Shown here: in pieces, positions 1-64,000 of the stretch | How the letters are laid out: every line of letters begins with the position of its first letter | How positions within the stretch are numbered: the first letter of the stretch is position 1 | Assembly (NCBI RefSeq): GCF_016433145.1 | Contig: NC_058132.1 | Location: forward strand, 276,298,939-276,362,938 | DNA length: 64,000 nt | DNA from: Gracilinanus agilis | Lineage: Eukaryota | Direction: 5' to 3' | Notes under the pieces: model-generated | Told to the model about the DNA's origin: nothing | Seen by the model: only the letters and a program-made list of their open reading frames with translations | Database searches by the model: none | Made by a program: the position numbers and the translations under genes

Positions 1-656
1 TGGTCCCCCAGCTCACCCTAGGCCAGGGTCTATGGAACCAGCAGGCAAAGGTAAAGTTTATGCAGTTTATTTGAGGGAAGCTAGATAAAGGATGGGTTAG
101 AGGATTTCTACACTTGAAACCTAAGGGCAAAACACAGGGGGCAGGGAAGGACTTAACTACTCTATCCTAATTGGCCTAAGCCAGGCAGGGCCCAAAGGAG
201 CAGTACTAGAGTCACAGGGAAGGCTCCTTTAAACCTGGTTTCAGCCAGGTTTGGTCAGCACAGCAAAAGGGCAATTGGGGTCTCACGGTAATACAAGGAT
301 GGACTCTGGATGCCAAGAGCCAACTCTGCCAGGTGATCCAAGGTACCCAGGCAGGGAGAGTGAGTTTGAAATGCTGTCCACCAGATCCCAAACCACTTCC
401 CCACTTGGTGCAGCTCTGCAGGTCTTGTCCACTTGCTGAAAGCCTTCACCTCTCAGGATATCCCAGGGAATCTGGATGCAGTTTTTCCCTAACTCTGAGA
501 TCTCCCAGGGTTAGCAACAGTTATGTCCAACCACTAATGGAATCTCTCTCAGAGCACAAGCCCACTTCCTGCTCCTTCATTCCATCTTGGAATCCTCCAG
601 CCCTTCCTGCTAGGTCCAACACTAATACTTAATTAATTGCTAAATAAACCCTCACA
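1..656 (-). mobile_element. LTR-like fragment (runs off the window start)
   Basis: Ends in ...CCCTCACA (TG start on the minus strand) and has LTR-like composition; abuts a second LTR-like segment. Family not identified. Confidence 0.45.
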
Positions 657-1233
657 ACAGTAAACAGTAAGAGGAAAGGAGATTCTGATCTTCAGGGCTG
701 GTTTACCCTGTCTCTTCAGGCTGGTGCCCCTAAAGACAGGTGATATAGTTCAAGCAGCCCCCCTTTAATCCTTTTGTTTGATGGCATGATCCACAGGAAT
801 CCAGGTAGAGAACACAGTTGGGAAAATCCTAGGAATAGAGGTCGTTTCTATCCTGAGAGGCAGAGAGAGCTCTCTCTAGTCCTGAGTCCAGGAAAGAGTA
901 TTCTCAGAGAGCAACTGTCACTCTCTCAAGTCTCTCCCCTCCCTCTTCCAACTGCCTTCATTGTCAATCAATCTTCTTTCCAACATTCCAAACCCTTACT
1001 GTGCAATTTTTCCACAGTATTGTCCCTTTTCATGCAATGAGCTAACCAGCTCAGTGACGTGAACTATTATACTTACCCTTAATTATCCTATGCTATTTGC
1101 TAATCTAAACCCCCCCAAATAATAATAATAAAAAAAAAACTTATCTACACTATGTTATCCTAGATTCCTAACTATCTACCCTAAGCTAAGACATTTTCTA
1201 GGAAAGGTTTGGGTTAGGAATTTGGGGTTTACA
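657..1233 (-). mobile_element. LTR-like segment
   Basis: Minus strand begins TGTAAACCCCAAATTCC at 1233. No PPT next to it, so it may be an insertion rather than the cognate 3' LTR of the neighbouring ERV. Confidence 0.45.
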
Positions 1234-2403
1234 AAATGAATACAGACAATAAGAACCATTATTGCAATGCAATAACACAACGAAAATCAACAGTCACTCC
1301 TATTTCTATCTTCTAGCTATGCAATCTTATACTAATACAACAATTTCCTATTTTATCACTATGCCAAACCAATTCAACTATAACTCTTCCAATAATACAA
1401 TTTCCAGTTAATGCTGTTACATATAATTTCTTTAAAGATAACTATTCTGTTTTCTAGTTTCAAATCCTATGCTTATCTTGTGTGCTAATCTAAACTAAAT
1501 ACATAGGAATTCCTAAACTATTTGCTGTTACTCTAAGTTATTCTAACTTCCCTATCTATTCTGTACATTCTTTGGCTTATATACTATGTACAAGGTATGA
1601 TACAGTATTCACAATCCTATAACTACCATATGCAAACCTATGTTACAAGTATTTATATATGTACAGTTTTTACATCAATTATATACAATGTATAACAATT
1701 ATGTTATTTCTTATACCCTGGTGTTAATCAAGCAGAAAATGTTTGTTTAAGACCTTATGCATTCTAACTACTTACACATTTTGCATTTCTTTGCAATCAT
1801 GGACTCTCCTTTATCTACACAAGGTCAACAAATAGTTTTGAATTGTGTATGTGTCTTTTTTTATGTACTGTTTGCATGAATACTTACACCTTCCTTCTTG
1901 ACTCCTCTTTCTTGTTGACTGATGGCTCTCTTCATTTCTTCCAAGCTATATGTATGTTGCATGTTTTCCCTAATATGTAAAGTTAATTTTTGTTTTTATG
2001 TTATTGCCACACTATCTTACGTAATTGTCCAGTTTATCACCTATCCACTTCTTATATATACAAATTTACAAAGTTTAGAGAGATTTTACTGTCTCTGTTA
2101 TCAGTTCAAAGTTTTTCTTCTGTCTTGTCTTGCTGCTTTTGTTTTTTTCTTGTCTTTTCCTCTGGGCTGGTTTTTCTTACTTTCTTGAGTTGTTTCATCC
2201 CCTTTGTGCATATTTTTATTTGTCATCTAGACTTGACTGTAGTCTGTACTTGACTGATGATCTTTTCTTTTTTGAAGTTCTTTCTGGCAGTATGACTTAT
2301 TAGGACTTGTTTCTACTGTTTCTAAATGCTGTGCATTCTCAGCCCTCTGTTTATCACTTTCAGTTTCACTTTGATTTTCATTTGTGGTGTAAGGCTTGTA
2401 AAG

Positions 2404-2496
2404 TTTTGTGTGAGAACAATGGATCCATTAATTCTTCTCTGCTACCTTGATTGCTATTGGAGTAGTTAATAAAACTTGAAATGGACCAACCCACTT
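2404..2496 (-). pseudogene. Integrase C-terminal (GPY/F) remnant
   Basis: Manual translation [30 protein letters not shown] fits the retroviral GPY/F module (W.GP[YF].VLLTTPTA.KV...WIH.SH.K). Confidence 0.8.
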
Positions 2497-2779
2497 TGTA
2501 GCTGACTTTTGCTAAAATGTATCTCTTTTTTTTTTTCTTCCACTTTGATTTGTACCATGTGTGAGCTTCCTGAAATTTTGACATTGGACCTTTTACAGAT
2601 GATAGATTTTAAGTTCTTAACAAATAACAACTTCTAAGAATCTTTGTAATATGTGGATATTTGTATCAATATCCACATGCAATTCTGTTGTTTCAGGAGG
2701 TATGCCAATCTCTCGTAGTGGGTTTATTAATTTAATCTTATTTATTAAGCCCATTCATCTTCTGTATTTGTATTCATGT

Positions 2780-3886
2780 CTTAACATTTGGCAGATAAGG
2801 AACCTTTAGCTTCCTGGTATATACCCTGCTGAGTAGTTACATAGTTTGATACCGGGTATGAGTACATCTGAAGAGCTTGCTTGGCTTGCTTCATGTGAAT
2901 TTGAGATATATTCCTATATTGGGGACTATACATTCCATTCTGGTCTGGTGTCAGTATTGGTATTGAAGGAGTTGAAGGAGTCCAGGAACCTGGAGAATTT
3001 ATGAATCTGTTTGATTTGTTTATATATAACAGAGCTTCTGAAGGATTGAACTCTGCAGCAATTTTCCCAAGATCCCAGTTTTTCTCTTCTTTTGCTATCC
3101 GAGAATTGTTGATTGCTCAGTTCTTGATTTGATACTTACTCTGCAATTCCTTGGCTTTTTGCATTGGAACTGCTTGATCATGAATATTTAAGGATGTTGG
3201 GATAATGTCTTTGTTGAGTTTATCTGTGCTATTGGTTTAAATTCTTCCACATTAGGATTTAATTTAGATTCCTGTAATATATCAGTGACATTTCCCTTTT
3301 TTGTATCATCAGTTTTGATTGTCTCTTCAGGAGGTCTGCTCATGTGAATCTCTGGAGATATTGTTTGTTTCAACCCATTGGTCTTTTCTACTATTGCTTT
3401 TGATGTTTACCCTCAAATTCAGTGAAACATATTGTTTTACATCATTAGAACTCCCTGCTATTTGTGATTCTATTATATTTATTTGTTGCTTTAGTTCTCT
3501 ATCTTTAGTTTGTGAATTGTAGTTTCTTTCCTCTAATAAGATGTTTTTGGTTTGTGTTGAGAATGCTTTTAAGTTATTATCACTAGAAACTGTTTCTTTG
3601 TCTTCATGGTTTGCTAAATCATTTTTTACTAGCAAGTTTATTGCATATGTACCCTTTATTGTTACAATATCTCCTTTCCCTTCCCTACTTGTGTCTTTAT
3701 CCATTGTTCCATAAACTTTATTCCACATTTCCTTAACATCTTTCGTTAATTGCATTTTGTCATTTCCTGTTCCTTAGTTTTGTGTTTTCTTTTTGTACCC
3801 ACTAATTCTATGTCACTGTATTTTTCTGCCAAGTAATTTTCCCCATTCCTTTTCCCATGTTTGCTTTCTATTGTTACTCCTTGCAT
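2780..3886 (-). pseudogene. Decayed orphan ORF ('ORF-X') with two PAM2-like motifs, in the position of pro/RT
   Basis: Successive long frames (from ATG 3886; track ORFs 3755-3327 and 3373-3188; then about 135 codons with a single TGA) joined by frameshifts. No DTG, YxDD or DDE motif found. SKLNPNVEEFKP at 3268-3233 and WDLGKIAAEFNP at 3077-3042. Confidence 0.45.
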
Positions 3887-3952
3887 CTGGCTTCATAATT
3901 GGCATTGTTTGGCAGCACCTGAGACTACCTGCAAATAATGTGGTTTCTCCCC

Positions 3953-4900
3953 CTATTGGATGAATTTCTCCATAGTTTCTAAATTTGAGGCTTGCAATGA
4001 ATTCTTGCAATTACAATTGCAACAGTGTGCATTTGTTTGTGTGTTGTTGTTGCTATACTTTGGGTTGCTTTTCCAAGGCCCCTTTTTGTTGTTTGCTTGG
4101 TCTAATTGTGCCTTTAAATTGCAGTCACGAACTATGTGTCCTAATTTGTTATATAGGAAACATCTTGGTACATTTCTCCTTTGATTGTTTTGTGTGTAAT
4201 TTCTTGTGGGTTTGTATGACTGCAGAGCAGCTAGATTTTTTACTTCCTCAATTTCTTTTTGTTTAATTGTGCTATTTGCCTCCTTGAGCTTGGTTTTAAG
4301 TTCTTATTATTATTATTATTTCATCTTTTTCATTTAAGATTTATTTATGACCTGTGAATATGTAAGTTGCAGTTTTTCTTAAATCTTCCAGACCTAGTGT
4401 TTCCCAGTCTGGGCAATGAAGCTTAAAATATGACCTAATAGGTGTGTTACATAAATTGTCTCCTTATATGTTGGAGATTTTGTTCATTTAAAATGTCAAA
4501 GCCAAGCACGTCCTCTGCTACTTCCATCACTCTATCTAGGAACTTTGATGGACGTTCCCCACTCTCCTGCCTCAACTTCTCAAATTGTCCCCAAATATCT
4601 GCTCTTTTTGAAAAACTTTTAATTGCCTCTAATAAATCCTCTCTGGCCTTTCGTAGATAATGTAAATTCACATTATTAGATAGCTCTAAGTCTGTTCCTT
4701 CCTGTGATCATGATGTTAAATTTGGGTTGTTTCTAGTTTCTTCAATGAATTGTTGCTTTTCCCTTTTTGAAAATAATTCTGAAAGAAGAATTTCAGTGTC
4801 CTGGAAATTTGGACCATGAAGCCTAATTGATCTTTTGAATTCTTTCTTTAATTCTGTGTACTTTTCCCTACAAAAAAACAGTGGCCCTCCCAGTTGGCTT
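3953..4900 (-). pseudogene. ERV gag remnant (capsid C-terminal part plus nucleocapsid)
   Basis: ORF 4671-4447 contains an MHR-like motif. Downstream frame reads CFLYNKLGHIVRDC (4162-4121; CCHC with second Cys changed to Tyr) and ends at TAG 3955-3953. Confidence 0.75.
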
Positions 4901-5379
4901 TAATCCAGAATTATAGATTTGTCATCTGTGAGTTTATGTCAACTTTATTTGAAGTTATTTATATTTTTAAAATCCATACTGGCTCTGGAGCTGGAGTTCC
5001 ATAAGTTTATAGCCTACTGGGCAAAGGCAGTACTTCCTTTAAGCTTCCATTTTCCTATAATAGCATAACTATATCCCTGAGAGCAACCTAGAGGAAGATT
5101 TCACATACAAGATTTAACTATACTTCTTATGGAATACACTTTTCCATTTGGGATTCCCGCCTACCCATTCTTATGGATTTCCTCTTTTCTTTCTAAAAAT
5201 TTTCCCCAATGACTTTTGCCTGTAAAAATACTTAACAAATCTTTATTGTTGATGTGGTGAAAAGGAGAGAGCATAGAAGCTAAATTTTTTCTTTGTCTTC
5301 ATATTTAGTCAGGCTATTTCTACTTTCTCCAATTGTCTTTTGATGCATATGGATTAAGGTCAGGAGATCAGATAAATGC

Positions 5380-5520
5380 TCAGAATGTGCTAGGTAGACA
5401 GAATTTCCTAAATTAAATTAAAAGACTAGATGAGAATGAATCTCTGGAGTTGGATGTCATTCTCCTAAGAGTTTTAAAGGAATAGAATGATGAGAATATA
5501 GAAACACTGGCTAAAATGAG
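5380..5520 (+). mobile_element. CR1/L3 LINE fragment
   Basis: Translates as NESLELDVILLRVLKE*NDENIETLA, resembling CR1 ORF2 NKSPGPDGIHPRVLKELADEIAEPLA. Confidence 0.45.
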
Positions 5521-5942
5521 TAAATTATTTAAAACAGCTATTTTGCTAGGATTAAAAAATTGCCTGTGAAATACTGAGCTATAAGAAATGTTTTAGGGAA
5601 ATTCCAGACATTTTACTTAATTTCTATGAGCCTCACTTCCTATGTATGTCCCAGGACTGTTCTGAAGTTCAAATGAGATAAAATATGGAAATCACTTTCC
5701 AAATACTAAAAATTGTGACCCAACAGACTTCAATGTCAAGAAGAGCCACTCGATATCTAAAAACTGCAGCCCATAGAAGAGTTTTCTGATGGTTTCACCA
5801 GTCCAGCCTATAAGGAGCCAGTCCCAAAGAGTGACCTACTTGACATAGCACAGAAATTGATCAAACCTGACAGCTGAGATATCTTCAGAAAGAGGGATTT
5901 ATTTGCCTATTGGCTATTCCATCCCCAGAAGTGAATAGTGTG

Positions 5943-5944
<2 letters not shown>

Positions 5945-5992
<48 letters not shown>
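5945..5992 (+). repeat. (GT)24 microsatellite
   Basis: Perfect dinucleotide run, 48 bp. Confidence 0.98.
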
Positions 5993-5995
<3 letters not shown>

Positions 5996-6254
5996 GGGAG
6001 AATATTGATAGTTACTTTTTTAAGTTTTAATCTACACTTTCAGGGACTGAGCTGGTGGAGAAAAGCAGATTCCCAGTTTGGGAAGTTTTCTCCTTTAGTT
6101 CCTACTTTATCTTCACAGCAAATAGTCCTTTGTAGAAACTAATTGATGTTAATTCATCATTTGCTACTGAGATGGAATCAGTTGGTCAATTGATTATATG
6201 CTATTAGAGAGATATTAACTAGAGATGACAATAGACAACATGTCTTTTCACAGC

Positions 6255-6415
6255 AACTCAGTAGGCTGGTGCTATTACTATCCCTATTTTACAGATGATG
6301 AAAATGGAGGCTTAAATGATGTGCCAGGCTCATATAGCTATTAAGTGTCTGAGGCAGTGTTTGAACTCAGGTCTTCTTAATGCCAAGTCTAACATTCTAT
6401 CCACTGTACCACCTT
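6255..6415 (-). mobile_element. MIR/CORE-type SINE
   Basis: CORE motif ttttacagatga and tRNA-derived head in reverse. Confidence 0.7.
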
Positions 6416-6514
6416 GCAGCCACATATTGGGAGGAATATACTAGATGGGGGCTCATGAGAAAAGTATTTTAGAGAAAAATACTTCAGCACCTCAGTGATT
6501 ACTCCTAGAAAGAA

Positions 6515-6800
6515 AGAATACTATCCACATCCAGAGAAAAAACTGTGGGAATAGAAACACAGAAGAAAAACATATGATTGATCATATGGTTCAATGGGTA
6601 CATGATTGGAGATTTTAGCTTTAAATGATCACTATATTGCTAATATTAATAATATGGAAGTAGGTTTTGAACAATGATACATGTATAACCCAGTGGAATT
6701 GTTTGTCAGCTCCTGGAGGGGGGAAGGAAGAGGGGAGGGAAAGAACATGAATTATGTAACCTTGGGAAAATATTCTAAATAAATAAATTTTTTTTAAAAA
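6515..6800 (+). mobile_element. L1 3' UTR end
   Basis: Marsupial L1 3' UTR (atccacatccagagaaa...gggaaagaacatgaa...gtaacc) ending in AATAAA and an A-rich tail. Confidence 0.85.
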
Positions 6801-7305
6801 AGCATTACTCCTAGAACTGTGAGGGGGGAAATAGCTTTAATCTTGGGACCACAACTGTTATTCAGAGTTTGGATTGTAAGAGTAGCCTCATAGATGACCT
6901 GTGCTCCACAAATATACTGGTTTATGTTTTTTTTGCCAACATTGGCAGTTTAACAAAGTAAAACACTGACAGTTCTGAAAAGTTTTGTATATAAGGGGGT
7001 ATCATGTACACCTAACTTTTTCTCTTATGATTAAAATTCTCTAGAGACTATATATTAATTTGTAATTATTTATTAGATAGTGAAAGTTATCTAACTGGAT
7101 CTGTCGGAGAGAGTAAAGGCACATATTCACATTGGTCTAGCTAATCTGAGTTTCCCATTCACCTTGTGTCTGTTCAAAAGTAAAGAGACTACCTACAAAT
7201 TGCCTTAGCAGGCAAGTCCAGAGAGCCAGAGACACTGCTTCCTCAATCCCTGACTTATAACCCCAATTACTTTATCCCTTTTGGTTCTCCCTGATTAGAC
7301 AGACT

Positions 7306-7330
7306 TGACCTCAGTCTGGGTCAGAGGTCA
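7306..7330 (+). promoter_or_regulatory. Candidate composite nuclear-receptor element (ER6 plus DR1)
   Basis: TGACCT-cagtct-GGGTCA-g-AGGTCA. Motif match only. Confidence 0.35.
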
Positions 7331-7503
7331 GTCTTCTGGATGCCAGGAGTCACATGGGACAAGAGACAAGGGTCTTCCAGGATACCAGGGAGCCATGAGA
7401 CCTCTGACATCCTCCCAGAGTATTCATGTGTGCCTAGTCAAGGGGTAGGGCTGAGTTCAAAATGGATTTTTCAAAACTTTCCGCCTTAAAAGGAAAGAGG
7501 AGA

Positions 7504-7706
7504 GGGGGCAGCTGGGTAGCTCAGTGGATTGAAAGCCAGGCCTAGAGACAGGAGGTCCTAGGTTCAAATCTGACCTGAGACACTTCCCAGCTGTGTGACC
7601 CTGGGCAAGTCACTTGACTCCCATTGCCTACCCTTACCACCCTTCTGCCTTGGAGCCAAAGACGGAAGGTAAGGGTTTAAATAAAAAAAATTTTTTTTAA
7701 TTTAAA
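7504..7706 (+). mobile_element. SINE1_Mdo-type SINE
   Basis: GGGGCAGCTGGGTAGCTCAGTGG head, aaggtaagggtttaaa tail, TSD AAAAGGAAAGAGG; about 20-bp internal deletion between ccaa repeats. Confidence 0.92.
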
Positions 7707-7902
7707 AAAAGGAAAGAGGGGTATCATTTATATTAAATTCACACACTGTGGAAACTATATCTTTGAGAATCTAGTGCAAAACACAGAAACTTTCAATTTA
7801 TCTGTTCTGAAGTGAGGACAAGATTACAATGGAACAAGTTTCAGGCTGAAGGCTGAGTAGTAAATCTGGAAACGAATGGAGGTGAAGTGGTGGTTGATAT
7901 TT

Positions 7903-8088
7903 TTTTTTTTTTAACCCTTAACTTCTGTGTATTGACTTATAGGTGGAAGAGTGGTAAGGGTAGGCAATGGGGGTCAAGTGACTTGCCCAGGGTCACACAG
8001 CTGGGAAGTATCTGAGGCCGGATTTGAACCTAGGACCTTCTGTCTCTAGGCCTGGCTCTCAATCCACTGAGCTACCCAGCTGCCCCCC
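7903..8088 (-). mobile_element. SINE1_Mdo-type SINE
   Basis: Full length; 16-bp TSD GTGGTGGTTGATATTT at 7887-7902 and 8089-8104. Confidence 0.95.
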
Positions 8089-8159
8089 GTGGTGGTTGAT
8101 ATTTGGATCTGATATCCCATCCTCTTGTTTGCTCTTCCAGGAAATAATTATTTACAGGA

Positions 8160-9740
8160 CATTTCCTAAGTCCTTAGTTGAGGTGTCAATATGAGCACCT
8201 TTAGCATGAACGGGGAGCTCTTGGAGAGCAGCCTCAATTTTTCCAATGAAATCTAAAGCAAGATTTTCAGCTGAGAGGGGAAAGGAGAGGGAGCCATCGA
8301 TGGCTTGAGGACAGATGAAAATTTTGGAAAAATTGCCATGTTGAGTGGCAAAGTAAATAAATTAGAGAGGTATGAAAGGATTGCCTTACCACAGTGAGGG
8401 CCAAATTGAGTTCCTTAATTATAAATTTGTAGAGGACTCATTCAGCATGGTTTTGTGATTTTCTCTTGCATCATTCAGTGAGTAGAAATGAAGGGAGAGA
8501 GGAGGAGAAATGGAACAAACATTTTATTAAGTACGTACTATATGCCAGGCACTGTGCCAAGTGCTTAACAAATACTTTCTTCCTGGAAGCTGACAATAAC
8601 CCTGAGAGGTAGGTACTATTATTTTTTATTTATATTTATTTTTGCTATTTTAAATTTGGAGACACTGAGGCAGATGGCAGTTAAATGACTTGCCCAGTGT
8701 CATACTGCTATGAAGTATCTGAGCTTAAATTTGAATTCAGGTCTTTCTGACTCCAGGCCCTGCATTCTATTCACTATACTACCCAGATGCCTCTTAAGGC
8801 ATTCATTGGAATTATAAATTCCTTGAGGATAGGCATTGTCTTTTGCTTCTTTTTTGTAACCTCATTGCTTAGCATGATGTCTGGCACATAGCAGGCACTT
8901 AATAAATGTTGACTGAATTTAATTGCCTGCTGGCAACCTTCAAGACTCAGCTCCTGCCACCCTTTTTTGATGCTCCCAGTTCTTAGCCACTTCTCTGCTA
9001 AGGCTACCTTGTATTTGATTTGTATGGGTCTTGTATATAACTACATATGTACTTATTGTCTTCTCCATTAGAATGCCAGGCCCTTGATGGTAGACTTATT
9101 TTATCGTGGAATCCTCAGCCCTTAGCACAGTGCCTAGCCCATAGCAGGTGCTTAATCAGTGCATATTGATAGATGGATGAACTTCTCTAAATTTAGTCAA
9201 TTAAATTGGCCCTTAGACAACAAATATGTCACAGGTTCACAGATAAAGAGTTAGAAGGGACCTTAGAGGTTATCTAGCCCAACTTCTTCATTCTGCAAAT
9301 AAGGAAACTGAGGCTTGAAGAAGTGATTTGCCCAAGAACAAAAAAGGAGTTAATGACAGAGGTGGAATATGAACCAACATTCTCCAAATCCATGCCCTTA
9401 TCACTGCAACCACTGGACTTGTGTTTTATTCCATACATGGCTCTAAGTAAAAGCAAACTTTAAATGAACAAAAGCCCAGGAAAGAAAGATCTCTGTATGC
9501 TAATTGTATAGCTAAATGTTATTTTCAGGCATGCCTGATTCATCATGATCCCATTTGGGGTTCTCTAAGTAAAGTTATTAGAATGGTTTGCATTTTCCTA
9601 CTCCAGTTTGTTTTACTGAGAAACCGAGAAAAAAAAGGATGCAATGACTTGCCCAGGGTCACCTAGCTAGTAAGTGTTTGAGACCACAGAGATGAATTTT
9701 CCTGATTGCAGGCCCAGTACTCTATCTACTTTACCACCTA
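8160..9740. mobile_element. Cluster of old L2 3' ends, MIR/CORE SINEs and a MAR1-like SINE
   Basis: L2 tail motifs (cacatagcaggcacttaataaatg; atttattaag) and CORE motifs. Boundaries approximate. Confidence 0.65.
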
Positions 9741-10365
9741 GTTACCCATATGGCTAAATACCTAGTCCTTTTTTTTTTAAGTCAGTACTCTTGACTATGA
9801 ATCAAATTTTTTCTTCTATTTAGTTTGCAATTCTTACTTGAGAGAGAAACACACAACCAACAGAAGATCATGAACTTGTGATTATAAACAAATGGCATAA
9901 ATACTTTAGAATAGTAAAAGCATAAAGTAAAAGCAACTCTCTCAGTATTTAGCTTCCCAAAATAAATCATTATTTCATGCAATAGTTGTAGCAATATGAC
10001 CTAAAGATTTGAGGTTTTTGAAAATGTCATCAAGATTAAAGTAAAAACAAGATTATAAAAATCATATAATAGAGAATTTATATCAAACAGATTACATTAA
10101 GGAAATTAAGTTTGAAACTTTAAATACGATGAACCTATACTATGAATGACTAAAATGCCCACTCACCAGGAGACTGAAAGATTATATGTCATGTGTCATA
10201 AACAATTATGCATTAACTTAAGGCAGTCCTTTTTAAAGTTCTGAGTAATCTGAAAGCCAAGACACAGTCAGTTTTTCAACTGGAATTAAAAATTTGGGTT
10301 CTGAATGACATCTAGCAGGCCTCTGAGGTCCCAAGTGGCTCTTCCTCACTGAACTCTACCTTCTG

Positions 10366-10561
10366 CAGAAAGGTTCTTAATGCTTTTGTGTCATGGAACC
10401 TATTGGCAATCTGATGAAGCCTATGGATTCCTTTCAGAATAATGTATTTAAATGAATAAAATTATACAGAACTAAAAAGGAAGCTGCTTATATTGAAACG
10501 TAGTTATCAAAATAGTTTTTAAAATAAGTTCACAGGTCCCACCTAATTTGAGAATCCTTGT
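10366..10561. mobile_element. Ancient hAT-Charlie (MER-type) non-autonomous fragment
   Basis: Degenerate ggttcttaa...gagaatcc ends; internal gtgtcatgga...gaagcctatgga motif shared in reverse with the element at 38194-38815. Confidence 0.55.
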
Positions 10562-10630
10562 ACCAAAACAATGGAAGAGATGTGAAATAAGATTTTAAAT
10601 TTCTTTAGAGTAAGGATTGTTTTATTTCTT

Positions 10631-10829
10631 TTTTTTAAACTCTTACCTTCCGTCTTGGAGTCAATACTGTGTATTGGCTCTAAGGCAAAAGAGTGGTAAG
10701 GGTAGGCAATGGGGGTCAAGTGACTTGCCCAGGGTCACACAGCTGGGAAGTGTCTGAGGCCAGATTTGAACCTAAGACCTCCCGTCTCTAGGCCTGATTC
10801 TCAATCCACTGAGCTACCCAGCTGCCCCC
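10631..10829 (-). mobile_element. SINE1_Mdo-type SINE
   Basis: Full length; 13-bp TSD TGTTTTATTTCTT. Confidence 0.95.
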
Positions 10830-11369
10830 TGTTTTATTTCTTAACTTTGTACCCCCAGTACCTATTATAGTTCCTAGCTTATAGTATGTTTATTAAATGC
10901 TTATTAATTGCTTTATTAAGAATATATATAGTATTTAAGTTTTGATCATCTTACTTTCTAACCCATATCTACATTGAGATTTAATAGAATAAAATAAATT
11001 ATTTCATCTTATTTCAATAAGTAGCATTGAATAATGAACTTACAAAATGGCAATTATCAAAGCAGAAATTTATATGGAATTCTTGGAGTATATCAATGAA
11101 TATTATTCAGTATTCAGATTTATTAGCCATTAACTGTGGGTGTCTCTAAGATCTATCCAGAACTCTCTTCTACTTCTATACTATCTTGCTTAGTGAGAGC
11201 AGAGCTATCTATAGATATATGTATGGCTAGGTGCCATGGGTTCAATTATCATCTTTATTCAGATGATCCTTATTGAGCCCTAACTTCTCTGATGACCTCC
11301 AGTCTCATCTTGCCAATAACTTCTTGGACACCTTGAACTGTATGTCCTGTTGTTCATACTATGTTTTTC

Positions 11370-11930
11370 AAGAGGACCAATAATAAATAAAGTGTGGGGA
11401 AAAAAGAGGACTGATGACACCAGAGGGTGATGTCTTAACTTGCCAGTGATTTAGGTTTTATTAAATCTAATCAGTGAAAAAACTTAACAGTGATTTAGGT
11501 TTTATTAAAGTAGTGCAAAGTCATCAGCTTCATTCTTTCTTCCAGAGTCACTGAAGTCATGTGGGAAGACCAAGGTTAAGAGGGTTGTAGTTAACCTGGG
11601 ATATAATGGATGACCTTGGCATCTTTGATGTCTGACCAAGCTTTGCTTCAGCTATTTTCATGGAACAAATTATTCTCATCCATCTCTTCTGTTGGGGAAG
11701 TCTTCACATGCTTGGGAGTAGACAGCCCCCTAAGTGGCTGATGGCATTGAGACCTGTCAGTTGCCTTCAACCTGGTTTAGCCCATCTGCCAAATTTGGGT
11801 ATATGGGGTATGCAGGGAAGACTTAGCACCTCTGGTGGGAGGGCTTGCTAAGCGCTTTCTAGGACTGCTCAGTATTTACCTTTCACCCAATTTTCACCTG
11901 TGGCTCCAAGAAGCTGTAGCATTCACAGCA
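11370..11930. mobile_element. RTE-related marsupial repeat fragment
   Basis: Recognised by resemblance to marsupial RTE 5' regions (gaagctgtagc, ggaagtcttcacatgcttggg). Not verified. Confidence 0.4.
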
Positions 11931-11949
11931 GTTATACTCTAATAAAATG

Positions 11950-12980
11950 ATCATGTCCTGTAAACATATCCAAACTGTGTTGTATTCATGTGCAAAACTG
12001 AACTCACTATTTTTTTTTTATCCTGGGACTCCATTCTAGGAGCATAGGGACACAACCAGTAGGCAATGGGTCGCTCAGGGTCACCCAGCTGGGAAGTGTC
12101 TGAGCCCGGGTTTGAACCTAGGACCTTTCATCTCTAGGCCTGGCTCTCAATCCACTGAGCTAGCCCAGCTGCCCCTACTTTTAGGTTGCAGTTTCTTTAG
12201 CAGATGTAGTTTTTACTCACTATATTTCCCCCCAAATCCTCCCTCTTTCTGAAATTACCTTTTACTCTAAAAGATAACACTATCTTCTCAGTCTTGTAAT
12301 TTTAATGTCATCCACATTTCATTTGCACTCATCTTGCACATCCAATTTGTTGCCAAGTCTTATTGTTTCTATTTTTACATCTCCTGGATGTCTTCTTCCA
12401 CCTGCACAGTTGCCACCCTGGTATAGGCTCTTATCCACTCATGCCTGGACTATTGCAATAGCCTTCTGATTTGTCTGGAGTTCCTCACTCAACAGTCATC
12501 TTCTGTTCAGAGCTAAAGTAATTTGGGTCACCCCTCCACTCTGGCTTTTAAAGCTCTTTACAGCTGGGCCTCAACCTATTATTCCAGTCTCACTGGATAT
12601 TACTCTTTTCTTTGTACCCAGAAACATTGGACTTATTACTGCCTCTCACATGACACTCCATCTCTCACCTACATGCATTTTCACTGGCAATCCTAATCCC
12701 TAGTAAGTTCTTCCTTACCTCTACCTATCAATTCCTTTAAAGAGAGCTCAAATTCTACCTTATTCAAGAGGCCTTTCCCTGTACCTCTACCACCAGGGTC
12801 CTCTCTCTGAGATTACCTTCTTTTTATACTGTTTCTCTCATCTATGTATGATTTTTTTGCAAGTTGTTTTCCCCTATAGAATGTGAACTTATCTTTGATG
12901 GTGGGGACCATCTTTTTGTCTTTGTTATTCCAGGACTTGGCAAAGTACATAAGTAGGCTCTTAATAAATGCTTGTTAACT
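11950..12980 (+). mobile_element. L2 LINE 3' fragment (interrupted by a SINE)
   Basis: caaaactgaactc..., ctggactattgcaatagcc, and an L2 tail ending aataaatgcttgtt. Confidence 0.75.
12011..12214 (-). mobile_element. SINE (SINE1-like head, different 3' tail) with 38-nt 5' extension
   Basis: SINE body 12011-12176; TSD ACTCACTAT at 12002-12010 and 12215-12223 encloses the extra 12177-12214. Confidence 0.7.
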
Positions 12981-13142
12981 TGACTTTTTTTTTTATTAAC
13001 AATGTAATTCTATATGGAAGACAAGGAGTGCCTGTTTTATTTTGTTTTTCATTTTGTCCAAGTCATGACCCTGAAAAATTCTTTGAAAATATCTGCGTTT
13101 TCTTCTGAGCTAAATGCAGTTGGTTTGATAACGAAGCAAGAT

Positions 13143-13157
13143 TGCCACCTAGTGAGC
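13143..13157 (-). promoter_or_regulatory. Candidate CTCF site
   Basis: Minus strand TCACTAGGTGGCA versus consensus CCAC[CT]AG[GA][TG]GGC; one core mismatch; lies in non-repeat sequence. Confidence 0.3.
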
Positions 13158-14035
13158 AGAGCTGAAAGATGTCAACTAAAAAAAAATTAACTTCCAAATA
13201 AGATAAAAGAAAGTTTAAATAAAGCTAATTGTTAAGCACAAATTATAGGGCTTTTTATCTCCATGGACAATGAAATGAGTGTGTTTTCAGAGACAGCAAA
13301 ATATTCCAGTAGACCTAAAGAGTTGGAGTTCTGCAAACATCTTTCTCTACCTTTATTAGTATGATATATAATATTTAATGATATAACTTAATTTTTATAT
13401 AATATATAAACTACACAATGTATTATGAGGCACATTATTATATATCATATAAACATAGAATATGTATTATATCAATATAATTTAATATAATAAAATATGT
13501 TCTATATTTTAAAACCCTTAATTCTTTGAATGTTGGTTGGAGTTATGATCTGAATGTTTTTGAGTCCTAGTTCTAAAACCTACAATGTGACCCCGGGAAA
13601 GTCACCTACTCTGACATTCAATTTTCTTGTCTATAAAATGAGCAGTCAACAAGCATTTGCTATGCATTTACTTTGTTAAAAGCACTGTGCAAGGAGCTAG
13701 GAATACAAATACAAACAAAAAGAAATACAGTACTTACCTAACATTCTAAAAGAGGAAGGGGGTGGGGAGGTGGGTGAAGAAACATTTAGAAGACTGCAAA
13801 TTTTAGGGCTGAGATCTTCTTCCAGGCTGAAGAGGTTCCTGTGTCTTGGTGAGTGGAAAAGTCAGGTTGAGTACAATGTTGTAAAAAATGAAGAGAGAAA
13901 TAAGGATGACCATGCTCGTAATACCTACCATGAAAAATATATACCTTTGATTGTATAACTAAGTTAGTCTTACTTTCATGGATTTGTTAAGTTACCAGTT
14001 TGTTTTTTCCACATTTATAACTTCTCATGCTATAA

Positions 14036-14240
14036 CAGGGGTCGGCAACGTATGGCTCTCGAGCTATATCTGGCTCTTTTGAGGGCCAGATATGGCTCTT
14101 TCTGCAGGAGCCATAAAGTCAATTTTTTTTCAGGCGCTGTTACAGGAGCGCACTGTGAGCACTGTATGGCTCTCACGAAATTACATTTTAAAAAATGTGG
14201 CGTTTTTGGCTCTCATGGCCAAAAAGGTTGCTGACCCCTG
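14036..14240. mobile_element. hAT (Charlie/OposCharlie-like) MITE, 205 bp
   Basis: TIRs CAGGGGTCGGCAAC / GTTGCTGACCCCTG (13 of 14 match); 8-bp TSD TGCTATAA / CACTATAA with central TA. Confidence 0.9.
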
Positions 14241-14521
14241 CACTATAAGATTCTTGTCTAACACTTTCCATAATTCTTCCACAGAGAATCTACCCAATAG
14301 AAATTCTATTCTTTTGATCAATCAATTAATTAATAAGCATTTATTAAATGCCTAGTATGTGTCAGGTACTGTGCTAAGCACTAGGGAATCAAAGTCTGGC
14401 AAAAAGAGAGTCCCTGCTCTGGAGCAGCTCACAGTCCAATGAAGGAAACAACATGAAAACAACCATGTACAACAAACAAAATCTACACAGGACAAATAGG
14501 AGAAAAATCAACAGAGGGAGG

Positions 14522-16350
14522 GGTCATCTGGGAAAAACACAGAATCACTAAAATAGTCAGACAAAACAAATCTTTAATCAGGCAAGAGGCAAGTTCTTAA
14601 TATTCAGCAGCCACACAGAGTCAAACACTTAAAACCACACAGAGCCAAAGCCCTGGGACTCTGGGAACAGTGTCTCTGGGAGAAAGCACCACCAAAGATG
14701 ATTCTCCAAAAAGTGACAGAAGTTGGGGTCTGTAATGATCCTGGGGAACTCTGTAGATGATTATTGTTCAGCCCCAGGAATCATACAGATGGAGGTGAAA
14801 ATTGATGAGAGGTTTGATGAAACCTCCAATCTGGATATCAAAATAGGTTTACTTAGCTTCAGCTTCAGGGATCTTTGCTGCTGCCTGAAACTGTATAGAA
14901 TCTGCTGATATGAATTGCCAGTCAAGTGATTTCACTGGTTCCCAAATAGCTAATGAGGAAGTGATTGTTTCCTCAATTAGTAATTTTTTTTTTAAACCCT
15001 TGTACTTCAGTGTATTGTCTCATAGGTGGAAGATTGGTAAGGGTGGGCAATGGGGGTCAAGTGACTTGCCCAGGGTCACACAGCTGGGAAGTGGCTGAGG
15101 CCGGGTTTGAACCCAGGACCTCCTGTCTCTAGGCCTGACTCTCACTCCACTGAGATACCCAGCTGCCCCTCAATTAGTAATTTAATTGATTAATAACTTC
15201 AAGGATGATGATCCTTGATTTCAGTCTCTGACTGCGATTTAAGATGGATTCACCCAGAAGATCAATAATTGTGAAGGTATCTTCACCAATGTCAGATGGA
15301 TCTCTAACTGGCAACTTGAATAGAACTCTTAGAACAACCAGGTCAGTGATGGCTTTCTTATAATGACTATTTAATGATAATTAAGAGGGTAAAGGAAAGG
15401 ATTTGGGAAGCTGTGAAGGAAAGAGGGATTAAAAGAAAATCCTAAACCTTTATCTAACTATTTTGTTGATTATAGATCAGATGGAATCTTGAAGCCTGCT
15501 TTGGTCTATTGTCTGGCTAGGCCAAAGGCCTAGCTTCAAAGCTTGAAGGTTTCTTCAGTCCACTAAGAGTTTTATAGTTGATCTTCTGGTTGGCTTTATG
15601 CTGGTATTTGGTGTTGATTTTATAGATGTTGGCAATGATGATGCTGGATGCTGATATACACAGAATTCCCAAACAGCAGTTTAGGCACTTAATCCTAGCT
15701 ATGAGACAATTCTGAGATGACCCTTCCTCCCACCAATCTCCCTAGATTGAGAGAATGATGCACTGATCTCTTCTGCTTTTATAGTCCAATCTCAACTGAC
15801 TTTTTGGTCAGTTTGGTCTCATGCCTGCTCAAAATGTCCTCACTGCATTCTGTGTTCCAATCATGTAACTGGCACTCATGCTTGGCCAACATGGCTTCCT
15901 GCAAAAGTCTTTACAGGTCTTATATACCTTTTGGGGAACAAAGGAAGGGAAGTAAGCTTGATTAATTCTAATTGATAAAAGGAAATGATGAGCTCAGGGC
16001 TTGATTAACAAAAAGGGGTTAATACTTTACACTGGATACAAAAAGATATTTCCAGCCAGGGGCTGTACTACAAGGGAGGGATCTCTGATCACAATGGGAG
16101 AAACTCCTAAGACTTGATTGCATACTAATCTTATCTAAGCTGGAATGATTAAGTACTTTAAGATCTATTGCTCACTTTGGAGATAAGGTCAGTCTGGGAC
16201 TTCCCCCAAGGCAAGTTCCTAAAGGACCTGGACAAACTTGGAGGTTTCAAAAACACAATTGACAAAAGGCAGCATGAGTAACAAGGGGGATCTGAATACC
16301 AGTGCAAAACTCAAGCTTCTATCTGTTACCTCCTGCTCCCATTTTATAAC
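14522..16350. mobile_element. LTR/ERV-derived segment
   Basis: Start (ggaaaaacacagaa...tagtcaga...tctttaatcagg) is shared with the segment at 26455; LTR-like composition. Ends approximate. Confidence 0.5.
14987..15168 (-). mobile_element. SINE1_Mdo-type SINE (gtacaagggtttaaa tail variant)
   Basis: 15-bp TSD CTCAATTAGTAATTT. Confidence 0.95.
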
Positions 16351-16586
16351 TCACCTCAAGTGGGTTCTTACTACTATATAGCATTCCTTTTATTCTGCAC
16401 TAAATGTTTCCTTAGGACAGCTAAACAACAACAAAATATTTCCTTAAGGTGGTGAATGCCACCCATTGTGAATAGTTCAAACTTTCCTCTTTTTTCTCAA
16501 AATGTCAATTCATACTTTATCTCAACCAACTAACCAGACCATAAAATGCAATTAAAAATACCTGCCTCCACTATATCCCCCTAAGC

Positions 16587-16842
16587 TAGTGATGGGCAAC
16601 CTTTTGAGCTTGGCATGTTAAAATTTGCCAAAAAACCAAGCATAACTCCGGTGGTGTGTCACTTTGAGAAAAAAACCATAATTTCACAATATTTATAGTT
16701 AAAATAACAAAAATGTATAATTGTAATATATAACTGTATTTAATAAATCAAAAACTAATTATTTAACTTAACTGTTTAGTGACTTCTTTGTTCCTCTGTC
16801 AGTCAGTTTCTTTTGTTGGTCTTGATATTATTTAACTTGTGT
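16587..16842. mobile_element. hAT MITE, left part (split by the provirus)
   Basis: TIR TAGTGATGGGCAACCT preceded by TSD CCCTAAGC (16579-16586). Confidence 0.8.
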
Positions 16843-17190
16843 TGATAGGCCTGGGAAACCAACTGAGCCCCAAATAATAAGAGCTGACACAAACAGTAAT
16901 ATCTGCTAACAGTAACATCTGCTAAATGACAGGAAGACCCCCAACAAGTAACATCTGCTGAATGAATGACAGGAAGACCCTCAAACAATAGCATCTGCTG
17001 AATAAAAAAAGCAAACATCCAGCCCCCAAGTCCCTACTCAAACTATAAGCTGGCTAAAACCCCTCATTCAGGGTTCCATCTGCCTTGGAGGCTGTGGGGC
17101 CCAAGCTTGAGCTTGCAATAAAGGAATACCTCTTGCTTTTACACTATCTAGTGTGCCTCCTAATTTGGGAAATCAGAACTGGGCCGAACA
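16843..17190 (+). repeat. 5' LTR (348 bp)
   Basis: TGATAGG...GAACA; TATAAG 17044-17049; AATAAA 17117-17122. My manual alignment to the 3' LTR gives 16 substitutions and 3 small indels. Confidence 0.97.
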
Positions 17191-17192
17191 TT

Positions 17193-17210
17193 TGGGGGCT
17201 CGTCCGGGGT
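17193..17210 (+). other. Primer-binding site, tRNA-Pro
   Basis: TGGGGGCTCGTCCGGGGT, 17 of 18 identical to the MLV tRNA-Pro PBS TGGGGGCTCGTCCGGGAT. Confidence 0.95.
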
Positions 17211-17650
17211 TTCCTGACTGGATAGAGGTACTGGTTCAGAGGGCAAAAGGGTTAGGGAACATTTGTGTGATGTGTGGCTGATGGGGAACCAATCACGGGA
17301 TTAGGACATACGATTAAGTGGCCCAGCTAGCCCAGCTGGCTCTGGGAATTATACGGAGAGGGCCTATTGTTAAATCCAATCCCAAGTGATTCGTTTCTGC
17401 TTGTTTCTGAGTGTGGACCGCCTAATAAGCATTTCTCAGACTTCATGAGAAGTTGAGCTGGAACAGCTGGGAAGCGTTTGGTTATCAAGAGAAAGCAAAA
17501 GTGGATTGACCCTTTCAACCTTCCAAGCAGAAAAGACTCACTTTGAAGGGTTGGAAGCCCTTTGCCCAGATCCTGGGGACCTGGGACAGAGACTGGGTCT
17601 CTGCAGCAGAGGTTAGAGTCCTCTGAGGCCTTGGGGCCTGAAAGGTGGCA

Positions 17651-17884
17651 CTGGCAGATGTGCCAAGGGATTTCCAAGAGTAGAAATCAAGGTATTCATT
17701 CTTTGAGAACTTAGGGGGAGGGCGCGTTATATTGTCCTCTGGAAATGTTGTAGAGAGTAGTTTTAGTACCTTCATGTCGTTACTGTCCAGTCCTGTTTGC
17801 ATTGTTGTTTGTGCCTTTGTCTTATTGTTGGTATTGTTATTTTTATTAGGGCCCCTGATTTCTTGGCCTTTTGGTTCAGAGAAC
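17651..17884 (+). pseudogene. Glyco-Gag-like N-terminal leader (CUG start, signal-anchor), in frame with gag
   Basis: 78 codons in frame with gag ATG 17885: LADVPRDFQE*KSRYSFF...VCIVVCAFVLLLVLLFLLGPLISWPFGSEN-MGQ; one in-frame TAG at 17681. Confidence 0.7.
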
Positions 17885-19525
17885 ATGGGACAGACAGAGG
17901 CTACTCCACTGGCCCTTATTCTCTCCCACTTCCAAATTTTCAAGGCCCGCACTCAAAATCTCTCTTTGCAAGTCAAAAGAGGGAAGTTAGTGACCTTCTG
18001 TAACTTCGAGTGGCCCACTTTCAACCTCGGATGGCCTAAGGGCAGCACCCTCCACAGAGACATCATTTCCAAAGTCCAGGCCAAAATCCTTGACCCCAGT
18101 TTGGAGGGCCACCCTGAACAGATCCCCTACATTCTTACTTGGTAGGACCTGGTCTTGAATTCCCCCTTTTTAGCTACAGCCCTATGTTTTCTCAGAGCCA
18201 GAGAAACCCGTCCATACCTTAGCTCTCAAAGATAAAAGGGAAGGGATGGGGAAACCCCAGGGTCCCTCAGCCCCACTGGTCCTGCCTGATTCCAATAGCA
18301 CCCCTCCTGATTTACCTGTACCACCACCCCCATATGCTCCCTTGTACCCTCCCTTAGACCCAGATGGGGGACAGGTGGAAGCTGCTGAAGCCACCCCACC
18401 ACTGGCTCACCACACTTGTGGTTGGGGCCAGATCCCCTCACCCAAACCCTAACCCCCATCTTCCACCACGGCCCTTCCTGTCCATACTGTGGGCCCCCTT
18501 GTCCCTGGAGGACCTTGAGTCCACCAATATTGGCCTTTCTCCTCCAGTGACCTCTATAATTGGAAGACCTAGAATCTCTCTTTCTCTGACCAACCTCAGA
18601 AACTTATTGACCTCATAGAATCCATTCTCTTCACCCACAATCCCACCTGGGATGATTGCCAGCAGTTATTACAGGTTCTTTTTACGACTGAGGAGAGGGA
18701 ACAAATCCTCCTGGAAGCCAGAAAGAATGTCCCTGGTGTGGATGGTCATCCCACTGTTCAGCCCAATCTCATCAAAGATGCTTTCCCGCTGTCACATCCC
18801 GATTGGGACTTTGACCAACTCGAAGGTAGGGAGCATCTCTGTGTCTATCGCCAGACTCTAATAGCCTGTCTCCGAGCTGCAGCCCAAAACCCTACCAATT
18901 TGACCAAGGTAAATCTAGTCAGAGAGGGACCCCATGAAAGCCCAGCGGTATTCCTTGAGCGCCTCCAAGAGGCTTTTCAATTATATACCCCATGTACCCT
19001 CAGGCCAACATCAGTAAGGCGGCTATGCTGTTGGTATTAATCAACCAGGCATCCCCAGATATCAGGAAAAAAGTCCAAAAGGGGGACAACTTTGTCAACC
19101 AGTCTATTAGTGAACTCCTGAAAGTGGCCGAATGGGTATACAATACCCATGAGACCCCTGAAGAGAAAGCTGAGAGGTTGCATAAGGAAGATCAGGGGAG
19201 ACTTGACAGGCTGTGCCTTGATGACCACCAGCAGGATAGAAAATGTCAGAGGGAAATGGTTAGGATAATAGCAGCCAGCATTAAAGCCCCTCTAACCCCT
19301 GGACCCACCACGGGGCCAATCCCTCCTGTTGACAACAGAGGATGCCAACGGCCAGCCCTTACAGATAGACAGGCCTCCACTCAATGCTTCTATTGCAAAG
19401 AAGAGGGTCATTGAAAGCGCAACTGCCCCTATCTGCGTCCCCCGAGATGTCAGTTGGGGGATAGTAACCAGCCCCCTAGGAACCACCCTGTGAAGATGTT
19501 GTTGGTCATTGCTGATAGTGATTAA
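17885..19525 (+). pseudogene. gag: gag (MA, p12-like region, CA, NC), with stops and frameshifts
   Basis: MGQT start; EWPTFNLGWP; PSAP, PPPY and LYPPL; QYWPFSSSDLYNWK; [16 protein letters not shown]; CFYCKEEGH*KRNC; ends at TAA 19523-19525. Confidence 0.95.
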
Positions 19526-19582
19526 TGGGGACAGGACTTGCACCCCCTCCCCAAGTCCTGGGTAAAGGCAAAAATGGAGGGG
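19523..19582 (+). promoter_or_regulatory. Gag-Pol stop-codon readthrough signal (8-nt spacer plus H-type pseudoknot)
   Basis: Stop, spacer TGGGGACA, stem 1 GGACTTG/CAAGTCC, stem 2 CCCCTCC/GGAGGGG; pro is in frame with gag. Confidence 0.8.
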
Positions 19583-22500
19583 AAATCTGTGAACTTTCTG
19601 GTAGACCCAGGCACCGAGTTTTCTGTCCTGAAAGCACCTGTGGTAAAGATATCCAAAAAGGTAAGCTGGGTGCAAGGGGTGACAGGCACTCACCAATATA
19701 ACTGGACAACCACTCGGACAGTGAATTTAGGCAACCATCAAGTCACACACTCCTTCCTGGTTATCCCCGAGAGTCCAGCTCCTCTTCTCAACTGGGACCT
19801 ACTTCATAAAGTAGGGGCCCACATTTACTTCTAGGACAAGGGGATATGTGTAACAGACAAAGAAGGGCCCCCCCCCACAGGTCCTTACACTGTCCCTTCA
19901 GGATGTCTCCATACCCCTCCCCTTCCTGCCAGTATACCCAACCATGTGCACCCCTGGATGGACAGGGTTCCTGGGGTCTGGGCTAAAACTGTGGGGGTGG
20001 GACTTGCTGTCCACCAGCCTCCCATCATTGTAACCCTCAAGCCTGGCATCACCCCAGTCCACGTCAAGCAATACCCAATGTCTCTGGAGGCCTGAAGGGG
20101 TATAACTGTCCATATTGATAGACTAAAAACAGCTGGGATCTTAATCCCTTACCACTCTCCATGGAATACCCCACTCCTGCCAGTTCAGAAGCCTGAGGGT
20201 AAGGACTATAGGCCTGTCCAGGATTTATGAGAGGTCAACATCCAGGTGGAGGACATACACCCCACAGTCCCCAACCCATATATTCTCTTAAGCGCCTTAA
20301 CACAAGATCTTGTGTGGTACACTACTCTGGACTTGAAATATGCTTTCTTTATGCTTCTGCTTGCACTACTCAGCCAGCCCCTATTTGCTTTTGAATGGTA
20401 TGATGAAGATATCCAGGTTACTGCTCAGACCATGTGGACAAGGTTGCCACAAGGTTTCAAAAACATTCCAACCATTTTTAGCAAAGCTCTGGCCACAGCC
20501 TTGCGAGATTTTCATGTCAACCACCCCCGAGTTACGCTCCTATAGTATGTGGACAACCTCCACCTCGCCGCCTCGTCAGGAGCTGAGTGTGAGTCTGTCA
20601 CTCTATCTCTCCTGATCACCCTGAACGAGCTTGGATATAAGGTCAGTGGAAAAAAAGGCATCTACTGCTCAGCGGGAGGTCACATACTTGAGATATAAAT
20701 TCAAGGGAGGCCAACGGTGGCTCACCCAGGCCATGAAGGACACTATCCTCAATAACCCCAGCCCCAAAATCCCAGGCAGGTCCAAGAATTTCTGGGGTCT
20801 ATAGGGTACTGCAGGCTGTGGATCTCCAGGTTTGCAGAGCTGGCCCAACCTTTGTATAAGGGGTCCTGTGAATCTGCTAACTGGGAATGGACTTTTTTTT
20901 TTTAAACCCTTAACTTCTGTGTACTGGCTCATAGGTGGAAGAGTGGCAAGGGTGGACATTGGGGGTCAAGTGACTTGCACAGGGTCACACAGCTGGGAAT
21001 TGTCTCAGGAATGGACTCTTGAAATGAATTCTGCCTTTGAACTTCTTCATCAAGCCATGATCACAGCACCCACGCTTACCCTCCCCAACCCAGAAAAACC
21101 CTTTCAATTTTTCATTGAGGAAAAAGAGGGGATAGCAAAAGGGGTTTTGATACAGCGTTTTGGGCCATGGGATCGCCCAGTCACATATCTGTCAAAACAA
21201 CTGGATCCTGTTGCAGCAGGATGGCCACCTTGCCTGTGGATTATTGCTGCTACAACATTCCTGGTAAAAGATGCAGATAAGCTTACATATGGACAGATTC
21301 TGGTTATCACTACCTCACATGCTACTGAGTGCATCCTCCTACAGCCACCTAATCATTGGCTGTCTCACATGCTTCTAGCCCATTATCAAGCCCTGCTTTT
21401 GGATGCATCCCGCATTTCGTTCAAAGTCACCTCATCCCTTAACCCCACCACCCTGTTGCCCAACCCTTCCTTCCACTCCCTTGCATGACTGCCAAAAGAT
21501 CCTTGCCGAGGCAACCACTGCCCAACCAGACCTTAAAAACACTCCACTGACGAACAGCAATTAAGAGTGGTTCACGGATGGCAGCAGCTTTATTGAAGGG
21601 CACCGAACGGCAGGGGCAGCAGTTGTCTATGCCTCTGGATCCTCAGTCTGGGCTGCCTCACTCCCAGAAGGCACATCAGCTCAGAAGGCCGAGCTGATTG
21701 CTCTAACGGAAGCCTTGAGGAAGGGCCTAATGGTGTACACTGACAGCTGCTATGCCTTTGTCACCCTGCATGTGCATGCACCCATATACCGGGAATGCGG
21801 ATATCTCACGTCAGGTGGGAAGCCTATCAGGAACCTACCAGAAATACAGGAGCTCCTATTGGTGGCAAAGAAGCCTAAAGCCATGGCTGTAGTCCACACA
21901 CCTGGCCACCAAAAGGGAGAATCCCTAGAAGCCCGTGGAAACCGGGCTGTGGACCAAGTGGCTCGTGAGGCTGCAGTATTTGCACCTTCCTTAATCCTTC
22001 CAGCCATCATACCACCACCACCTGAAGGAGAGCCTCAATACACCAAAGAAGATTGTACCTAGGTTGAGAAGCACCAAGGATGCCCTGATGGACACTGGTA
22101 TCGGGATCAGGAAGGGCATCTTCTGCTGCTCCAAACCCTAGGCTAACTTCTTTCCACCCACCTACATCACCTGTCACATTTAGGAGAAAAGAAACTGACC
22201 CAACTACTGGATAAAGGGAAGCTTCGCTTCAACGGCCATAGTAGTTTTCTTCATCAGTTAGTGACCACATGCCAAGCCTGCCAACTCATGAAAGTGGCTA
22301 AGCCGGGCAATCATCATGGATATAGGGTTAGGGGTCAGTGGCTCTGCCAAAACTGGGAAGTAGACTTTACTGAAATCAAGCCAGGTAAATTTGGCTTCAA
22401 ATATCTCCTCATCCTAGTGCACACCTTCTCAGGCTGGCCAGAAGCATTCCCTACCAAATCTGAAACAGCCCTAGTAGTAGCCAAGAAACTCCTTGAGGAA

Positions 22501-23249
22501 ATCATCCCTAAGTTTGGATTTCCTGATATGTTGGGGTCTGACAATGGACCAGCCTTTGTAAGCAAGGTGTCCAGAGGGGTTGCCATGGCTTTGGGGATTA
22601 ATTGGAAGCTATACTGTGAGTATAACTTCCAAAGTTCCAGCCAAGTAGAGAGGATGAACAGGACAATCAAGGAGACCTTATCTAAATTGGTCCAAGAGAC
22701 TGGCATAGAATGGGTGACCCTTCTTCCTTTGGCCTTGCTCCATGCCCGGAACACCCCTGGCCCACATTCTCTTACCCCTTACGAAATCCTATATGGATCC
22801 CTTCCTACTATCCTCCCTTCCATTCCCTGAACCATTGAGGGCACCGATACTCCAGCTGAATTGAGGCCCATGTTGTTGGAGACCTTTGGCCTCAAGTCAA
22901 GGAGGCTTTCCAACTGGAGCCTCACCCCCCGCATGAGTACAATCTGGGAGATTGGTTTTGGGTAAGGAGACACCATAAGGGTTCCCTACAGCCCCAATAG
23001 AAGGGTCCTCATGTTGTTTTGTTCGTTACCCCTTCTGCCCTTAAGGTCGATGGCATCAGACCTTGGGTCCACCACTCCCATGTCTGAAAAGCAGAACCTC
23101 CCAATCTACAGCCTTCGGACCAGTGGCGAGTCACACGTCATTCAACAAACCCCCTGAAGCTTCATTTGACCCGACATTATGAACCCCCTTCTGTTCCTGC
23201 TACCTTTCCTCCAACTGATGATACCAAGCAACTGTTATCAGCCACATGA
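19526..23249 (+). pseudogene. pol: pro-pol (protease, RT, RNase H, integrase), defective
   Basis: FLVDPG (DTG changed to DPG); WNTPLLPV; LPQGFKN; *YVDN (YVDD changed); TDGSSF, AQKAEL and YTDS; integrase VDFT, SDNG and VERMN; many stops and frameshifts. Confidence 0.95.
20894..21007 (-). mobile_element. 5'-truncated SINE1_Mdo-type SINE inserted in pol
   Basis: 10-bp TSD GGAATGGACT at 20884-20893 and 21008-21017. Confidence 0.93.
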
Positions 23250-25075
23250 TAGCTCCTTCTCTAATCCGCATTTACCCTGGCAATGGACTCTCAGCAGTTG
23301 GGAAAGTTCCACTACTCTCTGGACTGTTATCTCCTCTGGAGCTCCATTTTTTAAGGTCTCCCCCTGTGACCTCCTCCCAATCTTGGGGACTTGTCTTGAG
23401 AACACCCCTGGAAACCCATGCTGGCTCCCAACTTATGATCGGTTTTATGCATGTCCTTCCTCCATCCTGGGGAAATCATACTGCAATAGCCCAGGCCATT
23501 ACTACTGTGGTCACTGGGACTGTGCGACCCTAACAACTGAAGAATGTTCCCTTAACAGACCAGATCCCTTTTTCTCCTTTTCATGTGGCCCCCTGGTTGC
23601 AAAACTCAACAGGGGATGAGGGATGCCGTAGTAGAAGGGGACCGGGGGCCGTGGACCAGCTGCTTTTATCTCAACCTTATGGTCCAAGCCCCACAGGATA
23701 TGGGTTGGATCTTGGGTCGTACATGGGGACTAAGGGCATATATAAATGGCGTTGATCCAGGGGGGCTTTTCCTTATAAAGAAGGAGGCTGTTCTCCCCTC
23801 TACTCCCATAGGCTCCAGTAAAGCTTTAAATCCCCAGCAGACCCCTCCAGAAACCGTCATACCCACCCCCTGCCCCAATCAAGCTCCAGACACCATCATA
23901 CCCACCCCACTACCTACCCCAAACCTTAACTCCTCTGTTACACTTACACCCTCGACCCCAGTCCTGATCTAGGACCCATACCCCCTATGGCCCATGTTGC
24001 AAGCCTCCTACCTTTCACTGAACCAATCCTTCCCTAATCTTACTGAGAGCTGCTGGCTCTGCCTAGATGCCAACCCCTCATACTATGATGCTATAGCACT
24101 GAATACTTCCTACAATACCTCCAACGAGGTGAACTCCCCCCCATCCCCCCGAGTGTGACTGGAATGACAGGAAGAAGGGCCTCACTTTGCAATCCATCTT
24201 AGGGTCTGTCCACTGTATAGGGAACATCTCCAAACCCCTAGCCCAGCTATGTGATAGAATCTCAAGTGCAGACAATTTCTATATTCCCCCTAAAGGAGCT
24301 CCACCACTGGACTAACACCCTGTGTAGCCCAGACCACCCTGTCCTCCACGAATGAAATGTGTCTCCTTATCACAATCCTACCCAGCATCCTCTTCCACCC
24401 TGAGGAGGACCTTTACTGCTACTGGGAAGCTTGCTCCCCAGCATCCATCAGGACAAAGCAGGAACCTATCACTATCATCACCCTCACAACTATCTTTGGT
24501 CTAGCGGGTGTAGGAACAGGTATAGCCTCCCTGACGCTTCATCATCAAAGTCTTTCAGCCCTCAGGGTTGTAGTAAATGAGGACTTAGCCAGAATAGAAA
24601 CCTCCATCACCCACCTTGAAAAATCCCTTACCTCCCTGTCTGAAGTAGCTCTTCAGAATTGCAAGGGCCTGGACCTCCTTTTTCTCCAACAAGAAGGCCT
24701 CTGTACAGCACTTGTAGAGAAATGCTGCTTCCATTCTGATCACACAGGGGTCGTGAGGGAGTCCACAACCAAACTCAGAGAAAGCCTCACCAGTCAACAA
24801 CGGGAGCAAGAGTCTCAGGAGAGGTGGTTCGAGCACATCTTCTACCAATCTCCTTGGCTCACTACCTTCATCTCCACCCTATTAGGCCCCCTCCTCATCT
24901 TTCTTCTTCTTCTAACCCTCAGCCCTTGTATTATCAATTGTTTAGTGGCTTTTTGTGAAAGATCATATTAGCGCTGTCCTGAAACAGCAATATCAAACCC
25001 CTCCCGACCCCCCAGAAACCCCACATGATGATGCTAACACATCTGTTTGAGGATGATTCCTCAAAGATTCATTAA
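23179..25075 (+). pseudogene. env: env (gamma-type SU and TM), defective
   Basis: Signal peptide; NPH; FYACP; TWGLR..GVDPG; proline-rich region; CWLC (24051-24062); RTKQ (degenerate furin site); ISD LQNCKGLDLLFLQQEGLC; CX6CC; transmembrane helix. Confidence 0.93.
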
Positions 25076-25087
25076 AGAAGTGGGGAA
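25074..25087 (+). other. Polypurine tract
   Basis: AAAGAAGTGGGGAA immediately before the 3' LTR. Confidence 0.9.
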
Positions 25088-25435
25088 TGATAGGCCTGGG
25101 AAGCTAACTGAGCCCCAAATAATAAGAGCTGACACAAACAGTAATATCTGCTAACAGTAACATCTGCTAAATGACAGGAAGATCCCCAACCAGTAGCATC
25201 TGCGGAATGAATGACAGGAAGACCCTCAAACAATAGCATCTGCTGAATAAAAAAGCAAACATCCAGCCCCCAAGTCCCTACTCAAACTATGTAAGCTGGC
25301 TAAACCCTTCATTCAGGGTTCCATTTGCCTTGGAGGCTGTGGGACCCAAGCTCAAGCTTGCAATAAAGGAGTACCTCTTGCTTTTACATTATCTGGTGTG
25401 CCTCCTAATTTGGGAAATCAGAACCGGGCTGAACA
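25088..25435 (+). repeat. 3' LTR (348 bp)
   Basis: About 95% identical to the 5' LTR; TATA position reads TATGTAAG. Confidence 0.97.
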
Positions 25436-25726
25436 GTGTTGGGTGCCATGAACTAAGATTAGTGAGAGGGAGGGGAAAATCTTTAACTAACCTGCCCTTT
25501 TAGTGACTTTTTTGTTGCTGAATTTCATTTGCTAATGAAAATTCATTTAGCCACTAAGTCTTCATTTGAAGGTTGGTATTTTGTACACTTCAAGCCCAAG
25601 GAAGTGCTACTAACTTCATCTGTCATGGTGTTTCTTTTGTTGGTTTTGATATTATTTAATGCATGCGACCGCGTGTCATCGAAAATGGCTACCTGTGACA
25701 TGTGTGTCATAGGTTTATCATTAGGG
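25436..25726. mobile_element. hAT MITE, right part
   Basis: Degenerate right TIR (ataggtttatcatta) followed by TSD CCCTAAGC (25727-25734). Confidence 0.75.
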
Positions 25727-25769
25727 CCCTAAGCTATGGAAACTGAAGTGTTTTGTTGTTATTCACTTG

Positions 25770-26010
25770 GGTTTGTTTGTTTGTTTGTTTGTTTTTTTCA
25801 GTCATGTACTATTATTCCTAGCCCCATTTGGGATTCTGGGCAAAGAACTGGAATGGTTTACCGTTTCCTTCTTCAGTTTATTTTACAGATGAATAAACTG
25901 AGGCAAACATAGTAAAGTGACTTGCCCAGGGTTAGCTTGCTAGTTAAGTGTCTGAGACCAATCTTGGACTCCATATCTGGCCATCTCTATTCACTGGGCC
26001 ATCTAGTTGC
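25770..26010 (-). mobile_element. MAR1-like CORE SINE
   Basis: (ttgt)n tail, ccccatttggg, ttttacagatga CORE motif. Confidence 0.75.
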
Positions 26011-26207
26011 CCCAAAGTATATTATTCTCTAATGCAATTTCCTTCCAGATTGGATCTCTTTTATTTCAAGCTTCAAAAAAATGTCAAACACTCTTAAAGA
26101 AACTTAAAATGATCTATGCAGGAACTCACTCTCTGCCAAAGGCAGAATAGCTGAAAATTTTAAAACTTGATTTAATGATCATTTCATTCCTTGAAAAGTG
26201 AATTGCT

Positions 26208-26383
26208 TGGGGCAGCTGGGTAGCTCAGAGTCAGGCCTAGAGACAGGAGGTCCTAGGTTCAAACCTGGCCTCAGCCACTTCCCAGCTGTGTGACCCTGGG
26301 CAAGTCACTTGACCCCCATTGCCCACCCTTACCAATCTTCCACCTATGAGACAATACACCGAAGTACAAGGGTTTAAAAAAAA
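26208..26383 (+). mobile_element. SINE1_Mdo-type SINE
   Basis: 14-bp TSD AAAAGTGAATTGCT; short deletion in the head. Confidence 0.93.
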
Positions 26384-26454
26384 AAAAGTGAATTGCTATC
26401 CAGGATGAAATTCTGGTCTTCAAGGAAGAACTGATTGCTAAAGTAGACTAGTGC

Positions 26455-28960
26455 TGTCAACTTGGAAAAACACAGAACTACTAGTCAGAAAAAAACAAGT
26501 CTTTAATCAGGAGATAGGTCCAATAATCTGAAACTATCACAGACATTGATATATATCTAGTGTAGGAAGGGGATTATCAGATAGTAGGGGTGTGACCTAA
26601 TGACCCACCCCCAGACAATGGAACACCTGGGCCAAAGTTGTTTACTCCCTCTCCCTATTAGGAAGACTTTTGAGGGTATAATTTGGATGGGTGCTCCCCA
26701 AACTGGAAGGGTGGTGGAGATGATGGAGGAAGGTGTTAGGATTAGTTTGAATCCTAAATGACTTCTGTCCAATGTTCAGAGCCACTAAAATCTTGACAAA
26801 ACTCCCCCAAGAACTTTCCAAATGTTTTTTCTTCAAGATGGAGTCTGTAATGGGAAGAAATTTGAGGAAAGGTGTGTGGTAAAGGAGATTTTGAAGGGAG
26901 GTTGTCAGGGACTTGCTAGGAAAGTAACATGGATTACAGGTAGGCTGGAATAGGGAGATTCAGGATATAATATGGGCTGAAGTCAGGGAGTATAGCACTA
27001 AAGGTAACAAAGATTTTCAGGGAGAGGAGGAATTAATCTAAACAGGCAAAGAACAGCAGGGTTTATAGACTAGGACTTAGACTAAAGACAAACTGAGGGA
27101 AATAGACTGAACTGAAATTAACTACAGGCTTTAGTTGATTTCACAGGAAGGGACTTGTTTTGAAGTTACACCTTCCTTCAAGATGGATACCCCGGCTTCC
27201 CTTCAAGCCCAGAGTATATGTTGGTTCTTTCCCTCTTCTTCCCTCTCTTACTAATTAACTGACAAAGTATCTAACAGGTCTGTTGAAACACAAAAGGGTT
27301 TATTGTCTTATAAGGTTGATTTGTCAGGAAAAGTGGATTGAGGAAGCCCTAACAGTTGTTTAAAGAAACCTCAGGTGGGGAAGGGAGGCAGAGGTGGAGT
27401 TTGAGCAAGGTCCTGCCTTAACTCAGCTCTCAAGGTGATCTTGATGTCTAAAGGGAATAAAATGATGACTAACTAACTTCTCTAGATAAAATACTGCCAA
27501 ATTATAGTTAAACCTCTCACAGATTTGAACTACTCTCTGACTTACTCTCCTTATTCACTCCACAGACATTTAAGGTAAGGGAAGGAAGGTAGGAAATGAG
27601 GTAGGGTATGGAGATACAAAGGGTTTATCTAAACTAACAATTTCTTAAATATTCCAAAACTAGGCTAAATTTCAATTCTTCAGATAGGCAAGGAAGCAGC
27701 TCAGCTGATCTGACTCTCTCTCCACGAGATTCCCACACCAACTGCCCTCTCTCCCTCAAGATTCTAAACTCCTAACTGATTTCAGAACTCAGCCAAAGCT
27801 TGAAAAAAACTGTCATGACCCCCACTCTCTGTACTACAAGTCAAATGTTCTAAAACCTCCCTTCAGACACCCAACAAATACCTCCCCCTTGAAGGTCCCT
27901 ACTCCAAACTCTAATCAATGTAACTAATATATCTGAACAGGGATTTATTGTGAAGATAAAGTATTTGGGGTTCAGGGAAGGGGAAGGATATGGGGAATCA
28001 GGAATGGGGGGAGGGAAAGGAATAGACTTCACTAACAACCATGAACTTCCCCCTGGGGCAGACAGCACTGGATCTCTTTTGATGCTTGATCTCAGTACTT
28101 GTACCTCACCCCCTATAATCTCCTAAACACTATTCAATAACCTAATATAAAAGGGGAGTAACAAGGATAAATGAATCAAGCAGGATCAGGGAAGGGACCA
28201 CCCCCACCCCACCCACCCCCACTTCGAGCCTGGTCCCCCAGGAGTCCGGGTTCTTGGGCCAAAAATGGAGAACTGCTGTTCAATGTCTTCTTGGTTGGTA
28301 AAGAAAGCTTGTAGAAATCAATGATGGCATTTGTGGTCTCCACTCAGTCTCAAATATAGGGATATAGAGGAACCAGATTCTCTCAAAATCCACTACTCTC
28401 ACATCCCTTGATCCAACCCCCTTCTCTCCCTTCCTCCCCCCTCCCCAAGTTCAAACAGGAGTGAAGTGACAGTTGAAGCTGCTCCTCCTCTGACCCCTCC
28501 TTCACATTCCAAACCTCCAGCCTCTTCCTGAGGCTGCTCCAAGTTCCAAAGCTGTATGCTTTACTTAGCTCCCTTTGCTAAATGCAATCAACACTGTTAC
28601 ACTAGTGAGTAAAAGACAACCAACTAACCCAATTTCACAATACAATTATGAGTAATTATCTTAAGACAGGCAGCAGCTTACTTCATGTTAGACTCTGAAG
28701 CATTTTAGGAAATGCCCTTTGCTTGACCATAATAAAAGGATCCTAGTTTTGACCACCCAAGTTCCTCATGGTTCAGGGTGTCACAGGGTTATTCTTCATG
28801 GCACAAGTTATCATGTTAGGTGGAAAGATCTTGGCTATTTGGGGAGTCCTCTGTAGCCCCTTCAGCTGATTGGTTAGTCTTAGGAAGAGCATGACTTTCT
28901 CAACTCTTTGACAAAGGTGTTTTACAACATTTTCCAACCCTGGGGACCCTGCCTCATTTC
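26455..28960. mobile_element. Cluster of nested LTR-derived fragments
   Basis: TGTCAACTTGGAAAAACAC start resembling 14522; several LTR-like blocks; no coding motifs. Internal boundaries not resolved. Confidence 0.45.
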
Positions 28961-28995
28961 CAGAGAAATGAATTGGTAGAGATCACCTCTGCTCC

Positions 28996-29712
28996 TGTGA
29001 AAATGTATGGTTTTTTAAATTACTTTTTTAAAATTGAGAATATTTTCCCATGGTTACATGATTCATGTTCTTTCCCTCTTTCCCAACCCCCGCCCCACTC
29101 CCCATAGCCTACTGCAATTCTACTGGGTTTTACATGTATCATTGATCAAGACCTATTTCCATGTTGAAAATGTATGTTTTGAGTAAAGATGGAGACGCCA
29201 AAGCTTGTCCTTGTTCCAATGAGAATACAACCTGAAGGGAATCTCAGTTTCAGACTGAACAACAGACCGTAAGATATTTAATGGACTCAGCTAGGTAGGG
29301 TTAACAGATTTTAATGAAATGCAAAAATATTCTTTTACCCCAGTAGCTTCTCCCATAGTATTGGAGAGCCTTTCCCAAGAAGACCCACACCTGGGCAGGG
29401 AACATCCTTTCAGTATCCTTTGTAAGGTAGGCGCCCTAGCCTCTGGCTGTGGTTTCTTTCTTAAGCCTGATAGTATCTTGTCAGTGTAGTTTGAGCACTC
29501 CCATTTCCTAGTAGTCATGGTAATGCCAATCAATCATATTTCCCTGTCCCTCGGTTCCCCCAAAAGTATACAAGTTCCCCATTTCGTTTGTCCTTTAGAA
29601 TTGTCATCTAGCAGTGCCAAACCTAGGGGTCAGTGACCAGAGCAACCAGTCTTGGGACTCTGTGTGGAGGCCTAGAGAAAAGCACTGAACCCCTTTTCCT
29701 TCATTAAAGAGT

Positions 29713-29750
<38 letters not shown>

Positions 29751-29790
29751 ATTTAATGGTTCTGTGTTTTTTCCAGTTTAACTCTGTTCA
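28996..29790 (+). mobile_element. Solo LTR-like element with L1 insertion and T34 run
   Basis: TG...CA ends, ATTAAA at about 29703 followed by GT/T-rich sequence. No TSD confirmed. Confidence 0.55.
29010..29164 (-). mobile_element. 5'-truncated L1 (3' UTR only)
   Basis: 12-bp TSD TGAAAATGTATG at 28998-29009 and 29165-29176. Confidence 0.9.
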
Positions 29791-30253
29791 ATAGTCCATG
29801 TCTCCCCTAAAAGTCCTTTCGCCTTTTTTTGCATCCCCTGCGCTTAGCACAGAGCTTGGTGCACACTGTATGTACTTAATAAATATTTAATTAATTAATT
29901 CGTCTAGGGCCTCTAACTGTCCCTATCTGGGTGCTGAAAGTGGAGGTAGTTCTAGCACTTGGGAGCCAGACAGCAGGCCCCTTTATGGCTGGTGACCCTC
30001 AATGTTCAGCTTCCCACTTGCTAGGCTCGCATTGCAAAAATGTATACTGGAGTCCCTTTCTCTCTCTCTCTTTCTGAACTTCCATTAAAATCTGCTTGGT
30101 TGTCTGTCCCGTTCTCCCTCTAAACACCACTACAGTTTCCCTCCCTAAATTGGGCACAGACAACAAAATGTCTCCTAGTTCCGTGGCCTCGGTCCCGCCC
30201 CACCTCGAGCCTGAAAGGTAAAAATGTCTTTTCTCCCAAGAGGAACATCCCTG

Positions 30254-30278
30254 AACTACATTTCCCAGTAGACCCCGC
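30254..30278 (+). promoter_or_regulatory. ZNF143/THAP11 (SBS, ACTACA-TCCCA) motif
   Basis: AACTACATTTCCCAGTAGACCCCGC matches the ACTACAnnTCCCAG promoter motif. Confidence 0.7.
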
Positions 30279-31172
30279 AGCGAGTACTGGGAGACACACC
30301 TCTAACCTGGAGAGGTAAGATCGAAAGCCGGCCAGCTACACCTAAAGCTTTCCTCACAACCCTGCAAGTTAAATGATATTTCTTAATTTCACGGAGGAAG
30401 AATTAGAAGTTTCAAAATGTTAACGGATTGCACAATTAGTCAAATGTCACGTAACATAAAAATTTGAACCTAGGTCTCATTAGCCACTGTTCTTCCCACT
30501 ATTTCGGTCACGCTGGGAGAACCAAGCCTGGGCACCAAAGCCTGTTTTCATTCCCGTTTCTCGGGAACCCGGGGCCTGTGGAGGAGACCAAGCAGTGATG
30601 AAATTCTGGGGTGGGGTGAGTCGTTTCATCTGCCTAAGGAGCGATGCTTCCCAGGTAGGTTCCTGGAGGACGCAAGAACGCAATGTGAAGCCTGGGTATG
30701 GGCGCCCCCTGCTGCTATCAATCTGTTTTGTGTCAAGCTCTCGCCACCCTGACGCCCCGCTTGTAGGCTTCTGTCACAACTTCCGGGCCTCGAAGGTCCT
30801 CATTCCGGAAGGGGACCTCGAGATCGGGAGGTGGTTAAGGCTAACGCCTGAAGATCGCGTGACCCTGGAGTCAAGGTAGTCGCCCTCCCTTGAACCTGCT
30901 TATGGAGGAGGAAGCAGGAGAAAGACGCTGATAGCTGATCTGGGCCTAACCGAAGGAAGGAGTAGTGCAGGAGCCTCAGGAAGGGGTCTCGGTCCCTTGA
31001 GAATCAGGCACGAGCAAAGGCAGCTGCATTTGCGGAAGTCCTGAGGCTGGGTCGGAGGACCATCGAGGAAGCGGCGGCTACTGGGTTGAGGAGGGAGGAG
31101 GCTCTGTCGCCGCTGTTACTGGCTCTGTCGTCCTTATCTCGCTTCACCTGTAGCAAACCTGGTCGCAGCAAG

Positions 31173-31212
31173 ATGCCCTTATTCACGCCTAATCCTTTTG
31201 AGCAGGATGTTG
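31173..31212 (+). CDS. STAM2: STAM2 coding exon 1 (MPLFTPNPFEQDV)
   Basis: ATG in aagATGc; peptide matches the STAM2 N-terminus; donor GTGAGT. Confidence 0.95.
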
Positions 31213-33158
31213 GTGAGTCACCGGTGCGGGCTCAGGGTTATTGGGGCTGTTCCCCTGGAGACGGGATCGGGGTGAGAGGAAGGGGCGGCGGTGGTGCCGC
31301 TCGGGGCTCTGGGGAGCTAAGGAAGGGCCTGATGGCGGCACCTCTCAGGACACTGGGCCCTCTACCATCCTGCCCCTCTTTCTCTGTGTCCCTTCCACTT
31401 TTTCTGGGGAGTGAGGGGAGCTGCGAGCGAACGCCCTTTCCCAGATCCCCTCTCCGGCCCTCTCTCCCCCATCCCCAGGCTTCTCTTCCCACTACCCGGG
31501 GACCCCGAAGATAGTGGCTAACGTGGATATGGGGGTGTCAGTTCCCCCCGTGTCTGTAGTGCAGTGCTAGCTCCCCTGAGCCCACCTCTTGCTAGCCTGT
31601 CTAGGGACATGATGCAGCAATTTGAGGTGTACCCCTGAGGTGCAGCCTGGTTCTCTCTGGTCAGGCTTTTTACTGTAGTGGAATGAAAGCATCTTTGACA
31701 ACTTTTACCCACTCCCTGACCCGGGTCCTGACCACAGAGCCTTAGTTCTGCTGATCATTTCTGTTCGTTCTGTACAAATAAAGATCGAGAGCTGTCTTCC
31801 AGTCGCTTAAATATTGTAGAATGAAGTAACAGGTCTGGTATCGTAGGATGGGAGTGCATTAAAGGAGTGGATTTTGTTAATAGGATCTTGAGATCTTTGA
31901 CTTTTCCAAGATTACAGGTTTTTGATAGAATGACATTAGATGGGGCTGGAACTAAATTGTTTTAAAGTACTAATGGAACAGCCTCCGCCCCTCCTCCAAC
32001 TCCCCAAATTAAGTTCTCCGAACCTCTAAAACGACATCCTCACACAAGACACTCCCATCTCCCAACTGGGCATTTCCACTGGTTATCCCCCCGCTGCCTG
32101 GTACCCTCTCCCTCCTCATTTCTTGCCCCCATGACTTCCTTCAAGATACTCCGCTAAAATCTAATCTCCTGCAAGAGGCCTTTCCCAGGTCTCCTAAATG
32201 TTATTGTCTTGCGTATCAATAATTTATTCTGTTTGTGTCTTATTCATACGTAGTTTGCATGTTCTCTCCCATTCCCCTACCCCCTTAGATTTTTGAACTT
32301 GAAGGCAAGGGCTGCTGTTTGCTTCTTTTGTGTCCCGACACTTAGCACACTGGCACATAAGTAGGAGCTTAATAGATGCTTATTGACTTAATTTGCTGAC
32401 TAAAAGTTATAGAAGGCAGTTAGTCTGTGGTAAGGGGGGAAATATGCCCTAAAGTGAAGAAAAGCATACCTGACCCATGGGAAATTTCATAATTATGCTC
32501 TTGTTTTAGTAATTAAGATTTTCTTATTTGAAAGCCAATAATTGTTTATAACCTGTAATAGTTATTTTACATATTTATAGTACTTTTTAGTTCTTTCAAG
32601 TTGTTTTCTTTGTTATTATAACAATCCTGTGATATAGGATAAAATATTTCTCCAATTTGCAAATGAGTAACAGGAGTGTAGAGATTGAGTGACTCATGCT
32701 GTGACACCTCACTGATTTGTGGTAAAGCCAGTATTGTAATGGATCTCCTGACCCAAGTCAGCCAGTATTGAAACCCTTTTATTTGTGTAATGAAAGGAAT
32801 GCCAAATTAGTCAGAGGAGCTCATATATTGAGCTTGACACTTAGTACTTTGTGACTTTGGGCAAGTTACTCATTCTTTCTGGATCTCTAGGAAAGTTGAT
32901 TTTTCTGCGCTTCAGTTTCTTCATCTGTAAAATGGGAGGATTTGACTCCATGATCTTAATGGCATCTTTCTACTCTGATTCTATGTGCAAAACACTATAA
33001 CAGTACTTGTGATGACAAAAAAGGAAAAACAGCATATTCCCTGCTATTAAGGAACTTTCAAGGTTGGGTGGGGAGGAGATAGGTACATAAAGAGAATCAG
33101 GGTAGAATTTGCTAAGTGGGAGGAGGCAGCAGGTTGAGACATTAAGAAATCTGAGGGA

Positions 33159-33328
33159 GGGCAGCTGGGTAGCTCCGTGGATTGAGATCCAGGCCTAGAG
33201 ATGGGAGGTCCTAGGTTCAAATCTGGCCTCAGATACTTCCCAGCTGTGTGACCCCCATCGCCCACCCTTACCACTCTTCCACCTATGAGCCAATTCACAG
33301 AAGTTAAGGGTTTAAAAAAAACATAAAA
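33159..33328 (+). mobile_element. SINE1_Mdo-type SINE
   Basis: 15-bp TSD AAGAAATCTGAGGGA; about 20-bp internal deletion. Confidence 0.92.
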
Positions 33329-33816
33329 AAGAAATCTGAGGGAAAAAGATCACTTCATAGAAATGATGATTCTTTTGATGGACCTTAAAGATTGAGAATA
33401 ACTTCACAGGTAGAAATATTTTAGGAGGAATTTCTAGATAGGGGATGAGAGTCTACAATGCATGAAAAATCAGAGCCGAGGGCAAGATGGGAATGAATAA
33501 TTTGCTGCATTTAGAATGTATGAAGTGAAGTAGAATGAGATGGAATCAGAAAACCTAGGTTCTAGTCTCACCTCTCTATCATCTGTGTCACCATGGGCAT
33601 ATCAGTTAACATCTCTGCACTTTATTTTCCTCATCAGTAAAATGACCTTTAAAACCCTTCTTAGTTCAGTAATGGTTAAGACTGGACAGTTAGGAGAGAC
33701 TCTGATTTCAAGGAGAGGGCTAAGAAATATTACATAGTCCAAAGGACTTCTTAATAAATTAATAGAGAATTGTTTCAGTAGAATATTGGGGATAGATGTT
33801 TAAGAGTAAATCGGAT

Positions 33817-34002
33817 GGGGGCAGCTAGGTAACACAATGGATAGTCAGGCCTGGAGTTGGGAGGATTGAGATTGGAATGTGGCCTCAGATACATCCTAGC
33901 TGTGTGAAGCTGGGCAAGTCACTTTAACACTGATTACCTAGCCCTTGCTGTTCTTCTGTCTTAGAATTGATACTTAGAAAGAAGGTAAGGTTAAAAAAAA
34001 AA
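33817..34002 (+). mobile_element. Older SINE1-type SINE
   Basis: TSD AAGAGTAAAT[C/G]GGAT. Confidence 0.85.
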
Positions 34003-35909
34003 AAGAGTAAATGGGATTTAAAGTTCAGGCAATGAAGGCAACATGAAATAATGATTGCTATAGGGCTTAATTTGAGCAAGTGGGGTCAGGTGAAATTTAA
34101 TTTTTCTTTTTTTCAATAAATCAATATTTATTGAGTAGCAGATACTGTGCTAGGTGCTTGGAATATAAATACAAAAAAGAGAGTCTGCCCTCAAGGAGCT
34201 TACAAACCAATGAGGGAAGAGAGCACAGAAAAAAAAAAAACCAAACAACAAAATGCTGAAAAGTAGGAATGGGGAAGGGAAAGTACCCAATTTGAGAAGA
34301 ATATTGTAAAAGTCAGAGAAGTCCCAAAGTAGTGCAACCAGATGAGAAATGAGAGATTCTGAGCTGAGCTCCCTCCTTAAATGGAGGTTTGGAATTCAGT
34401 CTCCCTTCAGAGTGGCTGAGATTAGTGATGAGATGGAGTACCAAGACTAAAGCCCAGATGCTTTACTGTTGGAAAGGGGGGAAATAGCTTCCATATATGT
34501 AACAAAAAATTACATACTTCATGTCTAAAGCACCCTGAAAATGTTAAAATTATAAATGTAAACTTGTATTATTAGGGAATGGAGATGAGGATATGAAAGT
34601 TCTCTACAGGGATGGCGGCATCAGTCTTCTCAGTAGAGTAGGAAGGAAGCTGTGTTATCCTAGAATTCTTGTATCTTCTGGACCTGGAGAGAGGGAGAAG
34701 ATATTTAGTAATATAAATACATGAAGTTCTGTATCTACTTAATAGAAGAGATTTGGTTTTGTGGTTGCCTTTTTTCCTCTACATCTTTACTAGTACCTAG
34801 CAAATTCTTATTCTCCACTTCATTTTAATTTAAAGCATATGAATGTAACAAAGTAATTGAAATTATCCATCTGGCTTTAAGATTGTTTTTCTGTCATGTC
34901 CATTAGATTGTTCTAGAATATCAGAAAATATTCAAAAATATCTTTTTAAACCAATTCTCTTGGGTTCAGTTACATAAAATTTTCTTACTTTCTCCTTTGT
35001 TTTTTTATGACCACCTCTAATACCTATACTAGCTGACATACAAACTGCTGCCTTTTTCTTTAAAGTTATTTTCAAATCTTCCTTCAGAAAGGCTTCCCAG
35101 GTTAAATATGTAGTAGTTTGGTGAGTTACATAATCATTTCATACTTTTTACCTTTTTATATAATATCAAGTACTAAAGATATCCTAATTTTACAAACAAG
35201 TAATGCTTTTAAAGTGCTTTGTAAACATTAAAGTGCTATAAAATGTAAGCTATTATTTCCATTGTTCCAGGATGCCATACCCAAGAATTCTGCCTGCCTC
35301 TGAAGAAAAATAATTGTCAGAAATAAATTCCCAGCAGTTCTTCCCCTTTCTCCCTCTCAAATCACCTATCCCATATTTTCTCTTCCATTTGCTTGCATTG
35401 AGTTTTGTTTCTCTTTTGCTATCCAGCTTCCATTCCCTTGTCTTTACTCAGTTTTGCTCCAGATAAACGTATTATTCCTTGTATATATATCCCCTTCTTA
35501 GAAGTGTTTGATAATTACTTGCATCCTAAACTTAGTCTTCAGCTGTGAATTAATATTTTCCCCTATCCTGCAAAATTTAGTTCATATTCTATTTGCACTT
35601 CAAAAATTTTGTGCCCACACAATTGGAGATTTTATAAATCTGGTCACAGCATTCAAAGAAGAGGAGGGTGCCAAATGTAGGGTGTATAAGGCATAACTTT
35701 TGACTATTGCGCATATCTTCTGTTGATAAATATGTGGATAATCTGGTTGGTGGTGATTGTTTAATTTCATCAAGTGCTTGAAACAGATAATTAAAAGCAG
35801 TTGTATGCTGTGGATGTTAGGTTTATAGCTCACTTAATATTTTTTTGGGAAAAACTATCCTTAATTCATTTTTCCTTTACCAATACAATTAGGTCTTTTT
35901 TTCCCCTAA

Positions 35910-36090
35910 CATTTACCTTCCACTTTACAGTTAATACAGCATATTGGTTCCAAGGCAAAAGAGTGGTAAGGGCTAGGCTGTTAGTGACTTGTCCGGGATC
36001 ACACAGTTAGAAAGTGCTTGAGGACATATTTGGACCCAGGATCTCTGGTCTCTAGGCTGAGCTTTTAATCCACTAAGTTACCTCTCTGTT
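35910..36090 (-). mobile_element. Older SINE1-type SINE
   Basis: ttccaaggcaaaagagtggtaagggctagg body in reverse orientation. Confidence 0.75.
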
Positions 36091-38193
36091 CCCTGTAGTA
36101 AAGTCTTTAGCGGGTCATACCTAATAACAAGAAGGCCCATTAAAATATGTCTTACTAAGTTTCAGTTACCCTGAAGTAGTTCTTTGTAGAGTCTAATTGA
36201 CAATTAATTTACTAGTCTTCATAGACACAATAAAATAAAATGTTAGAAACTGCTAAAAAAAATTGTTAGACTTTTTATAAAACAATCCCTCTTTTCTCCC
36301 CTCCAGCCTACTACTTTATGTTCTTTTATAGCATAAAATTAAAAGAAATTCTTGTTAGAAATGCCTGTCAAGTGATTAAAAAATTCCTAATATGCTTTTG
36401 GGGGAACCATTCTCAATATTGCCATTTTGAATTTAAATATTTAAATGTGTGGTTTTAAAAAAAATCTTTTCAAAGGTTGGTTATTTACATCTAAGCTCTC
36501 AGTAATTATTTAGTTTGAAACAATTTACTTTTCTTTCAAATACCCCAAGATGAGAAGCTCTGAACTGGATAATATTTTTTATTCTTCACAACATTTTAAT
36601 TGTTTCTAGCTGTTTAAAGAGAAATTCTGTCATTTGCAATATTTTGCTGTCTTACAAGTATTATAAAAATTCAATTTATTTTGTGTAGTAATAGTGGCTA
36701 TATTAAGAGAGTTTAAATTATATTGAATAGAATTGTCTTTAAAATAGATATTTAAACTAAGAAGGTTGGTAGTCTTAGCCAAAAAGGAAATTTTCATTAT
36801 CCCCAGAAAATGTTGCCCACTTGGAAATGGTCATCCACTGTTGCTGGGCAACACAAGTCTTCTCTTGCTCAGCTAATAAAACCAACTTACTCTTTTCTTG
36901 TTCTGCTTTTGAGTGGCTTCATGGCAGAGGCTTCAGTTTTCTTGCTAATTCCCTGTTCTTACTATAGACTTTTTTGTCTTCATGCCACAGTCATTTGTTG
37001 GAGTTTGGAAGAGTGGAATCTTTCCCACTTAACCTCTGGATTGAACCCTCCCTCATAGCAAAGAGATAATTGTGCAAAAATACTCAAAACAATAACAGAA
37101 TATAAAGGTGTATAAAATGTTCTCCTTTTTGGTGAGGAAGGAGATATGTTTTATGATCTTTTTTCTGAGACCAACTTGGTATTTCAGTTATTCAGAGCCT
37201 GCCTTCCTTTTAAGTACTCATTTATCAATACTTTCATTTATATTATTGTAGCCATCTATGTTGTTCTTTTGCTTCTGCTTATTTTACTCTGCATCTATTC
37301 AAAGAAGTCCTTCATGTGTTTCTAAATTTTTCATACTTGTTAATTTATTTCTACACAGCAAATACTCTGTCTCAGTCATGCCAATCATTAGATGAATATC
37401 TAGTTATTTGTTAGACTTTTATTTCTGCTTAGACTTCCTTGGGTATATGTGCCTAGTAATAAGATGATTGGTCAAAGGGTATGATGGTAGTTTAGGGCAC
37501 TTTTCCTGAATAATTCTAATTCAGTGCCCAGAATTGTTAGATCATTTAAAGAGTAGGCTTTCTTAAAGGTACAATTAAAAGAAAGGAAGGAGGAAAAAAG
37601 TATAATGTTGCATATTGTTGTCCACAAGGTCTTTTCGGATACATAAGTACTGTTTATTCTTTTTAATGACCCCCCCAAAAAATAACTTTTTTGAAGTTTT
37701 GCTTCTTTTTTCTTTCTTTCTTTCTTTTTTTAAATAGGTTTTCTGGCTCTTCCCTTCTATCAGCTGTCACTTTCAAGTCTTTACCTTCATTGCCAGGTAT
37801 ACTCTCTTTCCACTTGGCAAGCTTTGTAGCATTATGTATTAAGTAATGGCAAATTGGTCTGAAAGATTACTTCAGGGCAAAGTACACAAACTTTGAGTGA
37901 TCTATTTTGACTGTTTATGACCCTTTCTACTACTTCTGTTCTTTCTCTTTGTATTCCAGATAAATTAATTACTACTGTAGTTTGGTTTTATGATGAGATT
38001 TTTATTGCAGTGTATACTCGTGTGGTGTTTTAGAATCAATGCCATACTGCCCAGTTCTTTTGTTATTAAAAATTATGACATGGGAGAGGGGTCCATCTAT
38101 CTTTTTATTTGGGCAAGTTCCATGATCTTAAATAGGACCATAGGGCTAGTCATAGAAAAATAGAACTAGAAGGTACCTAAGAGATGATCTAGT

Positions 38194-38815
38194 CCTGGGG
38201 TTCTTATAGACAGTGATGGCAAACCTATATCATGGGTGCCAAAAATGGTGCGCAGAGCAGTCTCTGTGGGCATTTAGCCACCCTCCCTTCCAACCCCCAT
38301 CCCCAGAGTTCATTATTAGAAAGGTAGAGCTGCTCCCCTGCCCCTCTCCAAAGGGCCTGATGACATTTTTTCACATGCCCCACCCCTCTGCCCAGCAGCC
38401 ATTGGGTACACACAGGAAGTAAGGCTCACAGGTGGCAGAGCTGGAGGGAGGCAGAGAGTGCTAGGGCTGCTCCCCTCCCCCTCTTCTGGCCAAGGACATT
38501 CCTCACTTCACCCACCCCTTCACCCAGCAACCCAATGGGATCCCTTTTTCCCTTCCCTGTGTGGGTAAGGTGGGGGCAGGGTATACCCAGAGTGTGGTGG
38601 GGAGCGGGGCTGGCTGACACTCAGTCTGGAGGATGGGATGTGGTCAGGGCCAGGCACTCCATCTCTAAAAGGTTCTCCATCACTGTTATAAGGTCTGTCT
38701 ATTTTGGTAACTTTTAATACGGTGGTTTCCTTTTGTAATCTTCTGACAAGGGATTCTATAAGCTTTACTTACCAAAAGGCTCCCTGAGATATAAAAAAAT
38801 GATTAAGAACCCCTG
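38194..38815. mobile_element. Ancient hAT-Charlie MER-type element interrupted by a younger MITE
   Basis: Ends ctggggttctta...ttaagaacccctg; same family as 10366-10561 in the opposite orientation. Confidence 0.55.
38211..38685. mobile_element. hAT MITE, 475 bp
   Basis: TIRs CAGTGATGGCAAACCT / AGGTTCTCCATCACTG (14 of 16 match); imperfect TTATA-containing TSD. Confidence 0.88.
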
Positions 38816-39009
38816 GACTACCCCAACCTTATTTTTATAGAAAAGAAATACGAGGCTAGGAGGTTCTGAGACTTCCCTAAGTTCAAGGTTATTAAGTGGA
38901 AGTCAGAATTTCAGCATAACTTTTGTACCATGCTACTCCATTGTGTTCCAATTTACAATGTTAAAAGGACTTTATTTAATCATTATTTTCTTTAAAAGTA
39001 GGCATTCTT

Positions 39010-39196
39010 GGGGACAGCTGGGTGGCTCAGTGGACTAAGAGTCAGGCCTACAGACAAGAGGTCCCAGTTTCAAATCTGGCCTCAGACACTTCCTAGCTGG
39101 GTGACCCCTATTACCTAGCCCTTACCACTCTTCTGCCTTAAAGGAACCAATTTGTGATATTGGTTCCAAGACAGAAGGTAAAGGTTTTTTAAAAAA
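39010..39196 (+). mobile_element. SINE1-type SINE with internal deletion
   Basis: gggacagctgggtggctcagtgg head; gaaggtaaaggttt tail. Confidence 0.85.
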
Positions 39197-39329
39197 CCGT
39201 TCTTATTGTTTGATGTTACTTTAATAATTTTAAAATTCAGGTTTATATTTCAATTTTAGAAGATACTTTATACTGTAAGGGGTAAAAAAAGGTAAGGGTT
39301 TAAAAAAAACAACATATTTACAAACAGAT

Positions 39330-40130
39330 ACCATGTATTTTCCAAGTTGTCCTTTTACTATACTAAACAGTCTCAGTTTCTTCAACTGATTTTCTTCTAG
39401 TACAGTTTCACATCATCTTGTTATCATTTCCCGCTTCTGGGCAACTTTCATTTTGTCATTATTCTTCCAACAATGTGGGAGAATTGAATGTAATTAATAC
39501 AAATATGGTCTGAGGAAAAGCACTGGGGAATTTTAATCCCAGTCATTCTGGAGGGTATCCTTCTGTTAAAGCAGCTTCAAATCAAATTAAACTTTTTGGT
39601 TGCCATGTCAAACCGTTGACTCACAAAAAAGTTGCAGTGCATTAAAATCTCCAGGCCTACCACAATTATTGTCTTAGCCACATGTCCATTGTCCTGTACT
39701 TAAAATTAAGTACTTTATCCCCTTTTATTAGATTCAGTCTTTCCTTCTAGACTTATTGGGAGCTTATTGGATCCTGATTCTCTCATCCTAACTTTCATAC
39801 TAACAATCCTCCCAGCTTTGTGTTTACTTGCAAACTTGCAAATTGGCTTTACTCTTTACTCAGGTTACTAATAAAAATATGGATCAGTACAGGACCAAGG
39901 ACAGAAGCCTGTAGTCCTTCCTCCTGTTGATGTTGAATGATTTGTTCACTATTCTTCGGGTTTGGTCACTAAAATAGTTCTAAGCCTATCTCACTTATTA
40001 TCCAACTTATGTCCTCCAACTTTTCCATAAGTATACTGCAGCAGATTTTATCAAATGCCTTGCTGAAAACTAGATATATGGTATCTATGATATCTTTCTG
40101 ATCTACCAGTTTAGAGTACCTGGTTTAAAA
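39330..40130 (-). mobile_element. CR1/L3 LINE RT and 3' fragment
   Basis: Minus strand YLVFSKAFD (CR1 YLDFSKAFD) near 40050-40077, plus degenerate KFADD-region sequence. Confidence 0.6.
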
Positions 40131-40164
40131 AAAAAGGAAACTAAATTGGAATGACGTAACTTTT

Positions 40165-40951
40165 TTTTAAGAATTTAAGTTCATTTAATTGATTAATTAA
40201 TTAAGACTATTTTCCCATGGTTACATGAATCATGTTCTTTCCCTCCCTTTCTCTTATCCCCTTCCTGTAGCCAACGAGGAATTCCACTGGGTTTCACATA
40301 TATCATTGATCAAGACCTATTTCTATATTATTAATATTTACACTAGGGTGATTGTTTAGAATCTACATCCCCAATAATATCCCCATCAAACCATGTGATC
40401 AAGCAGTTGTTTTTCTTCTGTGTTTCTACTCCCACAGTTCTTTCTCTGGATATGGATAGTGTTCTTTCTCATACGCCCCTCAGAATTGTCCTGGATCATT
40501 GCATTGCTGCTAGTAGAAAAGTCTATTATATTAGATTATGCCACAGCGTGTCAATCTCTGTGTATAATGTTCTCCTGATTCTGTGCCTTTCACTCTGCAT
40601 CAATTCTTGGAGGTTGTTCCAGTTCACATGAAATTCCTCCAGTTCATTATTCCTATTTGCACAATAGTATTCCATCACTAACAGATACCATAATTTGTTC
40701 AGCCATTCCCCAATTGGAGGACATCCCTACATTTTCCAAATTTTTTGCCACCACAAAGAGTGAAGCTATAAATATTTTTTGTACTAGTCTTTTTCCTTAT
40801 TATCTCTTTGGAGTATAAACCCAGCAGTGGTAGGGCTGAATCAAAGGGCAGGCAGTCTTTTAGCTCTCTCTGGGCATAGTTCCAAATTGCCTTCCAGAAT
40901 GGTTGGATCAATTCACAACTCCACCAGCAGTGCATTAATGTCCCAATTTTG
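40165..40951 (-). mobile_element. 5'-truncated L1 (ORF2 end plus 3' UTR)
   Basis: ORF 40935-40699 (HCWWSCELIQPFW); 17-bp TSD GGAATG[A/G]C[G/A]TAACTTTT. Confidence 0.93.
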
Positions 40952-41066
40952 GGAATGGCATAACTTTTATGTATGCATGTTTATTTTATATATTTGGATT
41001 TGATACAATAGGTGCTTCTCAGAAGAAACAGATTCTTTTCCAAGTTTATTCCTTAAAAAACAGTTA

Positions 41067-41254
41067 GCCAGGCCTAGAGACAGGAGGTCCTAGGTTCAAA
41101 TCCGGCCTCAGACACTTCCCAATTGTGTGACTCTGGGCAAGTCACTTGACCCCCATTGCCCACCCTTACCACTCTTCCACCTATGAGCCAATACACAGAA
41201 GTTAAGGGTTTAAAAAAAACATAAAAAGAAAGAAACAAACAAACATAAATAAAC
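41067..41254 (+). mobile_element. 5'-truncated SINE1_Mdo-type SINE
   Basis: TSD AAACAGTTA; patterned A-rich tail. Confidence 0.9.
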
Positions 41255-42329
41255 AAACAGTTAAGTAAATACACCCTAATGACATGGTTAGGACTGATAG
41301 TACATTTGTTTTTTAAATTTTTATTTGTTTTTATTTTCAGATGAAATGGAGAAGAAACTGGTATATATGCAAGGGCCTCACACCACAATTTGTTCTTGGT
41401 GAAAGATTTGCTCTTGGTGGCCGTATCTTTGTCCTTTTATAGTTTACCATTTATTATCAGAAAAGAAATGTGTTTTAACATGTGAGCATTGTATGTTGTA
41501 TTCAACTTGAGTTTTATTTTTATGACTTGTTTATGCTGGACTAAACATGATACAATATAGCAAATTGATCAATATATTCAATTTATATTGCTTACTATAC
41601 TTACTTTTAATGAGAAAATGAAAGAATATTGGTTTTAAACTGTAATATAAATGTTTGACTCTATAAACGCTAGAATCACAATAATTCTTACCCCCCAAAA
41701 AAACAAACACATGAAATCAGAAGACTTTATCATGACCTGTTGTGGGATATCTTCTTCCTCAGTGAACAAAACAACTGACTGTACATTTGGGACTATTTTT
41801 AAGGAGAAAGTATTTGGAACTTAGAAGGAAATGTAAATATTATAATTAAAAAACTTATTTTATACTATATCACAGTGCCCAGTATTAAGACCACATTAAC
41901 CACATACCTCCCTCTTCCCTCTCTCTTGTGTCTGTGAATAAATCCCTTTGTAAAGTTTTCTGAAAGATAGTTCCCTTAATAATGATTCCAAAAATTTTTG
42001 CCAAGAATGGAAGTTAAGTGACCATAGATACATTTGGAAATCTATGGTCTTTCCCATTTTGCAATTTGTAAGGACACCTCTAGGGTCTTGGATATTTTTG
42101 GTTTGCCACAGTTGTGTAGCTCAACAAGATGTGTGAGTTTTCTTTGACCCTCAAATATAGTTAATCTGGGGTTGTTGATTACACTTTCAGACCTTCAGTT
42201 GACTTAGATGTTAATTTTAAGTATTGGTTCTAAGGTAGTTAAGTGGAAAGGGCTAGGCAATTGGGTTTCAGGTGAATTGCCCAGGGTCACAGTTAGGAAG
42301 TGTCTGAGGCCAGATTTCTGTTATTTCTT

Positions 42330-44665
42330 TCTTTTTTTTTTTTTATTTTTTAGAAAAATTTTCCATGGTTACATGATTTGTGCTCTTACTTTCCCCTTCA
42401 CCTCCCCAAACCCCATTGTCCCCATAGCCAACACGCATTTCCACTGGTTTTAACATGGGCCGTCTATCAAGACCTATTTCCATATTATTGATAGTTGCAT
42501 TGGTGTGGTCCTTTCAAGTCTACATCCCCAATCATGTCCGCATCAACCCATGTGTTCAAGCAGTTGTTTTTCTTCTGTGTTTCCACTCCTGTAGTTCTTC
42601 CTCTGAATGTGGGTAACGTTCTTTTCCATAAATCCCTCAGAATTGTCCTGGGTCATTGCATTGCTGCTAGTACAGAAGTCCATTATATTCTATTTTACCA
42701 CAGTGTATTGGTCTCTGTGTACAATGTTCTTTTGGCTCTGCTCCTTTCACCCTGCATCAATTCCTGGAGGTCATTCCAGTTCACATGGAATTCCTCCAGT
42801 TTATTATTCCTTTGAGCACAATAGTATTCCATCACCAACAGATACCACAATTTGTTCAGCCATTCCCCAATTGAAGGGCATACCCTCATTTTCCAGTTTT
42901 TTTGCCACCACAAAGGGGGCAGCTATAAATATTTTTGTACAAGTCTTTTTTCCTATGATCTCTTTGGGTTACAAACCCAGCTGGATCAAAGGGCAGGTAG
43001 TCTTTTAGAGCTCTTTGGGCATAGTTCTAAGTTGCGATCCAGAATGGTTGAATCAGTTTACAACTCCACCAGCAATACATTAATGTCCCAAGTTTGCCAC
43101 ATCCCCTCCAACATTCATTACTCTCCCCTGTTGTCATTTTGGCCAATCTGCTATCTGTGAGGTGATACCTCAGAGTTGTTTTGATTTGCATTTCTTTAAT
43201 TATTAGAGATTTAGAACACTTTCTCATGTGCTTATTGATAGTTTTGATTTGTTTATCTGAAAATTGCCTATTCATGTCCCTTGCCCATTATCAATTGGGG
43301 AATGGCTTGATTTTTTTATACAATTGATTTAGCTCCTTGTATATTTGAGTAATTAGACCTCTGTCAGAGTTTTTTGTTAAAGATTTTTTCCCAGTTTGTT
43401 GTTTCCCTTCTGATTTTGATTGCATTGTTTTTATTTGTACAAAACCTTTTTAATTTAATATAATCAAAATCATTATTTTATATTTTGTAATTTTTTTCTA
43501 ACTCTTGCTTGGTTTTAAAATCTTTCCTTTCCCAGAGATCTGACAAGTATACTATTCTGTGTTCACTTAATTTACTTACAGTTTCCTTCTTTATATTCAA
43601 GTCACTCACCCATTCTGAATTTATCTTGGTGTAGGGTATGAGATGTTGATCAAAACGTAATCTCTCCCATATTGTTTTCCAATTTTCCCAGCAGTTTATA
43701 TCAAATAGTGGATTTTTGTCCCAAAAGTTGGGCTCTTTGGGTTTATCATTGACTGAATTGCTGATGTCACTTACCCCAAGTCTATTCCACTGATCCTCCC
43801 TTCTGTCTCTTAGCCAGTACCATATTGTTTTGATGACTGCTGCTTTATAGTATAATTTAGTATCTGGTACTGCTAGGCCACCTTCACTTTTTTTTTTTTC
43901 ATTATTTCCCTTGATATTCTTGATCTTTTGTTCTTCCAAATGAACTTTGTTATAGTTTTTTCTAATTCAGTAAAAAAGTTTTTTGGTAGTTTTATAGGTA
44001 TGGCACTAAATATGTAAATTAATTTGGGTAGAATGGTCATTTTTATTATGTTAGCTCGTCCTACCTATGAGCAATCAATGTTTTTCCAATTGTTTAAATC
44101 TAGTTTTGTTTGGAAAGTGTTTTGTAGTTGTGTTCATATAATTCCTGTGTTTGTTTTGGTAGATAGAGTCCTAAATATTTTATATTGTCTAGCATATAGA
44201 CAATATATAAATATAATGGTGTTTCTCTTTCTAACTCTTGCTGTTGTATTGTGTTGGAAATATTTAGAAATGTTGATGATTTACGTGGATTTATTTTGTA
44301 TCCTGCAACTTTGCTAAAGTTGTTGATTCTTTCTACTAGCTTTTTAGTTGATTCTCTAGGATTTTTTAAGTAGACCATCATATCATCTGCAAAGAGTGAT
44401 AGCTTAGTCTCCTCATTGCCTATTTTAATACCTTCAATTTCTTTTTCTTCTCTAATTGCTACTGCTAGTGTTTCTAGTACAATTTTAAATAATAGAGGTG
44501 ATAATGGGCATCTTTGTTTCACGCCTGATCTTACTGGGAAGGCTTCTAATTTATCCCCATTGCATATGATGCTTGTTGATGGTTTTAGATATACTGTTTA
44601 TTATTTTTAGGAAAGGTTCTTCTATTCCTATAGTTTCTAGTGTTTTCAATAGGAATGGGTGTTGA
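42330..44665 (-). mobile_element. 5'-truncated L1 (RT domain to 3' UTR, about 2.3 kb)
   Basis: ORF2 fragments KQRCPLSPLLF, SLFADDMMVY, YYKAAVIKTIWYW and C-terminal CWRGCG...CWW; L1 3' UTR and poly-A tail. Confidence 0.96.
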
Positions 44666-44950
44666 AATTTCTAAATTTTTATTTCTAAAAAAGATTATTC
44701 TTCTTGAGAGAGAAAAAAATGAGATATGATTTGAACAGTTCAACCTTTTCTCTTTTGTTGGCTGTTGCTACCCCATCTACTCCACTAGGATTGGTCCTAT
44801 CTCTTCTTTGATCTTCCTCTTTCCCATAATTAAAAATATCCTTTTTGTTGTTCATAATATTCCTTTCAATTCTCAGTTAATTGTGGACTACTGTGTACCT
44901 AATATTGCTAAAAAATTATAACTTTTGTATTCATACTGTTACTTGCTCTT

Positions 44951-45159
44951 TTTTTTTTTTTTTTTAAACTCTTACCTTCTGTCTTGGAGCCAATACCATG
45001 TATTGGCTCCAAGGCAGAAGAGTGGTAAGGGTAGGCAATGGGGGGTCAAGTGACTTGCCTAGGGTCACATAGCTGGGAAGTGTCTGAGGCCAGACTTGAA
45101 TCTAGGACCTCCGGTCTCTAGGCCTGGCTCTCAATCCACTGAGCTACCCAGTTGCCCCC
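44951..45159 (-). mobile_element. SINE1_Mdo-type SINE
   Basis: 14-bp TSD TGTTACTTGCTCTT. Confidence 0.95.
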
Positions 45160-48157
45160 TGTTACTTGCTCTTAATTCCTTCTTCTGTATATATATCCTT
45201 ACAGATCTGTGCTGGTTTTTTGAGTTCCCTATTTAGTTTGAGATTATGTGACTTTCTTTACAAATTCACCACTATACAGTTATAGAAGATTGCCCATATT
45301 TCTTATTTATATATGCAAGAAGTCCCACAATTCATAGTTCATTAAAGCTTAAAACAATACTACAAGTTTTGGGACACTATATCCTATAACTTGATTAAAT
45401 AGAAACTTAGCTAATTTGAACAGTTGTGAGTCATATACTGAGCAAGTAGTAGATCCAGGATTTGAACCCAGGTCAAGAACTCTTTCCACTGAACTATGCT
45501 TAACATGTATTAAGTACTTCTGTGTAGAATGATGATCCAAAGTACATTAGAGATCTTTAGCATTTAAGAGTAAATTATATTCAGTAGACTACTGAGGCTA
45601 GACAAGTTACTAATTCATTAAAAAGAAGATTAGGATAAGCAAAGTATTTAAAATAGAATCCTTTTTTTTTTTTTTTTTTTTTTTTTTGCTTAATTCTTAA
45701 CTTATTAGAAAAGTCAGTTAAACTTAGCACTCCATTCCCTGATCGTACCTGCCAGAGCTTATGTTTCTGGCAAAGCCTCCACACCACACAGTGAGACGTC
45801 ATTGAAGTACAGTAGAGTATGTATTTTCAAATATTTAAAAAACTAAATATTAATTTTTAAAAATCCATCTCAAATGAAAATAGCCACATGAAATAACTTA
45901 GGAATTCTACTTTAATAACTAGTCAAGTTGATTAGCTTACTATGGACCAGACTAAATAAGAATAATCTGTAAACATTTGACAATCACAGGTTAGCATTAG
46001 AAGACACTTTTGAGATCATTTAGTTCAATTCTAATAATTTTTCAGATTGAAAACTGATGTCCAGCAAGATAGAATGATTTTGGCCATGTTCCTGTAGCCA
46101 GTGGAAGGACTGGCTAGCACCTCAGGGTCTTAGATTAGTTCATTCTATACTTTTTTCAATAGACTACAAATAAATTGTCTGTACTTGTATCCACTTCTAA
46201 AGTAATAGAATAAATCAGGCAATTCTCAAGTACACTAAACTTTAATTTTTATAATCATATTTACATTGCTAATGAATGCTAGTGGTTGTGGGTTTTTTGT
46301 TAAACAAAGGTAACATTCAGTTCAGACTCTTGACTGAGAAACAAATTCTGAATGAGTAATATAATTCCAAATTAATAGACCAAACAATTTTTTAAAAATA
46401 CAACAAATTTAACCATTAACAAAAACAAGTAATTGAATCACATATTACAAAAACTAACTGAAACAGAAATCTTTTTAGCCATGCTGAAACAATAGCATCA
46501 TATTCAAAGATTAAGAAAAGTGAAAAAAGGTATAGTATTTTAAGCAGTTTTAAATAAGATGGGTTAAAATTTTTTTTTGATGTTCTTTTTGTTTTTTTGT
46601 GTTTTTTTGGAACCATGTTAGAATAGCTCCAGACTTCAGTCTAAGTTATATCTTAGATAATTTATCTCAAAGACTTATAAATTCATTGTGAAATATAGTT
46701 GGAGAAGGTTATAGAAAATACTGAACATGGTTGGTCTATTCTCAGAATTGGGTATTTACAATTGATAGAGTGTATTTTTACCAGTGTTTTTAATAGATGG
46801 GCTCAAATTCTTATTAAATCTGTATTTTAAAACATAATGGACTCTTGAGAGAGCTTTTTTGTGACTCATGGATATTGACAAAGTGTTTCTTTATAATATT
46901 TAAAAGTATCTCACTGCTTGTTCAAGGTTCTCTATATTCAGTAATCAAAAGGTGGTAATGAAATGTTATGACTTACACCCACCAAACTCTTGGAAATTCA
47001 TAGTTTAAATCCCCAGGAAATCTCTTAATGCTGTCTCCTGCGCATGTGAGAGTAGGTGAGGGGAAATACATGGGGTGAATGGCCCTTTCACAGGGCAATG
47101 TGACATACTATAAAAGAATTATTTCTTAATTATAATATTTAAATTTTCCCCTTAGTTTGAAATAGTCCTAAATGCATATTCAGTTGTTCAGCTCACCAGA
47201 ATGAGGTTTCCTTTTACTAGGCCATTACAATAAAGTCTTCAGATTTTATAGGATTGGTTTGGGGGGTTTTGAGTAACTCTTATTCTGGTTGTTGTAGAGT
47301 CAGACATTTGTGCCAGATACAGTTTGCAAACTGATGTTCTTTTTTTTTCCCCACAAAAGTTATGAATAATGAGCAACATTTACTGTAACGTATATACCCA
47401 GTTACTTGTGCTGACATTCATTAGAATATGGTATTATTCGGTATGCGTATTACTTATCTAGAGGCTTCAGAGATATCATTCTATAACCTTCTCAAAACCA
47501 CTGAGTTTAGCCTTTAAGCAAATTGTATTTGTAGGACCTTTAATATTTTTCAAATATAGTATTTAAATCAGATTAACACATTTAGGGATCTGGTGTATAT
47601 TTTTTTGTTCCATATTCACTGAAGTAGACTTGTTTTTAATGATGAGGGGTTAGCTTTAAATTGTTACTTGTCGTCCCACCATATCTTCTAATTATCCTCA
47701 TTTTGCTTTATAAGGAAAAAAATGCGATGTATTTTCTGCTTTTAGAGAGACAAGACTCAGAGATTAGTGTTTACTGATGTGATAGTGTTCACTACCCTTA
47801 ACATTAGGGGAAAATCATGCAACTTTTTTTCTGACATTGAAATTGTGTAAAAGCCATGTGATTGTAATACTATATCCTCTCATGCTTAAAATCTTAGTTA
47901 TTTTCTAAAACATTCTCCCCCACTAGTGTTTGATAGGATTGTGCATATTGTGCCATTTTTGTAGTTTCAGTTTATTCAGTTTAACAATTATTTTTCTTTA
48001 TCCTTCTGTTTTTCTAACAATATTCTGCTCAAAATTTAAAATCAGGATAAATAGAAATTACTCAGTATTATGAAATTTCTTTATGTTGCTTTAGTCTTTA
48101 AATGGCTTCTTTATATATACTTCAGTGTTCTGTAAAATACTTTCTTTTTTCTTGTAG

Positions 48158-48242
48158 AAAAGGCTACAAATGAATACAATACCAGTGAAGACTGGGGACT
48201 TATTATGGATATATGTGACAAAGTAGGAAGTACTCCAAATGG
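48158..48242 (+). CDS. STAM2: STAM2 exon 2 (VHS; [29 protein letters not shown])
   Basis: TAG acceptor, GTAAGA donor, 85 nt, in frame. Confidence 0.97.
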
Positions 48243-48509
48243 GTAAGATCATTGGTCATAGTTGGGTATGTCTAAATTCTTTCTCTCTGATGTATATAGT
48301 ATGTCTCTTGTGACCTTTTATAACTAAATGTATGGAAAAGGAGAGATTATGAGGGGCTGGAGATTGAGGAGAGAGTAGAGATGAAAGTAAAGTGCTGACT
48401 GGGGTGAGATGACTTTGTCTTAAAGCTTAGAGCAAATGGGAAAGAGCTGAGCCTGCAGGTTTCTTCCCTCAGCTCTGCTTTTGGAGGATGGAGGAAACTT
48501 GCAGACAGT

Positions 48510-48814
48510 TGTTATTATTAAAAATGATGAGGGCCGAGATCAAAAGGGAGAATAGTATTTTAATAAAAGCCATGCTGATAGAGATAAACTGACCACACGC
48601 CTGTAAGAAACCTATTCCAACCTCACCTCAGCCATTTACCTTCCTCTCTCCTCGAGCTCAGGTAACTAAAGAGAGAGTTCCAAGTCACTCCCCCTACTTA
48701 AAACAGTCCCTCACTTTTAATACGTCATCCAAAACAGGAAACCCATGAAACCCGTTGGACCACGGGAAATGTAGTTTTAAGGACCCCCACAGGTCCACAG
48801 AAGTTTGTCAAACA
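48510..48814 (-). mobile_element. Short solo LTR-like element in intron 2
   Basis: TG...CA ends and LTR-like layout; no TSD confirmed. Confidence 0.5.
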
Positions 48815-49309
48815 CTATATTGAGGTTCAATCCTTCCAAATAGAACCCCAGGTGATTTTAACTAACACACAGTTGAAATCTGACCTTAGAAATTCATTGT
48901 CCAAATACAGAATAGTCTTTTAAAAAGTGTATAATTCCTTATTTAGGGAATGTCTACTTAAGTTAGACATTCTTAGTAGCCTTCCCTTTGGCTAACTGGA
49001 TGATAGCAAGTAAATATTAGACATAGTGTTGATGATTAATCATTAACTTCTCATACTTGCTACTTGGATGAAATTTGTGTTATACTTGATTTTCCATCTC
49101 AAAGTCAGCTGTTGGGGGTGGGGGAGCATAGGCACACCAACCACCAGATAATGTTTTCATCTTATATTCCTTATGTTTCTCTGTTTTGACTAGATCTCAG
49201 CTCCTACCCACAAGTGTTCTACATCCTTGATCAAAAACTGACAGTTCTTTCTGACTAAAACTTCCTATCATTCTAACTTCCGATGCCATAGCCCTCCTTA
49301 CTCTTTTTT

Positions 49310-50410
49310 GTTTGTTTGTTTTAGAAAGAAATTTATTAAGTTATTTGAAAGGAAGAGAGCTGAGGAAAAAAAGAATGTTTCCCTCCAGGAGTCTTTGTGA
49401 GGTTAATATATTATATAGAGTGCAGACAAGGGCTTAAGGACATTTGCCTGGTAGGCAGTATAGTCTCCAGAAGAAGGGCAGTTTGAGATGTATGTCAGCA
49501 GGTGAGTCAATCTCATTTGTGAAACTTTAAACACAAACTTTGGATGGACCCAAAACAAGACTTGAACTCACCCAAAACAAGCACTAGGGGTGGGATCTAA
49601 GCATTCCTTATAACCATCTGGCTTCCTTGGAGTATCTCTGAGGTCAGCTTGTCCTCTACAGTAAGCTTTTGGGTTAGACAATTTTCTAGTCACGTAAAGC
49701 CAGGCTTAAATAATATTAATAAAGAATTAATGAACATTTTCTCCACAATCCCAACTTTTGGGCTCAAATCCCAGCTTTCTCATACCAATGAAAACCTAAT
49801 TACAGAAGCAAAAAGCTGGGTTATGATTTCAAAAGGAGTTCATCAAAATAACCTAACTCAGTTATGTTCTCACTACATAAATCACCTAGAGTTCGTTAGA
49901 ATTCCTTTAAGGAGAAGTAGTGACTGGATCGGTGACAGACTTCTCTCAAAGTCTCATGGGCTGACTTAGAGGGGTCAGTTTGAGCCTCAGAGACTGCAAG
50001 TCAGAGGACTTGAACTAGGAAACAAATGCACTGTGGCCATAAGTATCTCCAACATCATAATTCCACTTTTCCTTCAGTTGCATAAAAATTGAACAAACAT
50101 AGTTAAGTGGAATCATAATCTCATATCTCCCATAAGGAGACAAACCTTGTTAAACAGACTTTAGAGGTAAACTTAAGTCAGGTTACAGATTAAACTACAT
50201 TTGGAAAATTCACAGTGGACTGATTGAAAGAGGAGATTTACCTGCCAAGAAGGTAACCAAGAAAACTAGTCAGGGAACTCTTCCCTTACTCTAGCTAGGG
50301 GAACAACTAACTCATTTTGGGGAGTTTAAATTTTGGTTTCTACCTGAGGAATGTCAAACAATTAACATTATTATTCCATAAGCCATGTTTTGGTCAGGTC
50401 AAAGCCTTCT
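49310..50410. mobile_element. LTR/ERV-derived segment in intron 2
   Basis: Composition and motif style similar to the upstream LTR clusters; family unknown. Confidence 0.4.
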
Positions 50411-50419
50411 TTATCTTCA

Positions 50420-52310
50420 TTATGATGTCTAATTGCTCTGCTCCTTAGTACTTTCTTAGCCTGTTACTACCTCTGCTGTCATTTTCACTTTTCTCTTTCC
50501 TTCCTAGTCTCCACCCAATTTAACTCCACACTTTTCTTCTTTCACATTCCTCTTCTCTGTATTCTTGCCATTTATCATTTACCAAACCATTTCCCTAGAT
50601 TATCCCCCCTGCTCCCCTACTCCTATAAATGTACTATTGAAAGGAGCCAGGAGTCACATTACTTTTCTGACTGGGTCTATCTACCTAGCATTATTTTTAT
50701 TTTACTTCAACTAGGCTCTCCCTCCAGCTAGGGAAGCCTTTTCTATTCATACCTAATTGAATTCCAATCTCACTCCCCAAGGAATCATTCCTAAACTTCT
50801 TTTCTCACTTAAGCCTCCTATATCTCCTTCCCTACTCTCTCAGCTGTAGACCTTGTCTCTTACTTTACTGAGAAAATTGAGGTCATTAGCACCGAATTTC
50901 CTCTTCCTTATAATTAACTCAAAACCTCCTCATATTATCCTTCACTCTCTCCTTTCCTCTAGTCTCTGCTAATGAAATGACTCTTCTCTTTATGCTCTGT
51001 TAATTTCATCTTCTTCCCTCCTGTTTTCTCTAGCAGATTACCCTCTCAATCATCTTCTGATTTTCTCTCTTAATCTTTTCTCAATCAGTTGGTTTCTTCC
51101 CTATTGTCTTCACATTATATACTCATCTCCTTCATCCTTAAAAAAAACCTTCCAGCAATATTGTCCTATATCTCTCCCTTTTTTACTGCTTGTACTTGTT
51201 GCCTCTCTTGTTCTTCACCCTCCTGCAGCGTATCTTCTCAAATGAAACCACTTTTTACCAGTTACCAGTGATCTCAACTTTTCTGTCTTTAATGATCTTT
51301 TCTTACCCTTCATCCTTCTTGACTTCTCTACTGCATGTGGCACTGTTAAGCATCTCTTCCTTGTTATTCTGAGGATTTTTTTGACATTGCTTATTCTTTC
51401 TTTTTCTTGTTTATTGGCTCATGATTCATGTCATACCTAAGCGTGTATGTTCTTCAAGGCTCTGTCCTGGACCCTTTCTATCTCTATATTCTTTCTCTTG
51501 GTAAATTCATCATCTTCTGTGAATTTAAGATCCTTATTCAAGTGACTTAACATCTATCTTTTTTCCTGAATTTCAGGTTCTATGGCACCAACTCCCTCTT
51601 AGACATTTGAAACTCTCTGTCCTAGACACATCACAAATGTATTATGCCCACAACACAACTCAGATTTTCCTCTTAAACCTCCCTTCTTCTAGATAACTCT
51701 TTTTCTGTTAAGAACATCATCATATTTCTAGACTCCCAATCTTGAAAACTTGGTGTCATCCTCAACTCCTCACTCTTACCCGATACATCAAATCAGTTCC
51801 TGAACCTTGCTATTTCTATCTTTATAACATCTCTTCCATCTAACCCCTTCTTTACTCAAGACAGCCACCATCATACATCAGGTGCTTGTCAGCTACTGCC
51901 TAGAATATTGCAATAGCTTCTCCTTGCCTCCAGGATCCCTACTTGAATCCATGTGGTCTACACATAACTGCCAAAATGATTTTCCTTAAGTGTAGGTCAG
52001 ACTGTGTCATTCTCTAATCAATAAACTCTTTGTTTGACTTTTAGAGCCCATCATAACCTTACTCAAACTGTCTTTCTAGCCTCATTATAAATTATTCTTC
52101 CCCAGTACTTTAGTTCAGCCAAACTGACATTCTCTTTGTCCCTCATACCTGCCACCTTATCTCCTATCCCTGGGGCTTTATACGTCCCAACCTCCATAAC
52201 TTCAGTGTATTTATCTCTTGATGTCTAATTCATAGAATTACTCTTTTAAGTAGCAGTTCAAATATTACCTTCTTCCAGAGCATTTCTCTATTCTCCTAAT
52301 TACTAGCACA
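50420..52310 (+). mobile_element. L2 LINE fragment
   Basis: Pyrimidine-rich L2 ORF2/3' region motifs (ctctgtcctggaccct, gaatattgcaatagc). Confidence 0.7.
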
Positions 52311-52844
52311 GTGGATATAAACTACTGGGCATGGAGTCAGGAAATCCTGAGTTCACATATGGCCTCAGACACTTAATAGATGTGTGACTTTGGGCAAGTC
52401 ATTTAACCCTTGTTTGCCTAAGTTTCCTCATCTATAAAATGGGCATCATAATAATAGCATCTACCTCCCAGAGTTATTGTGAGGATCAAATGAACTAATA
52501 ACAATATAATTATCATTTACAGCTTAGTAATTATAAAGTGTTTAGCACAGTGCCTGGGACATGGCAATGTCAAGGTTAGCTATTTATTGTTGTTATGTAT
52601 ATATTGTTTCCTAGTAAATTGTAAACCCCTGGAGAGAACACATTTTCTTATTTTTTATATTTTTATCCCTGGTACCTAATGTAGTTTTTGGCATGTAGCA
52701 GGAACCTACTAAATGTTTGTGGATTAATTTTTTGCCTGGTCCTGTTAAAGATGATTATCGTCCAGTATTGGGATGGGTGCTCTGGATTAAGCTTAAAGAT
52801 ATGCAATATGTACAATACTTGGACAGAAATACTGAATTTACTGA

Positions 52845-52952
<108 letters not shown>

Positions 52953-53066
52953 TGAAATTAGTTCATTATTTGATGTGAATATTAAATGTGTATATTTCTT
53001 TAAATTTTAGAAATTAAGATTGCTATTTTAATGTTATATCTTGAATATTATATTTCTTTTTAATAG

Positions 53067-53174
<108 letters not shown>

Positions 53175-54202
53175 TAAGAAACAAGGCTTAAAGACACTGA
53201 AGTAAAATTGATTTTCTTCACCACCCAAAAAACATTTAAATCTCATAATGTATACACATTTGGTGCATATCATCATTGAGGTAATTTTCACCTGTCATAG
53301 ATACACAGCAAGAAACCTCTTTAACATTTATCTTTGACATCATATGTCAAAGATTTTGTCTCAGTAATTATTTCCATCATTGAGTAAAGAAAACAGTATG
53401 TTTTAGTCATTTTTTAGCAAACATTAATTAAGTACCTACTATGTGCAAAACACTGTGCTAGGCATACTGAATTACAATGATGAAAAACTTCATCGTCCCT
53501 TCTCTGATGAAACAGTCTAATTTGAGGATGAAGTAAATGCAACATATATACTAAGAAATCTGATGGAATGTGATGAGGCTCAGTGTCTAGACACTGAGCT
53601 CTGGGAGCATTTGCCAAAGAACTGATCACTTTTCAACTAGTGGTATTAAGAAAGGCTCTATAGAGGAGGTAACTCCTGAGCTTGACTTAGAAGAAGAGAG
53701 AAGTCTCACCAGGTAGAACGAGCGAGTAAGCACCAGACATGATGAACGGCCTGTACATATATACCAAACTGGACATATCAGTCAGACTCCTTGTTTTAAT
53801 CCTACCTCTTAACATATTTAATGGTAATGGTGCAGAGAAATTGTTCCATGATCATTTTGGGCAAAAACCAAAAGTTTTTCTCATGTTAATATAATACAGT
53901 CCAATAACATCATGTATCTTAAATATTTTTCTTAATGAACCATAAAAGATGCATATTTCTTGTAATGAAACTTAAGAATTCTTGAAAATTAAGAACTTTG
54001 ATAGGTTCAGCAACTGTTATTTTCAGTTTTTTTGATATTTAACATAATGAATGTATCAGTCCCTACCTGTCAGAGAATGTAGACTTAGAAACTTGTTTTC
54101 TACATTTCATATAAAAGACACGTTTATTGTTATTTGATTCATTTTGTCATTTGTAATTTAGGCACACGTATGCAGGACTAGACTAGTGTTGTTTTTTATT
54201 AA

Positions 54203-54403
<201 letters not shown>

Positions 54404-54928
54404 TAAAGACTGTCTCATGTAAAAGCATGAAAATAGTTTAGAGGAATTGGGAAAATGGGTTAATTTTTTTGGAGAAAACCCCAACTTATATTAATAAATG
54501 CCTACCATGTTTCAAATGCTACATATGATAAAAAGAAAATTTAAGATAAACCTGACTTCACAGAGTTTGTGATCTAATTGGGAGAGAGGTTATAGTCACA
54601 TGAAAAGATAACTAATGATATAAATAAGTATATAACAAATGATGAATTAGTGCCATAGATTATATTCGAGTTCAAAAGAGTAAGAACACTTCAAACTGAT
54701 ACTCCAGGAAAATTTCACAAAGGATTTTATTTGGTGAAAGAATTGTGTGAACATTTCTAAATCAGACCTGGCAGGTTGGCAGCAGAGTCAATGGTGCAGT
54801 TGATGGGTGAACTGTATTAAGACTGAACAGAGAAAAGTAAAGATAGTAGTTATGATGAATTGGAAGAACAGAGAGGATAGAAGAACTGACTTTAAGCGTG
54901 ATCAGAAACAGGCCTAGAAGGAGTGTTG

Positions 54929-55140
54929 TTGGGGACAGCTAGTTGGCTCAGTGCATATAGAGCCAGGCCTGGAGACAAGAGGTGCTGCGTTTAAATCTGG
55001 CCTCAATCACGTGGGCAAATTTCTCAACCCCAGTTGCCTAGCCCTTCTCACTTTTCTTGCCTTGGAACTGATACTTAGTATTGATTGGAAACAGAAGGTA
55101 AGAACTAAAAACAAACAAACAAACAAATAAATAAATAAAA
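54929..55140 (+). mobile_element. Older SINE1-type SINE
   Basis: ggggacagctagttggctcagtg head; (aaac)n(aaat)n tail. Confidence 0.85.
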
Positions 55141-56302
55141 GGAATGAGGTTAGAGGGAGAGATGAAAGAACAGGAGATTATAATCAGATGAATTTTAGAG
55201 TTCAGAATCTTAGAAGTATCAAAATTATGAGTGATGGTGAGATACTGTTCTTTTGAGTTAGTGTTTGTGGAACTTGGAATTTAAAAGATTGGTGAATAGG
55301 AAGCCAGGCTGTCTGAGGAAGCATCTACTTTCTGGCTTTAGGCTTGGTCCTGAAGCCTGATTTCTATGGACTGTTGTGGTGCCTTATGTTGTCCTGTGCT
55401 CTTCCCATATATTAAGTTCTATCTCCTCACCCGCTTATCTTTCCACATTTTCAAGTACATTGAAGGTAGGACATTCTAATATAGCTATTATTTTAGGACT
55501 TCAGGGACTCATTTTAGAATTAAGGAATTATAAACAAATGGTGTTAAAATTTTAGAAATTCTGCAAATACAGACATTTGAAATTCACAGAGATATAGTTA
55601 TATATGTTATAAGGTATTCTATGTGTTTGAATTTTTCATATCACCAAAGCTTTACTTCATTAAGGCTCAAAATGTTTATTTTAGTAATCTAATATCAAAA
55701 ATATTCCAAAAAATATGACTTTTTACCTTCTTAAAGAGAAAATAATGGAATCTTTTCAAACTAACTCAGAGACATCATTATAAACATGATTGTTGCACAA
55801 TGAGTCCCCAAGAGCTTTTGAAATTTACAGAGTTTTTTGCTGTTAGCCAAGTGATTCCAGCCTGGTGGTTTTTGCCTCGTTTTTGTTTTTTATTTTCTCT
55901 TTCATTCTCAGACTGTTTGCTACAGCATCAGTGGACTTTTTCTGGTAGTTTAGTAACTTCTCCTCTCTCATCTCACCACTTGAACATATCCTGAGTACTA
56001 ACTTAATGCAAAGCATATTAAGTATAGATGGAGACATTCTCAAAACAGTATAATACAAAGTCTCTTCTCTCCAGGAAATTACAGTTTTGTAATGGGTAGG
56101 TTTTTTTTATTATTATAGGGCAGCAATTAGGTTCATGTTTTAGAATTATACTGGAAAATAATTTAGTCATTGTCAAGGATATAATTTGTAATGAAAAAAT
56201 GAGTAGGAATGGCAAATTAAAAAAAACAATAGATGCAAGTAATTTATGAATCTTTGATTTTTGTTTTAAAAGTAGCTGTGTTTATTTTGCCTTTGCCTTT
56301 AG

Positions 56303-56372
56303 ACAATTTCAAATGCTGCCAAGAATGGTACATCATCCAACAAAAACAAAGAAGATGAAGATATAGCCAAAG
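56303..56372 (+). CDS. STAM2: STAM2 exon 6 (TISNAAKNGTSSNKNKEDEDIAK; start of UIM)
   Basis: AG/GT, 70 nt. Confidence 0.96.
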
Positions 56373-56882
56373 GTGAATTAATAGGAATGTATGATTCTTT
56401 ATTAAAATTTTAGTTTTTGCTGTTTTAAAGTCTCTGTTTTCTTTGAGACAGCATACATAGGGCGTTGGACTTAGAATAAAGAAGATGGGGTTCAAATCTT
56501 GCTTCAGATACAAGACAGCTGTGTTACCCTGGCCAAGTTACCTAATCTCTCTATACCTTTATAGAAGAATTTTCCTCTGTAAAAAAAAATATTTGGACTT
56601 ATTGTCCTTTAACTTCCTCTTGAAGTCTAAAAATCTACAAAATGGTAGTTATAATAAATTTGCACATAGACCTAAAAATACAGTGATCTCTACAGCTGGA
56701 AAGAGAAATGACTTGAATAAAAAATTGAGCCCCATTTTACTTGACAGCAAGGTTGATTCATTATTTAGTATGGTATCTTCATATAGCTTACATTTTACCT
56801 ATTATATTCCAGTATACCTAATATGTTAGTATCTTTGTTATCCCTTTCTTCCTGATTTCATCAACACCAGCACTTTATTTCT

Positions 56883-57117
56883 TTTTTTTTTTTTTACTTT
56901 TTTTTATTTTTTAAATTTTTATTAAAAATCTTTACCTTCCATCTTGGAGGCAATACTGTGTATTGGCTCCAAGGCAGAAGAGTGGTAAGGGTAGGCAATG
57001 GGGGTTAAGTGAATTGCCCAGGGTCACACAGCTGGGAAGTGTCTGAGTCCAGATTTGAACCTAGGACCTCCTGTCTCTAGGTCTGGCTCTTAATCCACTG
57101 AGCTACCCAGCTACCCT
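56883..57117 (-). mobile_element. SINE1_Mdo-type SINE
   Basis: 18-bp TSD CAC[C/T]AGCACTTTATTTCT. Confidence 0.93.
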
Positions 57118-57429
57118 CACTAGCACTTTATTTCTGATAAAAGTGAGTAACAGTTTTCAGCTTCATGAGCTGTCCATGGATATTTACTGTATGGAAAATT
57201 ATTTAGACTCACAGTGACAGAAATCCATCTCATTTTTAAAAATTGGGATCTTACTTTTTAAGCCAGTAATCATCTAGTAATTCTTCTAGCAGTTTCTCTG
57301 TCTGAAACTTCATTGCTAGTTAGCTAGACCCAGCAACACAGCATGATTCTGGTTAAACATAAAAGGTATGTGAAACCACCTAGTTTTTATTTTTAGACTT
57401 CATTGTGTTCTTGAATTACAGAAAGTTAA

Positions 57430-57678
<249 letters not shown>

Positions 57679-59145
57679 TGAATTGTGTAGAAGCATTTGT
57701 AAGACAGGAAACTTAGGTTTTTCATCTCTGAATTTGGATGTAACCTTTTGGCAAGTTGCAGGTTCTATTTCAGTTTCCTTTCAAGAGAAGGAAGATCTAA
57801 TGATGCATTTCTCTCTTAAAAACGATAATGTCCTTTTAAAACATTTTTAATTTTTGGATGAAAAAGTAGAATGTAAATATGAAGTATTATTTGTGGCTAC
57901 ATAAGTGCAAAGATACAGACCAACTACATCTATATTAGGAATTGTGCAGTCAAAATTACTTGACAGAAAACTTAAGAAAAGGAAGTATAGATGGAGAAAT
58001 TGATGTATACTGGAACAAATTCCATTGTTTACTTTTGGTTTTGGAATATACATTTTAGTAAGAACATGATTTTATATCCTAACATTAAATAGTGAAAAGA
58101 AATTATAATATTTTTAGTAATTATTTTGAATGAACTAGCTTAAAAGGGCTAGCCTGATATACTTTTTAAATGGTAGATATGAGAATTATATGTAAAGGAC
58201 TGAGTATTATGTGGAAGATTTTATGTTAGACAGTGATATTGCGGTTCTGAGGCCTGCACAATAATATTTGCTTGGGGAGAGTAGAAAAAAACTTGTGAAA
58301 GAAGTGTTTTTTGATCTACTTTGACAGATGAGCATAGTAGGTTAGTTTGACTAAAAGGGAGGTTTAAAGGTTCTGAATGCCATAATGAGGAATTTGATTT
58401 TATTTAGTAGATAGTTTTGAGTTGAGGAATAACTTTATATGAGCTGTCCTTGAATGTATAGTATTTTCTTCACACAACTTAATCATTTTTCAGTACATGT
58501 AAAATGTTTTCTTATCTAGCATACAAAGTCATGCAAAATAAATGCAGTATTTTAAAATCTGTAATTGTGGAATAATATATTCAAGTCATCATTATGTTCT
58601 TGAGGAAGTTTTAACTAATCTTAAAAATAAAAATTGAATGACTTCTTATATGTATTCCTGCCTGATCCTTTTGAATTTCTCTTCTAAAATGAATAACATT
58701 CAAATGCTGCTTGATTTCAAAGACCTATCAAGCCCAAGGGGGAGAAAAAAGGCAGGGAACAGATGAGGCACCTACAGAATGTGGAATGTTATTTACATTA
58801 TCTTATTTGAATTTTCAAAATTTTCTCTGTTACAAGGGAAGATTCATTTGGAGGAAGAAAAGTATGTTGAGAAATAATTCTAATGTTTAACAAAGGGATA
58901 AATAGAATTTTACCATTTTACATTCATCTTTAGAATTTTTTAGGTGAAATTCTCTTTCATTGTATTGAAAGTTTATGCATCTTTAACAGTATCTACTAAA
59001 TCTAGTATCATAGTATATATATAATTCAATATTTCCAACAGATTTTTTTTAAAATACTTATGTTGTTTCATTTCTGCTTAGTGTTATGAGTAAAGTTAGG
59101 GCAAAGCACTAGTAACATTCCTTATTTTTACTATTTTATCTTTAG

Positions 59146-59240
59146 CGATGCCAATTGGTGGAAAGGAGAAAATCATAGGGGAGTAGGACTATTTCCATCA
59201 AATTTTGTATCACCTAATTTAAACATAGAATCTGAGATAG
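59146..59240 (+). CDS. STAM2: STAM2 exon 8 (SH3 [21 protein letters not shown])
   Basis: AG/GT, 95 nt. Confidence 0.97.
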
Positions 59241-60664
59241 GTAAGTTAAATGTTATTTTAAAATTTTAAACTCAATTTTTTTTTATATTGCAATTAACCA
59301 CTGTAGTTTTGATTATGAAGTATATTAGTATTTGAGATCTTTTAAATTGATATCAATTTTTGTTTTGATGAACTCACGATTTATATCCTTGTTTTTTTAG
59401 TTCTTTTAGAATTTTGTTAGGACGTTAATTTTTTTAAAGTATATATGTTAAGGATTGAAAATTATGCAGAATTTTTCATTGTAAAGGTATTCATATCAGG
59501 ATTTAACTGTATAGGAGAGTACATTATATCATAATAAGACTGATTTATGTGTATGTAAATAAATGAATAAGTAAATAAAGAAAAGTTTAGCAATGGTTGT
59601 ATTTCAGACTTTTCTTAGAAATGGACATACATAACCTTAAATAAATAGATTAAATATTAGTTGAGTTGCTTATTTATTGTAAGCTTTTGCCCTGGATAAT
59701 TTGTATGAGTTAATTTTTTAACTTTTGGCTAGCCTCACTTCTTATAGAAAATAAATTTGTGGTTGTAAAGAAAAGCCTTGGTAATCCCCCATTCTTTTGA
59801 AACTTCAACCTCTCACTATTAACAAACTACTTCTCTTATGCCTTCAAACATGCTCAAGTCTGCCCCCAAGTTTAACAAACCTTTACCATGTCTTTCTCAA
59901 GTAATTTTCTTCAAGTGCAAACCCTGTAACTCCCTTACTCAATCAGCTCTAAGTGGCTTCCTGTTTGTTCTTAGATGAAATATAAACTCCTCTGTTCATC
60001 ATTCAAATTCCTACTTGAGTCAACCCCAACTTACCTTTCCAGCCCCAGTGGACATCATTTTCTGTCTCTTATTCTTCAATATAGACAAATTGATCTTCTC
60101 CCTGTTTCTCACATTCAATACTGACCCCCTGTCTCTGTACCTTGCCTTGAATGTACTCTTTGTGCCTCACAGAGGAACCTTCCTCTTAAGGTACAATCCA
60201 GGCATCATCTGCTACATGAAGCCTTTCCTGATCCCCCAATTGTTATTTTTCTTCCTCTCTAACTACTTTGTATTTAATTAATTTGTGTATGTGTTTAGTT
60301 TTTGACTGCGTTTGTGCTACATATGTTTCTATATGTACTTGATTTTCCCCTGTCAGAATGCAGTCATTTCAAGAACATTTATTATTTGTTTTTAAATCTC
60401 ATTGGCCTCATACAGTGTTTGGCCATGCAGGTGCTTAATAAATACTCACTGATATGTTGTCAATCAATCATCAATAAGCATTTATTAGTCTCCTTATGTG
60501 TCAGGCTCTGTGCTAGACAATGCAAAGAATGCAAAAGAGAATCCTTGCCCTCAATGAGTTCACAGAGACAACAGCAAACAAATATATACAGTCATTTTAT
60601 ATACAGGATGAATAGGCAATAAAAAGCATTGGAATTAAAAGGGCTTGAGAAAGGCTTAATATCA

Positions 60665-60939
60665 TGTAAGATTAAAATTAAATATCATATACTTCAAGTA
60701 TTATTTTTATAAGATTTATTAATAATAATAACAAAGTAAAGGGAAGTAAAGTGAGAGAGAGAAAGAGCTTTTTTCCAGCCCCGTTAGCAGGAAGAAAAAA
60801 GACCCTGAGGGTGTGGTTACAGAAACATCTAACAACAAAACATAAGCACATATGTGAGGACTCAGAGGAAAGGAATTCTGGGAAATACTAAAGGAATTCT
60901 GGGGAACATCGTCCTAGGGTACAAAATTCCAACTACACA
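60665..60939 (-). mobile_element. Short solo LTR-like element in intron 8
   Basis: TGTAAG...ACA ends; tandem gaattctggg repeats; no TSD confirmed. Confidence 0.5.
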
Positions 60940-61152
60940 ATTGAAACATTCTCAGTTGTACTAAAAGAATCCAAATTACTGCCCATATCAGTATTAACTT
61001 ATTTAAAGTACACATTAACCAGTATAGATTGGGAAATAAAATATTTCTTTGGTTTCCACTTTTAGAAATTTAGTTTTTATATGAATAAGTTAATGAATAT
61101 AATTACCAAAATTAATGTTGGAGAAATAAAAAATTGATTCATTTTTCTCTAG

Positions 61153-61235
61153 CAGCCGTGGACAGAACAAATGTAATTGATGATGCTGCAGAAGAAATTA
61201 GAAAATCAGAACCTGAACCAGTTCATATAGATGAG
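61153..61235 (+). CDS. STAM2: STAM2 exon 9 ([28 protein letters not shown])
   Basis: TAGCAG tandem acceptor; 83 nt from the first AG. Confidence 0.93.
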
Positions 61236-61320
61236 GTAGAGTCCTTCTAATCATCATTTTTTATATAATGTGTTTTCTATTGCTTAAATTCCCTTTAAGC
61301 ATCATCTTTCTGCTTTTCAG

Positions 61321-61408
61321 GATAAGATGGATAAAGCACTGCAGCTACTTCAGAGTAAAGATCCTACAGATTCAAAGCCAGATTCCCAAGACTTGCTGGA
61401 CTTAGAAG
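61321..61408 (+). CDS. STAM2: STAM2 exon 10 ([29 protein letters not shown])
   Basis: AG/GT, 88 nt; follows an 85-nt intron. Confidence 0.96.
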
Positions 61409-61737
61409 GTATTTAATGAATATTAGAAAATAATTTAGCTGGAGGAAAGGAGGTTGGGTAATAATATTGAGTGTTATAATTTCTTGTTTTTTCTTGTTTG
61501 TGTATGCTACTAGAGATATGAGTTAATTTTCAAAGATGGGTATGATGAGAGTAGGGTAGCATAATAATACCAACATCACTCTGAGGTGACTATCATATGT
61601 GGATATATTCAAGAAGAAGGACTAACTTAGACTTGCCCTTTGACCTTTCAGTAAAATTTTCTGGAGAGATTGGAAGGCATAAAAGAGTAGAGAAAGGAGT
61701 GACTGAAGGGGAGATGGTCTTAAGAAATGTTGGTCCT

Positions 61738-61939
61738 GAGGGCAGCTGGGTGGCTTGGTGGATTAGAACTAGACTCAGAAATGGGAGGTCCTGGGTTCAA
61801 ATGTGACCTCAAACACTTCCTAGCTATGTGACCCTGGGCAAGTCACTTACCTCCCATTGCCTAGCCCTTACCTCTGCCTTAGAACCAATACACAGTATTG
61901 AGTATAAGATAGAAGGTATGGGTTTAAAAGAAAAAAAAA
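61738..61939 (+). mobile_element. SINE1-type SINE
   Basis: 16-bp TSD AAGAAATGTTGGTCCT. Confidence 0.93.
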
Positions 61940-62700
61940 AAGAAATGTTGGTCCTTTTACAGCCAATAACTTAAAGGTCAAAGAAGTACTTGATTCATTT
62001 CAAATTCTGTAATTTCCATAGGAAAACTTCATGCCTTAGTAGCAGCTTTACAAAATTTTTTGAGGAGTGGAGGTTGGGAAGTAGTGAATGTATGAGATAA
62101 ATTACATTTTGACTTTGGCATATGGTATTTTGTAAGCTTATTTTAATTTTCTTTTGGAAAAAATAATCTAAGGTATATATAAATGAGTAGTTTTTTTAGT
62201 ATTTGGAAATCTTATGAGTAGCAGAATATTGTTTCAGTTATTGGAGAAATGTGAAATAGTTTGAATAATCGGTATTATTCATAAATGTGGTGGTAAAAGA
62301 ATTTTGTAGCTCATCTTTACAAGTTCGCCTTCATGATTGTATATATTTTTTTGCACTGTGGCTCAAGTTTCTTCATTCATTTAGATAAAATGTCTTCCAA
62401 AATGTTTTTGAAGTTTGGGGATGATTTCCAAATTTTACAATTTATAAGGCCAATTAATAATTCTTAATTAAATTATAAGGTGGTGATATTTTACTTTTAA
62501 TTCTGGCCTGGCTTTTGTGTCATGTTGTATATATATTGGAGGAACACAATTAGCTGTTCTGTAATCTTTTCTTGAATTTAGAATTGGAAGACATTTAATT
62601 CTGTGTGTATTTTATAGTCTTTATTATCAAAAAATAGTTTGAAAACTTGTTTGACTTGGGCACATTCAAAGACTTATAATAAGTGGCCTTCTATTTACAG

Positions 62701-62755
62701 ATGTCTGTCAACAGATGGGCCCTATGATAGATGAAAAACTTGAAGAGATTGATAG
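62701..62755 (+). CDS. STAM2: STAM2 exon 11 (DVCQQMGPMIDEKLEEIDR; GAT); gene continues beyond the window
   Basis: CAG acceptor, GTAAGC donor, 55 nt, in frame. Confidence 0.96.
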
Positions 62756-64000
62756 GTAAGCCACATTTATTGGAATCTGTCCTGTCAGGATTGAAAAGTA
62801 TGATTTTTTTATATTTCATTGGTATTTGGCAGAACATTCAACTGAGAAAAATGTATTCCTAAAATCATCATCTTTCAGTTAACCATATTTATGTGAGGAT
62901 ATATAAATGTACAATCCTGTGATTCTGTCAAAATTTTTTATTGATCCTTTCCATTGTGATTAGAATTAGGAATCTTTGTTAATCTTGCTAATTATAAAGG
63001 AGCACAATTAGGATAACACTGTTCCTTGTATTCTTTTTGGTGCTGGGATAGAAATGGATAATGAGCAGTGAAGGATAAAGAGGAAACTCATTGTAAAATT
63101 TAGAGTAGAAAAAGAAATATAATCAGAAGTTAGGTAGATACTGGTTTGTTATATAGTAGTTAAGTTTCAGTTAGAATTTTCCTACATTTTGGCAGTTTTT
63201 ATAGTGATAAGAAGAGAGATTTTATAAAATCCAAGGAAAACGTAAAATCTTATTTCTTCTCTCTTGTTATTCTTTTCATTGATTCTTTCTCCCAGCATTA
63301 TCCTTTGTAGTCCCTCCTGCCTTCTACTGAGAATATTATAATTGTGCCATTAACAGTGAAAAAGTGGGGATGAAAAAACTTCTCCAAATCCTGACTTTAC
63401 TAGATGGATGAAGATAGTGGCATAAACAGGAGGATAAAATTAAAGGATATTGGTTCACATTCTGCCTTTGACATACCTCTGTGATCTGTTAGGCTTCAGT
63501 TCCCTTGTCTTTAAAATGAGGGTGTGGGACTAAATAAGGACCCTTACAGCCCTAGATCTGTGATCTTATGATGGATTAAGAAAGGAGTAAACAAGAATCG
63601 CCTCAATCCTTACCAATTTCAATTTACCAATTCATGATTGATATTAATAATAAAATGTAGTAACAAAATTCTGAATGCTGAAGGTAGACTTTGTGCTACA
63701 AGGGTATTGAAAAATTTTCTTTGGATTTTCTGTAATATTGGAAAACCAATGGCTTTGGAAGTGCTCTGATTTTCCGTCGTTACTTTTATAAACTGGTAGT
63801 ATTGTTATCTGCCAGTTTTAACATTGTTACCATTTAGAAGCAAATAATAATTGTTTACTCGCACATAATTGGTAATTGAGATTCAATTAGCAAATAGTTC
63901 TAAAGTTTTAATTTCTTGGATAAGAGCTATTATAAACATAGAGTTCAGATTTCAATCACGTCACTATCATAAGTCATTTCCTTTTAGACCAGTTTACAAT

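Follow-up and report, generated by a model that had tools for sequence, protein, structure and literature searches.

The endogenous retrovirus (ERV) copy described here, from the genome of Gracilinanus agilis, is a dead, pol-deleted copy of a family classed by sequence comparison as a class I ERV, and the gap between its gag remnant and its integrase tail is mostly the family's long pre-protease Pol leader, not a new gene in pol's place. It is regarded as virtually certain that this leader has the anatomy given in Table 1 and that two pieces of it were captured from the spliced mRNA of the host gene ATXN2L. The leader contains a PAM2-type motif, and it is judged somewhat probable that the retained motif let a readthrough Gag-Pol bind the MLLE domain of PABPC1 sitting on the poly(A) tail of the element's RNA. 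The window, that is, the whole stretch of DNA that was analysed, is 64,000 nucleotides long.

Table 1. Parts of the ERV copy, with their positions in the window
Feature	Position	Strand	Evidence or remark
Gag remnant (CA with MHR-like stretch, NC), with stops and frameshifts	4846-3893	minus	79-95% to pol-bearing relatives, in 150-nt bins
Premature TAG in gag, a lesion of this copy	3955-3953	minus	sense codon in 28/30 scorable rows
Gag stop of the family (TGA), in the frame of the Pol leader; probable site of readthrough	3895-3893	minus	stop in 36/37 scorable rows
Virus-derived part of pre-protease Pol leader	3892-3471	minus	matches pol-bearing relatives; frameshift at about 3770
Capture 1, spliced ATXN2L piece, host exons A/B/C	3470-3160	minus	directly significant only over 3362-3234
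PAM2-type motif SKLNPNVEEFKP, Val at position 7 instead of Ala	3268-3233	minus	aligns to host PAM2
Viral spacer, ending in W(D/E)LG.I motif	3159-3054	minus	same motif precedes protease in pol-bearing copies; in-frame stop at about 3119
Capture 2, spliced ATXN2L piece, exons B/C/D/E, host reading frame	3053-2778	minus	76% over 279 nt
Duplicated viral pre-protease motif, 3' of capture 2	2777-2659	minus	also in pol-bearing copies, as far as the pol-deletion junction at 2659
Junction piece	2658-2550	minus	found mainly in pol-less copies; match to RT not above shuffles
Integrase C-terminal remnant	2549-2227	minus	83% to L033 from 2549
A-rich 3' region, env not detected, purine tract at end	2226-1017	minus	85-90% to pol-bearing relatives
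3' LTR, first part	1016-659	minus	73-80% to LTRs upstream of gag in relatives

The copy is cut off at 4846, where the matches of all relatives begin, and is without 5' gag and 5' LTR; a genome DNA search with window 4850-5450 gave no family matches. Adjoining this truncation, window 4847-5450 holds a gag-start-like stretch with one weak match elsewhere in the genome. The 3' LTR continues past the left edge of the window, at about -155 and about -650, after nested insertions. One LTR-like element of about 810 nt is nested in it (window 658-1, minus strand, on to about -154), with related copies inside L045 and L065.

Much of the preliminary description of this locus was borne out. A gag remnant (CA-NC) is present on the minus strand, the integrase tail at 2496 reads KWVGPFQV and matches a family integrase tail (E 5e-11), the gap between them measures about 1.46 kb, and the long open frames in it, on an A-rich strand, have 148, 72 and 111 codons when counted from stop to stop. 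The pol core is indeed gone: no protease, RT, RNase H or integrase core was found in window 1-5000, even in a search that used pol pieces of this family (best E 0.12 and 0.80). An apparent RT remnant at 2655-2599 (E 0.8) was rejected, its score being not above shuffles. One relative's copy of the junction piece matches an integrase tail (score 70 versus a shuffle maximum of 54), and the integrase tail of a relative matches Pfam MLVIN_C (E 6e-9). The other provirus has its pol at about 19.5-23.1 kb, within window 16800-25600 (plus strand); it is a distinct, gamma-like element that retains remnants of gag, pro-pol and env, its paired LTR pieces agree at 93-100%, and it was used as query and outgroup only.

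The frames in the gap had been taken as unrelated to pol, and this did not hold. A DNA search with window 2780-3900 gave at least 45 matches, and the best 19 elements were read as 10-kb stretches: ten run into protease, with the counterpart of window 3892-3061 directly preceding it, five are pol-less like the window copy, two join the integrase tail without capture 2 and two are otherwise broken. Moreover, natural open frames lead from the leader into protease in L035 (214 codons) and, through the insert in the host frame, in L128, and L070/L105 have a natural open frame of 245 codons through both inserts. In the young family, the TGA is followed by 404-405 open codons up to the protease anchor in 5 of 13 copies, and the leader frame reaches the Pfam protease at residue 424, with RT beyond. 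Protein searches found homologues of the young leader neither among 1,428 candidates nor among 1.84 billion representatives, and none of 126 candidates scored in a protein search with the window's 111-codon frame. A match of the leader to Ribosomal L9_N (E 0.0011, below the cut-off) was weak in one of four relatives and was set aside as chance.

Gag and pol of the family are in one frame with a single stop between them. The preliminary description placed the gag stop at TAG 3955-3953; the codon is there, but the family's stop is the TGA 60 nucleotides further on (Table 1). In the gag-stop alignment, which has 41 rows with one element entered twice (as L019 and L159), the stops at this position are TGA in 34 rows and TAA in two, and the hexamer TGAAGC occurs in 20. 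The ATG at 3886, noted earlier as the first in the frame, is kept in only 12 of 31 scorable rows. Because the frame is shared, the TGA conserved and the ATG not conserved, we infer readthrough of the gag-stop TGA. As the Pol frame follows the gag stop, the Gag fusion by readthrough suggested earlier is plausible, at TGA 3895 and not at TAG 3955.

The RT of relative L163 matches MLV-type chains with E 3e-71 versus 2e-37 for foamy chains (the window copy itself is without RT), and this MLV-type RT together with the one-frame gag-pol would place the family in class I (gamma/epsilon-like). Like class I readthrough ERVs, it combines an MLV-type RT and integrase tail with gag and pol in one frame and UGA between them; UGA stands at the gag-pol junction also in the epsilon-related SSSV, ZFERV and RMEV (PMC13517186, in part). 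Unlike in MoMLV and WDSV, which have the stop at the NC-protease border according to the available text of the same paper, about 280-420 codons lie between the stop and protease here, and readthrough is a prediction here. No TM match was obtained in any locus with one TM query, and no env-sized frame lies 3' of integrase in seven stretches.

With window 2700-3090 as genome query, an intron-containing locus (L064), the host ATXN2L gene, was found, and five spliced host exons were then used as reference; exon C is 100% identical to the Sarcophilus ataxin-2-like protein, and by its ATXN2L protein the genome is that of a marsupial. The match of capture 2 to these exons (E 6e-60) runs across three exon junctions, and the introns of 354, 154 and 176 nt are absent from it. 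Within capture 1, window 3362-3234 is 64% identical to the spliced exons over 129 nt (E 1e-12), with one exon junction, and includes the PAM2 motif, so that four exon junctions without introns are present in the window copy in all. The ends of capture 1 (3470 and 3160) were inferred from less diverged relatives and the 3' boundary of the virus-derived part before it (3471) via L045; in L111, L123, L124 and L125, capture 1 is 79-85% identical to host. Both pieces keep the reading frame of the host, and this frame coincides with that of Pol.

The direction of capture is from host to virus, because the host gene has introns (GT-AG) and orthologues (in mammals and a turtle), and because insert-free relatives of the element exist. 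A free-standing processed ATXN2L pseudogene was ruled out by the viral leader sequence that borders the fragments on both sides. The captured pieces were amplified with the element, with at least 45, at least 21, at least 34 and at least 22 matches in genome DNA searches. The earlier idea of a gene captured or evolved in the pol slot is right as to the capture of host coding sequence and wrong as to a new gene replacing pol, since the captures sit in an N-terminal Pol extension of pol-bearing elements. Some 4.9 kb of sequence upstream of host ATXN2L occurs in two copies next to an N gap (G000:C1, about 132.811-132.825 Mb), possibly an assembly artefact.

The steps of the history are spread over different copies. 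Capture 1 alone is present in the pol-bearing elements L123, L125, L128 and L134, and both captures are present in nine pol-bearing elements, in which capture 2 stands before protease (L105-L110, L112, L118 and L142). In ten loci with capture 1 and without capture 2, the captured piece is 64-85% identical to host, and nine elements, L045 among them, have the start of capture 1 at host position 112-116. L136 and L137 are without insert, and 28-53 nt of their sequence is found on both sides of the insert in L111, L125, L126 and L128; such duplicated flanks are what template switching would leave. These two elements may predate the capture; alternatively, the flanking repeat may have led to loss of the insert. 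The pre-protease motif duplicated 3' of capture 2 matches insert-free L137 in its L108 copy (E 1e-5), and L106, L108, L120 and L142 match the window to 2659 and diverge beyond. In a tree of the 82-nt overlap, each capture has a clade of its own and the two meet at the host (92/80; 96% of bootstrap trees), so there were two captures, and one capture followed by viral duplication was ruled out.

In the protease-RT tree, the branches follow one another like the rungs of a ladder, with insert-free and early copies at one end and the young family at the other. With a distant outgroup the root falls at the young end, which is taken as long-branch attraction, and the family is rooted by host identity instead, because host identity and the end-branch lengths (about 0.1-0.2 versus 0.002-0.05) point the other way. 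Identity to host falls from 85% in early captures to unrecognisable in the young family, whose leader has no significant direct match to host and is linked to it via intermediate copies only (E 2e-6 to 0.04). A neutral rate of 2-4e-9 per year would put the age of the early copies at tens of millions of years; in the LTR comparison meant for dating, fragments alone could be paired and no date resulted. In L106 and L108, an extra copy of the capture 1 end lies before protease (window 3206-3134 matches twice), and the leader thus grew by repeated duplication. In a late lineage (L147, L149, L150, L155 and L167), most of capture 2 is lost and the first motif is found in three of the five. The 5' junction of capture 2 (window 3080-3042, minus strand; L032, L044, L045 and L048) forms a second, chimeric motif, such as IKWQAAEFNP, which has Ala7 and decays in later lineages.

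Pol was deleted after the captures had entered pol-bearing elements. On either side of 3046-2600 the window copy is 76-95% identical to pol-bearing relatives, with which it shares gag and LTR; within 3046-2600, where these relatives have pol, it is 75-87% identical to older pol-less elements. For this copy of mosaic build, the best reading is that it belongs to a recombinant, non-autonomous subfamily. The 2659 junction and the layout are common to six other copies, so a layout unique to this locus is ruled out and the non-autonomous multi-copy lineage of the preliminary description is upheld. Pol-less copies would have spread in trans on helper Pol.

The PAM2-like segment had also been noticed earlier; in the window it scores Pfam E 0.031, below the cut-off, and the host PAM2 exon scores 5.6e-8. 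Positions 3, 4, 5, 9, 10 and 12 of SKLNPNVEEFKP match the canonical motif, which has a hydrophobic residue at 3, Pro or Val at 5, Glu at 9, Phe at 10 and Pro at 12. With the motif as anchor, a PAM2 row was obtained for 63 of 74 loci (11 being without one); of the contact residues, L3 is kept in 58 of the 63 rows, P5 in 56, E9 in 54, F10 in 58 and P12 in 54. Six lineages retain these residues while the codons and the flanking sequence change: six contact positions have a between-lineage identity of 0.70 and 20 other positions one of 0.22, a contrast that may be inflated because the rows are anchored on the motif, and only 5 of 230,230 six-column sets are as conserved. At L3 the residue identity is 0.85 versus a codon identity of 0.13, all six Leu codons being in use, and F10, P5, P12 and E9 show synonymous codon switches between lineages. 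The free positions 6 and 11 vary (identity 0.13 and 0.12). Position 7 is Val in 39 of the 63 rows, the window copy and most older lineages included, and Ala in 14, of which 11 are young; 11 of 12 young copies have Ala7, and young copies have Asp at position 4. In PAM2, Ala7 has been called invariant and positions 6 and 11 free (PMC2854688, in part), and a bulkier residue at position 7 sterically highly unfavourable (PMC7356810, in part).

Outside the motif, the leader appears only weakly constrained. For gag and protease, dN/dS between lineages is 0.07-0.16; it is 0.82-1.0 for the viral leader, with about 1 between lineages, and 0.46-0.82 for capture 2, where most intervals span 1; within pol-less copies, capture 2 gives 0.82 (CI 0.53-1.29), that is, no clear protein constraint. 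With an arbitrary frame as control, dN/dS was 0.53-0.86, which shows that the method is noisy.

The mechanism proposed would begin with template switching onto co-packaged ATXN2L mRNA, suggested because short viral duplications flank both inserts. Readthrough of the UGA would yield Gag-Pol, in which the PAM2 motif, about 210 codons downstream of the UGA, would bind PABPC1 on the same RNA; the case for MLLE binding by the motif in life is evenly balanced. The most likely benefit would be cis-preference and RNA protection in an env-less element. Possibly, competition with eRF3 for PABP would in addition weaken termination at the UGA and raise readthrough; MoMLV RT binds eRF1, a parallel to such feedback. 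PAM2-MLLE contact links eRF3 to PABPC1 (PMC13517186, in part). The fullest version of this reading is tentative: an env-less lineage took a PABP-docking peptide, kept it likely for tens of millions of years while the remainder of the captured sequence was erased, and re-tuned it to the PAM2 consensus in its youngest and largest family, where it may recruit PABPC1 and feed back on readthrough. The genome also has an intronless PABPC-like gene with a 945-codon open frame (L176, G000:C7, about 11.607 Mb) and 22 MLLE matches.

Against PABPC1 docking stands Val7 in 39 of 63 rows where Ala7 is called invariant, as does Asp4 in young copies, and little PABPC1 effect is expected where a long coding region follows the stop (PMC13517186, in part). 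The motif could have served another protein-level job, as a protease cleavage or spacing site or as a ligand of a different MLLE protein, which is held to be unlikely. UBR5 is such another MLLE protein, and Val7, which most older lineages have, speaks against canonical PABPC1 binding; a hydrophobic, Pro-containing linker site in a polyprotein could also be a cleavage site. However, the kept positions (3, 5, 9, 10 and 12) and the free ones (6 and 11) follow the MLLE footprint, 53 of 63 rows have Ala or Val at position 7, and Ala occurs there in the youngest family. Less probable again is that the captures were tolerated passengers in a flexible linker, in which the open frame alone mattered and the motif pattern is an ascertainment effect. 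The dN/dS near 1 over most of the leader, the whole lineages without capture 2 (some copies lacking more of the leader) and the anchoring of the rows on the motif would all agree with passengers, but the residues stay through codon changes while neighbouring columns of the same alignments decay.

The model of the preliminary description, in which a non-autonomous lineage uses Gag, leader and capture 2 as a new functional fusion protein for its spread, is the least probable of these. It can draw on the cassette 3060-2550, which moved from an older pol-less lineage onto the window backbone and is in six other copies, on the second AAEFNP-type motif made by the 5' junction of capture 2 in several copies, and on the two indels common to three or more copies in capture 1 or 2, both of which keep the frame. 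Yet pol-bearing elements have capture 2 too, its dN/dS among pol-less copies is 0.82, pol is also deleted in elements that are without capture 2 (L038, L046 and L047), and the second motif is not conserved.

Capture of host mRNA by ERVs is already known, as in CrocERV29 (KIT-ligand) and CrocERV31 (nectin3), and also in RSV src and the WEHV cyclins (PMC4299795, in part). As in these cases, spliced host mRNA entered a retroviral genome and was amplified, and the capture cost no viral gene, which is true of CrocERV29 as well. Their captures, however, are whole extra ORFs between pol and env or in place of env in the available text of that paper, whereas here they are in-frame fragments inside Gag-Pol before protease, and one mRNA was taken twice and worn down to a 12-residue motif. 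In the literature searched (Repbase, Dfam, subscription papers and supplements being outside its scope), no report of ATXN2L or PAM2 in retroviral Pol was found, and the available text of a marsupial ERV survey has no such insert (PMC11334065).

PAM2 proteins include ataxin-2, ATXN2L, eRF3, PAIP2, TOB and PAN3 (PMC2854688, in part). The viral motif descends directly from the ATXN2L PAM2, but has Val7, and the LSm and LsmAD parts were not taken. LINE-1 ORF2p needs PABPC1 contact, and its PIE is, like the motif here, an N-terminal PABPC1 contact on a retroelement polymerase with proposed cis-preference; unlike the host-derived, putative MLLE-binding motif here, the PIE is LINE-1's own and predicted to bind RRM1 (PMC7617806, in part). 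Similarly, the yeast ataxin-2-family protein Pbp1 promotes the LTR element Ty1, but Pbp1 is a host factor and the motif here is element-encoded (PMC6218562, in part).

Viral motif mimics are usually too diverged to tell theft from convergent evolution. Here, the series is present in one genome: elements without the insert, captures that are 85% identical to host and retain exon junctions, the second capture, and a young family in which the motif alone is recognisable. It follows that a long unannotated gag-protease stretch can hide host sequence. The series also points to a testable role of PABPC1 in LTR-retroelement replication, parallel to that in LINE-1. If the fullest reading given above is true, viral motif mimicry would here have been followed completely from its origin.

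Follow-up and report, generated by a model that had tools for sequence, protein, structure and literature searches.

RESULTS

Remains of a retrovirus with two PAM2-like peptides

The window (the whole stretch of 64,000 nucleotides that was analyzed) contains the remains of an endogenous retrovirus (ERV) that carries host-derived sequence. Its features are as follows, with the basis of each in parentheses where there is one to give.

4450..4846, minus strand: gag capsid-like remnant (translation and alignment to related copies)
4121..4162, minus strand: degenerate nucleocapsid zinc knuckle (translation; CX2CX4HX4C is intact in other copies)
3893..3895, minus strand: gag UGA stop in the context TTA TGA A, in the frame of the leader; putative read-through site (pattern across copies)
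2740..3892, minus strand: leader, running from the gag stop to, in fuller copies, the protease; lower end approximate (translation, comparison with fuller copies)
3234..3369, minus strand: captured ATXN2L segment 1, with the end of exon A, the spliced junction 3282/3281, and the PAM2 exon (90/135 nt)
3233..3268, minus strand: motif 1, the captured PAM2, with Val at position 7 (sequence, Pfam, host alignment)
3060..3077, minus strand: viral word, the left half of "motif 2", matching the protease-region start of fuller copies
3042..3077, minus strand: "motif 2", a virus-host junction (comparison of copies)
2778..3053, minus strand: captured ATXN2L segment 2, with the 3' half of the PAM2 exon, exons C and D, and the start of exon E (211/276 nt)
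3021/3020, 2877/2876, and 2804/2803, minus strand: spliced junctions in segment 2
2329..2496, minus strand: integrase C-terminal remnant (comparison with fuller copies)
659..1019, minus strand: part of a 3' LTR-like sequence (matches upstream of gag in copy L120 and at a second place in L125)

The whole gag remnant spans about 4846 to 3896. As alignment to related copies ends at 4846, gag's 5' part and the 5' LTR are either absent or unrecognizable. The equivalent capsid frame in a copy of the younger lineage described below gives a weak Pfam Gag_p30 match (E = 3.5e-4, below the cut-off). The window's leader is disrupted by stops and frameshifts, and the copy is without protease, reverse transcriptase (RT), and most of integrase. 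Judged from its sequence, it is a dead deletion derivative that makes none of the product proposed below.

An earlier, sequence-only reading had described two PAM2-like peptides in a marsupial ERV. Both are present on the minus strand as claimed, SKLNPNVEEFKP at 3268-3233 and WDLGKIAAEFNP at 3077-3042, in different frames and with 191 nt between them, and the capsid-like, zinc-knuckle-like, and integrase-tail remnants bear out the retroviral setting. Elsewhere in the window, at about 16790 to 25660, the plus strand carries another provirus, unrelated to this one. Its paired LTR pieces are 93-100% alike and separated by 8245 nt, its gag, pol, and env frames are broken, and its motifs suggest that it is of gammaretrovirus type.

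The insert derives from spliced ATXN2L mRNA

A genome search with the frame that follows motif 2 gave 24 matches, one of which is an exon of an intron-containing gene (G000:C1:132.81 Mb) whose exons end in GT-AG. An LsmAD domain lies 2 kb upstream of the matched exons on the same strand. One exon of this gene has 91% identity to Tasmanian devil ATXN2L, and nearly all of the named proteins among its 55 matches are ataxin-2-like. These similarities identify the donor gene as ATXN2L.

Window positions 3053-2778 (segment 2) are identical to the joined ATXN2L exons at 211 of 276 nt, with three introns absent; the alignment scores 284 against the spliced mRNA, compared to 150 for the gene with its introns and a maximum of 31 over 500 shuffles. 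Positions 3369-3234 (segment 1) match the ATXN2L mRNA at 90 of 135 nt across a fourth junction, with a score of 76 compared to a maximum of 32 in 500 shuffles. At the four host exon junctions in the window, 14 to 17 of the 20 flanking bases match, and all three segment 2 junctions are spanned in 14 of the 23 ERV loci tested. Because both peptides sit in DNA that aligns to host ATXN2L mRNA, they are not chance resemblances, and it is virtually certain that this ERV lineage captured a spliced host ATXN2L mRNA. Capture would have occurred through reverse-transcriptase template switching onto a co-packaged host mRNA, a route that the viral-word repeats around segment 2 would fit. No ATXN2L retrocopy that might have been the donor was seen among the 24 genome matches, a search not dedicated to retrocopies.

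Both segments include sequence of the host PAM2 exon and overlap there, with the whole motif in segment 1 and the start of segment 2 in the motif's second half. Within the same copy, segment 1 is more diverged from the host than segment 2 (in L065, pN is 0.44 versus 0.17), which could reflect two captures, or a duplication with uneven drift. Segment 2 is dispensable, since 15 of 30 loci cease matching at or just before it. Most pol-bearing copies of the window's subfamily (L002-L019; L119 5074-5430) are without segment 2 and run from the leader straight into protease; the window and L125, both without pro, retain it.

BLAST against the full ATXN2L protein found no LSm or LsmAD domain in the insert. 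Nothing was found for the window's 111-residue frame among longer database proteins (126 candidates), though its direct alignment to ATXN2L is clear, and a 420-residue younger leader used as an HMMER query matched none of 1.84 billion representatives. A source was traced for about half of the leader.

As for the second peptide, its right half is host E-F-N-P and its left half is a viral word that leads directly into protease in L119 and is present three times in L057. Six other loci of 30 have the same junction, each longer there by 9 bases; the Leu3 spacing is thus found in the window alone, where it results from the loss of 9 nt. Across the other copies, the junction varies freely, with neither spacing nor anchors conserved, and it is unrecognizable in the younger lineage. 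Of the two motifs originally proposed, only the first is therefore a motif.

The captured stretch lies in the Gag-Pro-Pol frame

In fuller copies, the order is gag, the ATXN2L-bearing stretch, protease, RT, and integrase. The stretch follows the gag stop in frame and is continuous into protease, within a leader of roughly 400 residues; in one younger copy, protease, RT, RNase H, and integrase are all encoded in one uninterrupted frame of 1613 residues. What had been taken for an orphan open reading frame encoding an accessory protein is instead host-derived sequence in the leader of a read-through frame, continuous with pro-pol.

The gag stop is TGA, nearly always as TTA TGA A, in 85 of 88 pattern hits, a set that includes repeat fetches and two stray hits and was collected with a pattern demanding a stop. 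The Gag-Pro-Pol precursor is probably made by UGA read-through. The stop context resembles the UGA-A contexts tabulated for epsilon-related retroviruses, read-through being unverified in that tabulation (PMC13517186). No stable RNA fold was found 3' of the UGA in any of three copies (106 nt folded; z-scores of 1.33, 0.29, and -1.22). A -1 frameshift at a slippery-looking heptamer near window position 3984 was considered and dropped; other copies hold gag and leader in one frame across the UGA.

A sister family, found via opossum Gag-Pol, has the TTA TGA A stop context in 10 of 12 loci, and the leader, the motif, and the host ATXN2L match are absent in all 12. The distance from the stop to the protease DTG is 55 residues in this family versus 444 in the open younger copy. 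Many sister-family loci among L198-L208 (e.g., G000:C1:759461744-759465160) have near-identical open Pro-Pol frames of 1195 residues and are apparently very young. Among 67 Pro-Pol relatives, most of which start at the protease and hence beyond any leader, no PAM2-like pattern was found.

The lineage has the Gag, in-frame stop, protease-RT-RNase H-integrase order, and MLV-type integrase tail (MLVIN_C) of class I (gamma/epsilon-like) ERVs. Its nearest database proteins are vertebrate Gag-Pol, the best being opossum Gag-Pol at 58%; like the ATXN2L similarities above, this points to a marsupial host. No env frame of at least 120 residues follows pol in either of the two younger copies examined. 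From its gene layout and domains, we classify the lineage as an envelope-less class I endogenous retrovirus. The LTRs of one younger copy are ~870 nt long and 94.8% identical. Two further observations concern single copies: in L111 (2596-3279), of the younger lineage, the start of gag has a hydrophobic stretch resembling a membrane segment, and L051 (2274-3317) is immediately followed, on the same strand, by a long C2H2 zinc-finger frame.

Motif 1 in the window's branch has Val at position 7

We examined 54 window-side loci, 53 of which aligned at codon 7, with one aligning poorly. Val is found at this position in 40 of 53 (GTC 16, GTG 13, GTA 8, and GTT 3), Ala in 4, and other residues in 9. 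The host residue is kept at L3 and N4 in 49/53 each, at P5 in 47/52, E9 in 43/52, F10 in 49/53, and P12 in 43/51. The branch thus has the consensus PAM2 residues hydrophobic 3, Pro/Val 5, Phe 10, and Pro 12 and departs from it at Ala7. In two copies, L117 and L142, a branch with Ser7 and Arg6 keeps the other PAM2 anchors.

The sequence-only reading had explained Val7 in the window as CpG deamination of an Ala GCG codon. Codon 7 in 19 loci of the window's subfamily is GTG in 13, GTA in 2, GCG in 1, GCA in none, and other in 3, while host ATXN2L has GCC. CpG decay does not explain Val7 because the host codon is GCC and there is no GCA copy; with all four Val codons in use, Val7 is a trait of the whole window branch, not a post-insertion change.

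As had been proposed, the motifs were scored with the Pfam PAM2 model (PF07145; cut-off, 20 bits). Motif 1 of the window is below threshold at 14.4 bits (E = 0.031), or 17.3 bits (E = 0.0036) as a 23-mer, and motif 2 has no match. Other scores are 15.7 bits for L065, 11.5 for L057, and 32.5 for the host; L066, which has Ala7, is the only viral copy at the cut-off (20.4 bits). Neither L109 (also as a 24-mer) nor L112 of the younger lineage gave a match.

Compared to the host, the 12 motif codons of window-side copies have a pS of 0.84 and a pN of 0.12, whereas the preceding 30 codons have 0.50 and 0.42, respectively; here the motif was found by pattern in 15 of 19 copies, which favors conserved copies. 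Segment 2 has a pS of 0.35 and a pN of 0.23 (13 copies). For single copies against the host, the Fisher test gives P values of 0.006 to 0.009 for L065 and 0.013 for the window.

MLLE contact positions are conserved in the younger lineage

Copies of the younger lineage were chosen by protease similarity, blind to the motif, and the anchor positions were named from the published structure. The protease search scored 150 of 5664 candidates; this candidate total should not be read as a count of copies, and sister-family members may be among them. Of 80 aligned loci, 60 with more than 900 leader bases each were kept; left out were 17 that did not align over the motif (other branches, deletions, or insertions) and 2 that have the motif with short coverage. 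L157, also outside the 60, shares the motif that most copies have.

The host residue is kept at L3, P5, and A7 in all 60 copies, at E9 in 58, F10 in 59, and P12 in 56, so that the structural consensus (hydrophobic 3, Pro/Val 5, Ala 7, Phe 10, and Pro 12) is present in 60, 60, 60, 59, and 56 of 60, respectively. At positions 1, 2, 4, 6, 8, and 11, it is retained in 0 to 3 copies; Asn4 is found in 2 of 60, the lineage carrying Asp at this position. The younger motif can be tied to the host's because older copies L144, L162, and L101 still read L-N-P-N-A-K-E-F or close to it. The remainder of the younger leader reaches ATXN2L only via intermediate copies, with no direct BLAST match outside the motif.

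Among variant codons common to at least two copies, anchors 3, 5, 7, 9, 10, and 12 have 6 silent and 1 replacing, compared to 139 and 379 in the rest of the leader (Fisher P = 0.002). The corresponding omega values are 0.06 at the anchors, 0.68 in the rest of the leader, 0.26 in protease, and 0.23 in RT; private variants give 0.65 to 0.73, with a leader baseline of 0.67. Against random leader codons, the anchors have a joint P value below 1e-4, and the fewness of replacements alone gives P values of 0.03 to 0.06. This test counts 7 variant codon types at the anchors, not tree events, in copies that share ancestry, and the 12 motif codons taken as a whole are not an outlier in invariant columns (rank 139/392). 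The earlier expectation of dN/dS below 1 at the motifs is borne out at the motif 1 anchors of the younger lineage by the omega of 0.06 for shared variants, and we conclude that motif 1 was very probably under purifying selection during replication. The expectation of Ala at position 7 holds for the younger lineage (60/60) and fails for the window branch (Val in 40/53).

A protein RT tree from a quick search splits the younger lineage from the rest. Nucleotide trees instead place the window's branch first with support of 89/93, and the rooting of the protein tree is not rejected (AU P = 0.119). Under these rootings, Ala7 in the younger lineage may have been kept or regained.

DISCUSSION

A predicted link between the Gag-Pro-Pol precursor and PABPC1

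In crystal structures, PAM2 positions 3, 5, 7, 9, 10, and 12 contact the MLLE domain, and positions 6, 8, and 11 are exposed or unconserved (PMC2854688). The positions kept by the virus are these contacts, and those free to vary are largely the exposed or unconserved ones. Ala is said to be invariant at position 7, and position 4 is usually Asn or Ser, contacting a Glu (PMC2854688). Weaker binding is expected since each branch departs from the rule at one position, by Val7 or by Asp4. We predict MLLE binding as fairly likely for the Ala7 lineage and somewhat doubtful for the Val7 branch of the window. The genome itself has 22 matches to the MLLE domain (L187-L196), one of them in a long open frame on contig C7; these are probably PABPC retrocopies, as many are unbroken by introns.

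By keeping the captured PAM2 anchors in frame, the lineage likely lets its Gag-Pro-Pol precursor bind the MLLE of PABPC1, and the motif would then tether the new Pol precursor to PABP-coated RNA, mostly the transcript under translation, which is the least certain step. Tethering would favor packaging of that RNA and would keep the weak deadenylase adaptors PAN3 and TOB off MLLE. If binding occurs, we regard tethering to the virus's own RNA as its somewhat favored consequence; binding and tethering taken together we judge evenly balanced. Reported MLLE affinities are 7.1 uM for the ataxin-2 PAM2, 0.3 to 0.6 uM for eRF3a, and 72 to 281 uM for TOB/PAN3 (10.64898/2026.01.10.698208), which makes opposition to weak adaptors or local tethering a better fit than displacement of eRF3. 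In another retroelement, PABPC1 aids L1 RNP assembly (reviewed in PMC4782638). The data would be equally compatible with a role in packaging, stability, or localization. The central proposal of the sequence-only reading, that the element carried a PABPC-binding motif that mattered, thus gains from the host origin and from purifying selection on motif 1, while its details (two motifs, accessory gene, and CpG decay) did not stand.

Among the predicted roles, we place own-RNA tethering first, followed by termination feedback, another partner, and neutrality. Under termination feedback, the motif also binds PABPC1; by competing with eRF3 for MLLE, the read-through product would make termination at the gag UGA less efficient and so increase its own synthesis and protect the RNA from nonsense-mediated decay. 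The motif, ~195 residues past the UGA, is present in the read-through product alone, the three copies folded have no RNA structure able to drive read-through, and eRF3 binds PABPC1 via its PAM2, promoting termination (PMC13517186); an analogy through eRF1 comes from the RT that Moloney murine leukemia virus (MoMLV) encodes (PMC4917968). However, the eRF3a PAM2 binds 12 to 22 times more tightly than that of ataxin-2 (10.64898/2026.01.10.698208), little PABPC1 effect is expected when a long coding stretch follows the stop (PMC13517186), and the sister family has the same UGA context without the motif. We consider this mechanism unlikely.

At least in the Val7 branch, selection on the motif could instead reflect another partner or role: for example, a different MLLE protein like UBR5, cleavage by a protease at this site, or a structural turn. 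UBR5 too has an MLLE domain, and Val7 is held by all four codons across sub-branches, unlike the "invariant" Ala (PMC2854688), with Ser7 in two copies. Yet L3, P5, E9, F10, and P12, retained in both branches, are the MLLE contact set, and Ala7 is present in 60/60 younger copies; this explanation is next in order and also unlikely. Improbable is the view that the ATXN2L piece is a neutral passenger merely kept in frame, with motif conservation due to chance or choice of copies. It would accommodate a leader whose omega outside the motif equals the private-variant baseline (0.68 versus 0.67), the unexceptional rank of the 12 motif codons as a whole (139/392), and the many copies that have lost segment 2. 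Against it, the copies were picked by protease, blind to the motif, with anchors taken from a published structure; silent changes gather at those same codons (6 to 1; joint P below 1e-4); and BLAST finds no direct match between ATXN2L and the remainder of the younger leader. The idea of an independent accessory gene that has two PAM2 motifs, of which CpG decay damaged the first once the element had inserted, can be practically dismissed: both peptides exist, one copy has GCG, and the commonest motif spacing elsewhere is 201 nt, in frame (8 of 22 measurable loci, with multiples of three in 12 of 22), but the frame is continuous with pro-pol, the host codon is GCC with no GCA copies, and motif 2 is a freely varying junction absent from the younger lineage.

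On the own-RNA tethering account, we tentatively picture, at somewhat less than even confidence, a stolen host motif built into Gag-Pro-Pol and used since to hold PABPC1 on the virus's own RNA, with copies that grade from near-host to the bare motif. Capture of the host transcript may have happened twice, and Ala7 may have been regained after a Val7 phase.

Comparison with known captures

Capture of host mRNA by ERVs is known and is called uncommon, especially without viral gene loss; crocodilian ERVs captured KIT-ligand in CrocERV29 and nectin3 in CrocERV31 (PMC4299795). As in those cases, a spliced host mRNA is found here in a multi-copy ERV lineage under purifying selection, which is reported for the CrocERVs as well, and the KIT-ligand element likewise kept its viral genes. 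The CrocERVs, however, have long, near-whole host open reading frames between pol and env or replacing env, whereas the marsupial ERV has a fragment inside the Gag-Pro-Pol frame, eroded in the younger lineage to little beyond one 12-residue motif. Transducing retroviruses also captured host coding sequence (RSV src and the cyclins of walleye epidermal hyperplasia virus, PMC4299795; v-sis, PMC13297096). Theirs are growth-promoting genes, usually in separate open reading frames and usually at a cost to replication, in contrast to an RNA-metabolism motif held in pol-bearing elements through deep divergence.

Compared to the PAM2 motifs of ATXN2L, ataxin-2, eRF3, and PAIP2 (PF07145; PMC2854688), the viral motif descends directly from that of ATXN2L and keeps positions 3, 5, 9, 10, and 12, but has Val7 in the window branch and Asp4 in the younger lineage. 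With epsilon-related retroviruses (SSSV and zebrafish and frog ERVs; PMC13517186), the lineage shares an in-frame UGA that comes after the zinc knuckle and precedes A-G or A-C, and a class I-like pol with MLVIN_C; unlike them, it has a leader of ~400 residues before protease and, in two younger copies, no env frame of at least 120 residues. Like MoMLV RT with eRF1 (PMC4917968), its read-through product would be able to act on the host termination or mRNA-decay machinery, the difference being that a virus-native surface binds eRF1, whereas a host-derived linear motif is predicted to bind PABPC1.

Among the top-listed titles and abstract openings of the openly accessible literature, none describes ATXN2L capture or a retroviral PAM2, and "retrovir" and "transpos" do not occur in a survey of the ataxin-2 family (PMC12898128). 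What differs from earlier cases is the capture site inside the Gag-Pro-Pol frame together with the paring down of the insert to a single motif under selection.

When viruses mimic short host motifs, the resemblance usually covers too few residues to reveal where it came from. In this case, a single genome holds the donor gene, the splice junctions, a sister family without the motif, and graded copies, so that capture versus convergence is settled and one can count the erosion of everything outside the contact residues. Val7 and Asp4 are also naturally occurring variants that probe the stated rules of PAM2 recognition. If the predicted binding is true, this would be a retroviral protein that directly engages poly(A)-binding protein, and how envelope-less retroelements protect, translate, and select their own RNA would become testable.
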